From assembly GCA_964016885.1 (NCBI GenBank), contig OZ024743.1, forward strand, positions 148,304,001 to 148,368,000: DNA of 64,000 nt, in the 5' to 3' direction. The stretch's first letter is position 1, and every line of letters begins with the position of its first letter. Positions 1 through 64,000 of the stretch are shown here, piece after piece. The notes under the pieces are model-generated. The model saw nothing but the letters and a program-made list of their open reading frames with translations. It had not been told where the DNA came from and did no database searches. This DNA comes from Eledone cirrhosa (lineage: Eukaryota). Both the position numbers and the translations under genes were made by a program.

Positions 1-551
1 AGAAAAAAAGGAAACCAAAAAAGAAAAAATTCTCTTCCTTCCCCCTCCAAAAACAAAATACAGAGGGAAACTAATAAATTATCGAACAAGAAAGTTAAGA
101 CAGATATGCCACCATCCACACCAGCATCACCAACCCCATCACCACAAACACCAACACCATCACCATCATTAACCCCAACACCACCATCACCAACACCACA
201 AAAGTCACCAAAAAGCGTAATAGAAACAAACCCACAACAAACGCAAACAAAACAAAACAACCAAAACGATACACACTACACAGCATTAAATTTGAACACT
301 ACATGCAACACAACACCAGCATCACAGAAAAAGACTACACAACAACCCCAAAATTCACACCACCTCCAAACATACAAATCACTCGCATCACACAGAAAAC
401 GTACACGAAACTAAAACAAAAATTCCCCAAAGACATCGGAGACTTCCGACAAACACTCTCCAGGAGGATTTATGAGGACATCCTTCCGGAGGAGGCCACA
501 AGTAGTGAAAAGGATGGACAAACCATCCTCCCTCTCCGAGAAGTAAGGTAA
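1..551 (+). pseudogene. ORF1 C-terminal part (low-complexity Pro/Thr-rich) of Tx1 element
   Basis: ORFs 106-414 and 303-551 lie directly upstream of the ORF2 ATG at 586; a frameshift is likely between them. Confidence 0.6.
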
Positions 552-585
552 GTGGTCTTTCCCATCTTTTCCACTCCATTTCAAC

Positions 586-3500
586 ATGACCTCACTCAGA
601 ATAGGCAGCATAAATGCGCGTGGCTTGGGGTCGTCATGGAAGCAGGGCCACCTGCTCAACGACCTCAGGTCACTAAACATAGATGTAGTGGCCATCAGCG
701 AGACCAGAATCTCCGAAGCACGGGCCTTCGCACCGATCTTCGGCGGCTACGATGTGTACGCATCTCCCAGCCGTCCGAGATCGGGGGTGTAGTTGCTGTG
801 CTTTTTCGGCGAGGTTTGGATCTCGCCATACGGGCCATCTTCCTGGACCCAGAAGGTAAGTTGGTGGTGCTAGACGTGACCAGCGGAGACGGGCAAGCTT
901 TCAGGCTAGTGGCCGTCTATGCCCCGACAGGAGCAGGGCGGCCTGATTTCTTCCGGCGTCTGGAGACCTTTCTTGGAACGTCCCGCTCTTTAGTGTTAGT
1001 GGGCGACTGGAACGGGATCTTAGATGCACGCTGGGACTGTGTCGGATTAGCGGATAGGGGAGGAGGGTGCAAGAGCCTCACCAACCTGCTCAGGCGTTTT
1101 GAACTGTCTGACAGGTACCGATTGAATTTCCCTAATGTGCCAATGTGGACTTGGACAAATCGTATAGGGTCATCAAGATCATATCTAGATAGAGTATTTT
1201 GTAGAGAAATAGATAGGTCTAGCATAGGCTGTCCACAATTCAAGATATTCAGCTACACGGACCACAAATTCGTGATCTGTGTGCTTGACTTAGATAGGCT
1301 TCATAGACGATGACCCGGCTACTGGAAGCCAAAAGCGTCCTTACCAGCGCGAAAGGACTACAGAGACCGGATTAGCGAACTAGTTAAGCGGGCGTTGACG
1401 GGGGCCATCGTCAACAACAAGTGGTGGTTTGCTCTGAAAAGAGCAATTAGAATAGAGTCCATTAGGTTTAGTAAGGCTTTAGCAATAGAGAAAATTAGAG
1501 CAGAGGGAGAATTATTTAGAAAATTAGACGAGGCGCTTAGCAAAGGCATCGCGACCGACGTACTTGCGGCGAAATTGGCCTTGACAAATTCTTCAATGCA
1601 AAGCACGAAGGCTGCGTTGTCAGAGCTAGGGTGCGTGCTCTCAGACACGAGGGAACAAAAGCCGTTCAATGGGCCCGAGTGGTTGAGGCGCGTCGTGGCA
1701 TCAAAGCCACGATCCGGTCTTTGGTGGACCACGACGGGCGCATGCTACTCGATCCCGGGCAAATGTGTGAAGCTTTTCAGCGACACTTCGCTCAGCTGTT
1801 CGGGGGCAGCGGTGGGCCGGATCGAGGGATGGACTTTAGTGTCTACCTCGACGGACTGCCGCGGCTCTCGGCCACTGAGGCGGAGTGTTGCGAAAAGCCG
1901 ATAACAGCCGCTGAAGTAAGGGAGGCAATGACTGGCTGCACAAGGGGTAAATCGCCTGGTTTGGATGGTCTGCCCTATGAACTTTACGTACAGATGCCAG
2001 ACTTGTTCGGAGGCCTCTTGGCGGACGTCTACAGCAACTGGCAACACAACGGGAGAATTCCCAGTTCTGTGAGCCGAGGAGCGGTGGCACTGCTGAGAAA
2101 GGATCCGAACAAGGGGGATAACATAGATAATTTCAGGCCCATAACTCTGCTAAACACAGAGTTCAAGATTTTGGCCAAGGTGCTAGCGAAGAGGTTGGCG
2201 CTTGTCGTTTGTTGTCTGGTGGGAGAGGCGCAGACATGCGCCATTCCCGACAGATCCATCCACGACAACCTCCCTCTCATGCGATACATCGTAGAGAGTG
2301 TAGCTAGGGAACCTGGCACGTGTGGGTCCTTGATCAATTTAGATCAGTCGAAACTTTCGATAGGGTCGACCATCGTTACCTAGCGGCAGTCCTGAGGGCG
2401 GCTGGCTTTGGGCCCGTCTTCAGAGGCTGGATCGCTGCCATGCACAGCGACATCTGCTCTGTGGTGAGAGTGAACGGACACCTTTCGGAACCGTTCAACA
2501 TCATGCGCTCGGTCCGCCAAGGATGTCCCCTCTCGTCCCTCTTGTACGTATTGACTCTCGAGCCATTACTGCACAAACTGGAGATGTTGAGGGGCGTCCC
2601 GCCCGAGCTAGGATGCGGAAGATCCGTGTCAGCATATGCGGACGATGTCACCGTAGTGGTGTCGAACGCCAAACACATCGAGACTACCGGCACTACACTA
2701 AGAGAATACGAAGCGGTGACAGGAGCAATGATCAACCAGGAAAAGTCAGTGGGCCTGCAGCTCGGCACCTGGAGAGGCAGGTCCATGCCGTCCAACAGCG
2801 TCGTCGGACGCTGGACGGATGGACCGGTTAAATTGCTAGGGGTCTGGTTCGGTCCGGACCTCCAGACGGACAAAACCTGGGACGAGGTGACGAGCAGGGT
2901 GGCTTCTCTCACCCAGAAATGGGCGGAGAGGAAGCTATCCCTGAAAGGTCGAGCGGAGGTGGCTAACGCGTACATCGCGTCTGTCATCTGCTACCGCCTG
3001 ACCGTCGCACCTTGTCCTAAGCCCCGCCTGACTGCGCTGGAGCGTTTGCTCTTTCGCTTTTTGTGGAAGGGACGCGCTCCGATGGTCAGGCGGTCCATCT
3101 GCTGTCAACACCCGCTACGTGGAGGGCTGGGAATGCCGTGGCTGATTATGCGCAGACACGCGCTCAGTCTACGACATCTCCACCTCTTCCTCGACGGTGA
3201 TCAGGTGTGGTCGCCGTTTGCTAGACACGTATTTTCCCAGCTCGTTTCCTTGACGGAGCTGCAGTCCTGGGTCAAGCGAAGACCGAGAGGGAGCGCCTGG
3301 AGACTGGAATGTCTTCAGGCGCTCACAGCCCTCGACCAATCGGGCAATGTAATCGGTGGAAACTCCACCTCGGCGTTCTATAGAGGATTAGTGGAGGGGA
3401 AGAGCGACGACGGACTTGGGGAAACTCTAGGCGTCGACGAAAATCAACTAGCCAATCTCCTCGGAAGGACTTTCGGGCCGGGACCTATGGACAATTTCCA

Positions 3501-4002
3501 GAAATCTCTGGCCTGGCAGTGCTACCGAGGAGTCTTGCCAGTTCGGGATAAACTCTATAGGCATGGAGGTGCCGTCAGCCGGGCATGTCCGAGATGCGCG
3601 CAGGGCGACGAAACCGTCCTGCACGCACTCGTCCAGAGTCCGAAAATTGCAGACTTGTGGTTTTATGTCGAACACCTGCTGTCGCGTGTAGGACGGATCC
3701 GGTTATCATCTGAGTCCATCGTGAGGATTGCCCCGCCCTTTTCCTTTAGCCGGGAAGGGCAGGCAGTTTTTATCTGTGTGGTGGCCATGGCGAAAGAGAC
3801 AGTATGGTGGACACGTTTGAAAGGGCTGAAGACGAGCACTTACCCCTTCGGTGATACCCTGATTGACTTTTTCAAATTTCATTTGAAAAGGAAAATCAGA
3901 GTAGAGAGGGAAGTGCTCTCTTCCCAGCATTTTGTTGAAAGATGGGTGAGAGAAGCAAGAATGGCCCGAGTGAATGGGCCTACTCTGAGTACGTATCTGT
4001 AA
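586..4002 (+). pseudogene. ORF2: APE endonuclease + reverse transcriptase + zinc finger, disrupted
   Basis: APE motifs: SINARGLG, ISETR, VYAP, LVGDWN, SYLDRVF, YTDHK. RT motifs: KSPGLDGLP, FRPITLLN, RQGCPLS, AYADDV, LLGVWF. Zinc finger: CPRC..ETVLH. Disruptions: frameshifts near 785, 1590 and 2352, and an in-frame TGA near 1310. Confidence 0.93.
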
Positions 4003-4247
4003 ATTAAAGGTGGAAAACTGGGAGAGGGCACCTGCCTTGGTGGTCAGGGTCACTGTGGCCTTTTACTGGGCTTTCTCCACAAATGTCCCTCGGAAGTCTC
4101 CCCCCTATTGGGGAATTTTTCTTTGTTATTTTATTACATCCTCTGTTTTTTTGCACGCAGAAATGCCCATTTGTACCGTCCTGTATTGTCCTGTACTGTC
4201 CTTAATGTCTACTTTATGTAAACCCTTGTGGTTAATAAAGAAAACAT

Positions 4248-4323
4248 TATTAGTAGTAGTAGTAGTAGTAGCAGTGGTAGTAGTAGTAGCAGTGGTAGTA
4301 GTAGTAGCAGTGGTAGTAGTAGT
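4248..4323. repeat. (TAG)n/(TAGCAGTGG) microsatellite
   Basis: Direct reading of the sequence. Confidence 0.95.
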
Positions 4324-4662
4324 ATCATTATTACTATTATTATAACTATTATTATAACAGGCATGAAGTCTCAAAATTACATCTACCCATTTTCCACCAT
4401 TTAAACGTGTAGATAAAATGTTCGTGCTTTTCCAAAGCTATTAGAAATAGACTTGAAATAGCTGCTATCCTCAGCTAATCGATTATATCATCGGCATGCC
4501 TCTATGTTTATAATTGCTATGTTGTTTCACTATATTATCGATCATAGCTCCATATGCTTTGTGTGTGTACCGTGCTTGCTTTATTTATTTTAGCATCAAC
4601 TTGGGATTTTATCTAACACCACCCATTCCATTCAACCACCATAAGGGGTATGTACATATGTA

Positions 4663-4702
4663 TGTATACATATATATTTATATATATATTTATATATATA
4701 TA

Positions 4703-4749
<47 letters not shown>

Positions 4750-4809
4750 TTATATATATATATATATTTATATATATATTTATATATATATTTATATATA
4801 TATACAGTA

Positions 4810-4851
<42 letters not shown>
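4663..4851. repeat. (TA)n microsatellite (one of dozens in the window)
   Basis: Direct reading; other large tracts at e.g. 31978-32135, 41085-41248, 52984-53078 and 59433-59535. Confidence 0.95.
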
Positions 4852-4854
<3 letters not shown>

Positions 4855-5607
4855 GGAGGATATATATATTGTAAAAATTTCATGTAGAAGAGTAATATAT
4901 AATATATATAATTATACTTATCTTTTACTCTTTTACTTTTTTCAATAATTGAACTGCTGCCAAGCTGGAGCACGACCTTCTAGAGTATATTCAATTAATT
5001 TGAAACCAGTTTTAAATTTAGTGACCTGGCTCAACAAAAGCAAAATTGATCTTTGTGGCATTTCAACACAAAATAAAGTGCTGACCAGTTTATTAAACTG
5101 CCACCTAGCAAAATAACAATATATATTATATATATATAGGTATATATATGTGTCTATAACTTCTTGTTACTTTATAATTTGATACATAGCTCTGATATCG
5201 AGTCAATTTAATTATTTAGATTATTTTCTCTCTCTTAGTCATAGAGCAAAACTGGTTAAGGTCGACACCACACACACTCACATGCTAGTGACAAAATATA
5301 TATGTATATATACACATATATGTATGTATACACATATATGTATGTATACACATATATGTACATATTCACATATATGTATGTATACACATATATGTGTGTA
5401 CCTCTCATTACGATATTGTCTCAAACTCCCACACGGTCGAGTTAACACGAAAGTATAGTAACTGCTTTTAAGCAAACACTATAACCACTTTCAGTCAACC
5501 TTACCACTCACCTTTGAAGGAGAAAACACTTAGTCTGAAGTTTGGGTTTGAAATAAATCTTTTCACATCAGTCCTGGAACTTTTCTGACACACCTCGTAT
5601 ATATATA

Positions 5608-5754
5608 TGTGAAGTATTATCGTAGGAAGGGTAAAGGAAAGGCGAGTGCCCTATGTATGCTACAGAGCTATTTAATTATGTAATAAACAACATAAGACAG
5701 TTATTTCATCCTTTGGTAAATGGAATAATTGTCTTATGTTGTTTATTACACAAT

Positions 5755-5760
<6 letters not shown>
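5608..5760. mobile_element. Short PLE-end remnant: tail + inverted repeat in (TA)n
   Basis: Arms 5669-5709 and 5720-5760 end flush with (TA)n. One arm holds the 3' half of a hammerhead (GAAAtaactgTC). Tail motif at 5644-5668. Confidence 0.6.
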
Positions 5761-5789
<29 letters not shown>

Positions 5790-5943
5790 TGTCCAGTATA
5801 CAGCAGCTGTGGTTCGATTCCCACTGACATTTCCATCCCATTTTTGTTTCATATTTAGCTTGTATATAAATGTATTATTTAAGTTCAATTTTATCACAAA
5901 AGTCTTAACAATTATATATATATTGGGATATGTATTTAATTAA

Positions 5944-6190
5944 AGTCCTAGTAAGTAGCAAGGAATACATGACCCTGATCCTCTTCGGGAAATGGCCCTG
6001 CTAAGTGTGTAGGAAAATGGTGGGTAGGAATTTCATTCTCTACCCAAATGCAAACTATGGGTACAAAAGAGATGTAGTAGGATCTCAGGTAGACACAAAG
6101 AACATAGGTTTTAAAAGTGGTCCATTCACAGGAGCAGTGAACAGCAAGCACTCACAGGAAACAAACCTTGTCAATTTCTTATACCCTCTA
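5944..6190 (+). mobile_element. RTE LINE fragment (PHD-like Cys region)
   Basis: Translates to GKWPC*VCRKMVGRN..CKLWVQKRCSRISG, typical of the Cys-rich insert in invertebrate RTE ORFs. Confidence 0.7.
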
Positions 6191-6449
6191 TAGCCCCTCA
6201 TACCTTAACACTTCACCATTCACCAGGTAATTACTCCAGTCTAGACCTACCACTCCTATCCCCACTCTACATACACCCACCTCTTTCCACTCTAAGTCAT
6301 CCTCATTGACCTATTTCTCTAATCTCCTCCCTACATATATACACCCCCACTCCCTTTCCACTTCTGACTCCCACCACCCAACAAACTCATGTATACAAGC
6401 ATTGAAAGATGAACACTCTTCCCCAATGCTGGTGAAATTGACTAAAGGC

Positions 6450-6910
6450 ACTCAGCCAACCCTGTAAAGTGGTCATGCTGGTGACACCACAAAAGCCACA
6501 GGTTCCGCATGTAAGATGCTCATGTTGGTTCCATGACAAAAGAGTACCCCCCCCCCCCCTGTAAGGCAACATGATAAAAAAGCACTTAGAGCCCTCACAA
6601 CAAAATTCCCGTCCCACACTGTAAAGTGACCATTTTGGTCCTGTGATGAAAAGCACTTAGTCCACACTGTAAATTGGTTGTCTTGGATCTACAACAAAAG
6701 TGCCCAGTCCACACTGTAATGTGGTCATTTTGGAGCCACAATAAAAAGCTCCTAGTCCACACTGTAAAGTGGTTGTGTTGGTGACATGAAAAAAGTGCCC
6801 AGTCCACACTCTAAAATGGTCATGTTGTTGTCAAGACAAAACCCAATCAGTCCACACTGTAAAGTGGTCGTTTTGGTGCCACAATAAAAGCATCCAGTCC
6901 CCACAGTAAC
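6450..6910 (+). repeat. ~41-bp minisatellite derived from SINE central unit
   Basis: About 11 diverged units of cactgtaaagtggtc..gtg..ac..aaaagcacccagtcca; the same unit occurs twice inside SINE 39419-39779. Confidence 0.8.
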
Positions 6911-9900
6911 TACACTCTACAACACTCTACAACATGCGGTCAACCCCCCCCCCTCTCTATCTATATATATAAGATAACCCCCACAAGTAATTCACATTCA
7001 CCAAATTTGTGGCTGTTTTTCCTTCACGGTATAATGTAATGTACACATTTTTCTTGCCTTTCTAACATCCGCTTAATTTCATAGTCCTTCCAAATCCGAT
7101 AGCATTTTCTATCCTCAGATTCCAATTCTTGCTTCACTACTAGCCATTCTATCCTATTTACAAACCAAATCCTCCTGTATTCTGTGTATTCTCTCGTATT
7201 TTCCAAAACAAATCTTGTATTTTTTGTTATTGCTTGTTAAATACGAAGTTTTTGTCGTATTTTACTAAACAAATCTTGTATTTTTGTTATCGCTTGTTAA
7301 ATACGAGGATCTTACTTAAACCTATTCTTCTCGCTAAATGTTGTTGGTATTAGGAAGGACATCCAACTATAGAAACCAAGCCAGAAACAGTTTTGTGTGA
7401 AGACAGTTTCATCTGACCTGACTTGTCCCACAACAGCACAACTCATTTAACAGCTACTTTCCCTTTAATCAAGGGCTGGACAGGTCATTATATACAAAGT
7501 CAGTACTAAAGCGGGTCTGAAGAGGGTCTGCATCTTGCATGTCATCTTGTATGGTCTTATGTTCCACCGAAGCAACAGCACTAGAGTGGTTGTCATATAT
7601 ATAAATATATTTGAGTGAGTTAATAATGCAATCATTAAACGGTTAAGGAAACTTAAAGCTCAATATGATTTGATAGTCCAAAACCCAATAGGTTATAAAC
7701 AGTTAAAAGTTTAATCCAATGTGTAAATTTCCAATCACAGTAGTGTTATATTTTCACAGTACATATATATGAAAAAATCATTTCCATAATAATTATCATT
7801 AAGATATTTAATGGACAAATGAACGTCTTGTTAGACTTACAGGAATGAAGAGTTCATACTAGGAAGAACAGCCCATCAAAGTCAATATATACCACTGATA
7901 TATATCTATATCATTATGGTGGGTGTATCTGGAGAAGGAAGATATTAAAACTGAGTGAACCTTCAACTGGCAACAAATTATATATATATATATATATATT
8001 TTGAGTATATGTTGGTTGTATACCAACACCTCAGTATGCAGATTGGAGCACTCGACGAAGTGCGTAGGTTGGTTTGGTTACTCAGGAGTAATATATATAT
8101 ATATATTTGGAAGAAACAGAGAGCTGTGTGGTTACTTGATAATGTATATAAATATATGCATGTATACACGTGAATGTGTTTTTGTATGTGCATGTAAATA
8201 TCTATTTGTTTGAGAATGCATATATCTAAATGGATAAATTTAACTACAGTTATTTTATAGTGCTCTTGAGAAAAACACTTTATATAATGTAGGAACCACC
8301 CCAACATCACAAATATATAATCAGAAATATTAATTTACCTTTGGAATAACTTGTTGCTGTATACAATACAAACAGTATACAATAATTCTAAACTCAGGTT
8401 TTTAAATGTTCTTTTATTTCATTTGAAAAGTTTATTGTAGCCTCCAGCATTGTTCCTTAAACTAATATTGAACTCTTTGTTTATCAAGCTAAGTAACCCT
8501 TTACTGTGCTCATGAACTCACCAAAATCTACTGTTATTATTACAGCTGTAAAATTAAGGAAATGTAAGACTAATGTATATTTATTGATAAATTAACAATG
8601 TATTGTGTTAAGGCTACATATCCATGTATTTGTGGACCTGTAATTCTAATGAAGTAGATGGGTGTCATATTGTCATATGACATTTCTTGGGCATTTTAAA
8701 GCCTGCTCCATGTCGAACACAGTAGATTTCCTCCAGAGAATATAGAGTGAGAAAAAGGAAATGAAAAAGAGATATGAAGAAAACAATCGTCCCAGTAATA
8801 AACTGGTGATTTTATATCGACCTCAATAAGATTTAAGCTCAGAGAGCAGAGAGACAGAATTAATACCACCAAGCATTCTATCCTACATTCAAATTACTCT
8901 GCTAATTCACTGCCTATAAGGTTTTTTATAGTGTACTATAAAATAAATTTATAGATTTCAGTCAATAATAAATGTTTAAATTGATCTTAATTAAATATAC
9001 TCAACTGTCATCAACAACTGGTATTTTATACGTTTTCTATGGACACAAATGGGTGATCAGCTGGTTAAGTTTCAATCTTGTACAGACATTTCACCAGTAA
9101 CTGAAAGCTCATCTATTCCAGAGATATTTTATATATAACGACTATTATTAAGGGTTTCATTAACTTGGATAAAACTATATGTATAAAGCAAGCATTAGCA
9201 GCTAGCTCAATTAACAAATTATTGAAAACTTTGTAGCGTATTATTTTAATACTGTACTGTAGAATAAATTAATAGGTTTCAACCAAACTGTGAATGTAAA
9301 TAGAATTTAACTAAATACACTGTCTTAAAAAAACTCTTTGTGGATAGTTATTGCCATGTACTCAGTTGCTGATGAAATCGAAAAAGGCAGTTCTTTAGTA
9401 CTCTCTGGCATACTTAATTTTAATTTAAACATACACTGTTGCCTAAGATGTATAGATTTATTAAATAGCACACTTCAGCATTAAAACAAAGCACTGCTAG
9501 TCCATCATTAATTAATTAATTGAACTAGCTACCAAGAATGTGGTATTTATGCAAAGCTGTTCATCCAATTTAGTGAGACCTTTAATGATGGTGACTATAT
9601 ATACAAACAATGTCTCTACATACAGTTATAAATGAGTACTCAAAGGAACAACTAATACTGAGTACAGAATTTAAACACATCCAGCTGAACCCTCTTTTTT
9701 ATTTGCAAAGAAACTCAATAAAAAAAAGCAGCAACTATTTTGAGACATAACATTTCAAAAACACCCCATGAATATTCATCTACTAGTTACAAATTCAGTA
9801 TTTCAACATTAGTAGACATTAATACTAGGGAAAAGAATTTAGAAAAGTCAGAAGTCTCAAAAACAAACAAGCAATCAAATGTATCTGAAAAATTAGACCT

Positions 9901-11054
9901 TTTTTCATGGACATAATTCTGTCCTTTCAAATTGCTTTTATATGGACAAGTATCATAACATAGATTTGTACAGTTCTCATACATGCAAATATAACTTGTG
10001 ATTGAAAATGTTCCAATATCACAAAATTAATCGGGAATGTGAAAAAGATCATGTGGGCATGCTAACTTTTCTGTTAGTATTGGAATTACCATTTTACTGA
10101 CACAGTGTACATGAGGGCACTAGTCTGTCACAGAGCAACTCATTTTCAACTGAGTTAAATGGAACAATATGAAATTAAATGATTTGTTCAAGGACACCGT
10201 ATGTCACCTTCTCTGAGAATCGAACCAATCACCTTATAATTGTGAGCCCAACCCAGAAACCATTATGTAACACGCCTTTACATTAAACTCCCTGTTACAA
10301 GGCTAAAAATACAATGAAATTACTCTACTGTGTATTAAATAAAAGCAAATAGCAGTGTTTCTATAGAAAGTTTTATACATATATATATATGGGATGCTAA
10401 AAACTTCCAATCTGTATTAGTTACCACCCCTTTATGCTATTAGATATTTCATTTAATTCCACTCCGAGATAGAATAAGTATTAGATAATGTACTGGGTCA
10501 ATATGATCTACAAAAACCTTGGAAAGTGGAGATCTAGCATGGCCACAATCTACTGACAGAAACTAGTGAAAGAATATAGAAATACATTTGTATGTGCATG
10601 ATACCTATACTTCATCTAGTTATATAAAATGTGTTTTAAGATTATCAAAATTTGCTCTTTACAGCTATATATGTGCTTCAAAATTAATGTGATGAATAGA
10701 TACACCAAAGTGAATCATTTTCAGATTTCACAATATACATAGATAAAATTAAATGAAAAATTCAATTTTCCTTGCCATTTTACAATTTTCTTCTTCATCC
10801 AATATCTCTTTCATGTTTTCATTCAATTTATTTTTTCTTTCATAGTTTTTATTACAATAATATGAGCTTTTCAATAACTTAATTACAGCAGAATTCTTCA
10901 AGGCATGCATATTAACCAAAGTCACAGAAAAGTATATGTGTGTATCTTGACATAAGTATGGATTATACATGTATGTGTGTATGTATGTTCTGCTTCTATG
11001 AGTGAAATAATGTGTAAATCTGTATATATATATATATAATATATATATGTGCAT

Positions 11055-11102
<48 letters not shown>

Positions 11103-11170
11103 GGAGGGTGTGTATATATGTAGATAATTGTATGTGCATATATTCACATATGTATCTGTGAATATATATG

Positions 11171-11215
<45 letters not shown>

Positions 11216-11406
11216 ATGTATATATACACATACATATACATATGTGCATGTTTATATAAACATGTTTGTTATTAATCTTATACATATGTATGCATGTAAA
11301 CATATAAACACATGCACACCTGCATACACATATATAGATATGTACATTTTTATATAAATGTATGTTCCTTATTAATCTTTCATATAAATGTGTATGCATA
11401 TATAAA

Positions 11407-11464
<58 letters not shown>

Positions 11465-11474
11465 ATATATGTAA

Positions 11475-12255
11475 CATCATCATCATTATCATCATCACTG
11501 TTTATCATCCAATTTTCCATGCTAGCATGGGTTAGACAAGTTGTCCTGTTGCGAGTAGTCAAGTCAGGTCAGATGACTACATCTTGCTCATATGAAACTG
11601 TTTCTGGTTTGGTTTCAATGGCAGGATTTCCTCCCTAATGACAACCTCATTAACATTGTGGATGGGTGCTTTGTGCTGTGACACCAACACGACCCTTTTA
11701 CTGTGTGGACTGAGTCCTTTTCTATGTGGCACCAAAATGACACTCTACAGTGTGAACTAAGCAATTTCTTTTGCATGCCAAAATGATCAGTTTATAGTGT
11801 AGGCTGTGTGCTTCGAAACAAAACAGCCACTTTTTGTCATGTCACCATCACAACCACTTTACAGTTTGGAGTGGGTGTTTGCTTCTGACTCCGTCATGAA
11901 CACTTTATAAGGTGGACTGGGCATTAACTATCATCTCCCGAACAAAACCACTCTACAGGATGGACTGTGCACTTTATTGTGTCACTAACCTGCCTACTCC
12001 ACAGGGCAGACTGAGTGCCTTTTGTGCCATCAATACAGCCATGTTACAGGGTGGGCTGTGTGCCTCCTGTCATATCACCAGCATGACCACCTTACAAGTT
12101 GGAGTGGGCGCTTATTTGTCATGTCATCAGCTTAACAACCTTGTCAGAAAGGTTAAGTGCTCTTTTGTCATGGCACCAGCATGATCATGTTACATGGTGG
12201 ATTAGAGGCTTCTGTTGCGTCACCAGCATGACCACTTTACTGGGTGGACTGAGAG
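11475..12255 (-). mobile_element. SINE-related element with expanded ~41-bp array and RTE-type (ATG)n tail
   Basis: Tail acccatgctagcatggaa..gatgatga, plus ~14 units of the 41-bp repeat at 11650-12255. Related pieces at 14262-14420, 14520-14585 and 33660-33850. Confidence 0.7.
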
Positions 12256-12479
12256 CTATATACTCATATGTATGTGCATGTACAAATATATTTATGTGTG
12301 CACACACACAGAGAATGGAACAGATATAAAATGCAAGAAGTGGAGAAGCTTTGAATAGCAGTCAACCTTCAGATATGTCCCCTCCTCCCCAAACACAAAG
12401 TAAGCGTTGGCATGAATACCAAATTGAAGATTAGTGAGTTTGGCTTTTACATATACTTCCCTTCTGATGACTAAATGCT

Positions 12480-12660
12480 GAAGTTAGTACATTACTGCAT
12501 CATATCCAGCAATTCTTAATTCAGCCTCCTGCATTCCATCACTTCTGAACACGACCCTGAGATAGTTGAACTTCTCCACCTGCTTCAGTGGAATTCCATT
12601 TACATGTTGATTGCACTGCATATACTTCTTTGAGAGGGCAGGTGTTTCAGCCTCCACAGT
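12480..12660 (-). mobile_element. RTE RT fragment
   Basis: LKQVEKFNYLRVVFRSDG, homologous to 30050-30150. Confidence 0.75.
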
Positions 12661-13675
12661 ACACATGAAGTTAAGACATGGGAGCACTTTGGTGTCAAGC
12701 AAGAATCCGACTTCAGATCAGCAAATAAAGTATTCTGGCAGACGATCCACAACTTCATAAGAAGTCTTCCTCCATGTCTGCTATCAGGAATATGTCTGGG
12801 AGGCTTCGCTCTTCAGAGAGGTGCACCCTCACAACATGGAGAGAATGCTTTGCTGAGATCCTGTGCCTGGTCACAACAACTTTATTGATGGTATAAGAAC
12901 AGGTTTGTATGTTGTTACATAAAAACCTGTCAATGTTTAATCAGCATATCTTCAACAAGAGAGATGTGTCCTTTTGAAAACAAGTAATATGAATTGATTT
13001 GAATTATTAATTGTTTGATATTAGATTTATTAATTTTATTGATAATCTTGATTGATTTGTTCAATTATTGCCACCAGACTACTAAATCTGTATGAGTATA
13101 CTTTGTTTCTGGAATTCATTTCAATTATCTTTGAGTAAAATAATGTTTGACATAGTATAACAATGCCAAAGGTGCACATAGCATCTTCTAGTTTGGTAGT
13201 GTGATTTCATAAGTCTCTCTCCCCATCTCTCTCTCTATATATATATATACATATATATATATATAAATATAACTTCAGCGAGATTGTATTTCGGCAGTGT
13301 CCAAAACAAAACAAAACGCAATAATGGACTAGGAAGAAACCAGACCAATTAACATGCGTTATAAGGGCCAGACAAATTGAAAATAGTGGTTGTGAAGTCA
13401 CGAGCCACGGCAGCCGAAAAAAACGAACAAGCTAAACAGTTAACAAATAATTACCTGGACCATCCTGCAAAGTGGTGGTAAAATCCATTTCTGTGAGTCC
13501 TAAATCAAGTATACTGTCTGCTTTCATTGTAAGCTTTTGGTAAAAAGCTCAAACATGGTAGCCACTTTGTCAACAGGTTTTCTGTTCTTAACCGCCTACT
13601 GGGTTCAAATAAAGCAGCAGTGAAGTTACTACCACGTAGATTCCAGAGTTGTGTTGATGGGTAACCACAGTTAAA

Positions 13676-13843
13676 GAGGGTACTCAATAAATACATTGGT
13701 AGAGTATAGGCATTTTTTATTTTATATAGAAATGACTTCTACAGGAATAGAATTGTTTCATTTATATGAAAACATTAGGACTTTCCTGATGATTCCATAT
13801 GGATAAAACAGTTCTAGTTCTTATAGAAGTCGTTTCTATATAA
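13676..13843. mobile_element. PLE-end remnant: tail motif + inverted repeat with degraded hammerhead
   Basis: Arms ~13723-13781 and 13785-13843. CTGATGA-tTCCatatGGAt-(G>A)AAAC at 13786-13810; the other arm keeps GAAAC. Confidence 0.65.
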
Positions 13844-13865
13844 GATATGATATATATATATATAT

Positions 13866-14237
13866 GTCTAATGGTAGCTAAGATGCTTCCATAGGTGGTA
13901 TGCCAGTTGAGCACTCTATGCTCCTACGGAGCAGAGTATGATAGAATGGAAAACGAAAAATCAGTGATGCATCGGAACTCAATTTATTGTGTGTTACAAT
14001 TGTTTCCCCGGCCAACAGCTCCAGGTGCGATCTGTATGTGGATTGACCTGACCGTAGACTCGCAGGTTCCTTGGGCACATCTATTGCTCCGAAATTAATA
14101 GACATGTCCGAGGAACCTGCGAGTCTAGGGTCAGGTCGATCCACACACAGATCGCACCTGGAGCTGTTCGCCGGGGAAACAATTGTAACACACAATAAAT
14201 TGAGTTCCGAGGCATCACTGATTTTTCGTTTTCCATT
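13866..14237. mobile_element. PLE-end element: tail + ~140-bp inverted repeat in (TA)n
   Basis: Arms 13944-14085 and 14097-14237 are highly similar. Contains a hammerhead variant and AATAAA, and ends TTTTCCATTA-(TA)n. Confidence 0.8.
14104..14191 (+). ncRNA. Hammerhead ribozyme variant (U4C core, extended stem II)
   Basis: atgt-CCGAGGA-a-CCTGCGA..~55 nt..TCGCCGG-g-GAA-ACAATTGT-A-acac, with palindromic stem III. Confidence 0.6.
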
Positions 14238-14419
14238 ATATATATATATATATATATATATCATCATCATCACCATTTAACGTTCACCTTCCATGCTAGC
14301 ATGGGTTAGACGGGTTGTCTCATTTGAGGCAGTTTTCTGGCTAGATTTCTACAGTTGGATGCCCTTCATCATCATTGTTTAATGTCCATTTTTTCACACT
14401 ACTATGGGTTAGATGAAGC

Positions 14420-14481
<62 letters not shown>

Positions 14482-15192
14482 CGTATGAGCGAGACACGCT
14501 CTCCCAACCATTCCTGCATCAAATGGAAGAAAACCGTTTAACCCATGCTAGCATGGAAGATGGACGTTAAACAATGATGATGTTGATACATTTATATATG
14601 GTATATTCAAATTTTATATTTTGTGGGTGAATGAACAAAGGATCACTCAATGCACATTTTAATTATTATCTAAACTGAATATATTTCCTTCTACTTATGA
14701 GCGACACTGATGTGATCTCGTATGAAGAGTGGAGTGGTGTCAAACTCAAGTAATGAGAAAGAAAATTCAGTTTAAATAATCTATCAATCTTCATATTTAT
14801 ATGTGTGTGTTAAGAGTTTAAATACATATATATATTTATGGACCCATAACATTTGATGAAGTTTTAGTAGTGCTGTTGTGCCATATGGCGTGTTGTGGGC
14901 ACTTTAAAACTAGTGGAATCAATCCTCTCTCCAACTCTGGACACAGCTAATTTGTACCAGAGAAGGAGAAAGAGAGTGTATGAGAGAGAGAAAGATAGTG
15001 TATGAGAGAGATAATCGACACCAGAACTCAACTATTATTTATTTATCAATCTAGAACAAATGAAAGGCAAAGTTGATGTCAGCAGGATTTGAATTCAGAG
15101 AGAGCAGGCAATTGGAGTTCATGCAGTAAAGAATTCTATCGAATGATCTAAAAACTCTGCCAATTTGTCTTTAATCGGTATATATATATATA

Positions 15193-15224
<32 letters not shown>

Positions 15225-17007
15225 CATGCATAAACCAAAATGTGTTTTCACTCATAACATGTTGGATACCTAAATGTATTTGTGAGTGACAAATGATAAT
15301 ATTATAATATGATAATATTATAGTATCATAATATTATATCATAATATTATTAATATTCAGTATGTTTGCAAGTAGACAACCTCATAAACACCATATGTGT
15401 TTTCTAGATGGCGAACGTCATCATTTTCTTCCAATGGTAGCTGAGAGAAAACAGTCAACAATGGTTTCGGAGTTTTTGCTCCTTATCGAGTCTGTGTATT
15501 CTCGTCACTATAATATTATTATTATTCACTCAGGAATACATTTATGTATCCACCATGTTAAGAGCGAAACCAAATTTTCTTGTCACAATCTATGTCAATT
15601 TTATTGTGTGGCCTTCATCAGTATGCCATATGATGTATATTTTAGCATTCACTAGTCTAGTAATTCCACATATCCATTCATTCGTAAAGTAAGCTGAATC
15701 GATGGAGTTTAAAAATAAATTCAGACACTGTGATATTTTTCAAGTGAGACATGCTTTAAAAAAAACTTAACTAGGGAATGAAATTAAACACATGAAATAA
15801 TGCCTGTGAAAATCAAAGTTTAAACATCAAAATATAAATAAGAACATTAATAAAATATGGAATTTTCATGGGTCCTACTAGTTAATATAAACCTAAAAGA
15901 TAAGATTTATAGTCCAGCAAACCCTAACTATTCTAACCAGTAAGAATCTTAATGTAACTATAAAAATGTATGAATTAGCAAACTATTCAGCCTATATCAG
16001 TATTTAAAAGTGTTATGTTAAAAAACATAAAATTTACTCTCAAAATTTGTGTCAAATAAAAGAAATTTGTCTTTCCTTAATAAATATATTTAAAGCCATT
16101 TTTCTTCTTAGACACTAAGAAAATTCTTCAGGAAAAAAATAGATATATATTCCAAAACATTCTTCCAAGACACATATTGGGCCTAAACTAGCAGCTGATA
16201 CCCACTTCCACATATGTGTCATGATGCTGTTGCAAGGATGGCAGGGGATAGCATGTTTATAAGGTGATAGGCAGAGGAGACAAGTGGATAGTTCTCTATA
16301 TTCTGCCATGGATAAACCTACGGGGAGGAGGAAGAAAAAGAGACTTAAAATTCCTTTGAGACTTGTAAAGAGGAAAAAAACTTTAAGAAAAATATATTGA
16401 GATTTTTCAGCAGGTTTTAATAAAAAGAAAAAAGACTAACACTTTAGAAGCATCTTCAGAGAATATGAAGTGGATGTTGTATTTTAAAAAAAATTGAAAA
16501 TAGAAAAAATAAGAAAAGATATTTTGAACTGAACTAGCAGCTGACATTTCTGATGTGTGTTATGATGTCATGTTGCTAAGCATGCTGGGCAAAAGAGATC
16601 AGAGAAGAATGTATTTAGAACAATTTTTCTTGTACAATGAAATAAATACTCTCTCACTTTTAAGATAAGGTTAATTTTAATTTACTTTCTCATAATTTGG
16701 GTTAAAACTTTTCCTAACAAAAAAATATATATATATATAATAATAGGGAATACTTTTTTCTTCATATCTTATTTAATTCTATTTACTCATTTATATTATT
16801 TTTAATATTTATTTTGTAGTTTCTCAGTTGTATATCTCTAAATTAATGATTGCTTGTGGGCAACTCTGTCAGAACTGCTAGCCTGAAGTAAGATGCCTAC
16901 TAGTTGAATCATTAAGTGTAGCACTATATGTCCATTACACCTTTCATAGAGTTATTCAGTAGCAAGGCCCGAATGAGAAGAAAAATAATCAAACCATAAC
17001 TAAACTT

Positions 17008-17238
17008 TAACCTTTTTGATTCAAAACTGCTTGAAACTGCACATTGATTCACGATACAAAAATACTTTCCATCATAATTGTATTTAAGAACCTTTATTCA
17101 GTTATATTTCAAACACTAGCTTAATAATAAGAAAGTTAGTTATATTACTAAATCTTTTCATTATTGTTTATTGTTTTCAAAATACATTTAAAATCATAGG
17201 CAATGCCTTGCATTAAAATATGTTAATAAAAGGGATAA
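17008..17238. mobile_element. TTAA-flanked MITE (piggyBac-like), degraded
   Basis: ttaaCCTTTTT...AAAAGGGataa; a homologous copy lies at ~24850-25098. Confidence 0.55.
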
Positions 17239-17261
17239 AAAATAAACAAAGGTTTATCAAC

Positions 17262-17313
<52 letters not shown>

Positions 17314-17535
17314 GTAAGTATGTATGTATGTATACGTACATACATATATGTATACAGACGTACAATAGTATGTATATATATACATACATGCACACATATA
17401 TATATATGCACGTATCGGTTTACCAAACATTTATTATAATGCTCGGTTTGTTTGTAAACAAACAAACAGCCCGAATTATGCCGTACAGTGTTTAGGCAAC
17501 CACGTCACCTTTTTGTTCAACACTGACACAGGAAT

Positions 17536-17574
17536 AATGTATTAATTTCAAGCTTATTAGCTATCGTCAGCATC
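17536..17574 (-). ncRNA. Minimal type I hammerhead ribozyme
   Basis: gatg-CTGACGA-tAGCTaataAGCTt-GAA-ATTAAT-A-catt. Confidence 0.8.
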
Positions 17575-17976
17575 GTATACCTTCCTGCCAGATGGTTGAA
17601 CATCTGAAAGTATATACTTTCCTTATGCATATTAACGGCTGAGCAACCTAATTTGCATATCGAGTGAGTTCAGTCGGCCGGGCGCACCGAAAACGATAAA
17701 TGGAATAGAATGAAACGAAATTTAATTTCTCACTCTTAGTACGGCACTTACTTAAATGTAAGTATGTATGTATGTATACGTACATACATATATGTACACA
17801 GACGTACAGTAGTATGTATATATATACATGCACAATATATATATGCACGTATCGGTTTACCGAACATTTATTATAATGTTCGGTTTGTTTGTTTGTAAAC
17901 AAACAAACAGCCCGAATTATGCCGTACAGTGTTTAGGCAACCACGTCACCTTTTTGTTCAACACTGACACAGGAAT

Positions 17977-18015
17977 AATGTATTAGTTTCAAGCTTATTA
18001 GCTATCGTCAGCATC
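17977..18015 (-). ncRNA. Minimal type I hammerhead ribozyme
   Basis: Same as 17536-17574, with stem III ACTAAT. Confidence 0.75.
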
Positions 18016-19021
18016 GTATACCTTCCTGCCAGATGGTTGAACATCTGAAAGTATATACTTTCCTTATGCATATTAACGGCTGAGCAACCTAATTTGCATA
18101 TCGAGTGAGTTCAGTCGGCCGGGCGCACCGAAAACGATAAATGGAATAGAATGAAACGAAATTTAATTTCTCACTCTTAGTACGGCACTTACTTAAATGT
18201 AAGTATGTATGTATGTATACGTACATACATATATGTACACAGACGTACAATAGTATGTATATATATACATACATGCACACATATATATATGCATGTATCG
18301 GTTTACCAAACATTTATTATAATGCTCGGTTTGTTTGTTTGTAAACAAACAAACAGCCCGAATTACGCCGTACAGTGTTTAGGCAACCACGTCACTGCAG
18401 TTTGTTTTGTTATTTTTGTTATTACTTTTACACACACAAACACACACACATATATATTTTATTCAAGGTAAAAAGGCAAAGGTTGATTAAGCTTGGCACG
18501 AGTTACATCGCAATTCATTTCACCAGCCAAGAGAACTGGGGCAATATGAAATACAATGTCTTGCATAAATACAAAACACACTCCATGGTCTGGGAATCGA
18601 ACTCACAATCATAGGATTGTAAATCCAATGTGATAACCGCTAAGCCTCATGCCTTGATATACACACAAGCACACACACACACATATATATATACTATAAA
18701 TTATGTCCATAGAATCATTTGATAAGATATATACACCATTTCCTCTCTCTCTATATATATATATAATGATGGCACATGGCTTAGTGGTGAGAGTGTTGGG
18801 CTTGCACTAATGAGATTGTGAGTTGATGCATTGTGAATTTGAGCAACACACTTATTTCCCATTGCTCCAGAGCTGTAGAAATGAGTTATGACGTCACTGG
18901 TGCCAAGCTATTTTTCCCTTTACTTTTCCCTTGAGAACATTGGTGGCATGGAGAGGGAAGACTTGTGATTCAAAGGGGAAGTTTCTAGGTGCAGATCCCA
19001 TGGTCAATTACCCTTTATATC

Positions 19022-19368
19022 ATCATCATTTTCATCATTTCATTTTTACGTCCGCTTTTTCCCTGCTTGCAAGGGTGGGACGGGAACTGATGCTGGCTTG
19101 ATTTCTACAGCTGGATGCCCTTCCTAACACCAACCTCATTTACAGTGAGTGCTGGGTGCTTTTTTGCCGTGGCACCTCGACGACCACTTTGCAGTGGAAT
19201 GATAGGGACCCCAGTCCCTGTCATCTCATTTCTACAGCTGAGTAAACTGGAGCAATGTGAAATAAAGTGTCTTGCTCAAGGAAACAACACATCACCCGGT
19301 CTGAGAATTGAACTCACAACCTTTCGATTGCAAGGCCAATGCTCTAACCACTAAGCCATGTGCCTCCA
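19022..19368 (-). mobile_element. tRNA-derived SINE (CORE/V-like centre, RTE-type 3' tail)
   Basis: A box TGGCTTAGTGG, B box GAGTTCAATTC, ccttgagcaagacactttatt centre, 3' cccttgcaagcagggaaaagcggacgtaaa(atg)n. Confidence 0.9.
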
Positions 19369-19503
19369 TATATATATATATATATATGTCTTGCTCATAC
19401 GGGAACTTGTAGAACGCAAGCCAGAATCAGTTCCCGTATGAGCAAGGCAAGGTCAGCCGAAGAACGGACGTGAAACAGTGATGATGATGATATATATATA
19501 TAT

Positions 19504-19707
19504 ATCATCATCATCATCATCATCATCATTTTACGTCCGCTTTTCCCTGCTTGCAAGGGTGGGACGGGTCTTATTCAGCACAGCATCTCTCCACTCGTCA
19601 CGGTCCCTCGTCATCTCCACCGTGAGCTTCAATGATCTGAGGTCTGTTCTCACCACCTCCGCCCATGTTTTTCGTGGTCTACTTCTACCACGTCTTCCTT
19701 CAACTGG

Positions 19708-19710
<3 letters not shown>
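19504..19710 (-). mobile_element. RTE LINE 3' end
   Basis: VEGRRGRSRPRKTWAEVVRTDL..RDRDEWR followed by an (ATG)n tail; the last ~40 nt match the SINE tail. Confidence 0.9.
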
Positions 19711-19748
<38 letters not shown>

Positions 19749-20897
19749 TTGCAAAGGACTGAGCTGACTGGCAAGATGGCTTTATAAAAGACCCATCCAT
19801 TAGTACAAACACTGTGATAGTAAAGTTAAATGTGAGAAAATACCAGATGCTGCAACCAGTACACTTTGTAAGGAGGTTAGCATTGATTAAAGCATCCAGC
19901 TATATAATCTCTTTCAAATATGGAACATATGAGCATGGTGGTGATTCTAAAGTGGGACATGAACATAAAATGATGATAATGATAATGGAGATGGTGATGA
20001 TGATGAAGATGATAAAAATGACGATGGTATGCATAAATGCATCTATCACTCTATTTCATATATATGCTACCTTCATTTACACTAACTGACTGTATTATAT
20101 CATACATGGAAATTGTCACATTTTCTCAGTTTCTCTGAATGCATGCATCTCTCTCTCCTTCTTTGCAGTACTTCCTTCCTTAATCTCATCTGGGTGCATG
20201 GTCATATGATAAAATTAACATAACAATTAGAAGATTCTAGTTTCAATCCCACAATGCAGCATGTCTTCTAACATGACTTAAATTCAAGCCTTGTAGGTTA
20301 GACAAAATTATGTACATACACAAATTCATGTGTATAATTGTATATAGCAAAAAAATAACTTCTAGTGCTCAGGGGATGAAGAAGCATCTATGTGGTCACT
20401 TTATTTGCTGGAAATAACAGGTATATTTCCTTCCAATCACACCAAACTATGTGAGGGTATCTGAGATATGCACCCTATATTCTCTAATAAATGGAGTAGT
20501 CATGGCGAGAATAATTTTGATTAGAGATCTGGTGCTAAAGAACTATAAAAAAATTACTTTAAGAGGTTTTCTTCCTCTAAAAGAGCAGAATTGAATATTT
20601 TAAAAGATTGAAAATTGTAAAGAAAGAATTGATAAAATATAACAAATTATTTTTTTATAATTCTGCTTTTGTTTAATGAAGAAATTTAATTGTTAATTAG
20701 TGATTAATGAGGGCAAAAAGAGCAGAGTTCATTTAAAAACATCAACATTTCAGTCCTTAAAACATGGAAAAATTTATTTCAAGATAAAATTAAAACTTCT
20801 CTGCACATGATTGTGTGTATTTATATTTCCACATGTTCGTATGTAATATACACAAAGGCATGCATGCGCACACACACACATACACACACACACTCAC

Positions 20898-20937
<40 letters not shown>

Positions 20938-21750
20938 AGAGGATTTCAGAAGAAGAACAGAAGAGAACTACAGTTAAATAAAGTACTTAATATAGGAATA
21001 GAGAAGGTACATACATATGATATAAAAACACTTTTAAACAAATGATTTCAAATGATTGAACTGATTCTAGTCCTGTAGAAATCCTTTCTATATCACACAC
21101 AGATATACACACATATCTCTCTCTCTCTATCAATATATATATATATGTGTGTCTGTGTGTGTGTATATACATATAAATATATATATATCAACTCTACTTA
21201 GGAGAGGAAATTTAACATCCTAGGTAGAATTACATATTATTAAATATAAAGACTGAATTGGTCTCAAAGTGTTGACTCAAAGACAAATCCAACTACAGAC
21301 AATTTAAAACCCTACATCACTGATCAGCAGCAAAAAAAAAAAAAGAAATGTTTTACAAAAAATATTTTATATCAATATTTTAGAAAATCATCTCATAAAA
21401 CCCGTTACCAAAAAACCTTTAATTCCGCCGTAATAACATTTACATTCACCTATATAATTTTTTTTTTATTTACTCACATATTCAATATATACTACATACA
21501 TTTCTTTTAATACATATATTGTCATTATTCATATTTTATATGTATTTCTTTTCATAATCATTATATAAGTTGCATGTATTATGTATAATATATGCATGTA
21601 AACAGCGATGTTCTAATATACAATATATAGCGTTGTTCATACATATTTATTCTTTAATACATAAAAACATTATCTACCCACATACACACATTTACACAAA
21701 TACACACATACACAGGGGCATGCATGGGTGTATGTGTGTTCATCTATATA

Positions 21751-21793
<43 letters not shown>

Positions 21794-22348
21794 ATGCATT
21801 TTGTATTGTGTGTGTGTAGAATATATTGTATGTATTAAGTATTTTTATATATTATATCTCATATTTTATAGGTATATCCTTTGCCCTTTTTATTTATTTT
21901 ATTATTATATAATTATATTTAAATGATTTCATTATTTTTTCATAGCCTGTAAGAATGTATGGTTATGTATGTGTGTGAGTATGCATGTTTGTGTGTGTAT
22001 GTGTTGATGAATATATATGTGCACATGTGTTTGCAGATGTACAAATATATATATAACAAGTACACAGACATATAGTGGTTGGTACTGGTTTATGAGTGGA
22101 TACCGTATGAGTGATGACATGAGGAGAGATAAATTTTTCAGGAATGTTTCAGTGGTAATGACACATAGCCCACCAGCTCTCAGGGGTAAAGGCAAGTTTA
22201 ATGAATTTTAGAATAGATTAGATTATATGAAGGACAAAATACCTATGTTGTTGCTACTGTGATGTCCTGAGTTAAAATCCCATCAAAGTCAGCTTTGCTT
22301 TTTATTGTTAAGGTTCCAAAAGTAATAGCTGTAAACTGGTATCAATAT

Positions 22349-22860
22349 ACGGAAAAAATGAAACGAAATTTCATTTCCCACTCTTAGTACGGTTGTTACT
22401 TAAATATAAGTATGTATACGTATATACATATATGTATACAGACGTACAGTAGTATGTATATATATATACATACATGCACACATATATATATGTACGTATG
22501 GATTCACCAAACATTTATTATAATGCTCGGTGTGTTTGTAAACAAACATCCCGTATTAAGCCGTAGTGTCTAGCAACCACCGTTGCTCGTTTGTTCAACA
22601 CTGACAAAGGAACGCTGTACTAGTTTCAAGCTTGTTAGCTATCGTCAGCAACGTATACTTTCCTGCCAGATAGTTGAACGTCCGAAAGTATATACTTTCC
22701 TTATGCATATTAACGGCTGAGTAGCCCAATTTGCATATCGAGTGGGTTAATCAGCCGGGTGCAGCGAAAACGATAAACGGAAAAAATGAAACGAAATTTC
22801 ATTTCCCACTCTTAGTACGGCTGTTACTTAAATATATGTATGTATACGTACATACATATA
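22349..22860 (-). mobile_element. Second copy of hammerhead repeat family (~1.2 units) with target-site duplication
   Basis: Homologous to 17310-18395, period ~428. TGGTATCAATAT(A) is duplicated at 22337 and 22861. Confidence 0.85.
22613..22653 (-). ncRNA. Minimal type I hammerhead ribozyme (canonical core)
   Basis: CGTTG-CTGACGA-tAGCTaacaAGCTt-GAA-ACTAGT-A-CAGCG, with a 5-bp stem I and palindromic stem III. Confidence 0.88.
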
Positions 22861-23539
22861 TGGTATCAATATAATCACATACTTATTCCCTAGTTTTGAG
22901 GTCTTTTGCCACCGTTAGAAATTAATATCTTGTTATAGGCTCATGGCCTTATGGTTAGTGTGCTGGACTCACAATCATAAAACCATGGATTTGAATCCTG
23001 TATTATGCACCACATTGTGTTCTTGAGGAAATTATGTTATTTCTTATTGCTTATTCTGTCAGGGGTTATGATTAACAAATATTATCAGCAAAGGAAAAAG
23101 AACAGACCCACTTGTAACTCGAACCGATCTGATCTGATGAGCAGCTCATTCTTTTACTAGAATAGGTATACTATATCCTTGCAGGTCATAATAGCTGACA
23201 TAAATGGTTTGCACTAAGAAAGATATTCAGCCATTAAACATTGCATCAAAAACATTTCATGATGAGTAGGAGGCCTGTCGTGCGACCTGCAAGGCTTTAG
23301 CAGGGAAATAGCCTTAAAACACTTGTGTTGTTGTGGTGAAGACATAGCAGAACATTTGATGTTTAGTTTCATGACTCTACATTTTGTGTATACAGCTTAG
23401 TAGAGCTGATTTTGAGTTTTCATTCACTCCAGATAAAATAAATACCTGTTATATACTGGGAATTACAATGTCTACAATATACTAACCTAAAACATCTTAC
23501 CCTTTTTTATAGTAAAAAAATAGTTTCCAAGCAATTCAC

Positions 23540-23945
23540 TTTTTCTCTCTTTCATCCCCTTTCCTTATTTCACCCAATTTCTCGCTCTTTCTGTCACACA
23601 CTCTCTCCTTTTTTCCCTTTCACCCAGTTCTGTTCTCCTTTCACATAGTTACTCTTTCTTTCTTCCCTCTCCCTTTTAACACAGTTCTTCCCTTTTTATT
23701 TTTCACTCTTTTACACAGACTCTCTCCTTTACACAGTTTCCTCTTTTTCCCCCTTCCTTTTCTCCTTTTCTATCACACAGTTTCTCTCCTTCTCCCTTGA
23801 CTTTCTTTCTTACACTCTTACACCTTCTCTCCTTCTTCCCCCTTCCGCCTTCAGAGAGTTTCTCTTCTTTTCCTCTCCTCCACTTTTACACTAATTTTCT
23901 CCTCTCATTTTTCCTTCCCCATGCCTCCTTTCTTTTTCTCTCTCT
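23540..23945. repeat. Pyrimidine-rich low-complexity tract
   Basis: CT-rich, with a recurrent acacag subunit. Confidence 0.8.
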
Positions 23946-25098
23946 AAATCTGTTCTAATTAGAAGCATTGCACTGAAAGAGGGAATGGTCAGGTGGGGGT
24001 AGACATACAATGGGTTTGGGTATAGGTACGGGATGAATGTGGAGTGTGGAGAAGTATTAAACATGGAGCAAACTAATTCTCGGCAGTTGCCTTGCAGCTG
24101 CTCCGTAATTCATAGATGTATGCATGCATTTATATGTATATATGTTGTATATGTATAGTATGTATACGGTATATACATATATGGTATATATATACTGATG
24201 TGTTTGTATCCATATTGTGTTGTTTTTGTTTAGCCTCAGGTCAGTTCTGGTTGAGCAGATCTATGATCAAATATATTACAACCATGACCATCTGATGTTT
24301 ACGTATATTTCAGATTATATTAACCAATATCTACTTTCTTTTTTAAGAGGATAAACTGCTATTTTTAGCATGCCAAATGATCCCAGTGAAGCTTCCTGGT
24401 AAATTTATGTGTATATTTATGGGTACATATGTGCATGTATACGTATGAAAGAATGAGTAAGTAAGTATGCTGCATACACGTGTTTGTTGGCATAAGTATG
24501 TTTATTTTTTTCTTATCACATAGTCATGAGGAGGGGCAGTTCCCATGATCCTTTATGTTTTCAGGACTTCTGAGGCTAGTAGGTGGAAGAGGAAGGTATC
24601 AAGCCAAAGACTGGCCTGAATGCTTGCAAAAGAATCAAGTTTATTAAAGTCATCCATAGAGCAGATGATGGTATCAAATACTACTGCAAAACATTTTGTC
24701 CTGTGTTCTAATGATTTCAACAACTCTCTTTTCTAGATTGGTACTTTATTTATTAACCCTGACAGGATGACATGCAATGAAAATCAACCTTTATGTTGTA
24801 TAGAAAAATGTAAGGCAAGTTTACAAATGTATGTTTTTGTTTTAATACTAAACTGCCTGAAGCCTTCCATGGTTCTACAATACAAAACACTTTCTTTTAA
24901 ATTGTTCCTATTTATCTATAAATCTTCTGTTACAATTTTATGTGGGAATATTGATTAAATTATGTTCCAAATACCAACTTAATAATGAGAAAGTTAGTTA
25001 TACTACTAAACCCCTTCCAAATTTTTGATTATTTTCAAAAATGATTTGAAAATCATAAGCAGTACATTTTATAACAAAAATGGTAATCAATGAGTTAA

Positions 25099-25312
25099 TC
25101 CTTTAACATTTGTATTACTTTACATTTACAAGTGTATTTTCATGGTAAAGGCTTTACCTCACATAACTATCGCACATAATATCGAATCTGAGATTTTGAT
25201 ATTATTTATTTGGAGAACAATACCTTAAAATCAGTATGAGCAGCCAATTACAGCTAGTTTGAACAGAAAGAGGTGAGAGAATTGTGGCTGGATTCAGCCA
25301 GTTTAAATGCTC
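25099..25312 (-). mobile_element. piggyBac-like MITE (same family as 28969-29191)
   Basis: Reverse-complement homology; begins after TTAA 25095-25098. Confidence 0.65.
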
Positions 25313-27479
25313 TTTTGCAAGAAAAGAGTGATTGGTTTGAGTACTTTCAACATTTGTTGCTGTGTTATCAATGATCAAATACCCCTTTCCCTGACTACAG
25401 AGATAATATTAGTTTATAGATATTTATTGTACACAATCTCAGATTATATTTTACTGGTGTTTATTTTATGACCCTCCAGGACGATGAAAATGAAAATCAA
25501 TCCCAGTGAGATTTTAATTTAAAACATTGGGAGGTCATGACTAAGTATTCCAAGGTATTCTGTTTGATCTCTTATTAATCATACCATACCTCTGAGATTA
25601 GTACAAGACCATTTGATTGATAAAGGTGGCAATCAATAGTGAAATTTGAACTCAGTATCTCATTATGCACAACATATCCAAATTACTACTGCTATTTCTT
25701 TACCCCTTCCTTATAAATGATACTACTATACTAATAAGGGTTAAACATTGGCTGTTATGATGAGGACAAGGATGATAAAGACAATAACAATAACAACAAC
25801 AAGAAAAGTGAGAAAAAGGGCAGGAGTGCTATAATGCAATGCAACATTTATAACGGTGTGCACTGAACAGCAAGACTTGAATAAACTGACAGACAATGAT
25901 TACATTGACTTTTATGATAAGTGAAGTAAAATAAATTACAAAGAATTACATAAGATGCTTCCACAATGTTCTCTTACGGTATCTGTGATAAATAAGTGTT
26001 CTGGAAACATCTATAAAATGTCACCTACAATATACAAACACATTCAACATTGGTGGCGTTGATGTAAAAAAGGAATAAAATAAAATAAAATAAAATAAAA
26101 TAAAAAATACAGAAAAATAACAGAAGCTAATGCTGATAAACTGAACTCAGGAACTGAGGCACTATGGAAGCAACTGGCTATAGAAAGATGTGAGAAAAGT
26201 TGGAAAATAAAGAAATGTCTAATTTAAAACTTGACAGTTATTATATAAAGTGATTGGTATTAAAGCTTATATTACATTTGTGTATTCTCGTGTATGTATG
26301 TGCATATGTGTGTATGTATCAATGTATGTATGTATGCATGTGTGTGTGCATCTGTGTATGTGCGCGCATGCATACTTCTAAGTGTGTTATGTGGTTTCTG
26401 TTGATTTTTTTAAAATTTCCATGATTTATGTAATATTGAGATCTTATACATAAACATGGGGCTGAATTTTATCAAGGAGGGACAAGTTTAATTGAATGTC
26501 TCTCAGAAGGGTAACATGCTCAGTTGATCTAGGAAGGATTTGAACTCCTTAAACAAATGAAATGAAAATAATGTAATACATTTAACCTCAAAACTGTTTG
26601 CAAATGAGGATCAGCTAGAAACATCAGCTAAATCTCCTGCAAGAGTCATGACAGATTTCTCCATTTTGAATCATGTTCATCCTGGTTCTTTTTATGAGAA
26701 GCTATTGAAAAGTCGAATGCCTTTCCTGTTGCCAAACCTTTTAGCCTTCTTTTATGGCATGAAAGATTATGGTGCACCTATTCCAACAACAGGATATGTA
26801 TAGTTCATTTCTAGATATACACAGCCAGGAATATAAATGGGGTAGTCATTACTGGAATGGCTTTAATCATAAATTTGCACTTTCAGAGATTAGTTAAGGG
26901 TAAAGAGCAACAGTGAAACAAATTGTCTTGAAACTTATCCTTTCCTAATTTATTCAATAATTGTCATGACCTTGTGAACATTTGATTACAAGGGTCGGTA
27001 TCTTATCAGTGGCTTATATTTCTTATTAAGTAATAAAATTATACTATGATGTTGTTATTGCTTAGACCAATCTCTGTTTGGATCAAGCCATAACCACCAT
27101 TTTTTTTTACTTTGTTGAAGTAATCAATTATCGATTATTTAAGATAGTAAAATGCAATATAAAGGTGATTTGGCTATTATTTGTAGCAAGCAAAGCAATC
27201 AGGGAGAGACTCACTCAGTTGTTTGGTTAGTAAGAACTATGTGAATGGGATTAAGAGTATTTTTCCAGGATCTATTTTTCTATCACATTAAAACTGTTAA
27301 AAACAGATTTTGTCTTTGATTTGTGTGTGGGTGGGTGTGTGTGTGGGTAATCCCTCTTTATATAAATATCACACATATGACAGTTGTAAACCCATCCTCC
27401 ATGATAACTTCTAACAACCATTTGGTTGTTTTCATAGGTGGGTGGATCTTCTCCAGTATAGCACATTGCAGTCAGCATC

Positions 27480-28200
27480 ATCTTGTCCTCTACTTCTAGA
27501 GGTTCAGTTATTTGAGGTCAGTCTTCACTACTTCATTGCATTTTTCCTTGGCCACCTTTAACGGGCTCTCATCACTGGCATTTCATTTTACAAGAGATAT
27601 TTTTCAAATACCCATATCAGTGCAGGCTTATCTCTTGCACACTACATATGAGCCTAATATATCCATTTTTTTCCTTACATGTGTGCACCTTTGTTCATAC
27701 ACAATAGTATTATATATCCAGCTTAGTTTAGTCGCTTTATTTCTTTCCAACCATCACAAACCCTCTGTATGTTTTAACAATATTTTGATTTCATGCAGCA
27801 ACACATATCATACACAAGCATCATACAATTTGTCTTTCACTCTGAGAAAGAAATCCTTTATTGCCAGCAGAGGCAACAATTCCTTGGATATTTTCCATCT
27901 TGCTCTCACTCTGGCTACTGTAGGCACCTACATCAGCTGCTTAGGTTACAAAGTAACCAAGGTTATCAACTATTTCTAATGAGCTTCCAAATATTTTTTT
28001 TTTATTTTCACATGTATTTTTACTGCTAACTACTATTGTGCATTTGCCACACAATCTGTATTGTGGTAAGTGTTGGGAGATGTGTTTAGCTGTAAAGCCC
28101 ATGTTAAAATTTGGAATGAATGAGCATGGTCTTGATACCAACCAATCTAGGAGAGCAGTAATTCTAAGAATTGACTTAGACTGTGATGAAACATCCAGCC
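27480..28200 (-). mobile_element. Degraded RTE LINE 3' region
   Basis: Remnant GRPRK-like 3' end and atg tail; heavily mutated. Confidence 0.5.
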
Positions 28201-28227
28201 ATGCCAGGTGTAAAATTATGATAATGG

Positions 28228-28329
<102 letters not shown>

Positions 28330-28968
28330 GGGGGGGGGGGAATAGAGTGAGTGAAAGAGAAATAAATAGATAGATAGATATGTTTCTTTTATTTGCCACC
28401 AGGGCATCAAAAGTCGGACAAGTACAATGGGGGGAGTTTACAAAACAAGGCATCCTCAATAAGGAGGAGGCAATAACAAAATATAAAAATAAAATAAAAT
28501 ATAACAGAATAAAATAAATAGATAGATAGATAGAGAGACAAACATATATATGTGTGTGTGTATATCGGCATAAAATTCCATTTAGTTACATATAAGTTGA
28601 ATATAAGAAAAATATTATTAATAGAGACATCAGTATCCATTGTTTATTTATCTATATATTCTTCATTCAATTTATTTAATTGTTACACTTCAACAACAGG
28701 GAGAAGAGGAAGTGCCAAAGGAAGTTGACATAAAAACAATATAGAACAAAGTAATGGCTGAAATGATAAAAAATAACAGCAGAAGTAAGAGACAAAATTC
28801 TATTTTGAACTGTAAAATAGCTTTTCTTTTACTATTTTCAATGTGGATAAAGATCTTTGCAAGCTCTTGCAATGAAATGTAAAAGTCTTCATTTGTTGTA
28901 CACACAGTTTTTACACACACACAGTCACACACACATTTAGTATGTATCAACAAGAGGTTGGAGTTTAA

Positions 28969-29191
28969 CCCTTTAGCATTTAAACTGGCTGTATCCGGCC
29001 ACAAATCTCTCACCTCTTTCTGTTCAAACTAGCCATAACCGACCGCTCATACTGGTGATAAGGTATTTTTCGCAAAATAGATAATATCAAAATCTAGTAG
29101 TTTCGATATTATGTGATATAATTATGTAAGATAAAGCCTTTACCACAAAAATACAATAATATATATATAGAATAATCTAAATGCTAAAGAG
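28969..29191 (+). mobile_element. piggyBac-like MITE
   Basis: TTAA-CCCTTTAGCATTTA...TAAATGCTAAAGAG-TTAA (terminal inverted repeats plus TTAA duplication). Confidence 0.8.
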
Positions 29192-29509
29192 TTAAACATA
29201 AAATGCCTACATAGCTGTTTGCTTTTGACGTTAGTTAGTGTATAATGGGATCCAGTGACTCATATAAACAAATCTATTTTCAGATAAGATTCTGAAAGAT
29301 GTTTGTATTATCGATATAACTAACTTAGTCAATTGGTATTATATCTCTCTTAATTAAAACATTCCTCAAAATAGAGGATTTTAACTGAGTAAATCTTTTG
29401 GTTACTTCCTTTGAAATGAATGAGATTTTATGCTCTGAGATTTTCACCATCTGCAACTACAAGCATCATACACTATAGATTATACCCTGGATTATGTGAC
29501 ATGCACGAT

Positions 29510-31070
29510 TTGACCTTCTTTTTCTTCTTCACCCACTTATTCCTGGGTGGGTTGTTGGGGCAGAGTCCTCAAACAATCTTTCCAGTGGATCCAGTCAGAA
29601 GCAACCATTTCCAGCCGAGCTCATGGACGTTATACAATCGAAGTTCTTGGGCTCAACCTTTGGGTCTCTTGTCTGTTCGTTTTGCCTGTAAAATCTGTCC
29701 AGCAGTTTTTTCCTAAAAAATTTTAACCACATGCCCATAGTATAGGCGCTGTGATCCCTCAATTGGAAGAAGTAGTAGCTCTTCCTGGAGTGGCTCTCTG
29801 ATCTACTCTATTGAGTAACATTACTTCAAAGATGCCTTGGAAGAACCGAATTTCAGGTGCTTGTATTCACTATCATATACTTTTGGTCATTACCCAAGAT
29901 TCATGACAATAGGTAGGGGTTGACATGAATACTGAATTAAAGATAGCAATTTTAGCTTTTACACCAACCTCGCTCCTTCTGATTACTGAATGCTGAAGCT
30001 CGCACATTACTGCACCAGCTCCTGCAATTTGTGCACATAAATCAGCCTCCTACCTTCCATCACTTGTGAACATGGCACCAAGATACTTGAACTTCTCCAC
30101 CTGCTTCAGTGAAAATCCATGCACAGGCTTCCTTGAGAGGACAAGTGTCTCAGTTTCAACAGCACTGATTTTCAATCCAGCCATGCAGCACTTGGCATCA
30201 AACCTATCAAGTGCAAGTTGGAGATTATCTTCTGTCAAGTTAAGTAACACCATGTCATTTGTAAATACTAGCTGACTGATTCTACACTTGCCAGTCATGA
30301 TACCACTTCCAACCTAGCTGTGCATGTCAATCCTGTTGATGAAAATAATGAAGTGGAGAGGTGACAGTACGCACCCTTGGCTGAGTCTGACTCCCATATT
30401 GAATGGTTTTGATTTAGCACCATTTATCGGAAGACAAATACTCAGGTATTCATATAAAGACATCAGGGAAACAAGAATCTAGCCATCAATCCCATACTCC
30501 TGCTGAACATCCATCAGCTTCCTGTAGAATGCAATCATATGCCTTTTTGAGGTCTACAAAGCAAGAATACACCGCTTGTGACTACTCCCATGATTTCTTG
30601 AAACCTGCAGCAGTGTTAATATTTGGTGAGTTGTGCTGTGTCCAGGGTGAAAACTGTACTGTTCATCAGCTAGCTTTGACTCAACAATCTCCCTACATCT
30701 ATTTGCCAAACACTTAGCATAAATTTTACCTAGGAGGCGTAACAAGGACATCCCTCTATAACTGGAGCGATCTCTCATCTCTCCCTTTTTTAAAATTGGG
30801 ATTATCAATCTGAATTGCCATTGCTTGTGTGCCTTTCCAGAGATCCAGGCCACCCAACACGCACGAGTCAGACAGAGAATATTTTCTCTGTTTAAGGCTT
30901 TTAATATCTCATTCTCCCCAGTGGCCTTGCCACATTTGAGCTCTTTAATTTCTCTTGTGACCTCAGCCTCCAAGAGATCAGTCATTGCTCAAAGATACAT
31001 CTTGTGTACATCAGTAGATGCTGTTGTCATCAGGTTTATAAGATCAGCAAAGTATTTTCTCCACCTTCCA
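29510..31070 (-). mobile_element. RTE-clade LINE, 5'-truncated, degraded RT
   Basis: IIPILKKG..SYRGMSLL, QGCVLSP, FTNDMVL and VEKFKYLG motifs, with stops and frameshifts. Confidence 0.9.
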
Positions 31071-31403
31071 TGGAGAGAACATATAGAGAAAGAATTTAAT
31101 AGATAAATACATGGGTGAGTCAGGCAAATAGATGGATGAATGGATGGATAGACAGATAGACAGACAGACAGACAGTGTGGGAGATATTTAGATGGATAGG
31201 TAGAGAGGAAGGTAGGTAGATAGGTAGAGAGAATGATAGATAGCTATATAAACAGATAGATATATAGATAGAGTGATAGATAGATAGATAGACAAAAATA
31301 CACACTAACCCATACACAAATATATAGTCATATGTGCAGCGGTATGTTAATATATTTTCACATAGATATGCAGATATGAAAGAAGAAAGACAGCTTGAAT
31401 GGT

Positions 31404-31472
<69 letters not shown>

Positions 31473-31718
31473 ACATACATGCATGCATACTTTCATGCAT
31501 ACACATATAGACAAACATAACTACATATCAATATACATACATGAATACATACATACAGACAGACAAAGATATAGATAGATAAATAAAAATACACACTAAC
31601 CCATACACAGGTATAGTCATACAAGCAGAGATATGTTGACATACATTCACATAGATATGCAGATATGAAAGAAGGAAGATAGCTTGAAGGGTAGATAAAT
31701 TCATACATAACTTGACAT

Positions 31719-31770
<52 letters not shown>

Positions 31771-31975
31771 GAATACATGCATGCACAGATATATACATAT
31801 ATAAGTACACATTTATATACATACATGCATGCATATATACACACACACTTACACTAATTAGCAGAGCAGATATTTATAACATAATACATATTTCACAATC
31901 ATTGCCCCAAATTAATACAACTTGCAGGAATAACCCTTCTTTTAACTATAAGCAGTGTAAATAATATGTATATCT

Positions 31976-32022
<47 letters not shown>

Positions 32023-32043
32023 TATATATATATATATATATAA

Positions 32044-32080
<37 letters not shown>

Positions 32081-32083
32081 CAC

Positions 32084-32137
<54 letters not shown>

Positions 32138-33379
32138 GTATACACAGATAATTGCAGAGGAAGAGGGTGCGGTTTAGAAGAAAAGACATACTGAAAAATG
32201 CACACTTACATACATATATATATATACATGCATACACACATAGATACATACATATATACATACACACACACATACACACACACATACACACACATATACA
32301 CATCTGTAAGAATGAAGCAAGCTGCAATGTGATAAAACAAAAGCAAATTAGCGGAAGATCTTCCAAAATGTAACACATGACAAAGATGAGAGTGGGTAGG
32401 GGTTAAATTATGTTTTATATAATTTTTCATTATACTGTTCCCATTATTGTTGTTGCTGCTGCTGTTGTATTTTATATATATTTTAAATTTAGTTATTTGT
32501 GTTTGTATTGATGTTAGTAATAAATTTGTTTTCTGTTGTAGTTGCTCTTGTTTTTTTTTTTATTTATTTTATTTTATTTTAATTTTCTAAGAACAAAAAT
32601 GTAAAGTGCAAATAACAATGTTGTTATAGTTTGGATGAAGTAACTTAGTGAAGATACTTCTCTTGTGATTTCTTGATTAATTGGGGAATTTTCCTCTAGA
32701 AAGGAAAGATATCAACAAATTCAAAGCAATAAAGATCAAACAATGGTGTCTGTATAAACCGTGCTAAATTGGCTGCAGGCACCATCACGATAATCGGAAG
32801 AGAGATCGGAAAAGATCAGAGCGTATGTATAAATAAATAAATGAAAAATGACTAAATAAATAAATACATATATAAAAATGAGAATAGAAGAAGAAAAAAA
32901 AACTAAAAAAAAAATATAAAGTAGACAAGAAAATAAGTAGAAAAGAATCAAAAGCAAAATTAGAAATATATATTAGAAATACATATATACACAAAAATAA
33001 AAATATATTTTTCTAAATATGACAAATGCATAAGAACTGTAGTTACTGTTAACCAAAGTTTGACATATTCTGTTGTATTAATCAACCTGACTGATGGCAG
33101 GTAAGGATGTGAGTTAGGCATGTCACCTAAAGATGAAAATAACTTAGACTATTTAGTGGAAGAAATTAGTTTTGTATTGGTGAGATTCTTCTTACTTTTA
33201 CTGAGTTTAGAGTTTCGTTGTTCACAATTTCTTGAAATGAATGATGAAATGTGAAACTGACCTTTGAGCTAAGGAATGAAAAAAATAAAATGAAGAAATA
33301 TAAAACTAGTGATGTGATATAAATATATATATATCTTAGGTCTTAGTTTATCTTTATAGTTCCCTTAGATTAACATAAT

Positions 33380-33555
33380 TGTTTCTACTTTTGGCACAAG
33401 GCCAGCAATTTCCCAGTGTATTACTGGTACTTTATTTTATCGACCCCGTAAGGATGAAAGGCAAAGTTAACCTCGGCGGGATTTGAACTCAGAATGGCAA
33501 AGGCCGTAACTCTATACGTCAAAGCATGGCGTCCGACCCTCTACCGATACTGCTA
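33380..33555 (-). mobile_element. Nin/Deu-domain tRNA-derived SINE
   Basis: tttgcctttcatccttacggggtcgataaaataaagtaccag domain; target-site duplication agattaacataat at 33367 and 33556. Confidence 0.85.
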
Positions 33556-33614
33556 AGATTAACATAATGAAGCAGAATAGAAGCCAAACCTTGAAAGAAG
33601 AAAAAATGAATACT

Positions 33615-33659
<45 letters not shown>

Positions 33660-33960
33660 CATCATCACCATCATCATCGTTTAATGTCCATATTCCATGC
33701 TAGCATGGGTTAGATGGGTTTGTCCTACTTAGAGGCAAGTTGGGTTAGGTGACTATATCTTGCTTATATAGGACTGTTTCTGGCTGGTTTTCTATGGCTG
33801 GATGTTCTTCCTAACGGCTGGGTGCTTTATCTCGTGACACCTACATGACATATATATATATTATTATAAATGTAAGCTATCGCCGTATTTTGACTAAAGA
33901 CATTATTTAGCATGATAGTGGGGTTAAGAACCTTCGAAGAAATGGAAAAAAGGTGAGTAT

Positions 33961-34032
33961 TGACGTACATGAGAGTCGAACCCACATCTTTGGTTATCCG
34001 GACCTCTGTGCTACCATTTACACCAACACATC
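33961..34032 (-). other. tRNA-like cloverleaf (not a canonical tRNA)
   Basis: Acceptor GATGTGT/GTACGTC-A, D arm GTGT-AAATGGTA-GCAC, anticodon loop CCGGATA, T arm GTGGG-TTCGACT-CTCAT; T-run ~10 nt downstream. Confidence 0.75.
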
Positions 34033-34222
34033 ACCCGTCTTTTTCCATTCAAATTAGAAGCTATAAACTTAGCGACTGTAATGTCAAGTAAGAATATTTT
34101 CGAAACAGCGAGCGGGTTTGAAATTATTATAAATGTAAGCTATCGCCGTATTTTGACTAAAGACATTATTTAGCCTGATAGTGGGGTTAAGAACCCTCGT
34201 AGAAATGGAAAAAGATGAGTAT

Positions 34223-34294
34223 TGACGTACATGGGAGTCGAACCCACATCTTTGGTTATCCGGACCACTGTGTTACCATTTACACCAACACATC
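34223..34294 (-). other. tRNA-like cloverleaf, best-paired copy
   Basis: D stem GTGT/ACAC, anticodon stem TGGT/ACCA, T stem GTGGG/CCCAT; C33 instead of U33. Confidence 0.8.
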
Positions 34295-34577
34295 ACCTGT
34301 CTTTTTCCATTCAAATTAGAAGCTATAAACATAGCGACTGTAATTTCCATTTCTCCGAGGGTTCTTAACCCCACTATCAGGCTAAATAATGTATTTAGTC
34401 AAAATACGGCGATAGCTTACAAAATATAAATTGATAAAATAAATACCATACTTGAGGAAACCCATAAGTGAATAAAAAAACATACATAAACACATACACA
34501 CACACACACATATATATATATATATCGGGAATTTACCTACTATATATATGTATATATATATATACACACACACTCAT

Positions 34578-34660
<83 letters not shown>

Positions 34661-34754
34661 TTAATATATTAATATATTAAGACTTTTACAGGATTTTCTT
34701 TCCTGATGATTTTGTATATATATCATATATCATTATCTATAAAAGGCAGATATA

Positions 34755-34935
34755 GGGCGGTGGATTGGCAGTATTGGGAGAGGGTCGGACGCCATGCTTT
34801 GACGTATAGAGTTACGGCCCTTGCCATTCTGAGTTCAAATCTCGCCGAGGTTAACTTTGCCTTTCATCCTTACGGTGTCGATAAAATAAAGTACCAGTAA
34901 TGCCAGTTGGCCTTGTGCCTAACGTAGAAACAATT
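34755..34935 (+). mobile_element. Nin/Deu-domain SINE, full length
   Basis: ggcggtggattggcag head, B box, Nin domain, agaaacaattat end; ~20-bp target-site duplication attatctataaa(a/g)ggcagat. Confidence 0.88.
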
Positions 34936-35470
34936 ATCTATAAAGGGCAGATTGTTGTTGTGTGTGTGTGTGTGCATGTTCCATGTTTATACATTTGCAC
35001 AATTTCAAACCAATTAGACTCAACGTCTGTAAGAATGTTGTAAATGGTCTTACTTAGGTCAACGACTATTTATTTCATTAAATCTCACCCACAATTATGG
35101 AAGTAATCGATAAAAATAAATACATGACGCTTTATCCCTCTAATAGAATCTGATTACCTCGCTCTACTCCCCTTAAAATTCGATAAAACTAGATGCATGC
35201 TTACAAACTTCCTTTAGGAATGCCGGAGAGAGAAGAGAGTGAGGGGGGGGGGGAGAGGAGGAACGTTTGTTTTTGAGTGTGGAACTGTCAAACATTTATT
35301 TACTTCAATGACAAAGAGAACTTATTACATTTCATACGAAACAACAATTATTCAAAAGCAACAGATAAATTTATTCAACAACAAAAAAAATAGCGATAAA
35401 TCTTTTTTAAAACCTCTCAACGAACGTGGAAGAAAGAAGTATCAGTTTATTTACTATACACAATAATATA

Positions 35471-35835
35471 CTCTATGAGGTCACTAAACCTGCTAGAAAC
35501 AGCAGCTAACTCTCCCCCATATCACACCACTTCCCACTGTCTTAAATGTAGAAAGCATATCCTCTATGAGGTCACTAAACCTGCTAGAAACAGCAGCTAA
35601 CTCTCCCCCTATCACACCACTTCCTACTGTCTTAAATGTAGAAAGCACATATCCTCTATGAGGTCACTAAACCTGCTAGAAACAGCAGCTAACTCTCCCC
35701 CTATCACACCACTCCCTACTGTCTTAAATTTAGAAAACATATCCTCTATGAGGTCACTAAACCTGCTAGAAACAGCAGCTAACTCTCCTCCATATCACAC
35801 CACTCCCTACTGTCTTAAATTTAGAAAACACACAT
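35471..35835 (+). repeat. ~91-bp tandem repeat x4 derived from a dispersed repeat
   Basis: Unit ctctatgaggtcactaaacctgctagaaacagcagctaactctcc...; diverged monomers at ~20390, 43590, 43875, 44900 and 46340. Confidence 0.9.
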
Positions 35836-35839
35836 TAGA

Positions 35840-36128
35840 CATCCATGCAGAACAACTCAATCGCAGCTCTGTTGTTCGGCTGGCATCGTCTACGCGCGTG
35901 TTGCGCAAGTACTGTGAAACAATAAATTTCAACACTTCTTTGCACAGAGATAATATCCATAGGCGAAACTACAATTGTCACTGCTGGCGCAGCTCCTGCT
36001 TCGGCAGTCCAGGTCTTCAATTCATTCACCCAGTGCCTGGCAGACAAAAAAGTGCTGCCATAAAATGGATGGTGCAACTTAACTTTGGTAACTTACTGAC
36101 CCCGAGCAACGCCGGGCATTAATGCTAG
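35840..36128 (+). mobile_element. Non-autonomous Helitron 3' end
   Basis: Subterminal hairpin CCCG-agcaacgc-CGGG followed by CTAG then T. The 5' boundary is uncertain. Confidence 0.75.
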
Positions 36129-36510
36129 TATATATATATATGTATTTTTTCTTCTTTCTTTTTTCTTTTCCCTTCAAAAACCTTGTCTGTAAATAATATT
36201 ATTCTTTCTTCCCCATTTCCTTAACATGCTCAACATCACATCAATACAAATTCCCCCCTTTGATAGTGCATAAAATGCTGAAACCGGTAATAGACAATTA
36301 TTAAATGTATAATTAAATAAATAAATGCCTTGTTAATTAATAAATAAATTAACTAATACCTTAACACTTCACACAAAGTAAAATATTTTGTTTTAAACAT
36401 TTTCTAACCCAGAAAAAAGAGAAAAAAATAAAAGGAAAAAAAAATATTTTTCTTCCTAATAATCGTCTTTTTCTCCCTTTTTACATATGTATATATATAT
36501 ATATATATAT

Positions 36511-37077
36511 GGTAGACATGTTGACTAATTGGTGTTGCATATTCAATGCACTAATCAGTGAACAATGAAGAAGCAATTCGATTTGAGCACTCAACCTCAT
36601 ATATGTTCGTCCAAATATGATTTGTTAGTCAGTGATTGAGTATATGTTGACTAAGGAAAATGTGAAGTTCGCTGTAGATGTTAAAACTCCTTTATTAACT
36701 AAGCTGTGATACATATTTCTATGATGATCGTGACAATACGATTGATCACTGATACAACCAATTGCAGGATATCCCCAGACAGCATCTCTTGTAATATGGT
36801 TACTTTTCTAAGACAATCAATACAAGGGAAAGGACAGAAATGATGTTTTCATAGTCGAATTCAAGGGAATAGGCGTGGGCTATAAAAACATCATTTCTGT
36901 CTTAAAATTAGATTGCCTTGGAAATGTAACATTGTTATATAAGAATCTGTCTCGTGATATTGTATGACTGTATTTATGATTGAACAATAATATAGCCATG
37001 ATCATCATTGAAATATGTATCACAGCTTTGTCAATAAAAGATTTTTAATATCTACACTGAACTTTGCATTTTCCTTA
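36511..37077. mobile_element. Old PLE-end element: tail + ~200-bp diverged inverted repeat in (TA)n
   Basis: Arms ~36652-36855 and 36880-37077. Remnant GAAAtatgTAtcac and AATAAA; terminus TTTTCCTTA; tail motif 36585-36643. Confidence 0.7.
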
Positions 37078-37090
37078 TTATATATATATA

Positions 37091-37275
37091 GGAGGAAGTT
37101 ATAAGGAAAGAAACCTCGGCAATCTTAGAATTAAGGAAGCACTAATTATAGACAAAACACAACCACCAATCAATAATAGACTAGAACTCAACACCCAATT
37201 TATAACTTGATAGAGCATCTAACCCGATATTTACACCCCCACCCCCCACACACACGCGCTTACACCTCCACTTAT

Positions 37276-37306
<31 letters not shown>

Positions 37307-37715
37307 AAGACTAGTTCTAACAGGAGATAACATCTATCCCACACATTTACGTATAGACATATCTTCTCACACTCACACACACACACACATACTTACACCT
37401 TCACGCATTCTCCCACACACTTAAACAGGCATTTACAATAAAACCCCTTTTAAAGGGAGACTACTCTTTATCCACCTAACCTTAACTCTTTGACATTAGA
37501 GATACAACAGATACTCTATACCATTTCCTGTCAGCATCACTTGGCAAGCTATTTAGAACACTGGTTTAACCGCTTTACTTCCCTCCGAAGAAGAGATATT
37601 ATCTCGAAAATTAAGGACATTTAAATAAATCTAAGGTAAGAGACTAATTGTCAACAATATCTTTTGCATTTGCATTCTTTATTCTATGTCTATACCTGCA
37701 TTGTTTTGGCTTTAT
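37091..37715 (+). mobile_element. Penelope-like element 3' end (GIY-YIG C-terminus + UTR with hammerhead)
   Basis: 37091-37210 reads NLRIKEALIIDKTQPPINNRLE*; hammerhead 37582-37616, then AATAAA; flanked by (TA)n. Confidence 0.8.
37582..37616 (+). ncRNA. Minimal hammerhead (U4C variant)
   Basis: CCT-CCGAAGA-a-GAGATattATCTC-GAA-AATT-A-AGG. Confidence 0.7.
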
Positions 37716-37756
37716 TATACATATACAAACGTATATATATATATATATACACTTCT

Positions 37757-37790
37757 CACCTGAGGAAGGGCTTATGCCCGAAACGTCGTT
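37757..37790 (+). ncRNA. Minimal hammerhead in short PLE-end insert (37750-37880)
   Basis: cac-CTGAGGA-a-GGGCttatGCCC-GAA-ACGT-C-gt; stem I is weak. AATAAA and a TTTTTCCATTA terminus follow. Confidence 0.7.
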
Positions 37791-37877
37791 CCCCACCACC
37801 ACCCCACTCTCCAGAGCGTGAAATTAATAAACATTCGTTGTACTGCCTCTCTGTTTTGTTCTTGTTCAAATTTTTCC

Positions 37878-37925
<48 letters not shown>

Positions 37926-38011
37926 CAAAAAGTAAACAGAAATAACAACACAATCAGTACAGTATATGGAAGGAATATATTAGGTTAACACTTGAAATAG
38001 CGGGAAGAGTG

Positions 38012-38047
38012 TCTTAACGTTTTGGATGCTATTCCTTCATCAGAAGA
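38012..38047 (-). ncRNA. Degenerate minimal hammerhead in PLE-end insert (37925-38148)
   Basis: TCTT-CTGATGA-a-GGAatagcaTCC-(G>A)AA-ACGT-T-AAGA. Confidence 0.6.
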
Positions 38048-39343
38048 AAGAATGAGAAATTAGAAAGATTGAAGAGACGGGCAGGACGGAATCGGAAATA
38101 GTGTTTTTAGAGGAAGACTACAAGTTCATTCATGTTACCATCTCTTGGAATATATATATATATATATGGGTGGAAGATACATATATGTATGTATTTATGA
38201 TAGTTGTTTTAATATAGTATTGAATGAGAATAGATTGTTCAAGAATAAGACTGATGATCTTTTTTAAATTTAAATGCATGTTTGGGGCTCTTTGTTTAAA
38301 TGGTAGATATGGTTAATGAAATGTCTTGTTAACTAATAACAATTTCATCATCTGTATAGTTATCCTATTCTAGGTTACCTTTATTTCTAAAAGGATCTTT
38401 AATAAATATGTGGTCATGTATATTGGCTGCTCAACTGTTCTGGGATGGTTTGATGGCATCTTTCTTCACAGGTATGATACAATTTTTTTAATTTACATTT
38501 TGCAATATCACTTTTAAAATATTTGAATATATGACATAGTTACTGTTTGTTTTTGTAAAAAATTTGTAAAAAATTCCAAGGAATACGTATAGAGAAGTAG
38601 CAATATGTGTAAGTGTAGACCAATCCAACATATGTATACTTAAATGGAAAAACAGACATTGAAATATTGATGATAACAAAGAGGACATTAGAAATAAGAG
38701 GTTAAGGAAGTATATATATGAATGGGTGTATGTAATTTTCAAACTTTTGGATATTTGTTTGTTTGTTTGTTTTTTGTTTCACTTTGCATAAAATGTTGTA
38801 ACTTAATTTCACATAGGTTCTCTATTAAACTTTTAGATGACAAATTTTAATTTGTTCTAATTAATTCAGAAATGTTTCTATATATCTAAGTATATAATCA
38901 ATTATTTTCTATATCTTAATTATATAATTATTAATTACTGGTCTTGATATCAATACTGAATAAATCTCATCAAAATGGGAAACAATGTTCCTCAATATTT
39001 CTTGGCAAAGGAATACATTGTTATTGTTGTTTAGCCCCAGGTCATCCCACAAGTAAACATATTAGCAAGACCAGTCAAACCATAAGCATACCATCTTATT
39101 TTAAAAAATAATGTTGCTCAGTTGATATTATTTAATGTTCATTTTCAAGAAAGTGGGGTGTGGTTTCAGAGCGATATATTTGCTAATTATTACATGTCAA
39201 TGACCATCAGTAAGCTTCAACAATAAAGATCATGCAACAAATTTGCATATAGCTTTTACAAGTGAATTAAACACTTATTTATGCGTTGTATAGTTCTATA
39301 TGAACAGTGAATGTGTGGCTCACACATAACATTGAACAATTCA

Positions 39344-39402
<59 letters not shown>

Positions 39403-39418
39403 GGAGGCACATGACTAT

Positions 39419-39775
39419 GGAGGCACATGACTATGGAGGCACATGGCTTAGTGGTTAGAGTATTGGCCTTGCAATCGGAAGGTTGTGAGTTCAATTCTCA
39501 GACCGGGTGATGTGTTGTTTCCTTGAGCAAGACACTTTATTTCACATTGCTCCAGTTTACTCATCTGTAAAAATGAGATGATAGGACTGGGGTCCATATC
39601 ATTCCACTGCAAAGTGGTCGTGGAGGTGCCATGGCAAAAAAGCACCCAGCACTCACTGTAAATGAGGTTGGTGTTAGGAAGGGCATCCAGCTGTAGAAAT
39701 CAAGCCAGAATCAGTTCCCGTCCCACCCTTGCAAGCAGGGAAAAGTGGACGTAAAATGAAATGATGATGAAATGA

Positions 39776-39779
<4 letters not shown>
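39419..39779 (+). mobile_element. tRNA-derived SINE (same family as 19022-19368)
   Basis: Near-identical to that copy; the 16-bp head unit is triplicated at 5' (39403-39445). Confidence 0.9.
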
Positions 39780-39844
<65 letters not shown>

Positions 39845-39855
39845 TATTTTTTTTG

Positions 39856-40030
39856 GAGGTGGTTGGCTTAGCAGTTAGAAGGTTGAAGTCACAATTGTAA
39901 GGTTGTGAATTTGACTCCAGGGCCAGGTGGTGTGTTGTGTTCTTGAGGAAAACACTTTACTTTATGTCACTCCAGTACACTCAGCTGTAGAAATGAGTTG
40001 CAATGTCACTGGTGTAAAGCTGTATCAAAC
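39856..40030 (+). mobile_element. Older related SINE, partial
   Basis: A/B boxes and cttgaggaaaacacttt centre; related copies at ~10135-10275, 18480-18650, 18770-19000 and 22938-23050. Confidence 0.7.
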
Positions 40031-40159
40031 ATGTTATCACAAGGAAACTGGTTACACTACTGGAAGAAAATGATTACTAACAGGCATCTATCATAACTAA
40101 AAACAGGAAAAAGAGCTACACTATACAGTTGTTGTTAATCATGGAATGATATGTCTTAA

Positions 40160-40590
40160 ATGGTAAGGCCTTGGCACAGTTGAAAATCTGAGAGAATTGA
40201 ATGATATGTAACAAACCGCAAATTTTGGCTTTGAGAGCTTCACCAACCCCTAAACATGACACCACTGTGCAATGCCAAATGTCTCACCCTTTACATCTAG
40301 AGTAAGTAACAGATACTGAAATAGCTTGTGGTTCAAGTGTACCCATCTCTTTCATTTAAATAAAAAGAACTGAACAAACTACCTGGAGTGAATGTAGATG
40401 TTATCAAAAATCATCTTGACATTCTGCTCTCTACGGGCCCAGATGAGCCTAGAGTAGGGCAAAAAACAGAAATGAAAACAGCATTATTAAATTCCTTATT
40501 CATCAATGGCCAATTACAGAAGGATAGTTATGGAAAATGTAACAACAATAGCAGTGCCCGAGCATTGCTTTGGTCTGTAGGGTGAAAGGA
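40160..40590 (+). mobile_element. CR1/L2-like LINE 3' fragment, degraded
   Basis: GVNVDVIKNHLDILLSTGPDEP resembles the CR1-group C-terminal FKxxLDxxLxxxPDxP motif. Confidence 0.55.
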
Positions 40591-40767
40591 ACGTGTGTGT
40601 GTGTTTATATACTTAAGTAGGTGCTTTAGATGTATAAAAGGTTTAAACATTAACTGAATAAGCACGCAATACATATGAGCAGTGTCAAATTTATTTTACT
40701 GAAGAGAAATGTGACAGTGACTTCAAAGTATGGTTCGATCTGAAGATTGGCTGAGATGATGATGATG

Positions 40768-40801
<34 letters not shown>

Positions 40802-40803
<2 letters not shown>

Positions 40804-41049
40804 TAGAAAATAGAAATAGCTTTCACCGTATATATATACGATGTGTTGGGGTAATGGTAGCACAGTGGTCGCGATAACCAAAGATGTGGGGTCAACTCCC
40901 ATGTACATCAATACTCATTTTTTCCATTTATCTGAGGGTTCTAAACCCCATTATCAGGCTAAAATTCCTTTAGTCAAAAATACGGTGAAAGCTATTTCTA
41001 TTTTCTAATTTCAAACCTGCTCACTGTTTCAAAACATACTTACTTGCCA
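40802..41049 (+). mobile_element. Second member of tRNA-like-containing (TA)n element family
   Basis: Inverted 29-bp end (40802-40830 = reverse complement of 40981-41009), cloverleaf 40840-40910, tail 41010-41049. Confidence 0.8.
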
Positions 41050-41089
41050 TATATGTATATATATAAATATACAAATAAATATATATGTA

Positions 41090-41244
<155 letters not shown>

Positions 41245-41924
41245 ATAATAGTCACAGTTATATATGCAAGCAATGTAATGAATTGAATATAATAAAATAT
41301 GAATGAAGGATGTATAAAGTTAATTGTACAAAAGGGTTGAGTTCATCTACAAAAGCTGATAGCTGCAGAGGAATATCAGCAGTAAATAACCATTTGTTAT
41401 TTTTTAAAAACAGATTTCTAAGGAAGTCGCAAACTTGGCAACACAAAAGGCATGACAAAGACATACGTTGTTTGATAGCAAAGCATCCAACTTAACAAGC
41501 TGCCTTAGATGAAGCAGAAGCAATAGAGTACAAGGGATAAAACATAGAGTATTGTTCAATAGTATAATAGCAAACAACTGAATGCATTGTAATGTTCTGA
41601 ATACCTTTAGCACAATTTTACAATGTTTCTTAAAAATATGTTTACACATATGTACATAGATGCATACGTACATACATATATACTTACATACCTACCTACA
41701 TACAGACATACATATGTACATGCATACAATCAGACATACATACTCGGACACATACATTTACACACACATACATATGTACATACATACCTACATATGTACA
41801 TACATACATACATACATACATACATACATAATTACATAAATAATTCATATACTCTAACATACAAATGTGTATAGATTCATTTGCATATAAGTACATACAC
41901 CTAAAGAGAGGCATATATACATAC

Positions 41925-41977
<53 letters not shown>

Positions 41978-42465
41978 CATACATACATACATACATACAT
42001 ATGTACATACTTATCAAGCATATAAATGTAAAGAAGGCGAAGTTCAAGGATTCTTACTTCCCTGTTACCTATACATTGGACAGGCACACTCATACACATA
42101 CACACACACACTCACTCACACACACAAGCACACACACTATATATATCTATTTTGTCTGTGCATTTTTCCTTTGCTTTTGTCATTCATTTATGTTGTCGTT
42201 GTTGATGTTATTGTTGCAGAGTTTTGTCATGCACTCTTGGTGCGCATTAAAATGTTTAGGGTTGGAAACAAAAATAACAAAAAAAAAATAATAATAATAA
42301 AGAAGTGTTCTCATGCTTGTTATTATTATTATTATTAAGATGATGGTAATGATGATATCGTTGACAAGAATAAACATGGCCAAGCTCATCACCATCATCA
42401 TCATTAATGCCTCCATCACTATCAGCATCATCACCACTAACAATGAAAGTGATGACAATAACGGT

Positions 42466-42529
42466 GAAGAAGAAGAAGAAGAAGAAGAAGAAGAAGAAGA
42501 AGAAGAAGAAGAAGAAGAAGAAGAAGAAG

Positions 42530-42584
<55 letters not shown>

Positions 42585-42597
42585 TCAACAACAGCAA
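42466..42597. repeat. Compound (GAA)n(CAA)n microsatellite
   Basis: Direct reading; also (TAA)n at 42893-42948 and (GAA)n at 45638-45692. Confidence 0.95.
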
Positions 42598-42759
42598 GGT
42601 GGAGGTGCAGGAGGAAGAGCAGAAGCAAATTTTTTTTGTCATTGTAAAACAGACATGCCGCACACTACTTCCAACCAATACTACATATATATTTACATAC
42701 ATACGTATACACATACATACATATATACATACATACCTACATTCATACAAACACACAAA

Positions 42760-42802
<43 letters not shown>

Positions 42803-42891
42803 TAACCATAATACTAAAACTACAGCTAATGTTATTACTGATAGTAGTAATGTGATAATAAAACTACTATTACTACTATTACTACTAGTGC

Positions 42892-42950
<59 letters not shown>

Positions 42951-44405
42951 TCAACAACAATAATGAATTAACAAAAGGGAGAAAACAACAACCAAAATGC
43001 ATTTTTTTAAATAAAGGTAAGAAAGAAAGAATAAATGAAAGAAAGGAAGAAGACCAGAAAGAAAAAAAGAATTTCAATGGTAATAGCATGTTTCAATTGT
43101 TTTCCGTGAATGCATGGAAGAGATTGCCCAGAAGGTAGGGAAATGTGTGCTGCAAAAGTGCCAACGTTCTGTTAGAAAATGCCAAGACTAACAGCTTTGT
43201 TATGAAAGAAGACTGATGGAAAAGAGGGGGCAAAATTTTTCGAATGTTGAACAATTCTGTTAAGAGGTAAGGGTGGGTGAGTTTTTTGGTTTGTGATTTT
43301 AATAAAGTTTGTTGTAAAAGAAAGTTTAAAATAAAAATATTTTATTGAAATACAACAAAATTCTCTTTTATAATAAATGTAAAATCTATATACGTATATA
43401 TAAAATTAATCAAACAAATATATTTTTAGGAAAATGTAATTCCTTGTAAATTTTTTAATGGGAAGTAAGAAGCTATTCCTTTACAACAACTAACCCTTAC
43501 ATCATCTTACTATCCATACAATCACACTATAATCATACTAACATGCATATATATATAAATATACACACACATATACATAACAAGCTAAGGATTCAACCTG
43601 CTAGAAATAGCAGCTAAATTTCCTTCAAATAGAGCCTACTGTCTTAGCAGAGGATACATTGCATAATGATGCTGAGTTCCCTGCATGGAAAAAGAAAAAA
43701 AAAAGACATGATGGTTTCAGCTGGAAAACATTTGATCTTGAACAACTGAACACATATTTAAACTAACATTGTTTTGTTAATCATCCTTGAATTTATCTGC
43801 CTACAGATACCAAAACCTCTCTTACAACTCATGCTAATTCAACAATAACAGCAATGTTACAAACTGAGAAAATCTGCTAGAAATAACAACCACATTTCTC
43901 TCAAATCAGACTCTATCATCTTAAATAAAAAGGAATACATTGCAGAATGTAAGGTGGCAGATTGCCAGAGCTGTTAGAATGTCAAACAGAATGCTTTGCA
44001 GTATTCGTTCTGGCTCTCTGCAGTCTGAGTTCAAATCCCACTGAAGTCAACTTTGCTTTTCATCCTTTCAAGATCAATAAATAAAGCACCACTCCAGTAC
44101 TGTGGTTGATAATTCCTTTATATCTCTTTCTCCATTTCCTCTCTATCACTCACACTCCTTCTTTGGACGAAATCATCTGTGTTCAAATCTGGAAAGGAGA
44201 TGAACTCTACCAGGTTTGAAATGCCCCCAAAACGCAGTACTATGTCACTACAGTGTCTTTACAACTCGATCAGTAGCTATGTGTCCATCCATACATACAT
44301 ACACACACATATACATACATACACACACACATACATACACACGCACATACATACATACACACATACATAAAATCATACATTGGAGAATGTATGTGTCCTT
44401 ATTAA

Positions 44406-44750
44406 TCATCATCATTTCATCATCATTTTACATCCACTTTTCCCTGCTTGCAAGGGTAGGACGGCAACTGATTCTGGCTTGATTTCTACAGCTGGATGCC
44501 CTTCCTAACACCAACCTCATTTACAGTGAGTGCTGGGTGCTTTTTTTTCCGTGGCACCTCCACGACCACTTTACAGTGGAATGATTTGGACCCCAGTCCC
44601 TATCATCTCATTTCTACAGCTGAGTAAACTGGAGCAATGTGAAATAAAGTGTCTTGCTCAAGGAAACAACACATCACCCGGTCTGAGAATTGAACTCACA
44701 ACCTTTTGATTGCAAGGCCAATGCTCTAACCACTAAGCCATGTGCCTCCA
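44406..44750 (-). mobile_element. tRNA-derived SINE (same family as 19022-19368)
   Basis: Near-identical sequence. Confidence 0.9.
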
Positions 44751-46529
44751 TTTTATTACAAAACAAAAAACAATGTGATATTCAAGGCTGTAATGCCTTT
44801 GACAAAAGGTTTACTTACTAATGAGGAATAACCAGAGGCTAAAAAACAATGACACTATGAATATCACAACCAACAGCTTTCCCATAAGTTAGCAAGGAGG
44901 CAGCCGCTATCTATTAATAGCAGTAATATCTCCCACAAATCACATGCTAATTACATAAAAGAGGAATTCAATGCCCCAGATCACACCATAACATCTTATA
45001 TAAGAACAGGAGACATTAGATAATGTCATTCAACACACCCATAAAAAGATGAGATGCTTGAGGCTGGAATGTCATGGAACATAAATCTGCTTGGTCAGGA
45101 CTGCCAGAATAACACAACCACCAACAATAACAATAAAATATCAACAATAGAAATCCAACACCAAAAAGAACAATACAATACCACCACCACTACTAAAACG
45201 AGTAGCAATAAAAATTGATTTCATGTTTTGTGCATGTTCCAAGAATAGGGGGGGGACTACCTTTAAATTGTTTTCTCATGGAAAATGTACTGGGGGTGGT
45301 TGTGTTGAGGTAGGGTTGTAGCTGTGTGTAGAAAAAGGAGAGGTGGGGTTAATTTGGGTTTTTAAAGTATAAGAACAAAACAAAAGTCCTCCTTCACTCA
45401 CAACTCCTTGCCTTATGGAAACAAACTGTAAAAGTATTTATTTATTAAGGTCATGGAAGAATGAATAGAAAAATATTTGATGACAATGGAAGCAACAAAT
45501 TGTATTGGGTCGGCATGGGTGGATGCATGGAAGCGAGATTAACAAAGGAAAAGATTTGATACATTTTTCAACAAACAACTTCAAAACATTGCTTCAGCTG
45601 CTGCTATGAATAGTGGTGGTGATGGTGGTAGTGATGGAGAAGAAGAAGAAGAAGAAGAAGAAGAAGAAGAAGAAGAAGAAGAAGAAGAAGAATGATATGA
45701 TGACAACTATATGTATTGGTGATGTCAGTAATGATGTTCGCTGGTGATGATGATGTTGATAATGGTGATGATGATACAAAACAATATGAATTTAAAGAAC
45801 TGAAGAGAAATAAAAAATATTCGTTTAAGAAAATATTAAATAAATAAACATTTTGTGAAGTATTTTTATTAATTGATTTTTTTAAACGTTATGCATTTGT
45901 GCATCTTCTTTTTACAGATTGCGAATGTTATTATTATTGTTATTAGTTCTCTGCTGGTTAGGTGTGAGCGAGGATTTCAATAAAGCATTTTAGCTTTGGT
46001 TATTTTAATAAAGAATACAGAGCATTCTTTATTTATTAATATTTGTTTATTTATTTGTAGGGGTTAAGTATTTTATTATGAAAGGAAAATAAGGAATTTT
46101 GGGTTTGGTTTGTGGGAACAAAAAATAAATAAAAATAAGAGAAATGTGTGTGTGTTAGTAAAAACCTGCTTGATAATTGATACATTGAATGATATGTTTA
46201 CCACAGATATTTCTAAAATAACATTTTGTTAAAATACTTCTACCTCCAGCGTTTTAATATGATATATTTTCAGTAAAACTGCTTTGAGGAGGTAAAGGAA
46301 CTTTAGCCCAAAAGATTCAGGAAGAAAGCTTCTGTACAGATATTCAACATGATAGAAACAGTAACAAAATCTCCCTCAAATCCAATGACATCATTGTAAC
46401 AGTTGTAGGACAACAATGGATGATGTAGTGCCAGATTAGAAACTATCAAAGGAAACTGTTGGTGGCTTGTGTCATGAAAAACTGTGTTTATTGTTATAAA
46501 GGTAAAATCACTTATGTTGATTTGTTCAG

Positions 46530-47510
46530 AAATCAATGTAAAATCTTATTGATTGAAATAAAAACCATTTGAATCTAAATATCTTTGACAAAATACAAGT
46601 TTATTTATTCTGCTAACAGAATTCTGAAGTTCTGGAGGCAATGAAATCTTCTAAGATATTTTTTGTGGTTTTCACTTGCAAAAGGTTGGAATTCTCGGAA
46701 AGGTAGTGTTTGGTTGTTGAAAGATTTGATATGTACGCCAGATGAAACAAAGTTTCATAACCCAATGTGTTTAACTTCCAGAACTTTGGTTGTGTGCTGT
46801 GTGGTCAAGCATTGTCATGCAAGATGATTGGATCTTTTATATTTGTTAATGCTGGACATATGCTGTAATTTAATAAGCATTTTATTAATTTGGGGAAAAT
46901 ACTTCTCTGCTCTGATTGTTTTGCAAGGATTCAGAAAGCTAAAGTGGATTAATCCAGCTCCAGACCACCAAACATTGACATAAGCTCCTTTAGATGTAAC
47001 TAGCTTTGGAATTATTTTAGGAACTTCATTTTGGTCCAACTATTGTGCAATTCATCACTGATTGTTGTATAGCATCCACTTTCCATTGTACATGGAAATA
47101 ATCATTTTTCTGGTTTACATTCAATTCATGTGACATCCATTTTTCAAGCTTATTTGACGTTCCAATTTGGTTGAAGTGTTCAGAAATTGTTCCAATAGTT
47201 ACATCTAGCTCTCCTAAAAGTTCTCAAACATTTGTGTAAGTATTTGCTTCTATTATATCCTTTGATTCATTGTCATCAGTGGCAGGAGGATGTTCATGGC
47301 CTTCCTTATCTTCAAGCAAGAATTTACTACGAAGGAGTTTCTGAAAGCCTTGTTGCACTGTGCATTCATTCACTCTTTCCTGTCCCCAAACTGCATTGAT
47401 ATTTGTGTTGCACTACCAAGTTTAAACTTATAGGAATACATTTGCTAAAACTCCTGTTTTGACTTTTTTTAAAATCCCAGTTATACAATGTCTGAAAATA
47501 ATATGGTACA
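46530..47510 (-). mobile_element. Degraded mariner transposon
   Basis: VWWSGAGLIHFSFLNPCKTIRAEKY matches the mariner transposase core; many stops. Confidence 0.8.
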
Positions 47511-47759
47511 GTCATGACTCACATTGGGACTGTCCATTCAATTTTCAGTCAGCACTGAACCTTAGCATTGAACATCTTGCTTGCCATACCTGAGTCTGGT
47601 TATGGAGTACTGTTTCTGAGTCAGACTAACAAAGGAGCCAATATCTAGTTATTTAACTAGGTAATGTAGCAGTCAATCTTTATCAAATCACCCACTACAA
47701 CTTTACATGTAGAGAATTGCCCAGAATGATGATAAGAATGATGATGATAACAATAATAT

Positions 47760-49320
47760 TTTTCAAAAACTCTAGCAGTCGGTTAGGTGAAGCATTAATT
47801 TACCTCAGATCACAAAGGCCCTGATGACAAAGGCTCAATATATTGCACAGGATTAGGGATGGTAGAAATCTGGGCACTGCTTATGAAGTCAAGGGTCCAA
47901 TGGCTTTTGATGAAAGACATAAGGCATTTAAGGGCCATGCCTAGTGCCGCAATGAAAATTGGCACAATTTCTGTCTCTACTTGGTGCGCAGTTTTAATAG
48001 CGCCAGCAAGGTCTGCATACTTATTGATTGTTTCCATTTTCTTTCCAGCCACATTGTGGTTTTGAGGGACCACAATATGAATCAGAATCCATTTTGGGGT
48101 TGTTTGTTTTTACAACAATATCAGGGCGGTTGTGTTGGACTTTATGCTCTTGAAATCAAGGTCCTAAAATGACTCTATTCCCTCACATAATAGGCAGGAT
48201 GCAAAAAGAGTGTGTTCGTACTACTGACATTGTGTTAGGATGAATTTTTTACACAACTCCCAATGAATTCTTTTCACTATAAGACAATGTTGGATTTTGT
48301 AGCATCATCATCATCATCATCATCATCGTTTTTCTTAATTGCTTACACCCACTAGCAATATTTGCTACAAATTTGTCTACTTTATGGCATCTCTGCAAAG
48401 TGGGGTGCAATTTTGTCCTTTGATGTTAGCTTTTAACGAAATGGTCCTGAGTGTCTGGTTTTGTGTGGCAGTAATAATAACCTCAGTTCTCTTTTTAACC
48501 CAGCCTGACCTAAAACAAAGGCAGGACCTTGGATCAGCAATGCTTTTAATGGCAGCTCGAAATTTGCCATGAAGAGCCTTTTCTTTCCATGCCTATCCTT
48601 GTTTCTCTCTAAAGGCTTTGTTGAATGGTTTCTTACCTTGACTTTCGGTTACAAATTTTACCTTCAGAACCTCTCTGAGTAGTGGTTCTTTAGTTAAAGT
48701 TAGTTAGTCTCACTTACAGCATGCACAATGCTCAACCAAAATTATGCCTCTCCCTCCTTCTATCCTCATAATGTAAAGCCTTGCAATATTTGCTCTTGGG
48801 TGTAAGCATCCAATGCACATTAAGGTCTTGTTTGTGCATCTATCAATTCTTTCAAGGTCTTGTTTCATCTAAGTAATTATTCCAGCACTATATCTCACTA
48901 CTCTGAAGCCCATTATTTTATTCAAGATGGATTGGCAGTATCGGTCGAGGGTCGAACTCCATGCTTTCCAGCATAGTTACGTCCCTTTACGATCTGAGTT
49001 CAAATCCCGCCGAGGTTGACTTTGCCTTTCATCCTTACGGGGTCGATAAAATAAAGTACCAGTAATGCACTGGGTAATTGCTGGCCTTGTGCCTAAAGTA
49101 GAAACAATTATTTTATTCAAGATGTAAAATTTCCTGCATGCACTTTTGACAATTTTCTCGCTCTCCCAATGTACTTTTTTTCAATCTTTTTCTTCATTTC
49201 ACCTGTTCTAATTCCTCCATCCTGCAACATGCACAAGTATTTGTAACCTGATTTTTCAATTTGTGACATTCTTTCACCATCAGGCATTTCAATATAATTG
49301 ATCTCAACCAATTTGTGAGG
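47760..49320 (-). mobile_element. R4/Dong-clade non-LTR element (RT C-terminus + restriction-like endonuclease), degraded
   Basis: YKYL, PDIVV..KYADLA..IVPIFIAALG motifs; interrupted by a SINE at 48930-49106. Confidence 0.8.
48930..49106 (+). mobile_element. Nin/Deu-domain SINE nested in R4 element
   Basis: Nin domain; target-site duplication attattttattcaagatg at 48912 and 49107. Confidence 0.88.
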
Positions 49321-49357
49321 AGCAATCCATCAGAAAAGGAGATATAATGATAATAAT

Positions 49358-49790
49358 AATAATTGTTTCTACTTTTTGGCACAAGGCCAGCAATTACCCA
49401 GTGCATTACTGGTACTTTATTTTATCGACTCTGTAAGGATGAAAGGCAAAGTTAACCTCGGCGGGATTTGAACTCAGAATGGCAAGGGCCGTAACCCTAT
49501 GCGTCAAAGCATGGCGTCCGACCCTCTACCGATTCTGCCAATCCACCGCCATAATGATAATAATAATAATGATTTCTGATTTAGGCACAAGTCCAGCAGT
49601 TTTCGGGGATGGGAAAAGTTGATTAAATCGACCCCAGTGCATTAATGGTGCTTTATTTTATAGACCCTGTAAGGATGAAAGGCAAAGCTAACCTCGGTGG
49701 GATTTGAACTCAGAACATAAAGGGCCATAACTCTATGCTGCAAAGCATGTTGTCTGACGTTCTACCAATACTGCCAAACCACTGCTAATA
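49358..49790 (-). mobile_element. Two tandem Nin/Deu-domain SINEs
   Basis: Copies at 49358-49550 and 49565-49790, separated by (TAA)n. Confidence 0.85.
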
Positions 49791-49799
49791 ATGATATTT

Positions 49800-50560
49800 C
49801 AGAATTCAGAGATCCACAGATATGGAACTGACTAAAGAAAAGGGACCTTAAGAAAGCCAAAGAGGGAATGTTACTGGCTGCACAAGAGCAACCCCTTAGA
49901 ATGAAATGGATAAAACACCATATTGACTAGGAGGATGATAGCCTGCTCTGTATGAAAATGTGGCTCACATCATATATGAGTGTTAACACCTAGCCTAGAT
50001 TCACTATAATGAATGGAGGCATGACACCATATGAAATGTGGTTCACTGGCATTTATGCAAACTGAACAAATTACTTCATTATGAGCATAAGCCAAAGTCG
50101 GTGAAAGAAAATGACCAGTTGAAGGTGTTGTTGAATTTCAGGATACGAATGGAGAAAGAATTGGAACACAATAGGCCTGACTTGCTTTTTGACCAGGAAA
50201 ACAGATTTTACTTGATTATAGATGTAGCTTGCTCCTTTGACACAAGAGTGTAAGAAAAGAAGGAGAAAATTAACCAGTGCCAGGATTTAAAGTGGGAACT
50301 CTAAAGGATTTGGAATTGTCATGTGATCAAGGTTGTCCCATCATCATATGAGCACTAGGTACTATATCGAAGAGATTCCAAGGCTGGTTAAAGACCATTA
50401 GCCCAGCCTTCTTTTTTTAGAACACTCTAGAAGGCATGCCTACTGGAAACCGCAAGGACCCTCTGATATGTCCTGCATATCTGAGGCTGCAGACAGCGGC
50501 TTGATGTTTATTAGGGCAAATTCTCTGGTTAAATAACATCAATGGCTGAGATATCAAAGT
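49800..50560 (+). mobile_element. R4/Dong-clade element 3' part (CCHC + restriction-like endonuclease)
   Basis: LLAAQEQ, RHD, VHWHLCK, HNRPDLL..IIDVAC, VPIII.ALG; ends in (TAA)n. Confidence 0.85.
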
Positions 50561-50579
50561 AATAATAATAATAGTAATA

Positions 50580-50961
50580 ATAATTGTTTCAACTTTAAGC
50601 ACAAGGCCAGCATTTTAAAGGGGAGGGGAAAGTTTATTATATGACAACAGTGCTTACAGATACATTATTTTATTGACCCACTAAGGATGAAAAGCAAAAC
50701 TAATCTTGGTTAAATTTTAATTCAGAATGCAAAGCATATCATCCGACACTACCACATACTGCCAATAATAATAATTGTTTCTACGTTAGGAACAAGGCTA
50801 GCAATTACCCAGTGTATTACTGGTACTTTATTTTATCGACCCCGTAAGGATGAAAGGCAAAGTTAACCTCGGCGGGATTTGAACTCAGAATGGCAAGAGC
50901 CGTAACTCTATGTGTCAAAGCATGGCGTCCGACCCTCTACCAATACTGCCAATCCACCGCC
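50580..50961 (-). mobile_element. Two tandem Nin/Deu-domain SINEs
   Basis: Copies at 50580-50765 (old) and 50772-50961 (young). Confidence 0.85.
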
Positions 50962-51339
50962 CTTCATAATAATGGAAGAAGAACAGTGACACATTATACA
51001 CGCTGCCTCACTTGAGGGTAAGGTTTTGTCCAAATTTGCATGATGACACTGGCCGCGATCAGTCCAAAATAATACTATTGGTTTCCATAAGGGACTAGGC
51101 AAGTGGTGAATAACAATAAACTACAATAATTTTCTGCATGAAAGAGACTATTGGGGGCCTTCCAATGTCCATCCTCTCCTAATCCCCTGAAAAAAATTCA
51201 AAATGGCTTTTCCTAAAATTCAAAATGTTATAAGTATATACATACAATCACACACACATATATATAAATATACACACATACATATATATGTATACACACA
51301 TAAATATATATATATATATATTTATATGCATATATATAT

Positions 51340-51411
51340 AAGTATGTATGTATGTATTTAAGTAAGTGCTGTACTAAGAGTGAGAAATGAAATTTCGTTT
51401 CATTCTATTCC
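51340..51411 (+). mobile_element. 3'-terminal fragment of the 441-bp hammerhead repeat family
   Basis: Reverse complement of 17700-17770; ends at the same position as the 22349 copy. Confidence 0.8.
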
Positions 51412-51412
51412 A

Positions 51413-51464
<52 letters not shown>

Positions 51465-51482
51465 CATATATTTATATATCTA

Positions 51483-51591
51483 TCTAGGGCGGGTAAAATT
51501 CCCGAGATCCATGGATGAGTTCTCTCCAGCGGTCTCTGTACCTCATTATCGCTGCCATGTCCTGCATCTCCAACAGACCAGTGTCTGTCCT

Positions 51592-51654
<63 letters not shown>

Positions 51655-52261
51655 TGGCTGCCAACTCGTTTTCGAGTACGGCCACTACTTTATATCCATG
51701 TAGGAGAACCCCTACTGATGTGCTAAACGAGTGTGACTTTTTAGTCCAGCCAGCGACTTGAAAACTCTGGTACAAACACTACACTTGTGACAATTATTGA
51801 CACATAGTGCTAGGCCCATGGTACCATGTGACGACAAGTGCAGAGAGATCTCCAGATATAAAGCAATGCCTGTGCCGTGAAGCTTTTATAGTGAGCAAAA
51901 GCACTGCAAAAAAGCCAGTCCCACTCTCTTAACCAAGATGATATTTACCAAAAAGAAGAACAAGTCAACATCATTGGATACCATCAGGGTTGCAGGTGTT
52001 ATATCAGAGTTTTCCTTCTCCTAGAATTCTGCCTTGACAAAGGCTAAGGTGTCATCTCTCCCGGTGATTTTGGATGGCCATTGACTCTTAATAGCTCCTT
52101 TGCCCTTTGACAGGTTTTGTTTTTAGTCCTGCAGGATGTCCAAAGTCACCCTCCTCACCAAGAAACCTTGGTGGGGTTGCCAGTTTAGTCGCCAACGACC
52201 CGACCATGAGACAGGTTGTACTGGGATACATGTTACCAGTAGCACCAGCTGGTGACCTGAC
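51483..52261 (-). mobile_element. RTE-related element pieces (3' end at 51483-51595; 5'UTR-like 51653-52261)
   Basis: [22 protein letters not shown] resembles an RTE C-terminus; HDV-like fold at 52180-52261. Confidence 0.55.
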
Positions 52262-52306
52262 ATATATATATATATATACATATATACATACATATATATA
52301 CATATG

Positions 52307-52367
<61 letters not shown>

Positions 52368-52370
<3 letters not shown>

Positions 52371-52440
52371 TCAGAAGATCCCGTTAAGGGTGAAAGCAGC
52401 GATTCTTTGCTTAAACTTTAATCTGTTATTTTAATAAATA
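52368..52440 (+). mobile_element. Solo 73-bp 3' end (hammerhead-like + AATAAA) of the 53-56 kb PLE
   Basis: Nearly identical to 56512-56584; flanked on both sides by (TA)n. Confidence 0.9.
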
Positions 52441-52983
52441 TATATATATATATATACATGCATATACAGAGTAAATGGGGAAGATGTTAACCAGCATGTA
52501 TTTTTCATTCCCATGTTGTTATATCTTAGTCACATAACTTGGCTTAGGGCTTATATACAATTAAAATTACCAAAATACAGTGAGTTGTGGAGAGGGTTGG
52601 AAAAGTAAGATAAACTATAGCAAAAAACAAATACAACAAAAACAGCAACAGACCAGAAAATTCACAAAAGTATACAAAGAAAAAAAACAAAAAGCTAAAG
52701 TATGTAAGAAAGAACACCCCTTCACCTGCCTATCTTCACTGTCTCCCTTCAGGTTCCACCACCATTGCTTTTCCATGCTGACCTCCCACCCTCTGTAACT
52801 TGAGATCAACTTATTTTTCCCTCCTCTTGACAGGACAATAAATCAAGAAAGATTTTATATTGCAATTATTTAAAGCAGCTGTTTTTCTTGGACACTTTCC
52901 TCTTTTCTCCAACAGCTCACTGTTTGTGTATTTATGTATATGTGTGCATTTACATATGCATGTATGTATGCATGTATGTATGC

Positions 52984-53083
<100 letters not shown>

Positions 53084-54076
53084 TAAAATAACAGATTAAA
53101 GTTTAAGCAAAGAATCGCTGCTTTCACCCTTAACGGGACCTTCTGAAACTAACAAAGTCAATCTGTAAACGCAGAAGTGGATATTTAAAAAACGTTGCAA
53201 CCGGAGGAAGACAGGAAGACGATACTTTGGTTCGTGGAAACGCTCGCTGGCAAAGAACGGGAAAAAACGAATAAGATACGTCATTAATAGGAGCGGTGAA
53301 AAACAATTACGCGCAAAGACAGAACCACGTTTATGGTATAAAAGTGGTCGTAGACTAATGTTCTCTTAGGTGGTTCATAGAGACGTTCTCCGGCAATGAA
53401 TGAAAAAAACGAAGATAATACGTCATAGGTGGATCGTGGAGAACAATAGCACGCAAAGACAAAACCACGTAAATGGTATAGCAGAAGTCGTAGACTAAAA
53501 TTCTAACTAGGAGACCGAATGAATCTCCGCTACAGAGTTAAGAACAAAGTAAATAAATACAATACAGAAGTAATAGAAATAAATAAATACATACCCGCTA
53601 ACAAATACGTACATACACAAGCAAACGCAAAACACTTACCATAGGTATACAAAACCACGCACATATAAATATGTGTGTGTGTGTATGCGTGTGTACAAAT
53701 AAATAAATAATTAAATAAATACGTATATAACAAGCGCACACACATACCTCCATGTAAATACATGAATGTTCGGAGACGTAAGTCAAGCAAAACATGAAAT
53801 ACACATATACACACACCCTACATACGTACGAACCTGCATACTCACACAGACGCAAAACTCCTGTATACACATAGCCAAACCATAGGTACCAGAATAAAAA
53901 AAATAAAAAATGTATACGCCATAACATAAACAATCAAATATACGTACGGGAAGGTATAGGTAACTTCACGAAACATACGGGTAATATATACTTACCTATG
54001 CAAATAAGTAATTGTATAAACAAAACATATACTTAGCTCCCACATCAAGACGTAAAATATCCACGTTTAGATCGTA

Positions 54077-55680
54077 CTATCCGTTAGGGTATAACGTGTG
54101 GCTGTAATACAGGAAGGTTTTGTGCAATTTATGTTTACAAGCCGAAATTGCCTCAGACTTTTTGTTTAAGATGTGGTCTGTGGCGCAGAGTATTTCCAGG
54201 GCCTCAGCGGCGCAGAAGTCACATCGTCTTTTCTTTCCGTTATACGATCTAGCCCTAGCTAAGATCTCCCAGTGTAACTTATATTGGGTGTGGTTGTCTT
54301 TTAGACTCCAGATATAAGCTGAAAGTGACGTTATATTCCTTCTTGGAGGGTAACGAAAAGAATGGGTATGCGTGTAAAGACGCTGCTTGAATCTATTGGC
54401 GGTTAACACTATGTAGGCCCTACGGGACGTGAGTGTTACAACCTTACATTTGTAGACAATGTTACTAGAGAGGCATTTCCCGGAAAGGGGGAAATCAACC
54501 CGATTCCTACAATTACAGTTAGTACTAACTACAGGGTTGCACGTGTTCCTACGGCTAGGTAGTTTAGCTAAATTTGAAGCTGTGATGTTATGTGCAAGGT
54601 TAGGAGTCGTAGAGTAGGAAATTTTAATAGTATTTCTATTAAAAATTTTACTATATTTATGTGTAGGGGGAAAATGCTTCGTAATAAGGGAAAGAAATAT
54701 CTTAGCTAAAAGTGTGGCCACCTCCATATTATATGGTGGGTTATACCAACAAATGCGACGGGATCTATTTCTTCTAGGTCTATTTTCGTACTCTGTATAT
54801 GCTACCTTATCGACAAATCCACTTCGAGCAAGAGCTTCATTGTAATAAGTGGAATGGTCGTTGAAAATACGCTCGTTGGTGGAAAGACGGGAAAGCCTCA
54901 ACGAAACGTTACTTACCAGGTTCTTGGTTATGCTGGCAGGATGGTTGGAATGCTTACTTATGTAATTAAGCGTATCATTCGGCTTTCTATACGGGTAATA
55001 CAACCCATTCAATAAATTGAGGGTAACGTCAAGGTAATTAACGACCGAGAGATTGGCCTCAACCTGTATAGAGAGGTTGAAGCCTTTAAAGAAGGCTGTG
55101 AGTTCTTTTCTGAACCTGTCGCAAGCACGAGGTCCGCACTTAGTTATGGTCAAAAGACCGTCGTCACGGTACAAACTACCGCCCGCGTTAGGGAATTCGT
55201 CCTTGATAGAGAAAAGAAGGAAAAGGCCGATAAGATCAGTAACCTCCGCAGAATCACTGGCGCCCATACTCACGTCGAATGGGGTACTATTGGATTTTTT
55301 AATCCAAATAGAGTCGTCGAAATTAATCACCGACTTTCGGGCATTCAGGATGACATCAACTTCGAAATCCTTAACCACTGTGAGTGTTTTAACGAAATTG
55401 ATAGCTCTAAGAAGAAGTGGTAAAGTGATGGAGGAGTAGTAATCGTTGATGTCGAATTGGATAAAACGGCAATGTTCCTTGTTACATATGCCGTTGAACC
55501 AATCAATCACCGCGAAAGAATTGTTCCACAGTGCAAGAGAGAGGCCAAACTTCTAATTTCAGGTATAATTCTATCAAGAATCGTTTTACTAAGTCTACCT
55601 AAATCGGACTTCGTAGGGTTAATAAGCCGAATAGAGGGGTTTTTCGGAAAATTGGATTTGTGATCCTTCAGGGTAAAGTG
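54077..55680 (-). pseudogene. PLE reverse transcriptase + Zn finger + GIY-YIG endonuclease (N-truncated, one frameshift near 55538)
   Basis: TLKDHK..RLINPTKS, FDINDYYSSI, MGA, YRDDGL, YLDVTLNL, WYNPPY, CNCR..PL.GKC, IVYKC..YI, CDFC..E, LNKKSE..CKH. Confidence 0.92.
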
Positions 55681-56510
55681 GGGGAGAAATAGGGTCCAGA
55701 GGTTCGGTCCGGTCCAGGATGTTTTGATTGTTTATGTTATGGCGTATACATTTTTTTATTTTTTATTCTGGTACATATGGTTTGGCTATGTGTATACGGG
55801 AGTTTTGCGTCTGTGTGAGTATGCAGGTTCGTACGTATGTAGGGTGTGTGTATATGCGTATTTCATGTTTTGCTTGACTTACGTCTCCTAACATTCGTGT
55901 ATTTACATGGAGGTATGTGTGTGCGCTTGTTATATACGTATTTATTTAATTATTTATTTATTTGTACACACGCATACACACACACACATATTTATATGTG
56001 CGTGGTTTTGTATACCTATGGTAAGTGTTTTGCGTTTGCTTGTGTATATACGTATTTGTTAGCGGGTATGTATTTATTTATTTCTATTACTTCTGTATTG
56101 TATTTATTTACTTTGTTCTTAACTCTGTAGCGGAGATTCATTCGGTCTCCTAGTTAGAATTTTAGTCTACGACTTCTGCTATACCATTTACGTGGTTTTG
56201 TCTTTGCGTGCTATTGTTCTCCACGCTCCACATATGACGTATTATCTTCGTTTTTTTCGTTCATTGCCGGAGAACGTCTCTATGAACCACCTAAGAGAAC
56301 ATTAGTCTACGACCTCTTTTATGCCATAAACGTGGTTCTGTCTTTGCGCGTAATTGTTTTTCACCGCTCCTATTAATGACGTATCTTATTCGTTTTTTCC
56401 CGTTCTTTGCCAGCGAGCGTTTCCACGAACCAAAGTATCGTCTTCCTGTCTTCCTCCGGTTGCAACGTTTTTTGAAATATCCTCTTCTGCGTTTACAGAT
56501 TGACTTTGTT

Positions 56511-56561
56511 AGTTTCAGAAGATCCCGTTAAGGGGGAAAGCAGCGATTCTTTGCTTAAACT
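56511..56561 (+). ncRNA. Hammerhead-like motif (CAGAAGA core variant); mirror copy 53100-53150 (-)
   Basis: AGTTT-CAGAAGA-tCCCgttaaGGGg-GAA-AGCA..TGCT-T-AAACT; all three stems are present. Confidence 0.6.
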
Positions 56562-56668
56562 TTAATCTGTTATTTTAATAAATATTTGCTCTACGGTTCT
56601 TATATATTTGATATATATTTATCCTTATCGAGCCCTCTTTGGATTTTAGTCTTGAAATTTATTATTAT

Positions 56669-56710
<42 letters not shown>

Positions 56711-56715
<5 letters not shown>

Positions 56716-57487
56716 TAAACGGAATAGAAAATGCTGACAAATTGTTCACAGTTGAAAAATGGTTTAATTAGGAATAAAAGAGTATTGGTGATTGTATGGG
56801 TTAGTATTCAGTTGTGGTTTTAAGTTTTTAAGTTTTTACCGGTTGCGCATTTCTAAATGCTTTTCAAAAATAATTTTGAGATAGAGTGTCCGTGCTGTTT
56901 GCTCTGATCTGATTAGTTTTGAGAATTCTACCTGTTTTTATGTTAAAAAAGTGGCTCCAGCGTTACTTTGGTGTTGCAAAAATTCTTGTGGTCAAAACAA
57001 TTTTGATTGGTCGGTAGAGGTCATTATTCACATGACCTCTACCGACCAATCAAAATTGTTTTGACCACAAGAATTTTTGCTGGAGCCTCTTTTTTAACAT
57101 AAAAACAGTCTTGGCGCAAAATCAATTTTTTACATTAACGTGACCTCTACCGACCAATCAAAATTGTTTTGACCACAAGAATTTTTGCAACACCAAAGTA
57201 ACGCTGGAGCCACTTTTTTAACATAAAAACAGGTAGAATTCCCAAAACTAATCAGATCAGAGCAAACAGCACGGACACTCTATCTCAAAATTATTTTTGA
57301 AAAGCATTTAGAAATGCGCAACCGGTAAAAACTTAAAAACTTAAAACCACAACTGAATACTAACCCATACAATCACCAATACTCTTTTATTCCTAATTAA
57401 ACCATTTTTCAACTGTGAACAATTTGTCAGCATTTCCTATTCCGTTCACCAATATATAATAACTTGTGTGTTACACCTCTATTCTTT

Positions 57488-57491
<4 letters not shown>
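56711..57491. mobile_element. ~310-bp near-perfect inverted repeat + tail in (TA)n (PLE-end architecture)
   Basis: Arms 56711-57023 and 57141-57454, with an extra partial copy at 57031-57107 and a tail to 57491. Confidence 0.8.
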
Positions 57492-57548
<57 letters not shown>

Positions 57549-57879
57549 GGGGTCCTGACTCTTTTCCTACATATATATATACATTTGCCGATGTTAATCA
57601 ATGGTAAATTTTGATGATTGTTGCTGCATGAAATGGTATCATATAGGCTTTGTGGAAATTTAGTTGGCATGTAAATATAATATTTATTCTGTCTCTACAG
57701 TTTTAACCTAATTAGACTGTCTTCTGTAAAATGTTAGATATGTGTTTCCTATGATATTGGCAGTGTGCAACACTCTGAGGTCTCGGACTTTTAAATCTAA
57801 TTCTTTCATGTAGCTATCATAGAGCTACATGATCTTTATATATTATATATCAATCTCTTTTGATATATATATATATATT

Positions 57880-59189
57880 ATTGGCAGCTCAGTCTCCATG
57901 CTTCTGCAATGTGCTTTTTTTTTGTCCCTCTTTTCTGCTGCGAGTTGACCTTATTTTGTATCTGCGTCTGCGATCCCCTTGCAGACAGTTTCGTGTGAGG
58001 TATCATGGTCCCAAACCTGTATCTTCCAGCTGGAAGGAGGGGTGTTGCTGGCTTTCATGTATCACTTGCATGCATCCCTGAAGTGGAGCAATGGGTGACC
58101 CACTTGCCCAATGCCAGTGGCCAGCTGTCCATACAGGATATGTTTTGGCAACCTCCCATCCTCCATATGCCGAATATGTCCTAACAAACAAAGATTGCAC
58201 TAGCTCAGCAAGGATTACATGATGGGAATCCTTGCACATCGTAGGATTTCATTGTGTGGGATATGATCCTGCCTGCTGACTTCAAGGATGCATTTGAGAC
58301 ACTCCATGTGGAAGGAATTGAGTTGACGTTTTTTGCCTCTTGTAGGTGTTCCAGGTTTCACTTCCATAGAAAAATGTGCTAAGAACTCAGGTCTGGTAGA
58401 GTAGAATCTTTGTGTGTTCTGTTAGTGTTCTATTCTCCTACACCCTCTTAGTCACTCTAGTAGTTATGATGGTGTTTCACTTCCCAAGCTACCTGTCAAG
58501 TTCAACGTCGAGTGAAAGTGTATTGCTAATTGTAGACCCCAGGTTAGTGAAGTTGTCCATTGTTTCCAGGGTGACATTGTTGATTTTGATTTTGATTGAG
58601 ATAGACGTATTAACACCCCGTGAACTGACGTTGGTCTTCTTTGGGCTTAAGTTAGGCCCAAATTGCTTGCAAGCGTCAAGAAAGTGATCATTTAATCTCT
58701 GGAGAGCTTCCTGAAAGTGAGCTACAAGGGCTGCGTCATCAGCGCAAAGCATCTCTCTGATGAGCACCCTCCTCACCTTAGTCTTTGAGTGCAGCCATGC
58801 CAGATTTAAGAGCTTCCTGTCTGATCTGGTGTGCAGCCAATTCCATTGCTGGTGGGGCCCCTCGGGATCATTACCGTTCTAGAAGAATAAAAGAATGTGT
58901 AATTCTTCTCTCTGAAAGAGCTGCTGGTAGTGAGCTTAGTTTCCTGAAGGGAAGCTATGCTGATGCTGTGTGTGGAGAGCTCTCTGCCAATGATTGCTGT
59001 TTTCCTTGTGTTGTCTACATCTCTAAGATCATCAGACACACCTATGTACATGGTGCGCACGTTCCAGCTTGCAAGTTAAAGAGCTGGAATCTTCTTCGAT
59101 TTGTTTTGCTTAAATCTATTTGTATCTTGTACAAGATTCCCGTCTGCTTGTTGTGCATGTCAATACACTGAGCTCCAGGCACCCGCTGA

Positions 59190-59200
<11 letters not shown>
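57880..59200 (-). mobile_element. RTE (BovB-like) LINE with large internal deletion
   Basis: APE N-terminus (SWNVRTM..SLQETKL, 58806-59080) joined at ~58790 to the RT C-terminus (LCADDAAL..FTNLGSTIS). Confidence 0.85.
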
Positions 59201-59539
<339 letters not shown>

Positions 59540-61092
59540 AAGATGAATATAAAATGAAAGTGCTTTTTAAAAAAAAAGGAATTTATTAGGTATTGACATA
59601 TGTTTATGTAACAGACGGAATACCTATGTATCGCTGCTTGCGTAATCATATAATGTTAGCAAGTATTCGATAGCAAATGTATAACCAGTTGTCACTTCTT
59701 CAGAGATTTTGGATAAATTGGCTAAAATCAGAAAAATTGAAGTATTTATATTAGTTGTAATAGAGGAAGAAGAGTATATGACAGTAGTATATGACAGATG
59801 GTAATTCAATTTACTGCTAAACAAGTATATGAAGGGTTTCTAATGAGAATACAATGAGTAAATGGTTTATTTTATCTAAATAAGAATTTTGGGGAGTGCC
59901 TATTTTAATCTATACTTGACCAATTGAACAATGGACAGGGCTGGTCATTTGGTGTAGTAGTATTAATTATAAAGTGTCAATTGAGGAAGGGGGAGATTTC
60001 GACTGCTACTGAATAACATCAATGCTAGTAGCCAGCTGGTATATGCATTAGGGAATTGAATTAAGAAATCAGAAATCTCATTTTATCTATAGCAGTTTAT
60101 ATTAAATGGTAAATAATAGAAGAATTGATAGCATTAAGACTAGTAGAATGTTAATATGTAGTTTGACAATCAAACGGAGATGGAGACAGGCGTTCAATCC
60201 TGGTAGTATTTGTAATATGAAAATGTAGATTTTAAGCGATGGATACAGTATAACGATCGCTCTATTCTGTTATTTAATAAAATGTTTTGGATTTCATAAT
60301 ACAAAATAATTCCATATTACATAATTTACAAAATTCCTGTCCGTGGGATTATATGGAGGGGCAGCTGCTATTATATCCCATTTTAGGTTAAATTGTTGGT
60401 TATTTTCACGCAGCTGCCAAGCCTTGTCCGCGAGTGTTGTTACATAACGCTGGTTTTCATGTTTTATCGAGTAACGATGTCTATAAAGGCGTGATTTGAA
60501 GGAGGTGGCTGTAGATCCCACATAGTACCACTTCTGTCTATCCGATTCGATAGTACATTTGTATATGATGTTGCGTTCAAGACACTGATTGTTCAACGGA
60601 CACATTCCTGATTGGACACAGTTACAGTTATAATTTTGCGTTGTTGTATTGGCATGGATGGGTTGCTTAGGTAGGACAGGATGTTGTTTGTTGTTTTGTG
60701 ATGTTATAGCTAATGTTTTACGTGTATTGTTATGTGTTGGAAGGCGTTTATACAACCGTTTTGCGTTAAGCTTTTTTATATGTTGTTCAATATTAGGGGC
60801 GGTTGAATATGAAAGTCGAATAGTGTTAGGGTTTAAGATTTTATTATATTTATGTGATGTTGGAAAGTGTTTTTTAACTAATTGAAATGATTGTGAGGGT
60901 AAATTGGTGTTAATAGAGTTGTTATAGACCTGGTTGTACCAAATATACTCTTTACATCGCCTTCTGTTTGGTGGTGTGCGACTATTATTGTGTCTAACAG
61001 CGTACGTGTAGGTTTGCTCAACGAGTATAAATTATATTCCGGAGAAAATGTAGAAAAGATGAATATATAATGAAAGTGCTTTTTTTAAAAAA

Positions 61093-61961
61093 CACCCAAA
61101 ATATATCCCATAGGAGTAGAAATAGCACAGAATCACCACCATACATACACTACCGCAATAGACACAATAATAGTCGCACACCACCAAACAGAAGGCGATG
61201 TAAAGAGTATATTTGGTACAACCAGGTCTATAACAACTCTATTAACACCAATCTACCCTCACAATCATTTCAATTAGTTAAAAAACACTTTCCAACATCA
61301 CATAAATATAATAAAATCTTAAACCCTAACACTATTCGACTTTCATATTCAACCGCCCCTAATATTGAACAACATATAAAAAAGCTTAGCGCAAAACGGT
61401 TGTATAAACGCCTTCCAACACATAACAATACACGTAAAACATTAGCTATAACATCACAAAACAACAAACAACATCCTGTCCTACCTAAGCAACCCATCCA
61501 TGCCAATACAACAACGCAAAATTATAACTGTAACTGTGTCCAATCAGGAATGTGTCCGTTGAACAATCAGTGTCTTGAACGCAACATCATATACAAATGT
61601 ACTATCGAATCGGATAGACAGAAGTGGTACTATGTGGGATCTACAGCCACCTCCTTCAAATCACGCGTTTATAGACATCGTTACTCGATAAAACATGAAA
61701 ACCAGCGTTATATAACAACACTCGCGGACAAGGCTTGGCAGCTGCGTGAAAATAACCAACAATTTAACCTAAAATGGGATATAATAGCAGCTGCCCCTCC
61801 ATATAATCCCACGGACAGGAATTTTGTAAATTATGTAATATGGAATTATTTTGTATTATGAAATCCAAAACATTTTATTAAATAACAGAATAGAGCGATC
61901 GTTATACTGTAACCATCGCTTAAAATCTACATTTTCATATTACAAATACTACCAGGATTGA
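61093..61961 (+). pseudogene. PLE Zn finger + GIY-YIG C-terminal fragment (mirror copy 60201-60995 on -)
   Basis: WYNQVY, HKYNKILN..IRLSYS, CNC..CPLNNQC, IIYKC..YVGST; after frameshifts, CKLC..E and LNNRIE..CNH. Confidence 0.9.
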
Positions 61962-62451
61962 ACGCCTGTCTCCATCTCCGTTTGATTGTCAAACTACATA
62001 TTAACATTCTACTAGTCTTAATTCTATCAATTCTTCTATTATTTACCATTTAATATAAACTGCTATAGATAAAATGAGATTTCTGATTTCTTAATTCAAT
62101 TCCCTAATGCATATACCAGCTGGCTACTAGCATTGATGTTATTCAGTAGCAGTCGAAATCTCCCCCTTCCTCAATTGACACTTTATAATTAATACTACTA
62201 CACCAAATGACCAGCCCTGTCCATTGTTCAATTGGTCAAGTATAGATTAAAATAGGCACTCCCAAAAATTCTTATTTAGATAAAATAAACCATTTACTCA
62301 TTGTATTCTCATTAGAAACCCTTCATATACTTGTTTAGCAGTAAATTGAATTACCATCTGTCATATACTACTGTCATATACTCTTCTTCCTCTATTACAA
62401 CTAATATAAATACTTCAATTTTTCTGACTTTATCCAATTTATCCAAAATCT

Positions 62452-62560
62452 CTGAAGAAGTGACAACTGGTTATACATTTGCTATCGAATACTTGCTAAC
62501 ATTATATGATTACGCAAGCAGCGATACATAGGTATTCCGTCTGTTACAGAAACATATGTC
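62452..62560 (+). ncRNA. Hammerhead-like motif with extended stem II
   Basis: CTGAAGA-a-GTGACA..~75 nt..TGTTAC-a-GAA-ACATATGT-C, then AATAAA at 62568; stem I is poor. Confidence 0.5.
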
Positions 62561-62722
62561 AATACCTAATAAATTCCTTTTTTTTAAAAAAGCACTTTCA
62601 TTTTATATTCATCTTTTCTACATTTTCTTCGGAATATAATTTATACTCGTTGAGCAAACCTACACGTACGCTGTTCATCTCTAACGTAACGATATATTAT
62701 CACTACATTATTGATAACCTGA

Positions 62723-62781
<59 letters not shown>

Positions 62782-63172
62782 TATCTGTCTCTAAAACATA
62801 GACATCTCAATGAAAGGATAAGAAATAAATCATCTACTGAGAGAAGGAATTCAACTGTGTGTAAACACATACACACAAACACATATATATTAAAACGCTG
62901 ATTAATATGTAAAACTATTAATCAAATTGTCTAACAAATTCATAGGTCAATAAGAGTGCTAAAAACAGCCACTGTTAGAACCTACAGTAAGCTCTACTAA
63001 TTTAAAATTAAACACTTTCATTAGGAGCAGTAACACAATAATCCAAAGGTAAAACATTGTCATAGAAATAGAGAAAATTTGGAGTTTTACCATCTTTATG
63101 TAAGTTCTTTTACTTGCTATCCAATTTTTCTTTGGCAATGCATCTATGAATACATACATACACACACACATA

Positions 63173-63234
<62 letters not shown>

Positions 63235-63241
<7 letters not shown>

Positions 63242-64000
63242 GGGAAGAAAGAGGAAAACTGCGTAGTTGCACATGGGTTACATATTATAAAATTAGTCCC
63301 TCATCATTGGTATTTCATCGCATTAAAAATCATATAGCTCAGGTTGGTGCGAGCAATAACTAAAATAAGCTATTGGGACAAGTGAACCACGTAAAGCGAG
63401 TGAGACAAGTAAACAACATAGAAAGAAAAGCAAACCGAAGGTAGGAATAAAGCAAGCAACATGATGGTTATCCGATCAGCATAATCTGGTTGAATTTCAT
63501 GAGCGGTCAGAAAACAGACCGTTCGACGTGAATGAGATGCGAGAAAGAAAGAATCCCACTACTAACGAACGGGTGGAAGTGAGAAGGGGAGAAACAGAGA
63601 GTGAGTGAGTGGAAGTGCGAGGAAGAGGTCAGTCGAGAGAAAGTGTAACTGACAGAGAGGGCGAAAGAAGGTGAGAGAAACAGAGAGAACGGGGGAGCAG
63701 AAAGAGAGAAACAGACAATCGCAGTCGAGGTAAATATGTATAAAATACATGGGAAGAAAGAGGAAAACTGCGTGGTTGCACATGGGTTACATATTATAAA
63801 ATTAGTCCCTCATCAGTGATTTGTCAACCATCATTGGTATTTCATCGCATTAAAAATCATATACCTCAGGTTGGTGCGAGCAATAACTAAAATAAGCTAT
63901 TAGGACAAGTGAATCGCGTAAATCGACTGAGACAAGTAAACAACATAGAAGGAAAAGAAAACCGAAGGTAGGAAAATAGCAAGCAACATGATGGTTATCC
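63235..64000. repeat. ~510-bp tandem repeat adjoining (TA)n, runs off window end
   Basis: 63238-63473 is repeated at 63747-64000 with an 18-bp indel. Confidence 0.85.

Follow-up and report, generated by a model that had tools for sequence, protein, structure and literature searches.

The insertion at 33861–34421 of the window, by which we mean the whole 64,000-nt stretch of Eledone cirrhosa DNA that was analyzed, is a partial tandem whose sense strand is the minus strand and whose unit contains no ORF. A reading made from the sequence alone had described a 262-bp tandem unit with an inverted partial arm, and this description holds: TRF gives a period of 262 with 1.8 copies and 95% matches at 33860–34344, and the 78-nt inverted arm at 34344–34421 has a complementarity of 95–97%. 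The tandem consists of a full 262-bp unit at 33861–34122 (minus strand) and a 5′-truncated upstream unit, unit positions 38–262, at 34123–34347 (minus strand), and the arm repeats unit positions 175–252 on the plus strand. As at other loci of the family, an (AT)n target tract, recognized in the sequence at 33850–33860, lies at the fixed 3′ end.

In each unit there is a 72-nt tRNA-like cloverleaf, read on the minus strand. That of the upstream unit (34223–34294; A box 34276–34287, B box 34235–34244) matches the Rfam tRNA family at 43.6 bits with an E value of 6e-8 and is the only one of the two that ARAGORN calls, and the cloverleaf of the downstream unit (33961–34032; A box 34014–34025, B box 33973–33982), which has two stem mutations, scores 29.4 bits against a gathering score of 29. 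Within 33780–34460, no Rfam family besides tRNA was matched at E≤10. The earlier claim of a full cloverleaf is borne out by these scores and by the A and B boxes; the anticodon stem in the window has four pairs, with 27-43 mismatched. The two boxes, the U-run and a further stem that encloses the cloverleaf all lie where the sequence-only reading had put them. A U5-U6 run follows each cloverleaf, and in the upstream unit the Pol III terminator-like U5 run and the 3′ strand of the enclosing stem occupy 34203–34217, with the 5′ strand at 34300–34311 (both on the minus strand). The 5′ strand of the downstream unit (34038–34049, minus strand) has the U-run strand of the upstream unit as its predicted partner in a two-cloverleaf transcript (P 1.00 in the window dimer). 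The cloverleaf starts about 90 nt inside the unit and not at the 5′ end of the monomer, which agrees with the earlier view that it is internal and not a SINE-like 5′ head. Equally well founded was the statement that no canonical hammerhead is present, as the core CUGANGA is absent from both strands of the tandem and Rfam finds tRNA only. A look-alike, CUGAUAG, is confined to the antisense strand; an antisense hammerhead with the enclosing stem as its stem III was considered and rejected, because the core reads CUGAUAG, in the antisense sense, in nearly all aligned copies.

The window copy belongs to a large family, A, of non-coding units of 260–290 bp in a 3.0-Gb host assembly that is rich in (TA)n. 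The genome contains 5,322 exact matches to a 30-place motif located 3′ of the cloverleaf, against 0 for its control, and 1,654 matches to a motif around the anticodon loop. For an unbiased sample of loci we took the first matches of the 30-place motif on one chromosome, giving 82 loci, of which 9 overlapping ones were dropped to leave 73. (TA)4 or longer adjoins an element end at 67 of these 73 loci, an inverted arm is found at 44, a one-arm extension or tail of 33–66 nt at 52 (33–47 nt in 40 of the 52, with A2-type tails reaching 66), and a full unit in tandem at 10. The 3′ end is fixed, and the partial tandem units are joined head to tail with nothing between them. Passages of PMC8557442 and PMC11167929 list partial tandems, an inverted 5′-truncated copy, a 30–40 bp tail and a (TA)n target as insertion marks of Penelope-like elements (PLEs), and the latter source relates the tail to two internal start sites of the reverse transcriptase. 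We therefore read the (TA)n ends, inverted arms, tails and tandem units as marks of PLE insertion, and we hold with high confidence that the family is a real, non-autonomous PLE-type element under selection, as the sequence-only reading had proposed for a PLE-mobilized element. Its (TA)n setting holds for the family and only in part for the window copy, which touches a short (AT)6 with its 3′ end only, has no TA adjoining its inverted arm and lacks a tail. Dispersed insertions, with their fixed 3′ ends, their tails and their inversions, predominate. Long arrays also occur: 10 full unit copies lie in one array on C4 at 61.009–61.012 Mb, about two dozen diverged unit copies in another (L059), and C28 has an array of about 50 kb of ~290-bp units at 19.62–19.67 Mb. 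An apparent fixed 5′ end at unit position 218 was discarded as an artefact of a 9-nt duplication. In a single insertion (L016, L018), a 9-nt duplication is present in the 3′-most unit and absent from the upstream unit, with private changes common to both units; it represents slippage during or after copying.

Several other repeats share the window. Two 137-nt, 96% complementary copies of a common SINE-like repeat at 33420–33556 and 34765–34901 flank the element and are separate from it, broken non-LTR retrotransposon ORFs lie at 552–4002, and a 91-bp unit is repeated in four tandem copies at 35466–35827. An abundant PLE-like element with a C-terminal endonuclease-like region occupies 53080–56680 (ORF 54077–55552, minus strand); its 87 scored copies are 94–96% identical in protein, a frame of 713 aa is open in many of them, and it has a tail and (TA)n ends. 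Pfam gave no match for it, and neither a tRNA nor a shared hammerhead core was found in 11 of its loci. A second PLE-like family with about 36% protein identity is represented at 60294–61861 by an inverted pair of ORF fragments. No hammerhead core was found in the autonomous PLE of the window. When the ends of the element were compared with those of the PLEs in the window, and with these PLEs only, no significant similarity emerged, 68–396 of 500 shuffles scoring equally high. Canonical-looking hammerhead cores are present elsewhere in the window at 37760 (plus strand) and at 17570, 18011 and 22648 (minus strand), and two of the window cores fall in a 441-bp tandem at 17309–18395 that probably represents ordinary retrozymes.

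Alignment of 99 units separates family A into three subfamilies that are 15–18% apart, and the differences between them largely spare the cloverleaf. Columns that differ between subfamilies number 7 of 72 in the cloverleaf and 1 of 20 in the 3′ strand of the enclosing stem, compared with 34 of 74 and 31 of 90 in the flanks. One subfamily, A2, lacks pairs 1-71 and 2-70 in this register. An older relative, E, is 68% identical to A and has compensatory stem changes: among 18 hand-picked A and E copies, seven pairs have changed on both sides, and covariation is 0.251 as against 0.174 in shuffles, a comparison that the relatedness of the copies inflates. In its upper half the cloverleaf is both conserved and covarying when A is compared with E, and the anticodon arm is likewise conserved with compensatory changes. 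Stem conservation and covariation, which the sequence-only reading had proposed as a check, were thus found, and judged from these alignments, selection on the cloverleaf is supported.

A further feature of this cloverleaf lies in its anticodon loop. Positions 32–35, CCGG in the window, form a self-complementary tetramer in all the main lineages seen (CUGG, CCGG and the compensatory CGCG, with CCGG in older relatives), and the stems and positions 36–38 change between lineages while the self-pairing of 32–35 stays. Of 158 cloverleaves taken from 73 loci, 145 can pair at both 32:35 and 33:34; the sample was deliberately enriched for CGCG and CTGG loci, and its loop states are CTGG (73), CCGG (47), CGCG (20) and others (18). 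A hand count of the first 100 listed matches to the anticodon-loop motif gave CTGG 53, CCGG 24 and CGCG 10. Position 33 is normally fixed in tRNA. Here it is the most variable among columns 22–65, and 32, 35 and 36–38 stay. The C33 that had been singled out as non-canonical is a property of the subfamily in the window, and across the family as sampled U33 occurs most often (84 of 158). The CGCG loops form a derived clade inside subfamily A3 with one CTCG copy at the clade base, and CCGG appears to be derived within A1 on a tree with weak inner support. Copies in which 33 is not C and 34 is not G number 214, and a hand count of the first 100 found CGCG 79, CTAG 8 and CGTG 4; 91 of these 100 are self-pairing. 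By post hoc arithmetic on one event, the odds that a double change would both fall on 33/34 and pair there are about 1 in 60, and the compensatory loop change within A is a single event.

Older families extend this pattern with different stems. Family E has the anticodon stem CUCGU/ACGAG with CAA at 36–38 and CCGG in 8 of 15 copies; among E copies chosen without the anticodon arm and in register (n=22), there are about 7 with CCGG, 7 with CCAG and 6 with CTGG, and the similar numbers of CCAG and CTGG beside CCGG suggest symmetric CpG decay. Family C has a unit of about 286 bp with inverted arms, the anticodon stem UCUAG/CUGGR and UAU at 36–38, and the 53 copies counted include CCGG 22, CCAG 10 and CTGG 3, again read as CpG decay. 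A CpG-centered CCGG has been kept across relatives that are about 68–70% identical. E and C were first detected with a pattern that required CCGG and further old relatives with a YSSR pattern, so the discovery of all of them is biased by patterns that demanded the palindrome; the loop was left free in the recounts. Moreover, E, C and the older families all appear homologous and are not independent origins. Old diverged tRNA-like repeats (L288–L307, L042, L043 and L049) are 62–72% alike and have CCGG-YAU loops, and a relative of A (L304, 71% to A) has CGCG-AAA with a different stem, the same loop being present in L303. These old repeats and L304 were picked out by eye from the YSSR pattern and are known from their tRNA-like part, not from PLE architecture. 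A fold-back derivative of family C (L106–L120) is centered on CTAG in the anticodon stem and lacks the 5′ tRNA half; loops of CCGC/AAGA with the same junction occur at 13 of 20 loci, and CCGC with the 5′ half at 2 more. A repeat of about 1.9 kb (L031–L036, family B) starts with the palindrome CACCTAC...GTAGGTG, has an internal inverted repeat and contains an intact tRNA-Ala(GGC)-like gene in which 32–35 is CCGG too. It was rejected as a further case, as its architecture differs and it had been selected by the palindrome pattern. A pattern search for a tRNA-Arg(CCG) gene that could have been the source by a register shift gave mainly UCG genes and no CCG gene; 34 tRNA-Arg(UCG)-type matches cluster on C6 at 63.12–63.17 Mb. 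A metagenome scan for the cloverleaf returned 0 matches.

A self-complementary loop allows two cloverleaves to exchange strands. In the exchanged fold, 31 pairs with 39′, 32–35 pair with 35′–32′ and positions 36–38 bulge on both strands, which gives a strict bulge-helix-bulge (BHB), that is, a 4-bp helix between two 3-nt bulges with flanking helices, that natural dimers can form. This geometry matches the strict hBHBh′ definition and the canonical 37/38 site as given in passages of PMC3978253 and PMC6614914. In the window, the predicted strands of the central helix are the CCGG palindromes at 34260–34263 and 33998–34001 (both minus strand), the corresponding cuts would fall at 34258/34257 and 33996/33995, and the predicted excised RNA, from position 38 to position 37 of the next cloverleaf (34257–33996, minus strand), is 262 nt long, one unit, and could form a circle. 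For the isolated window arms, the BHB is at −12.6 kcal/mol and two hairpins at −3.5, with an alternative longer duplex at −14.2. Dimer transcripts were also folded, starting immediately ahead of one cloverleaf and ending with the U-run that follows the next. Of 14 natural dimers, 13 had a constrained BHB fold lower in energy than two local cloverleaves (window dimer, −6.8 kcal/mol), and the enclosing stem took the between-unit register with P 0.7–1.0 in 9 of the 14. Ranked by BHB-dimer energy among the 256 four-mers, CCGG and CGCG take ranks 1 and 2 and CUGG is 14th; CUUC, the loop of a host tRNA-Arg, scores −3.2 against −4.0 for CUGG. The free ensemble, in a model without tertiary contacts or modifications, favors a longer duplex around the palindrome, with P(31:39′ pair) of 0.06–0.18 in three dimers and P(32:35′) of 0.00–0.17 for CUGG dimers. 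In the text drawn on from PMC6614914, C32-G forms the proximal pair in each of the 16 intron-containing fly tRNAs, G-U at helix positions 2-3 is present in a tRNA-Tyr reporter, as it would be with CUGG, and giving the helix two or three more pairs lowers splicing in fly and human reporters. As stronger helices lowered reporter splicing, the fully Watson-Crick CCGG and CGCG are awkward for a reading in which the host tRNA splicing endonuclease (TSEN) makes the cuts. A BHB inside an mRNA is described as sufficient for Xenopus TSEN in vitro, with 5′-OH and cyclic phosphate products (PMC10485636, in part), and RtcB is described as closing retrozyme monomers with such ends into circles (PMC7229834, in part). 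The hammerheads of PLEs likewise have a palindromic loop and are thought to be active as dimers, according to a passage in PMC6765202.

The places where copies end offer a view of the template. Ends were tallied for 98 arms at 71 loci, two further loci having been dropped as flank duplicates. Among the 90 arms that reach cloverleaf position 69, 54 end at positions 56–69, in the T arm, compared with 3 of 36 at 42–55 (Fisher p 4e-8) and 9 of 33 at 28–41 (p 0.002). Part of the peak at 62–63 is owed to microhomology supplied by two 4-mer palindromes within 56–69, and six ends fall at 56–58, around the T-loop adenine (standard A58). The modification m1A at this adenine blocks reverse transcriptases. 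The pile-up in the T arm suggests, from the positions of these ends, a template that carries a folded and perhaps m1A58-modified cloverleaf. The same tally went against the idea that RNase P and RNase Z set the ends, which the sequence-only reading had proposed to check by 5′ truncation points, as only 2 of 98 arms end at −2..3 and 2 of 98 at 72–74. Pol III transcription from this promoter is plausible, but the fixed element ends fall at neither the tRNA nor its U-run. An apparent hotspot at cloverleaf position 42 proved to be BLAST over-extension. A search for recombination breakpoints at 37/38 gave 3 discordant units among 158, which is uninformative.

We propose, at a probability of about 0.5, that this is a PLE-type tandem element whose tRNA module is likely a Pol III promoter and, when paired with a second copy, a predicted TSEN substrate that replaces the hammerhead of retrozymes. 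Pol III would start near the first cloverleaf, pass one U5 run and stop at the next. The enclosing stem would then pair across units and the cloverleaf halves would swap, with 32–35 of both copies forming the 4-bp helix flanked by the 3-nt bulges of 36–38. TSEN would cut both copies at 37/38 to release one unit with a 5′-OH and a 2′,3′-cyclic phosphate, which are hammerhead-type ends, and RtcB would join these ends into a circle of 260–290 nt with one intact cloverleaf. A PLE reverse transcriptase would begin internally at two sites, giving the tail, would often stall where the T arm is folded and perhaps carries m1A58, and would sometimes roll on to make the tandem copies that serve as the next active masters. 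The 16 of 98 arms that extend past position −6 favor a circle, because a linear Pol III dimer transcript cannot template such arms. Against the model, arm ends at 37–39 (2 of 98) give no trace of a linear cut product. The wider claim, a long-lived superfamily of ribozyme-free retrozymes in which a palindromic loop makes an intron-like BHB for TSEN and RtcB to cut and circularize for Penelope reverse transcriptases, we regard as tentative, at a little under even odds; such a superfamily may extend to other phyla. In both, host tRNA machinery would stand in for a ribozyme, and this part of the sequence-only reading survives in our best model with different enzymes.

Whether processing is needed at all is the question raised by one alternative, in which the tRNA is an internal Pol III promoter only, comparable to that of the Helenus and Cassandra TRIMs and the SINE-like repeats of Schistosoma, the PLE copies linear multimeric read-through RNA, and the palindrome reflects inheritance and chance. 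The A box, B box and U5 run are intact, and long arrays such as the 10 units at C4 61.01 Mb and those of L059 could yield multimers. Hammerhead cleavage is dispensable for a PLE in vitro, where RNA that had not been processed was the main substrate (PMC11167929, in part), so processing may be unneeded altogether. The fold-back derivative of C has spread with a non-palindromic loop, which also counts against a loop requirement. Yet a promoter has no need of the anticodon arm that is conserved here with compensatory changes, the only main-lineage changes in its loop preserve self-pairing, the CpG-centered loop has been retained in E and C, and each unit has a terminator-like run. We consider this alternative unlikely. 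Somewhat more doubtful is a nuclease-free reading in which the palindromic loop is an RNA kissing or dimerization signal through which a dimeric PLE protein receives two templates, the two cDNAs yielding inverted insertions. The frequent inverted arms would suit it, and in CCGG dimers the free ensemble pairs 32–35 without bulges, but beside retroviral kissing signals a four-base palindrome is short. In A, E and C it occupies the 5′ side of the loop and is followed by three free bases, and this is the register of a BHB; the flanking 31:36 pairing is lost in E. On the other side, a dimeric state is predicted for the PLE protein, which primes both strands (PMC11167929, in part).

Excision of the cloverleaf by RNase P and RNase Z, as in mascRNA, would also set RNA ends, and the conserved, covarying upper half and the two arms that start exactly at cloverleaf position 1 are what it would lead one to expect. 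We think it improbable: the ends, a genomic proxy, do not pile up at 1 or 73, the leader and trailer of the cloverleaf are predicted to be paired (P 0.8–1.0), and A2 is without the top two acceptor pairs in this register, all of which makes these enzymes unlikely to set template ends. In addition, cuts at both ends would strip the tRNA from the template, and full units retain it. Least probable of all is that the cloverleaf is a stability or localization module, such as a modified tRNA mimic bound by protein, or else the passenger of a satellite-like repeat. The strong copy stop in the T arm suggests a folded or modified template tRNA, and the one array of about 50 kb on C28 is satellite-like, but dispersed insertions are the rule and the palindrome would be left unexplained.

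If the TSEN model is true, this transposon hijacks tRNA splicing by passing itself off as a tRNA intron, which would be a novel mechanism among transposons. It would provide a natural animal TSEN substrate outside tRNA genes and a counterpart of engineered tricRNA vectors. The convergence of two unrelated devices, a dimeric hammerhead and a dimeric tRNA, on the same end chemistry would further argue that PLE-type elements need circular templates. Even if the model is false, thousands of copies of a PLE-dependent family that carries a tRNA inflate the tRNA-Ser predictions for this genome, and the T-arm stop is a genomic readout of template structure or modification.

In the literature searched, a scope that excludes Repbase/Dfam, supplements and most subscription papers, we found no tRNA-bearing PLE-dependent element and no TSEN-using transposon. 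The closest relatives in design are the animal non-LTR retrozymes, which in the available passages of PMC7229834 and 10.64898/2026.07.22.740005 are non-coding tandem units of 170–400 nt that depend on PLEs and have RtcB-closed circles as proposed templates for reverse transcription. Each of their units has a type I hammerhead by which they cleave themselves, whereas the element here has a tRNA cloverleaf instead and would be cleaved by a protein enzyme of the host; the term "tRNA" is absent from the covered text of the Li et al. 2026 preprint (10.64898/2026.07.22.740005). PLEs and non-autonomous forms such as MRC1 share the partial tandems, the inverted 5′-truncated copy, the tail and the (TA)n targets (PMC8557442 and PMC11167929, in part), but the present element has no ORF and has an internal tRNA. 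In the SINE-like hammerhead repeats of Schistosoma, the Pol III promoter of one tandem unit drives the next and monomers are freed from multimers (PMC6765202, in part). Those repeats are cut by a hammerhead that the element here lacks, and its tRNA would be the cut site.

Other systems resemble the tRNA part. In the consulted portion of Kojima 2024 (PMC10886601), the Helenus and Cassandra TRIMs have a tRNA-like Pol III cassette in the repeat of a non-autonomous retroelement, combined with an LTR-PBS-PPT design, use of an integrase and conservation centered on the A and B boxes; "Penelope" is absent from that portion. Helenus (TRIMp3) has two LTRs around a PBS/PPT region, whereas the units here are joined directly, head to tail. 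Circularly permuted tRNA genes (type II, 37/38) and tricRNAs come near in mechanism, with an RNA in the order 3′ half, spacer and 5′ half, a BHB at 37/38 and a circular product of the splicing machinery, and a review cites the in vitro cutting of a tandem pre-tRNA by an endonuclease from archaea (PMC3978253 and PMC6614914, in part). They yield working tRNAs or intron circles, whereas here the BHB would arise from an intronless palindromic loop and the putative circle would be a template for retrotransposition. The tRNA mimics mascRNA and menRNA also lie inside a longer RNA; in contrast to them, the element ends off the cloverleaf ends, and its leader and trailer are predicted to be paired. By architecture the element is thus neither a SINE nor a Helenus TRIM, and it would work like a non-LTR retrozyme, though it lacks the hammerhead and carries a tRNA in its place.
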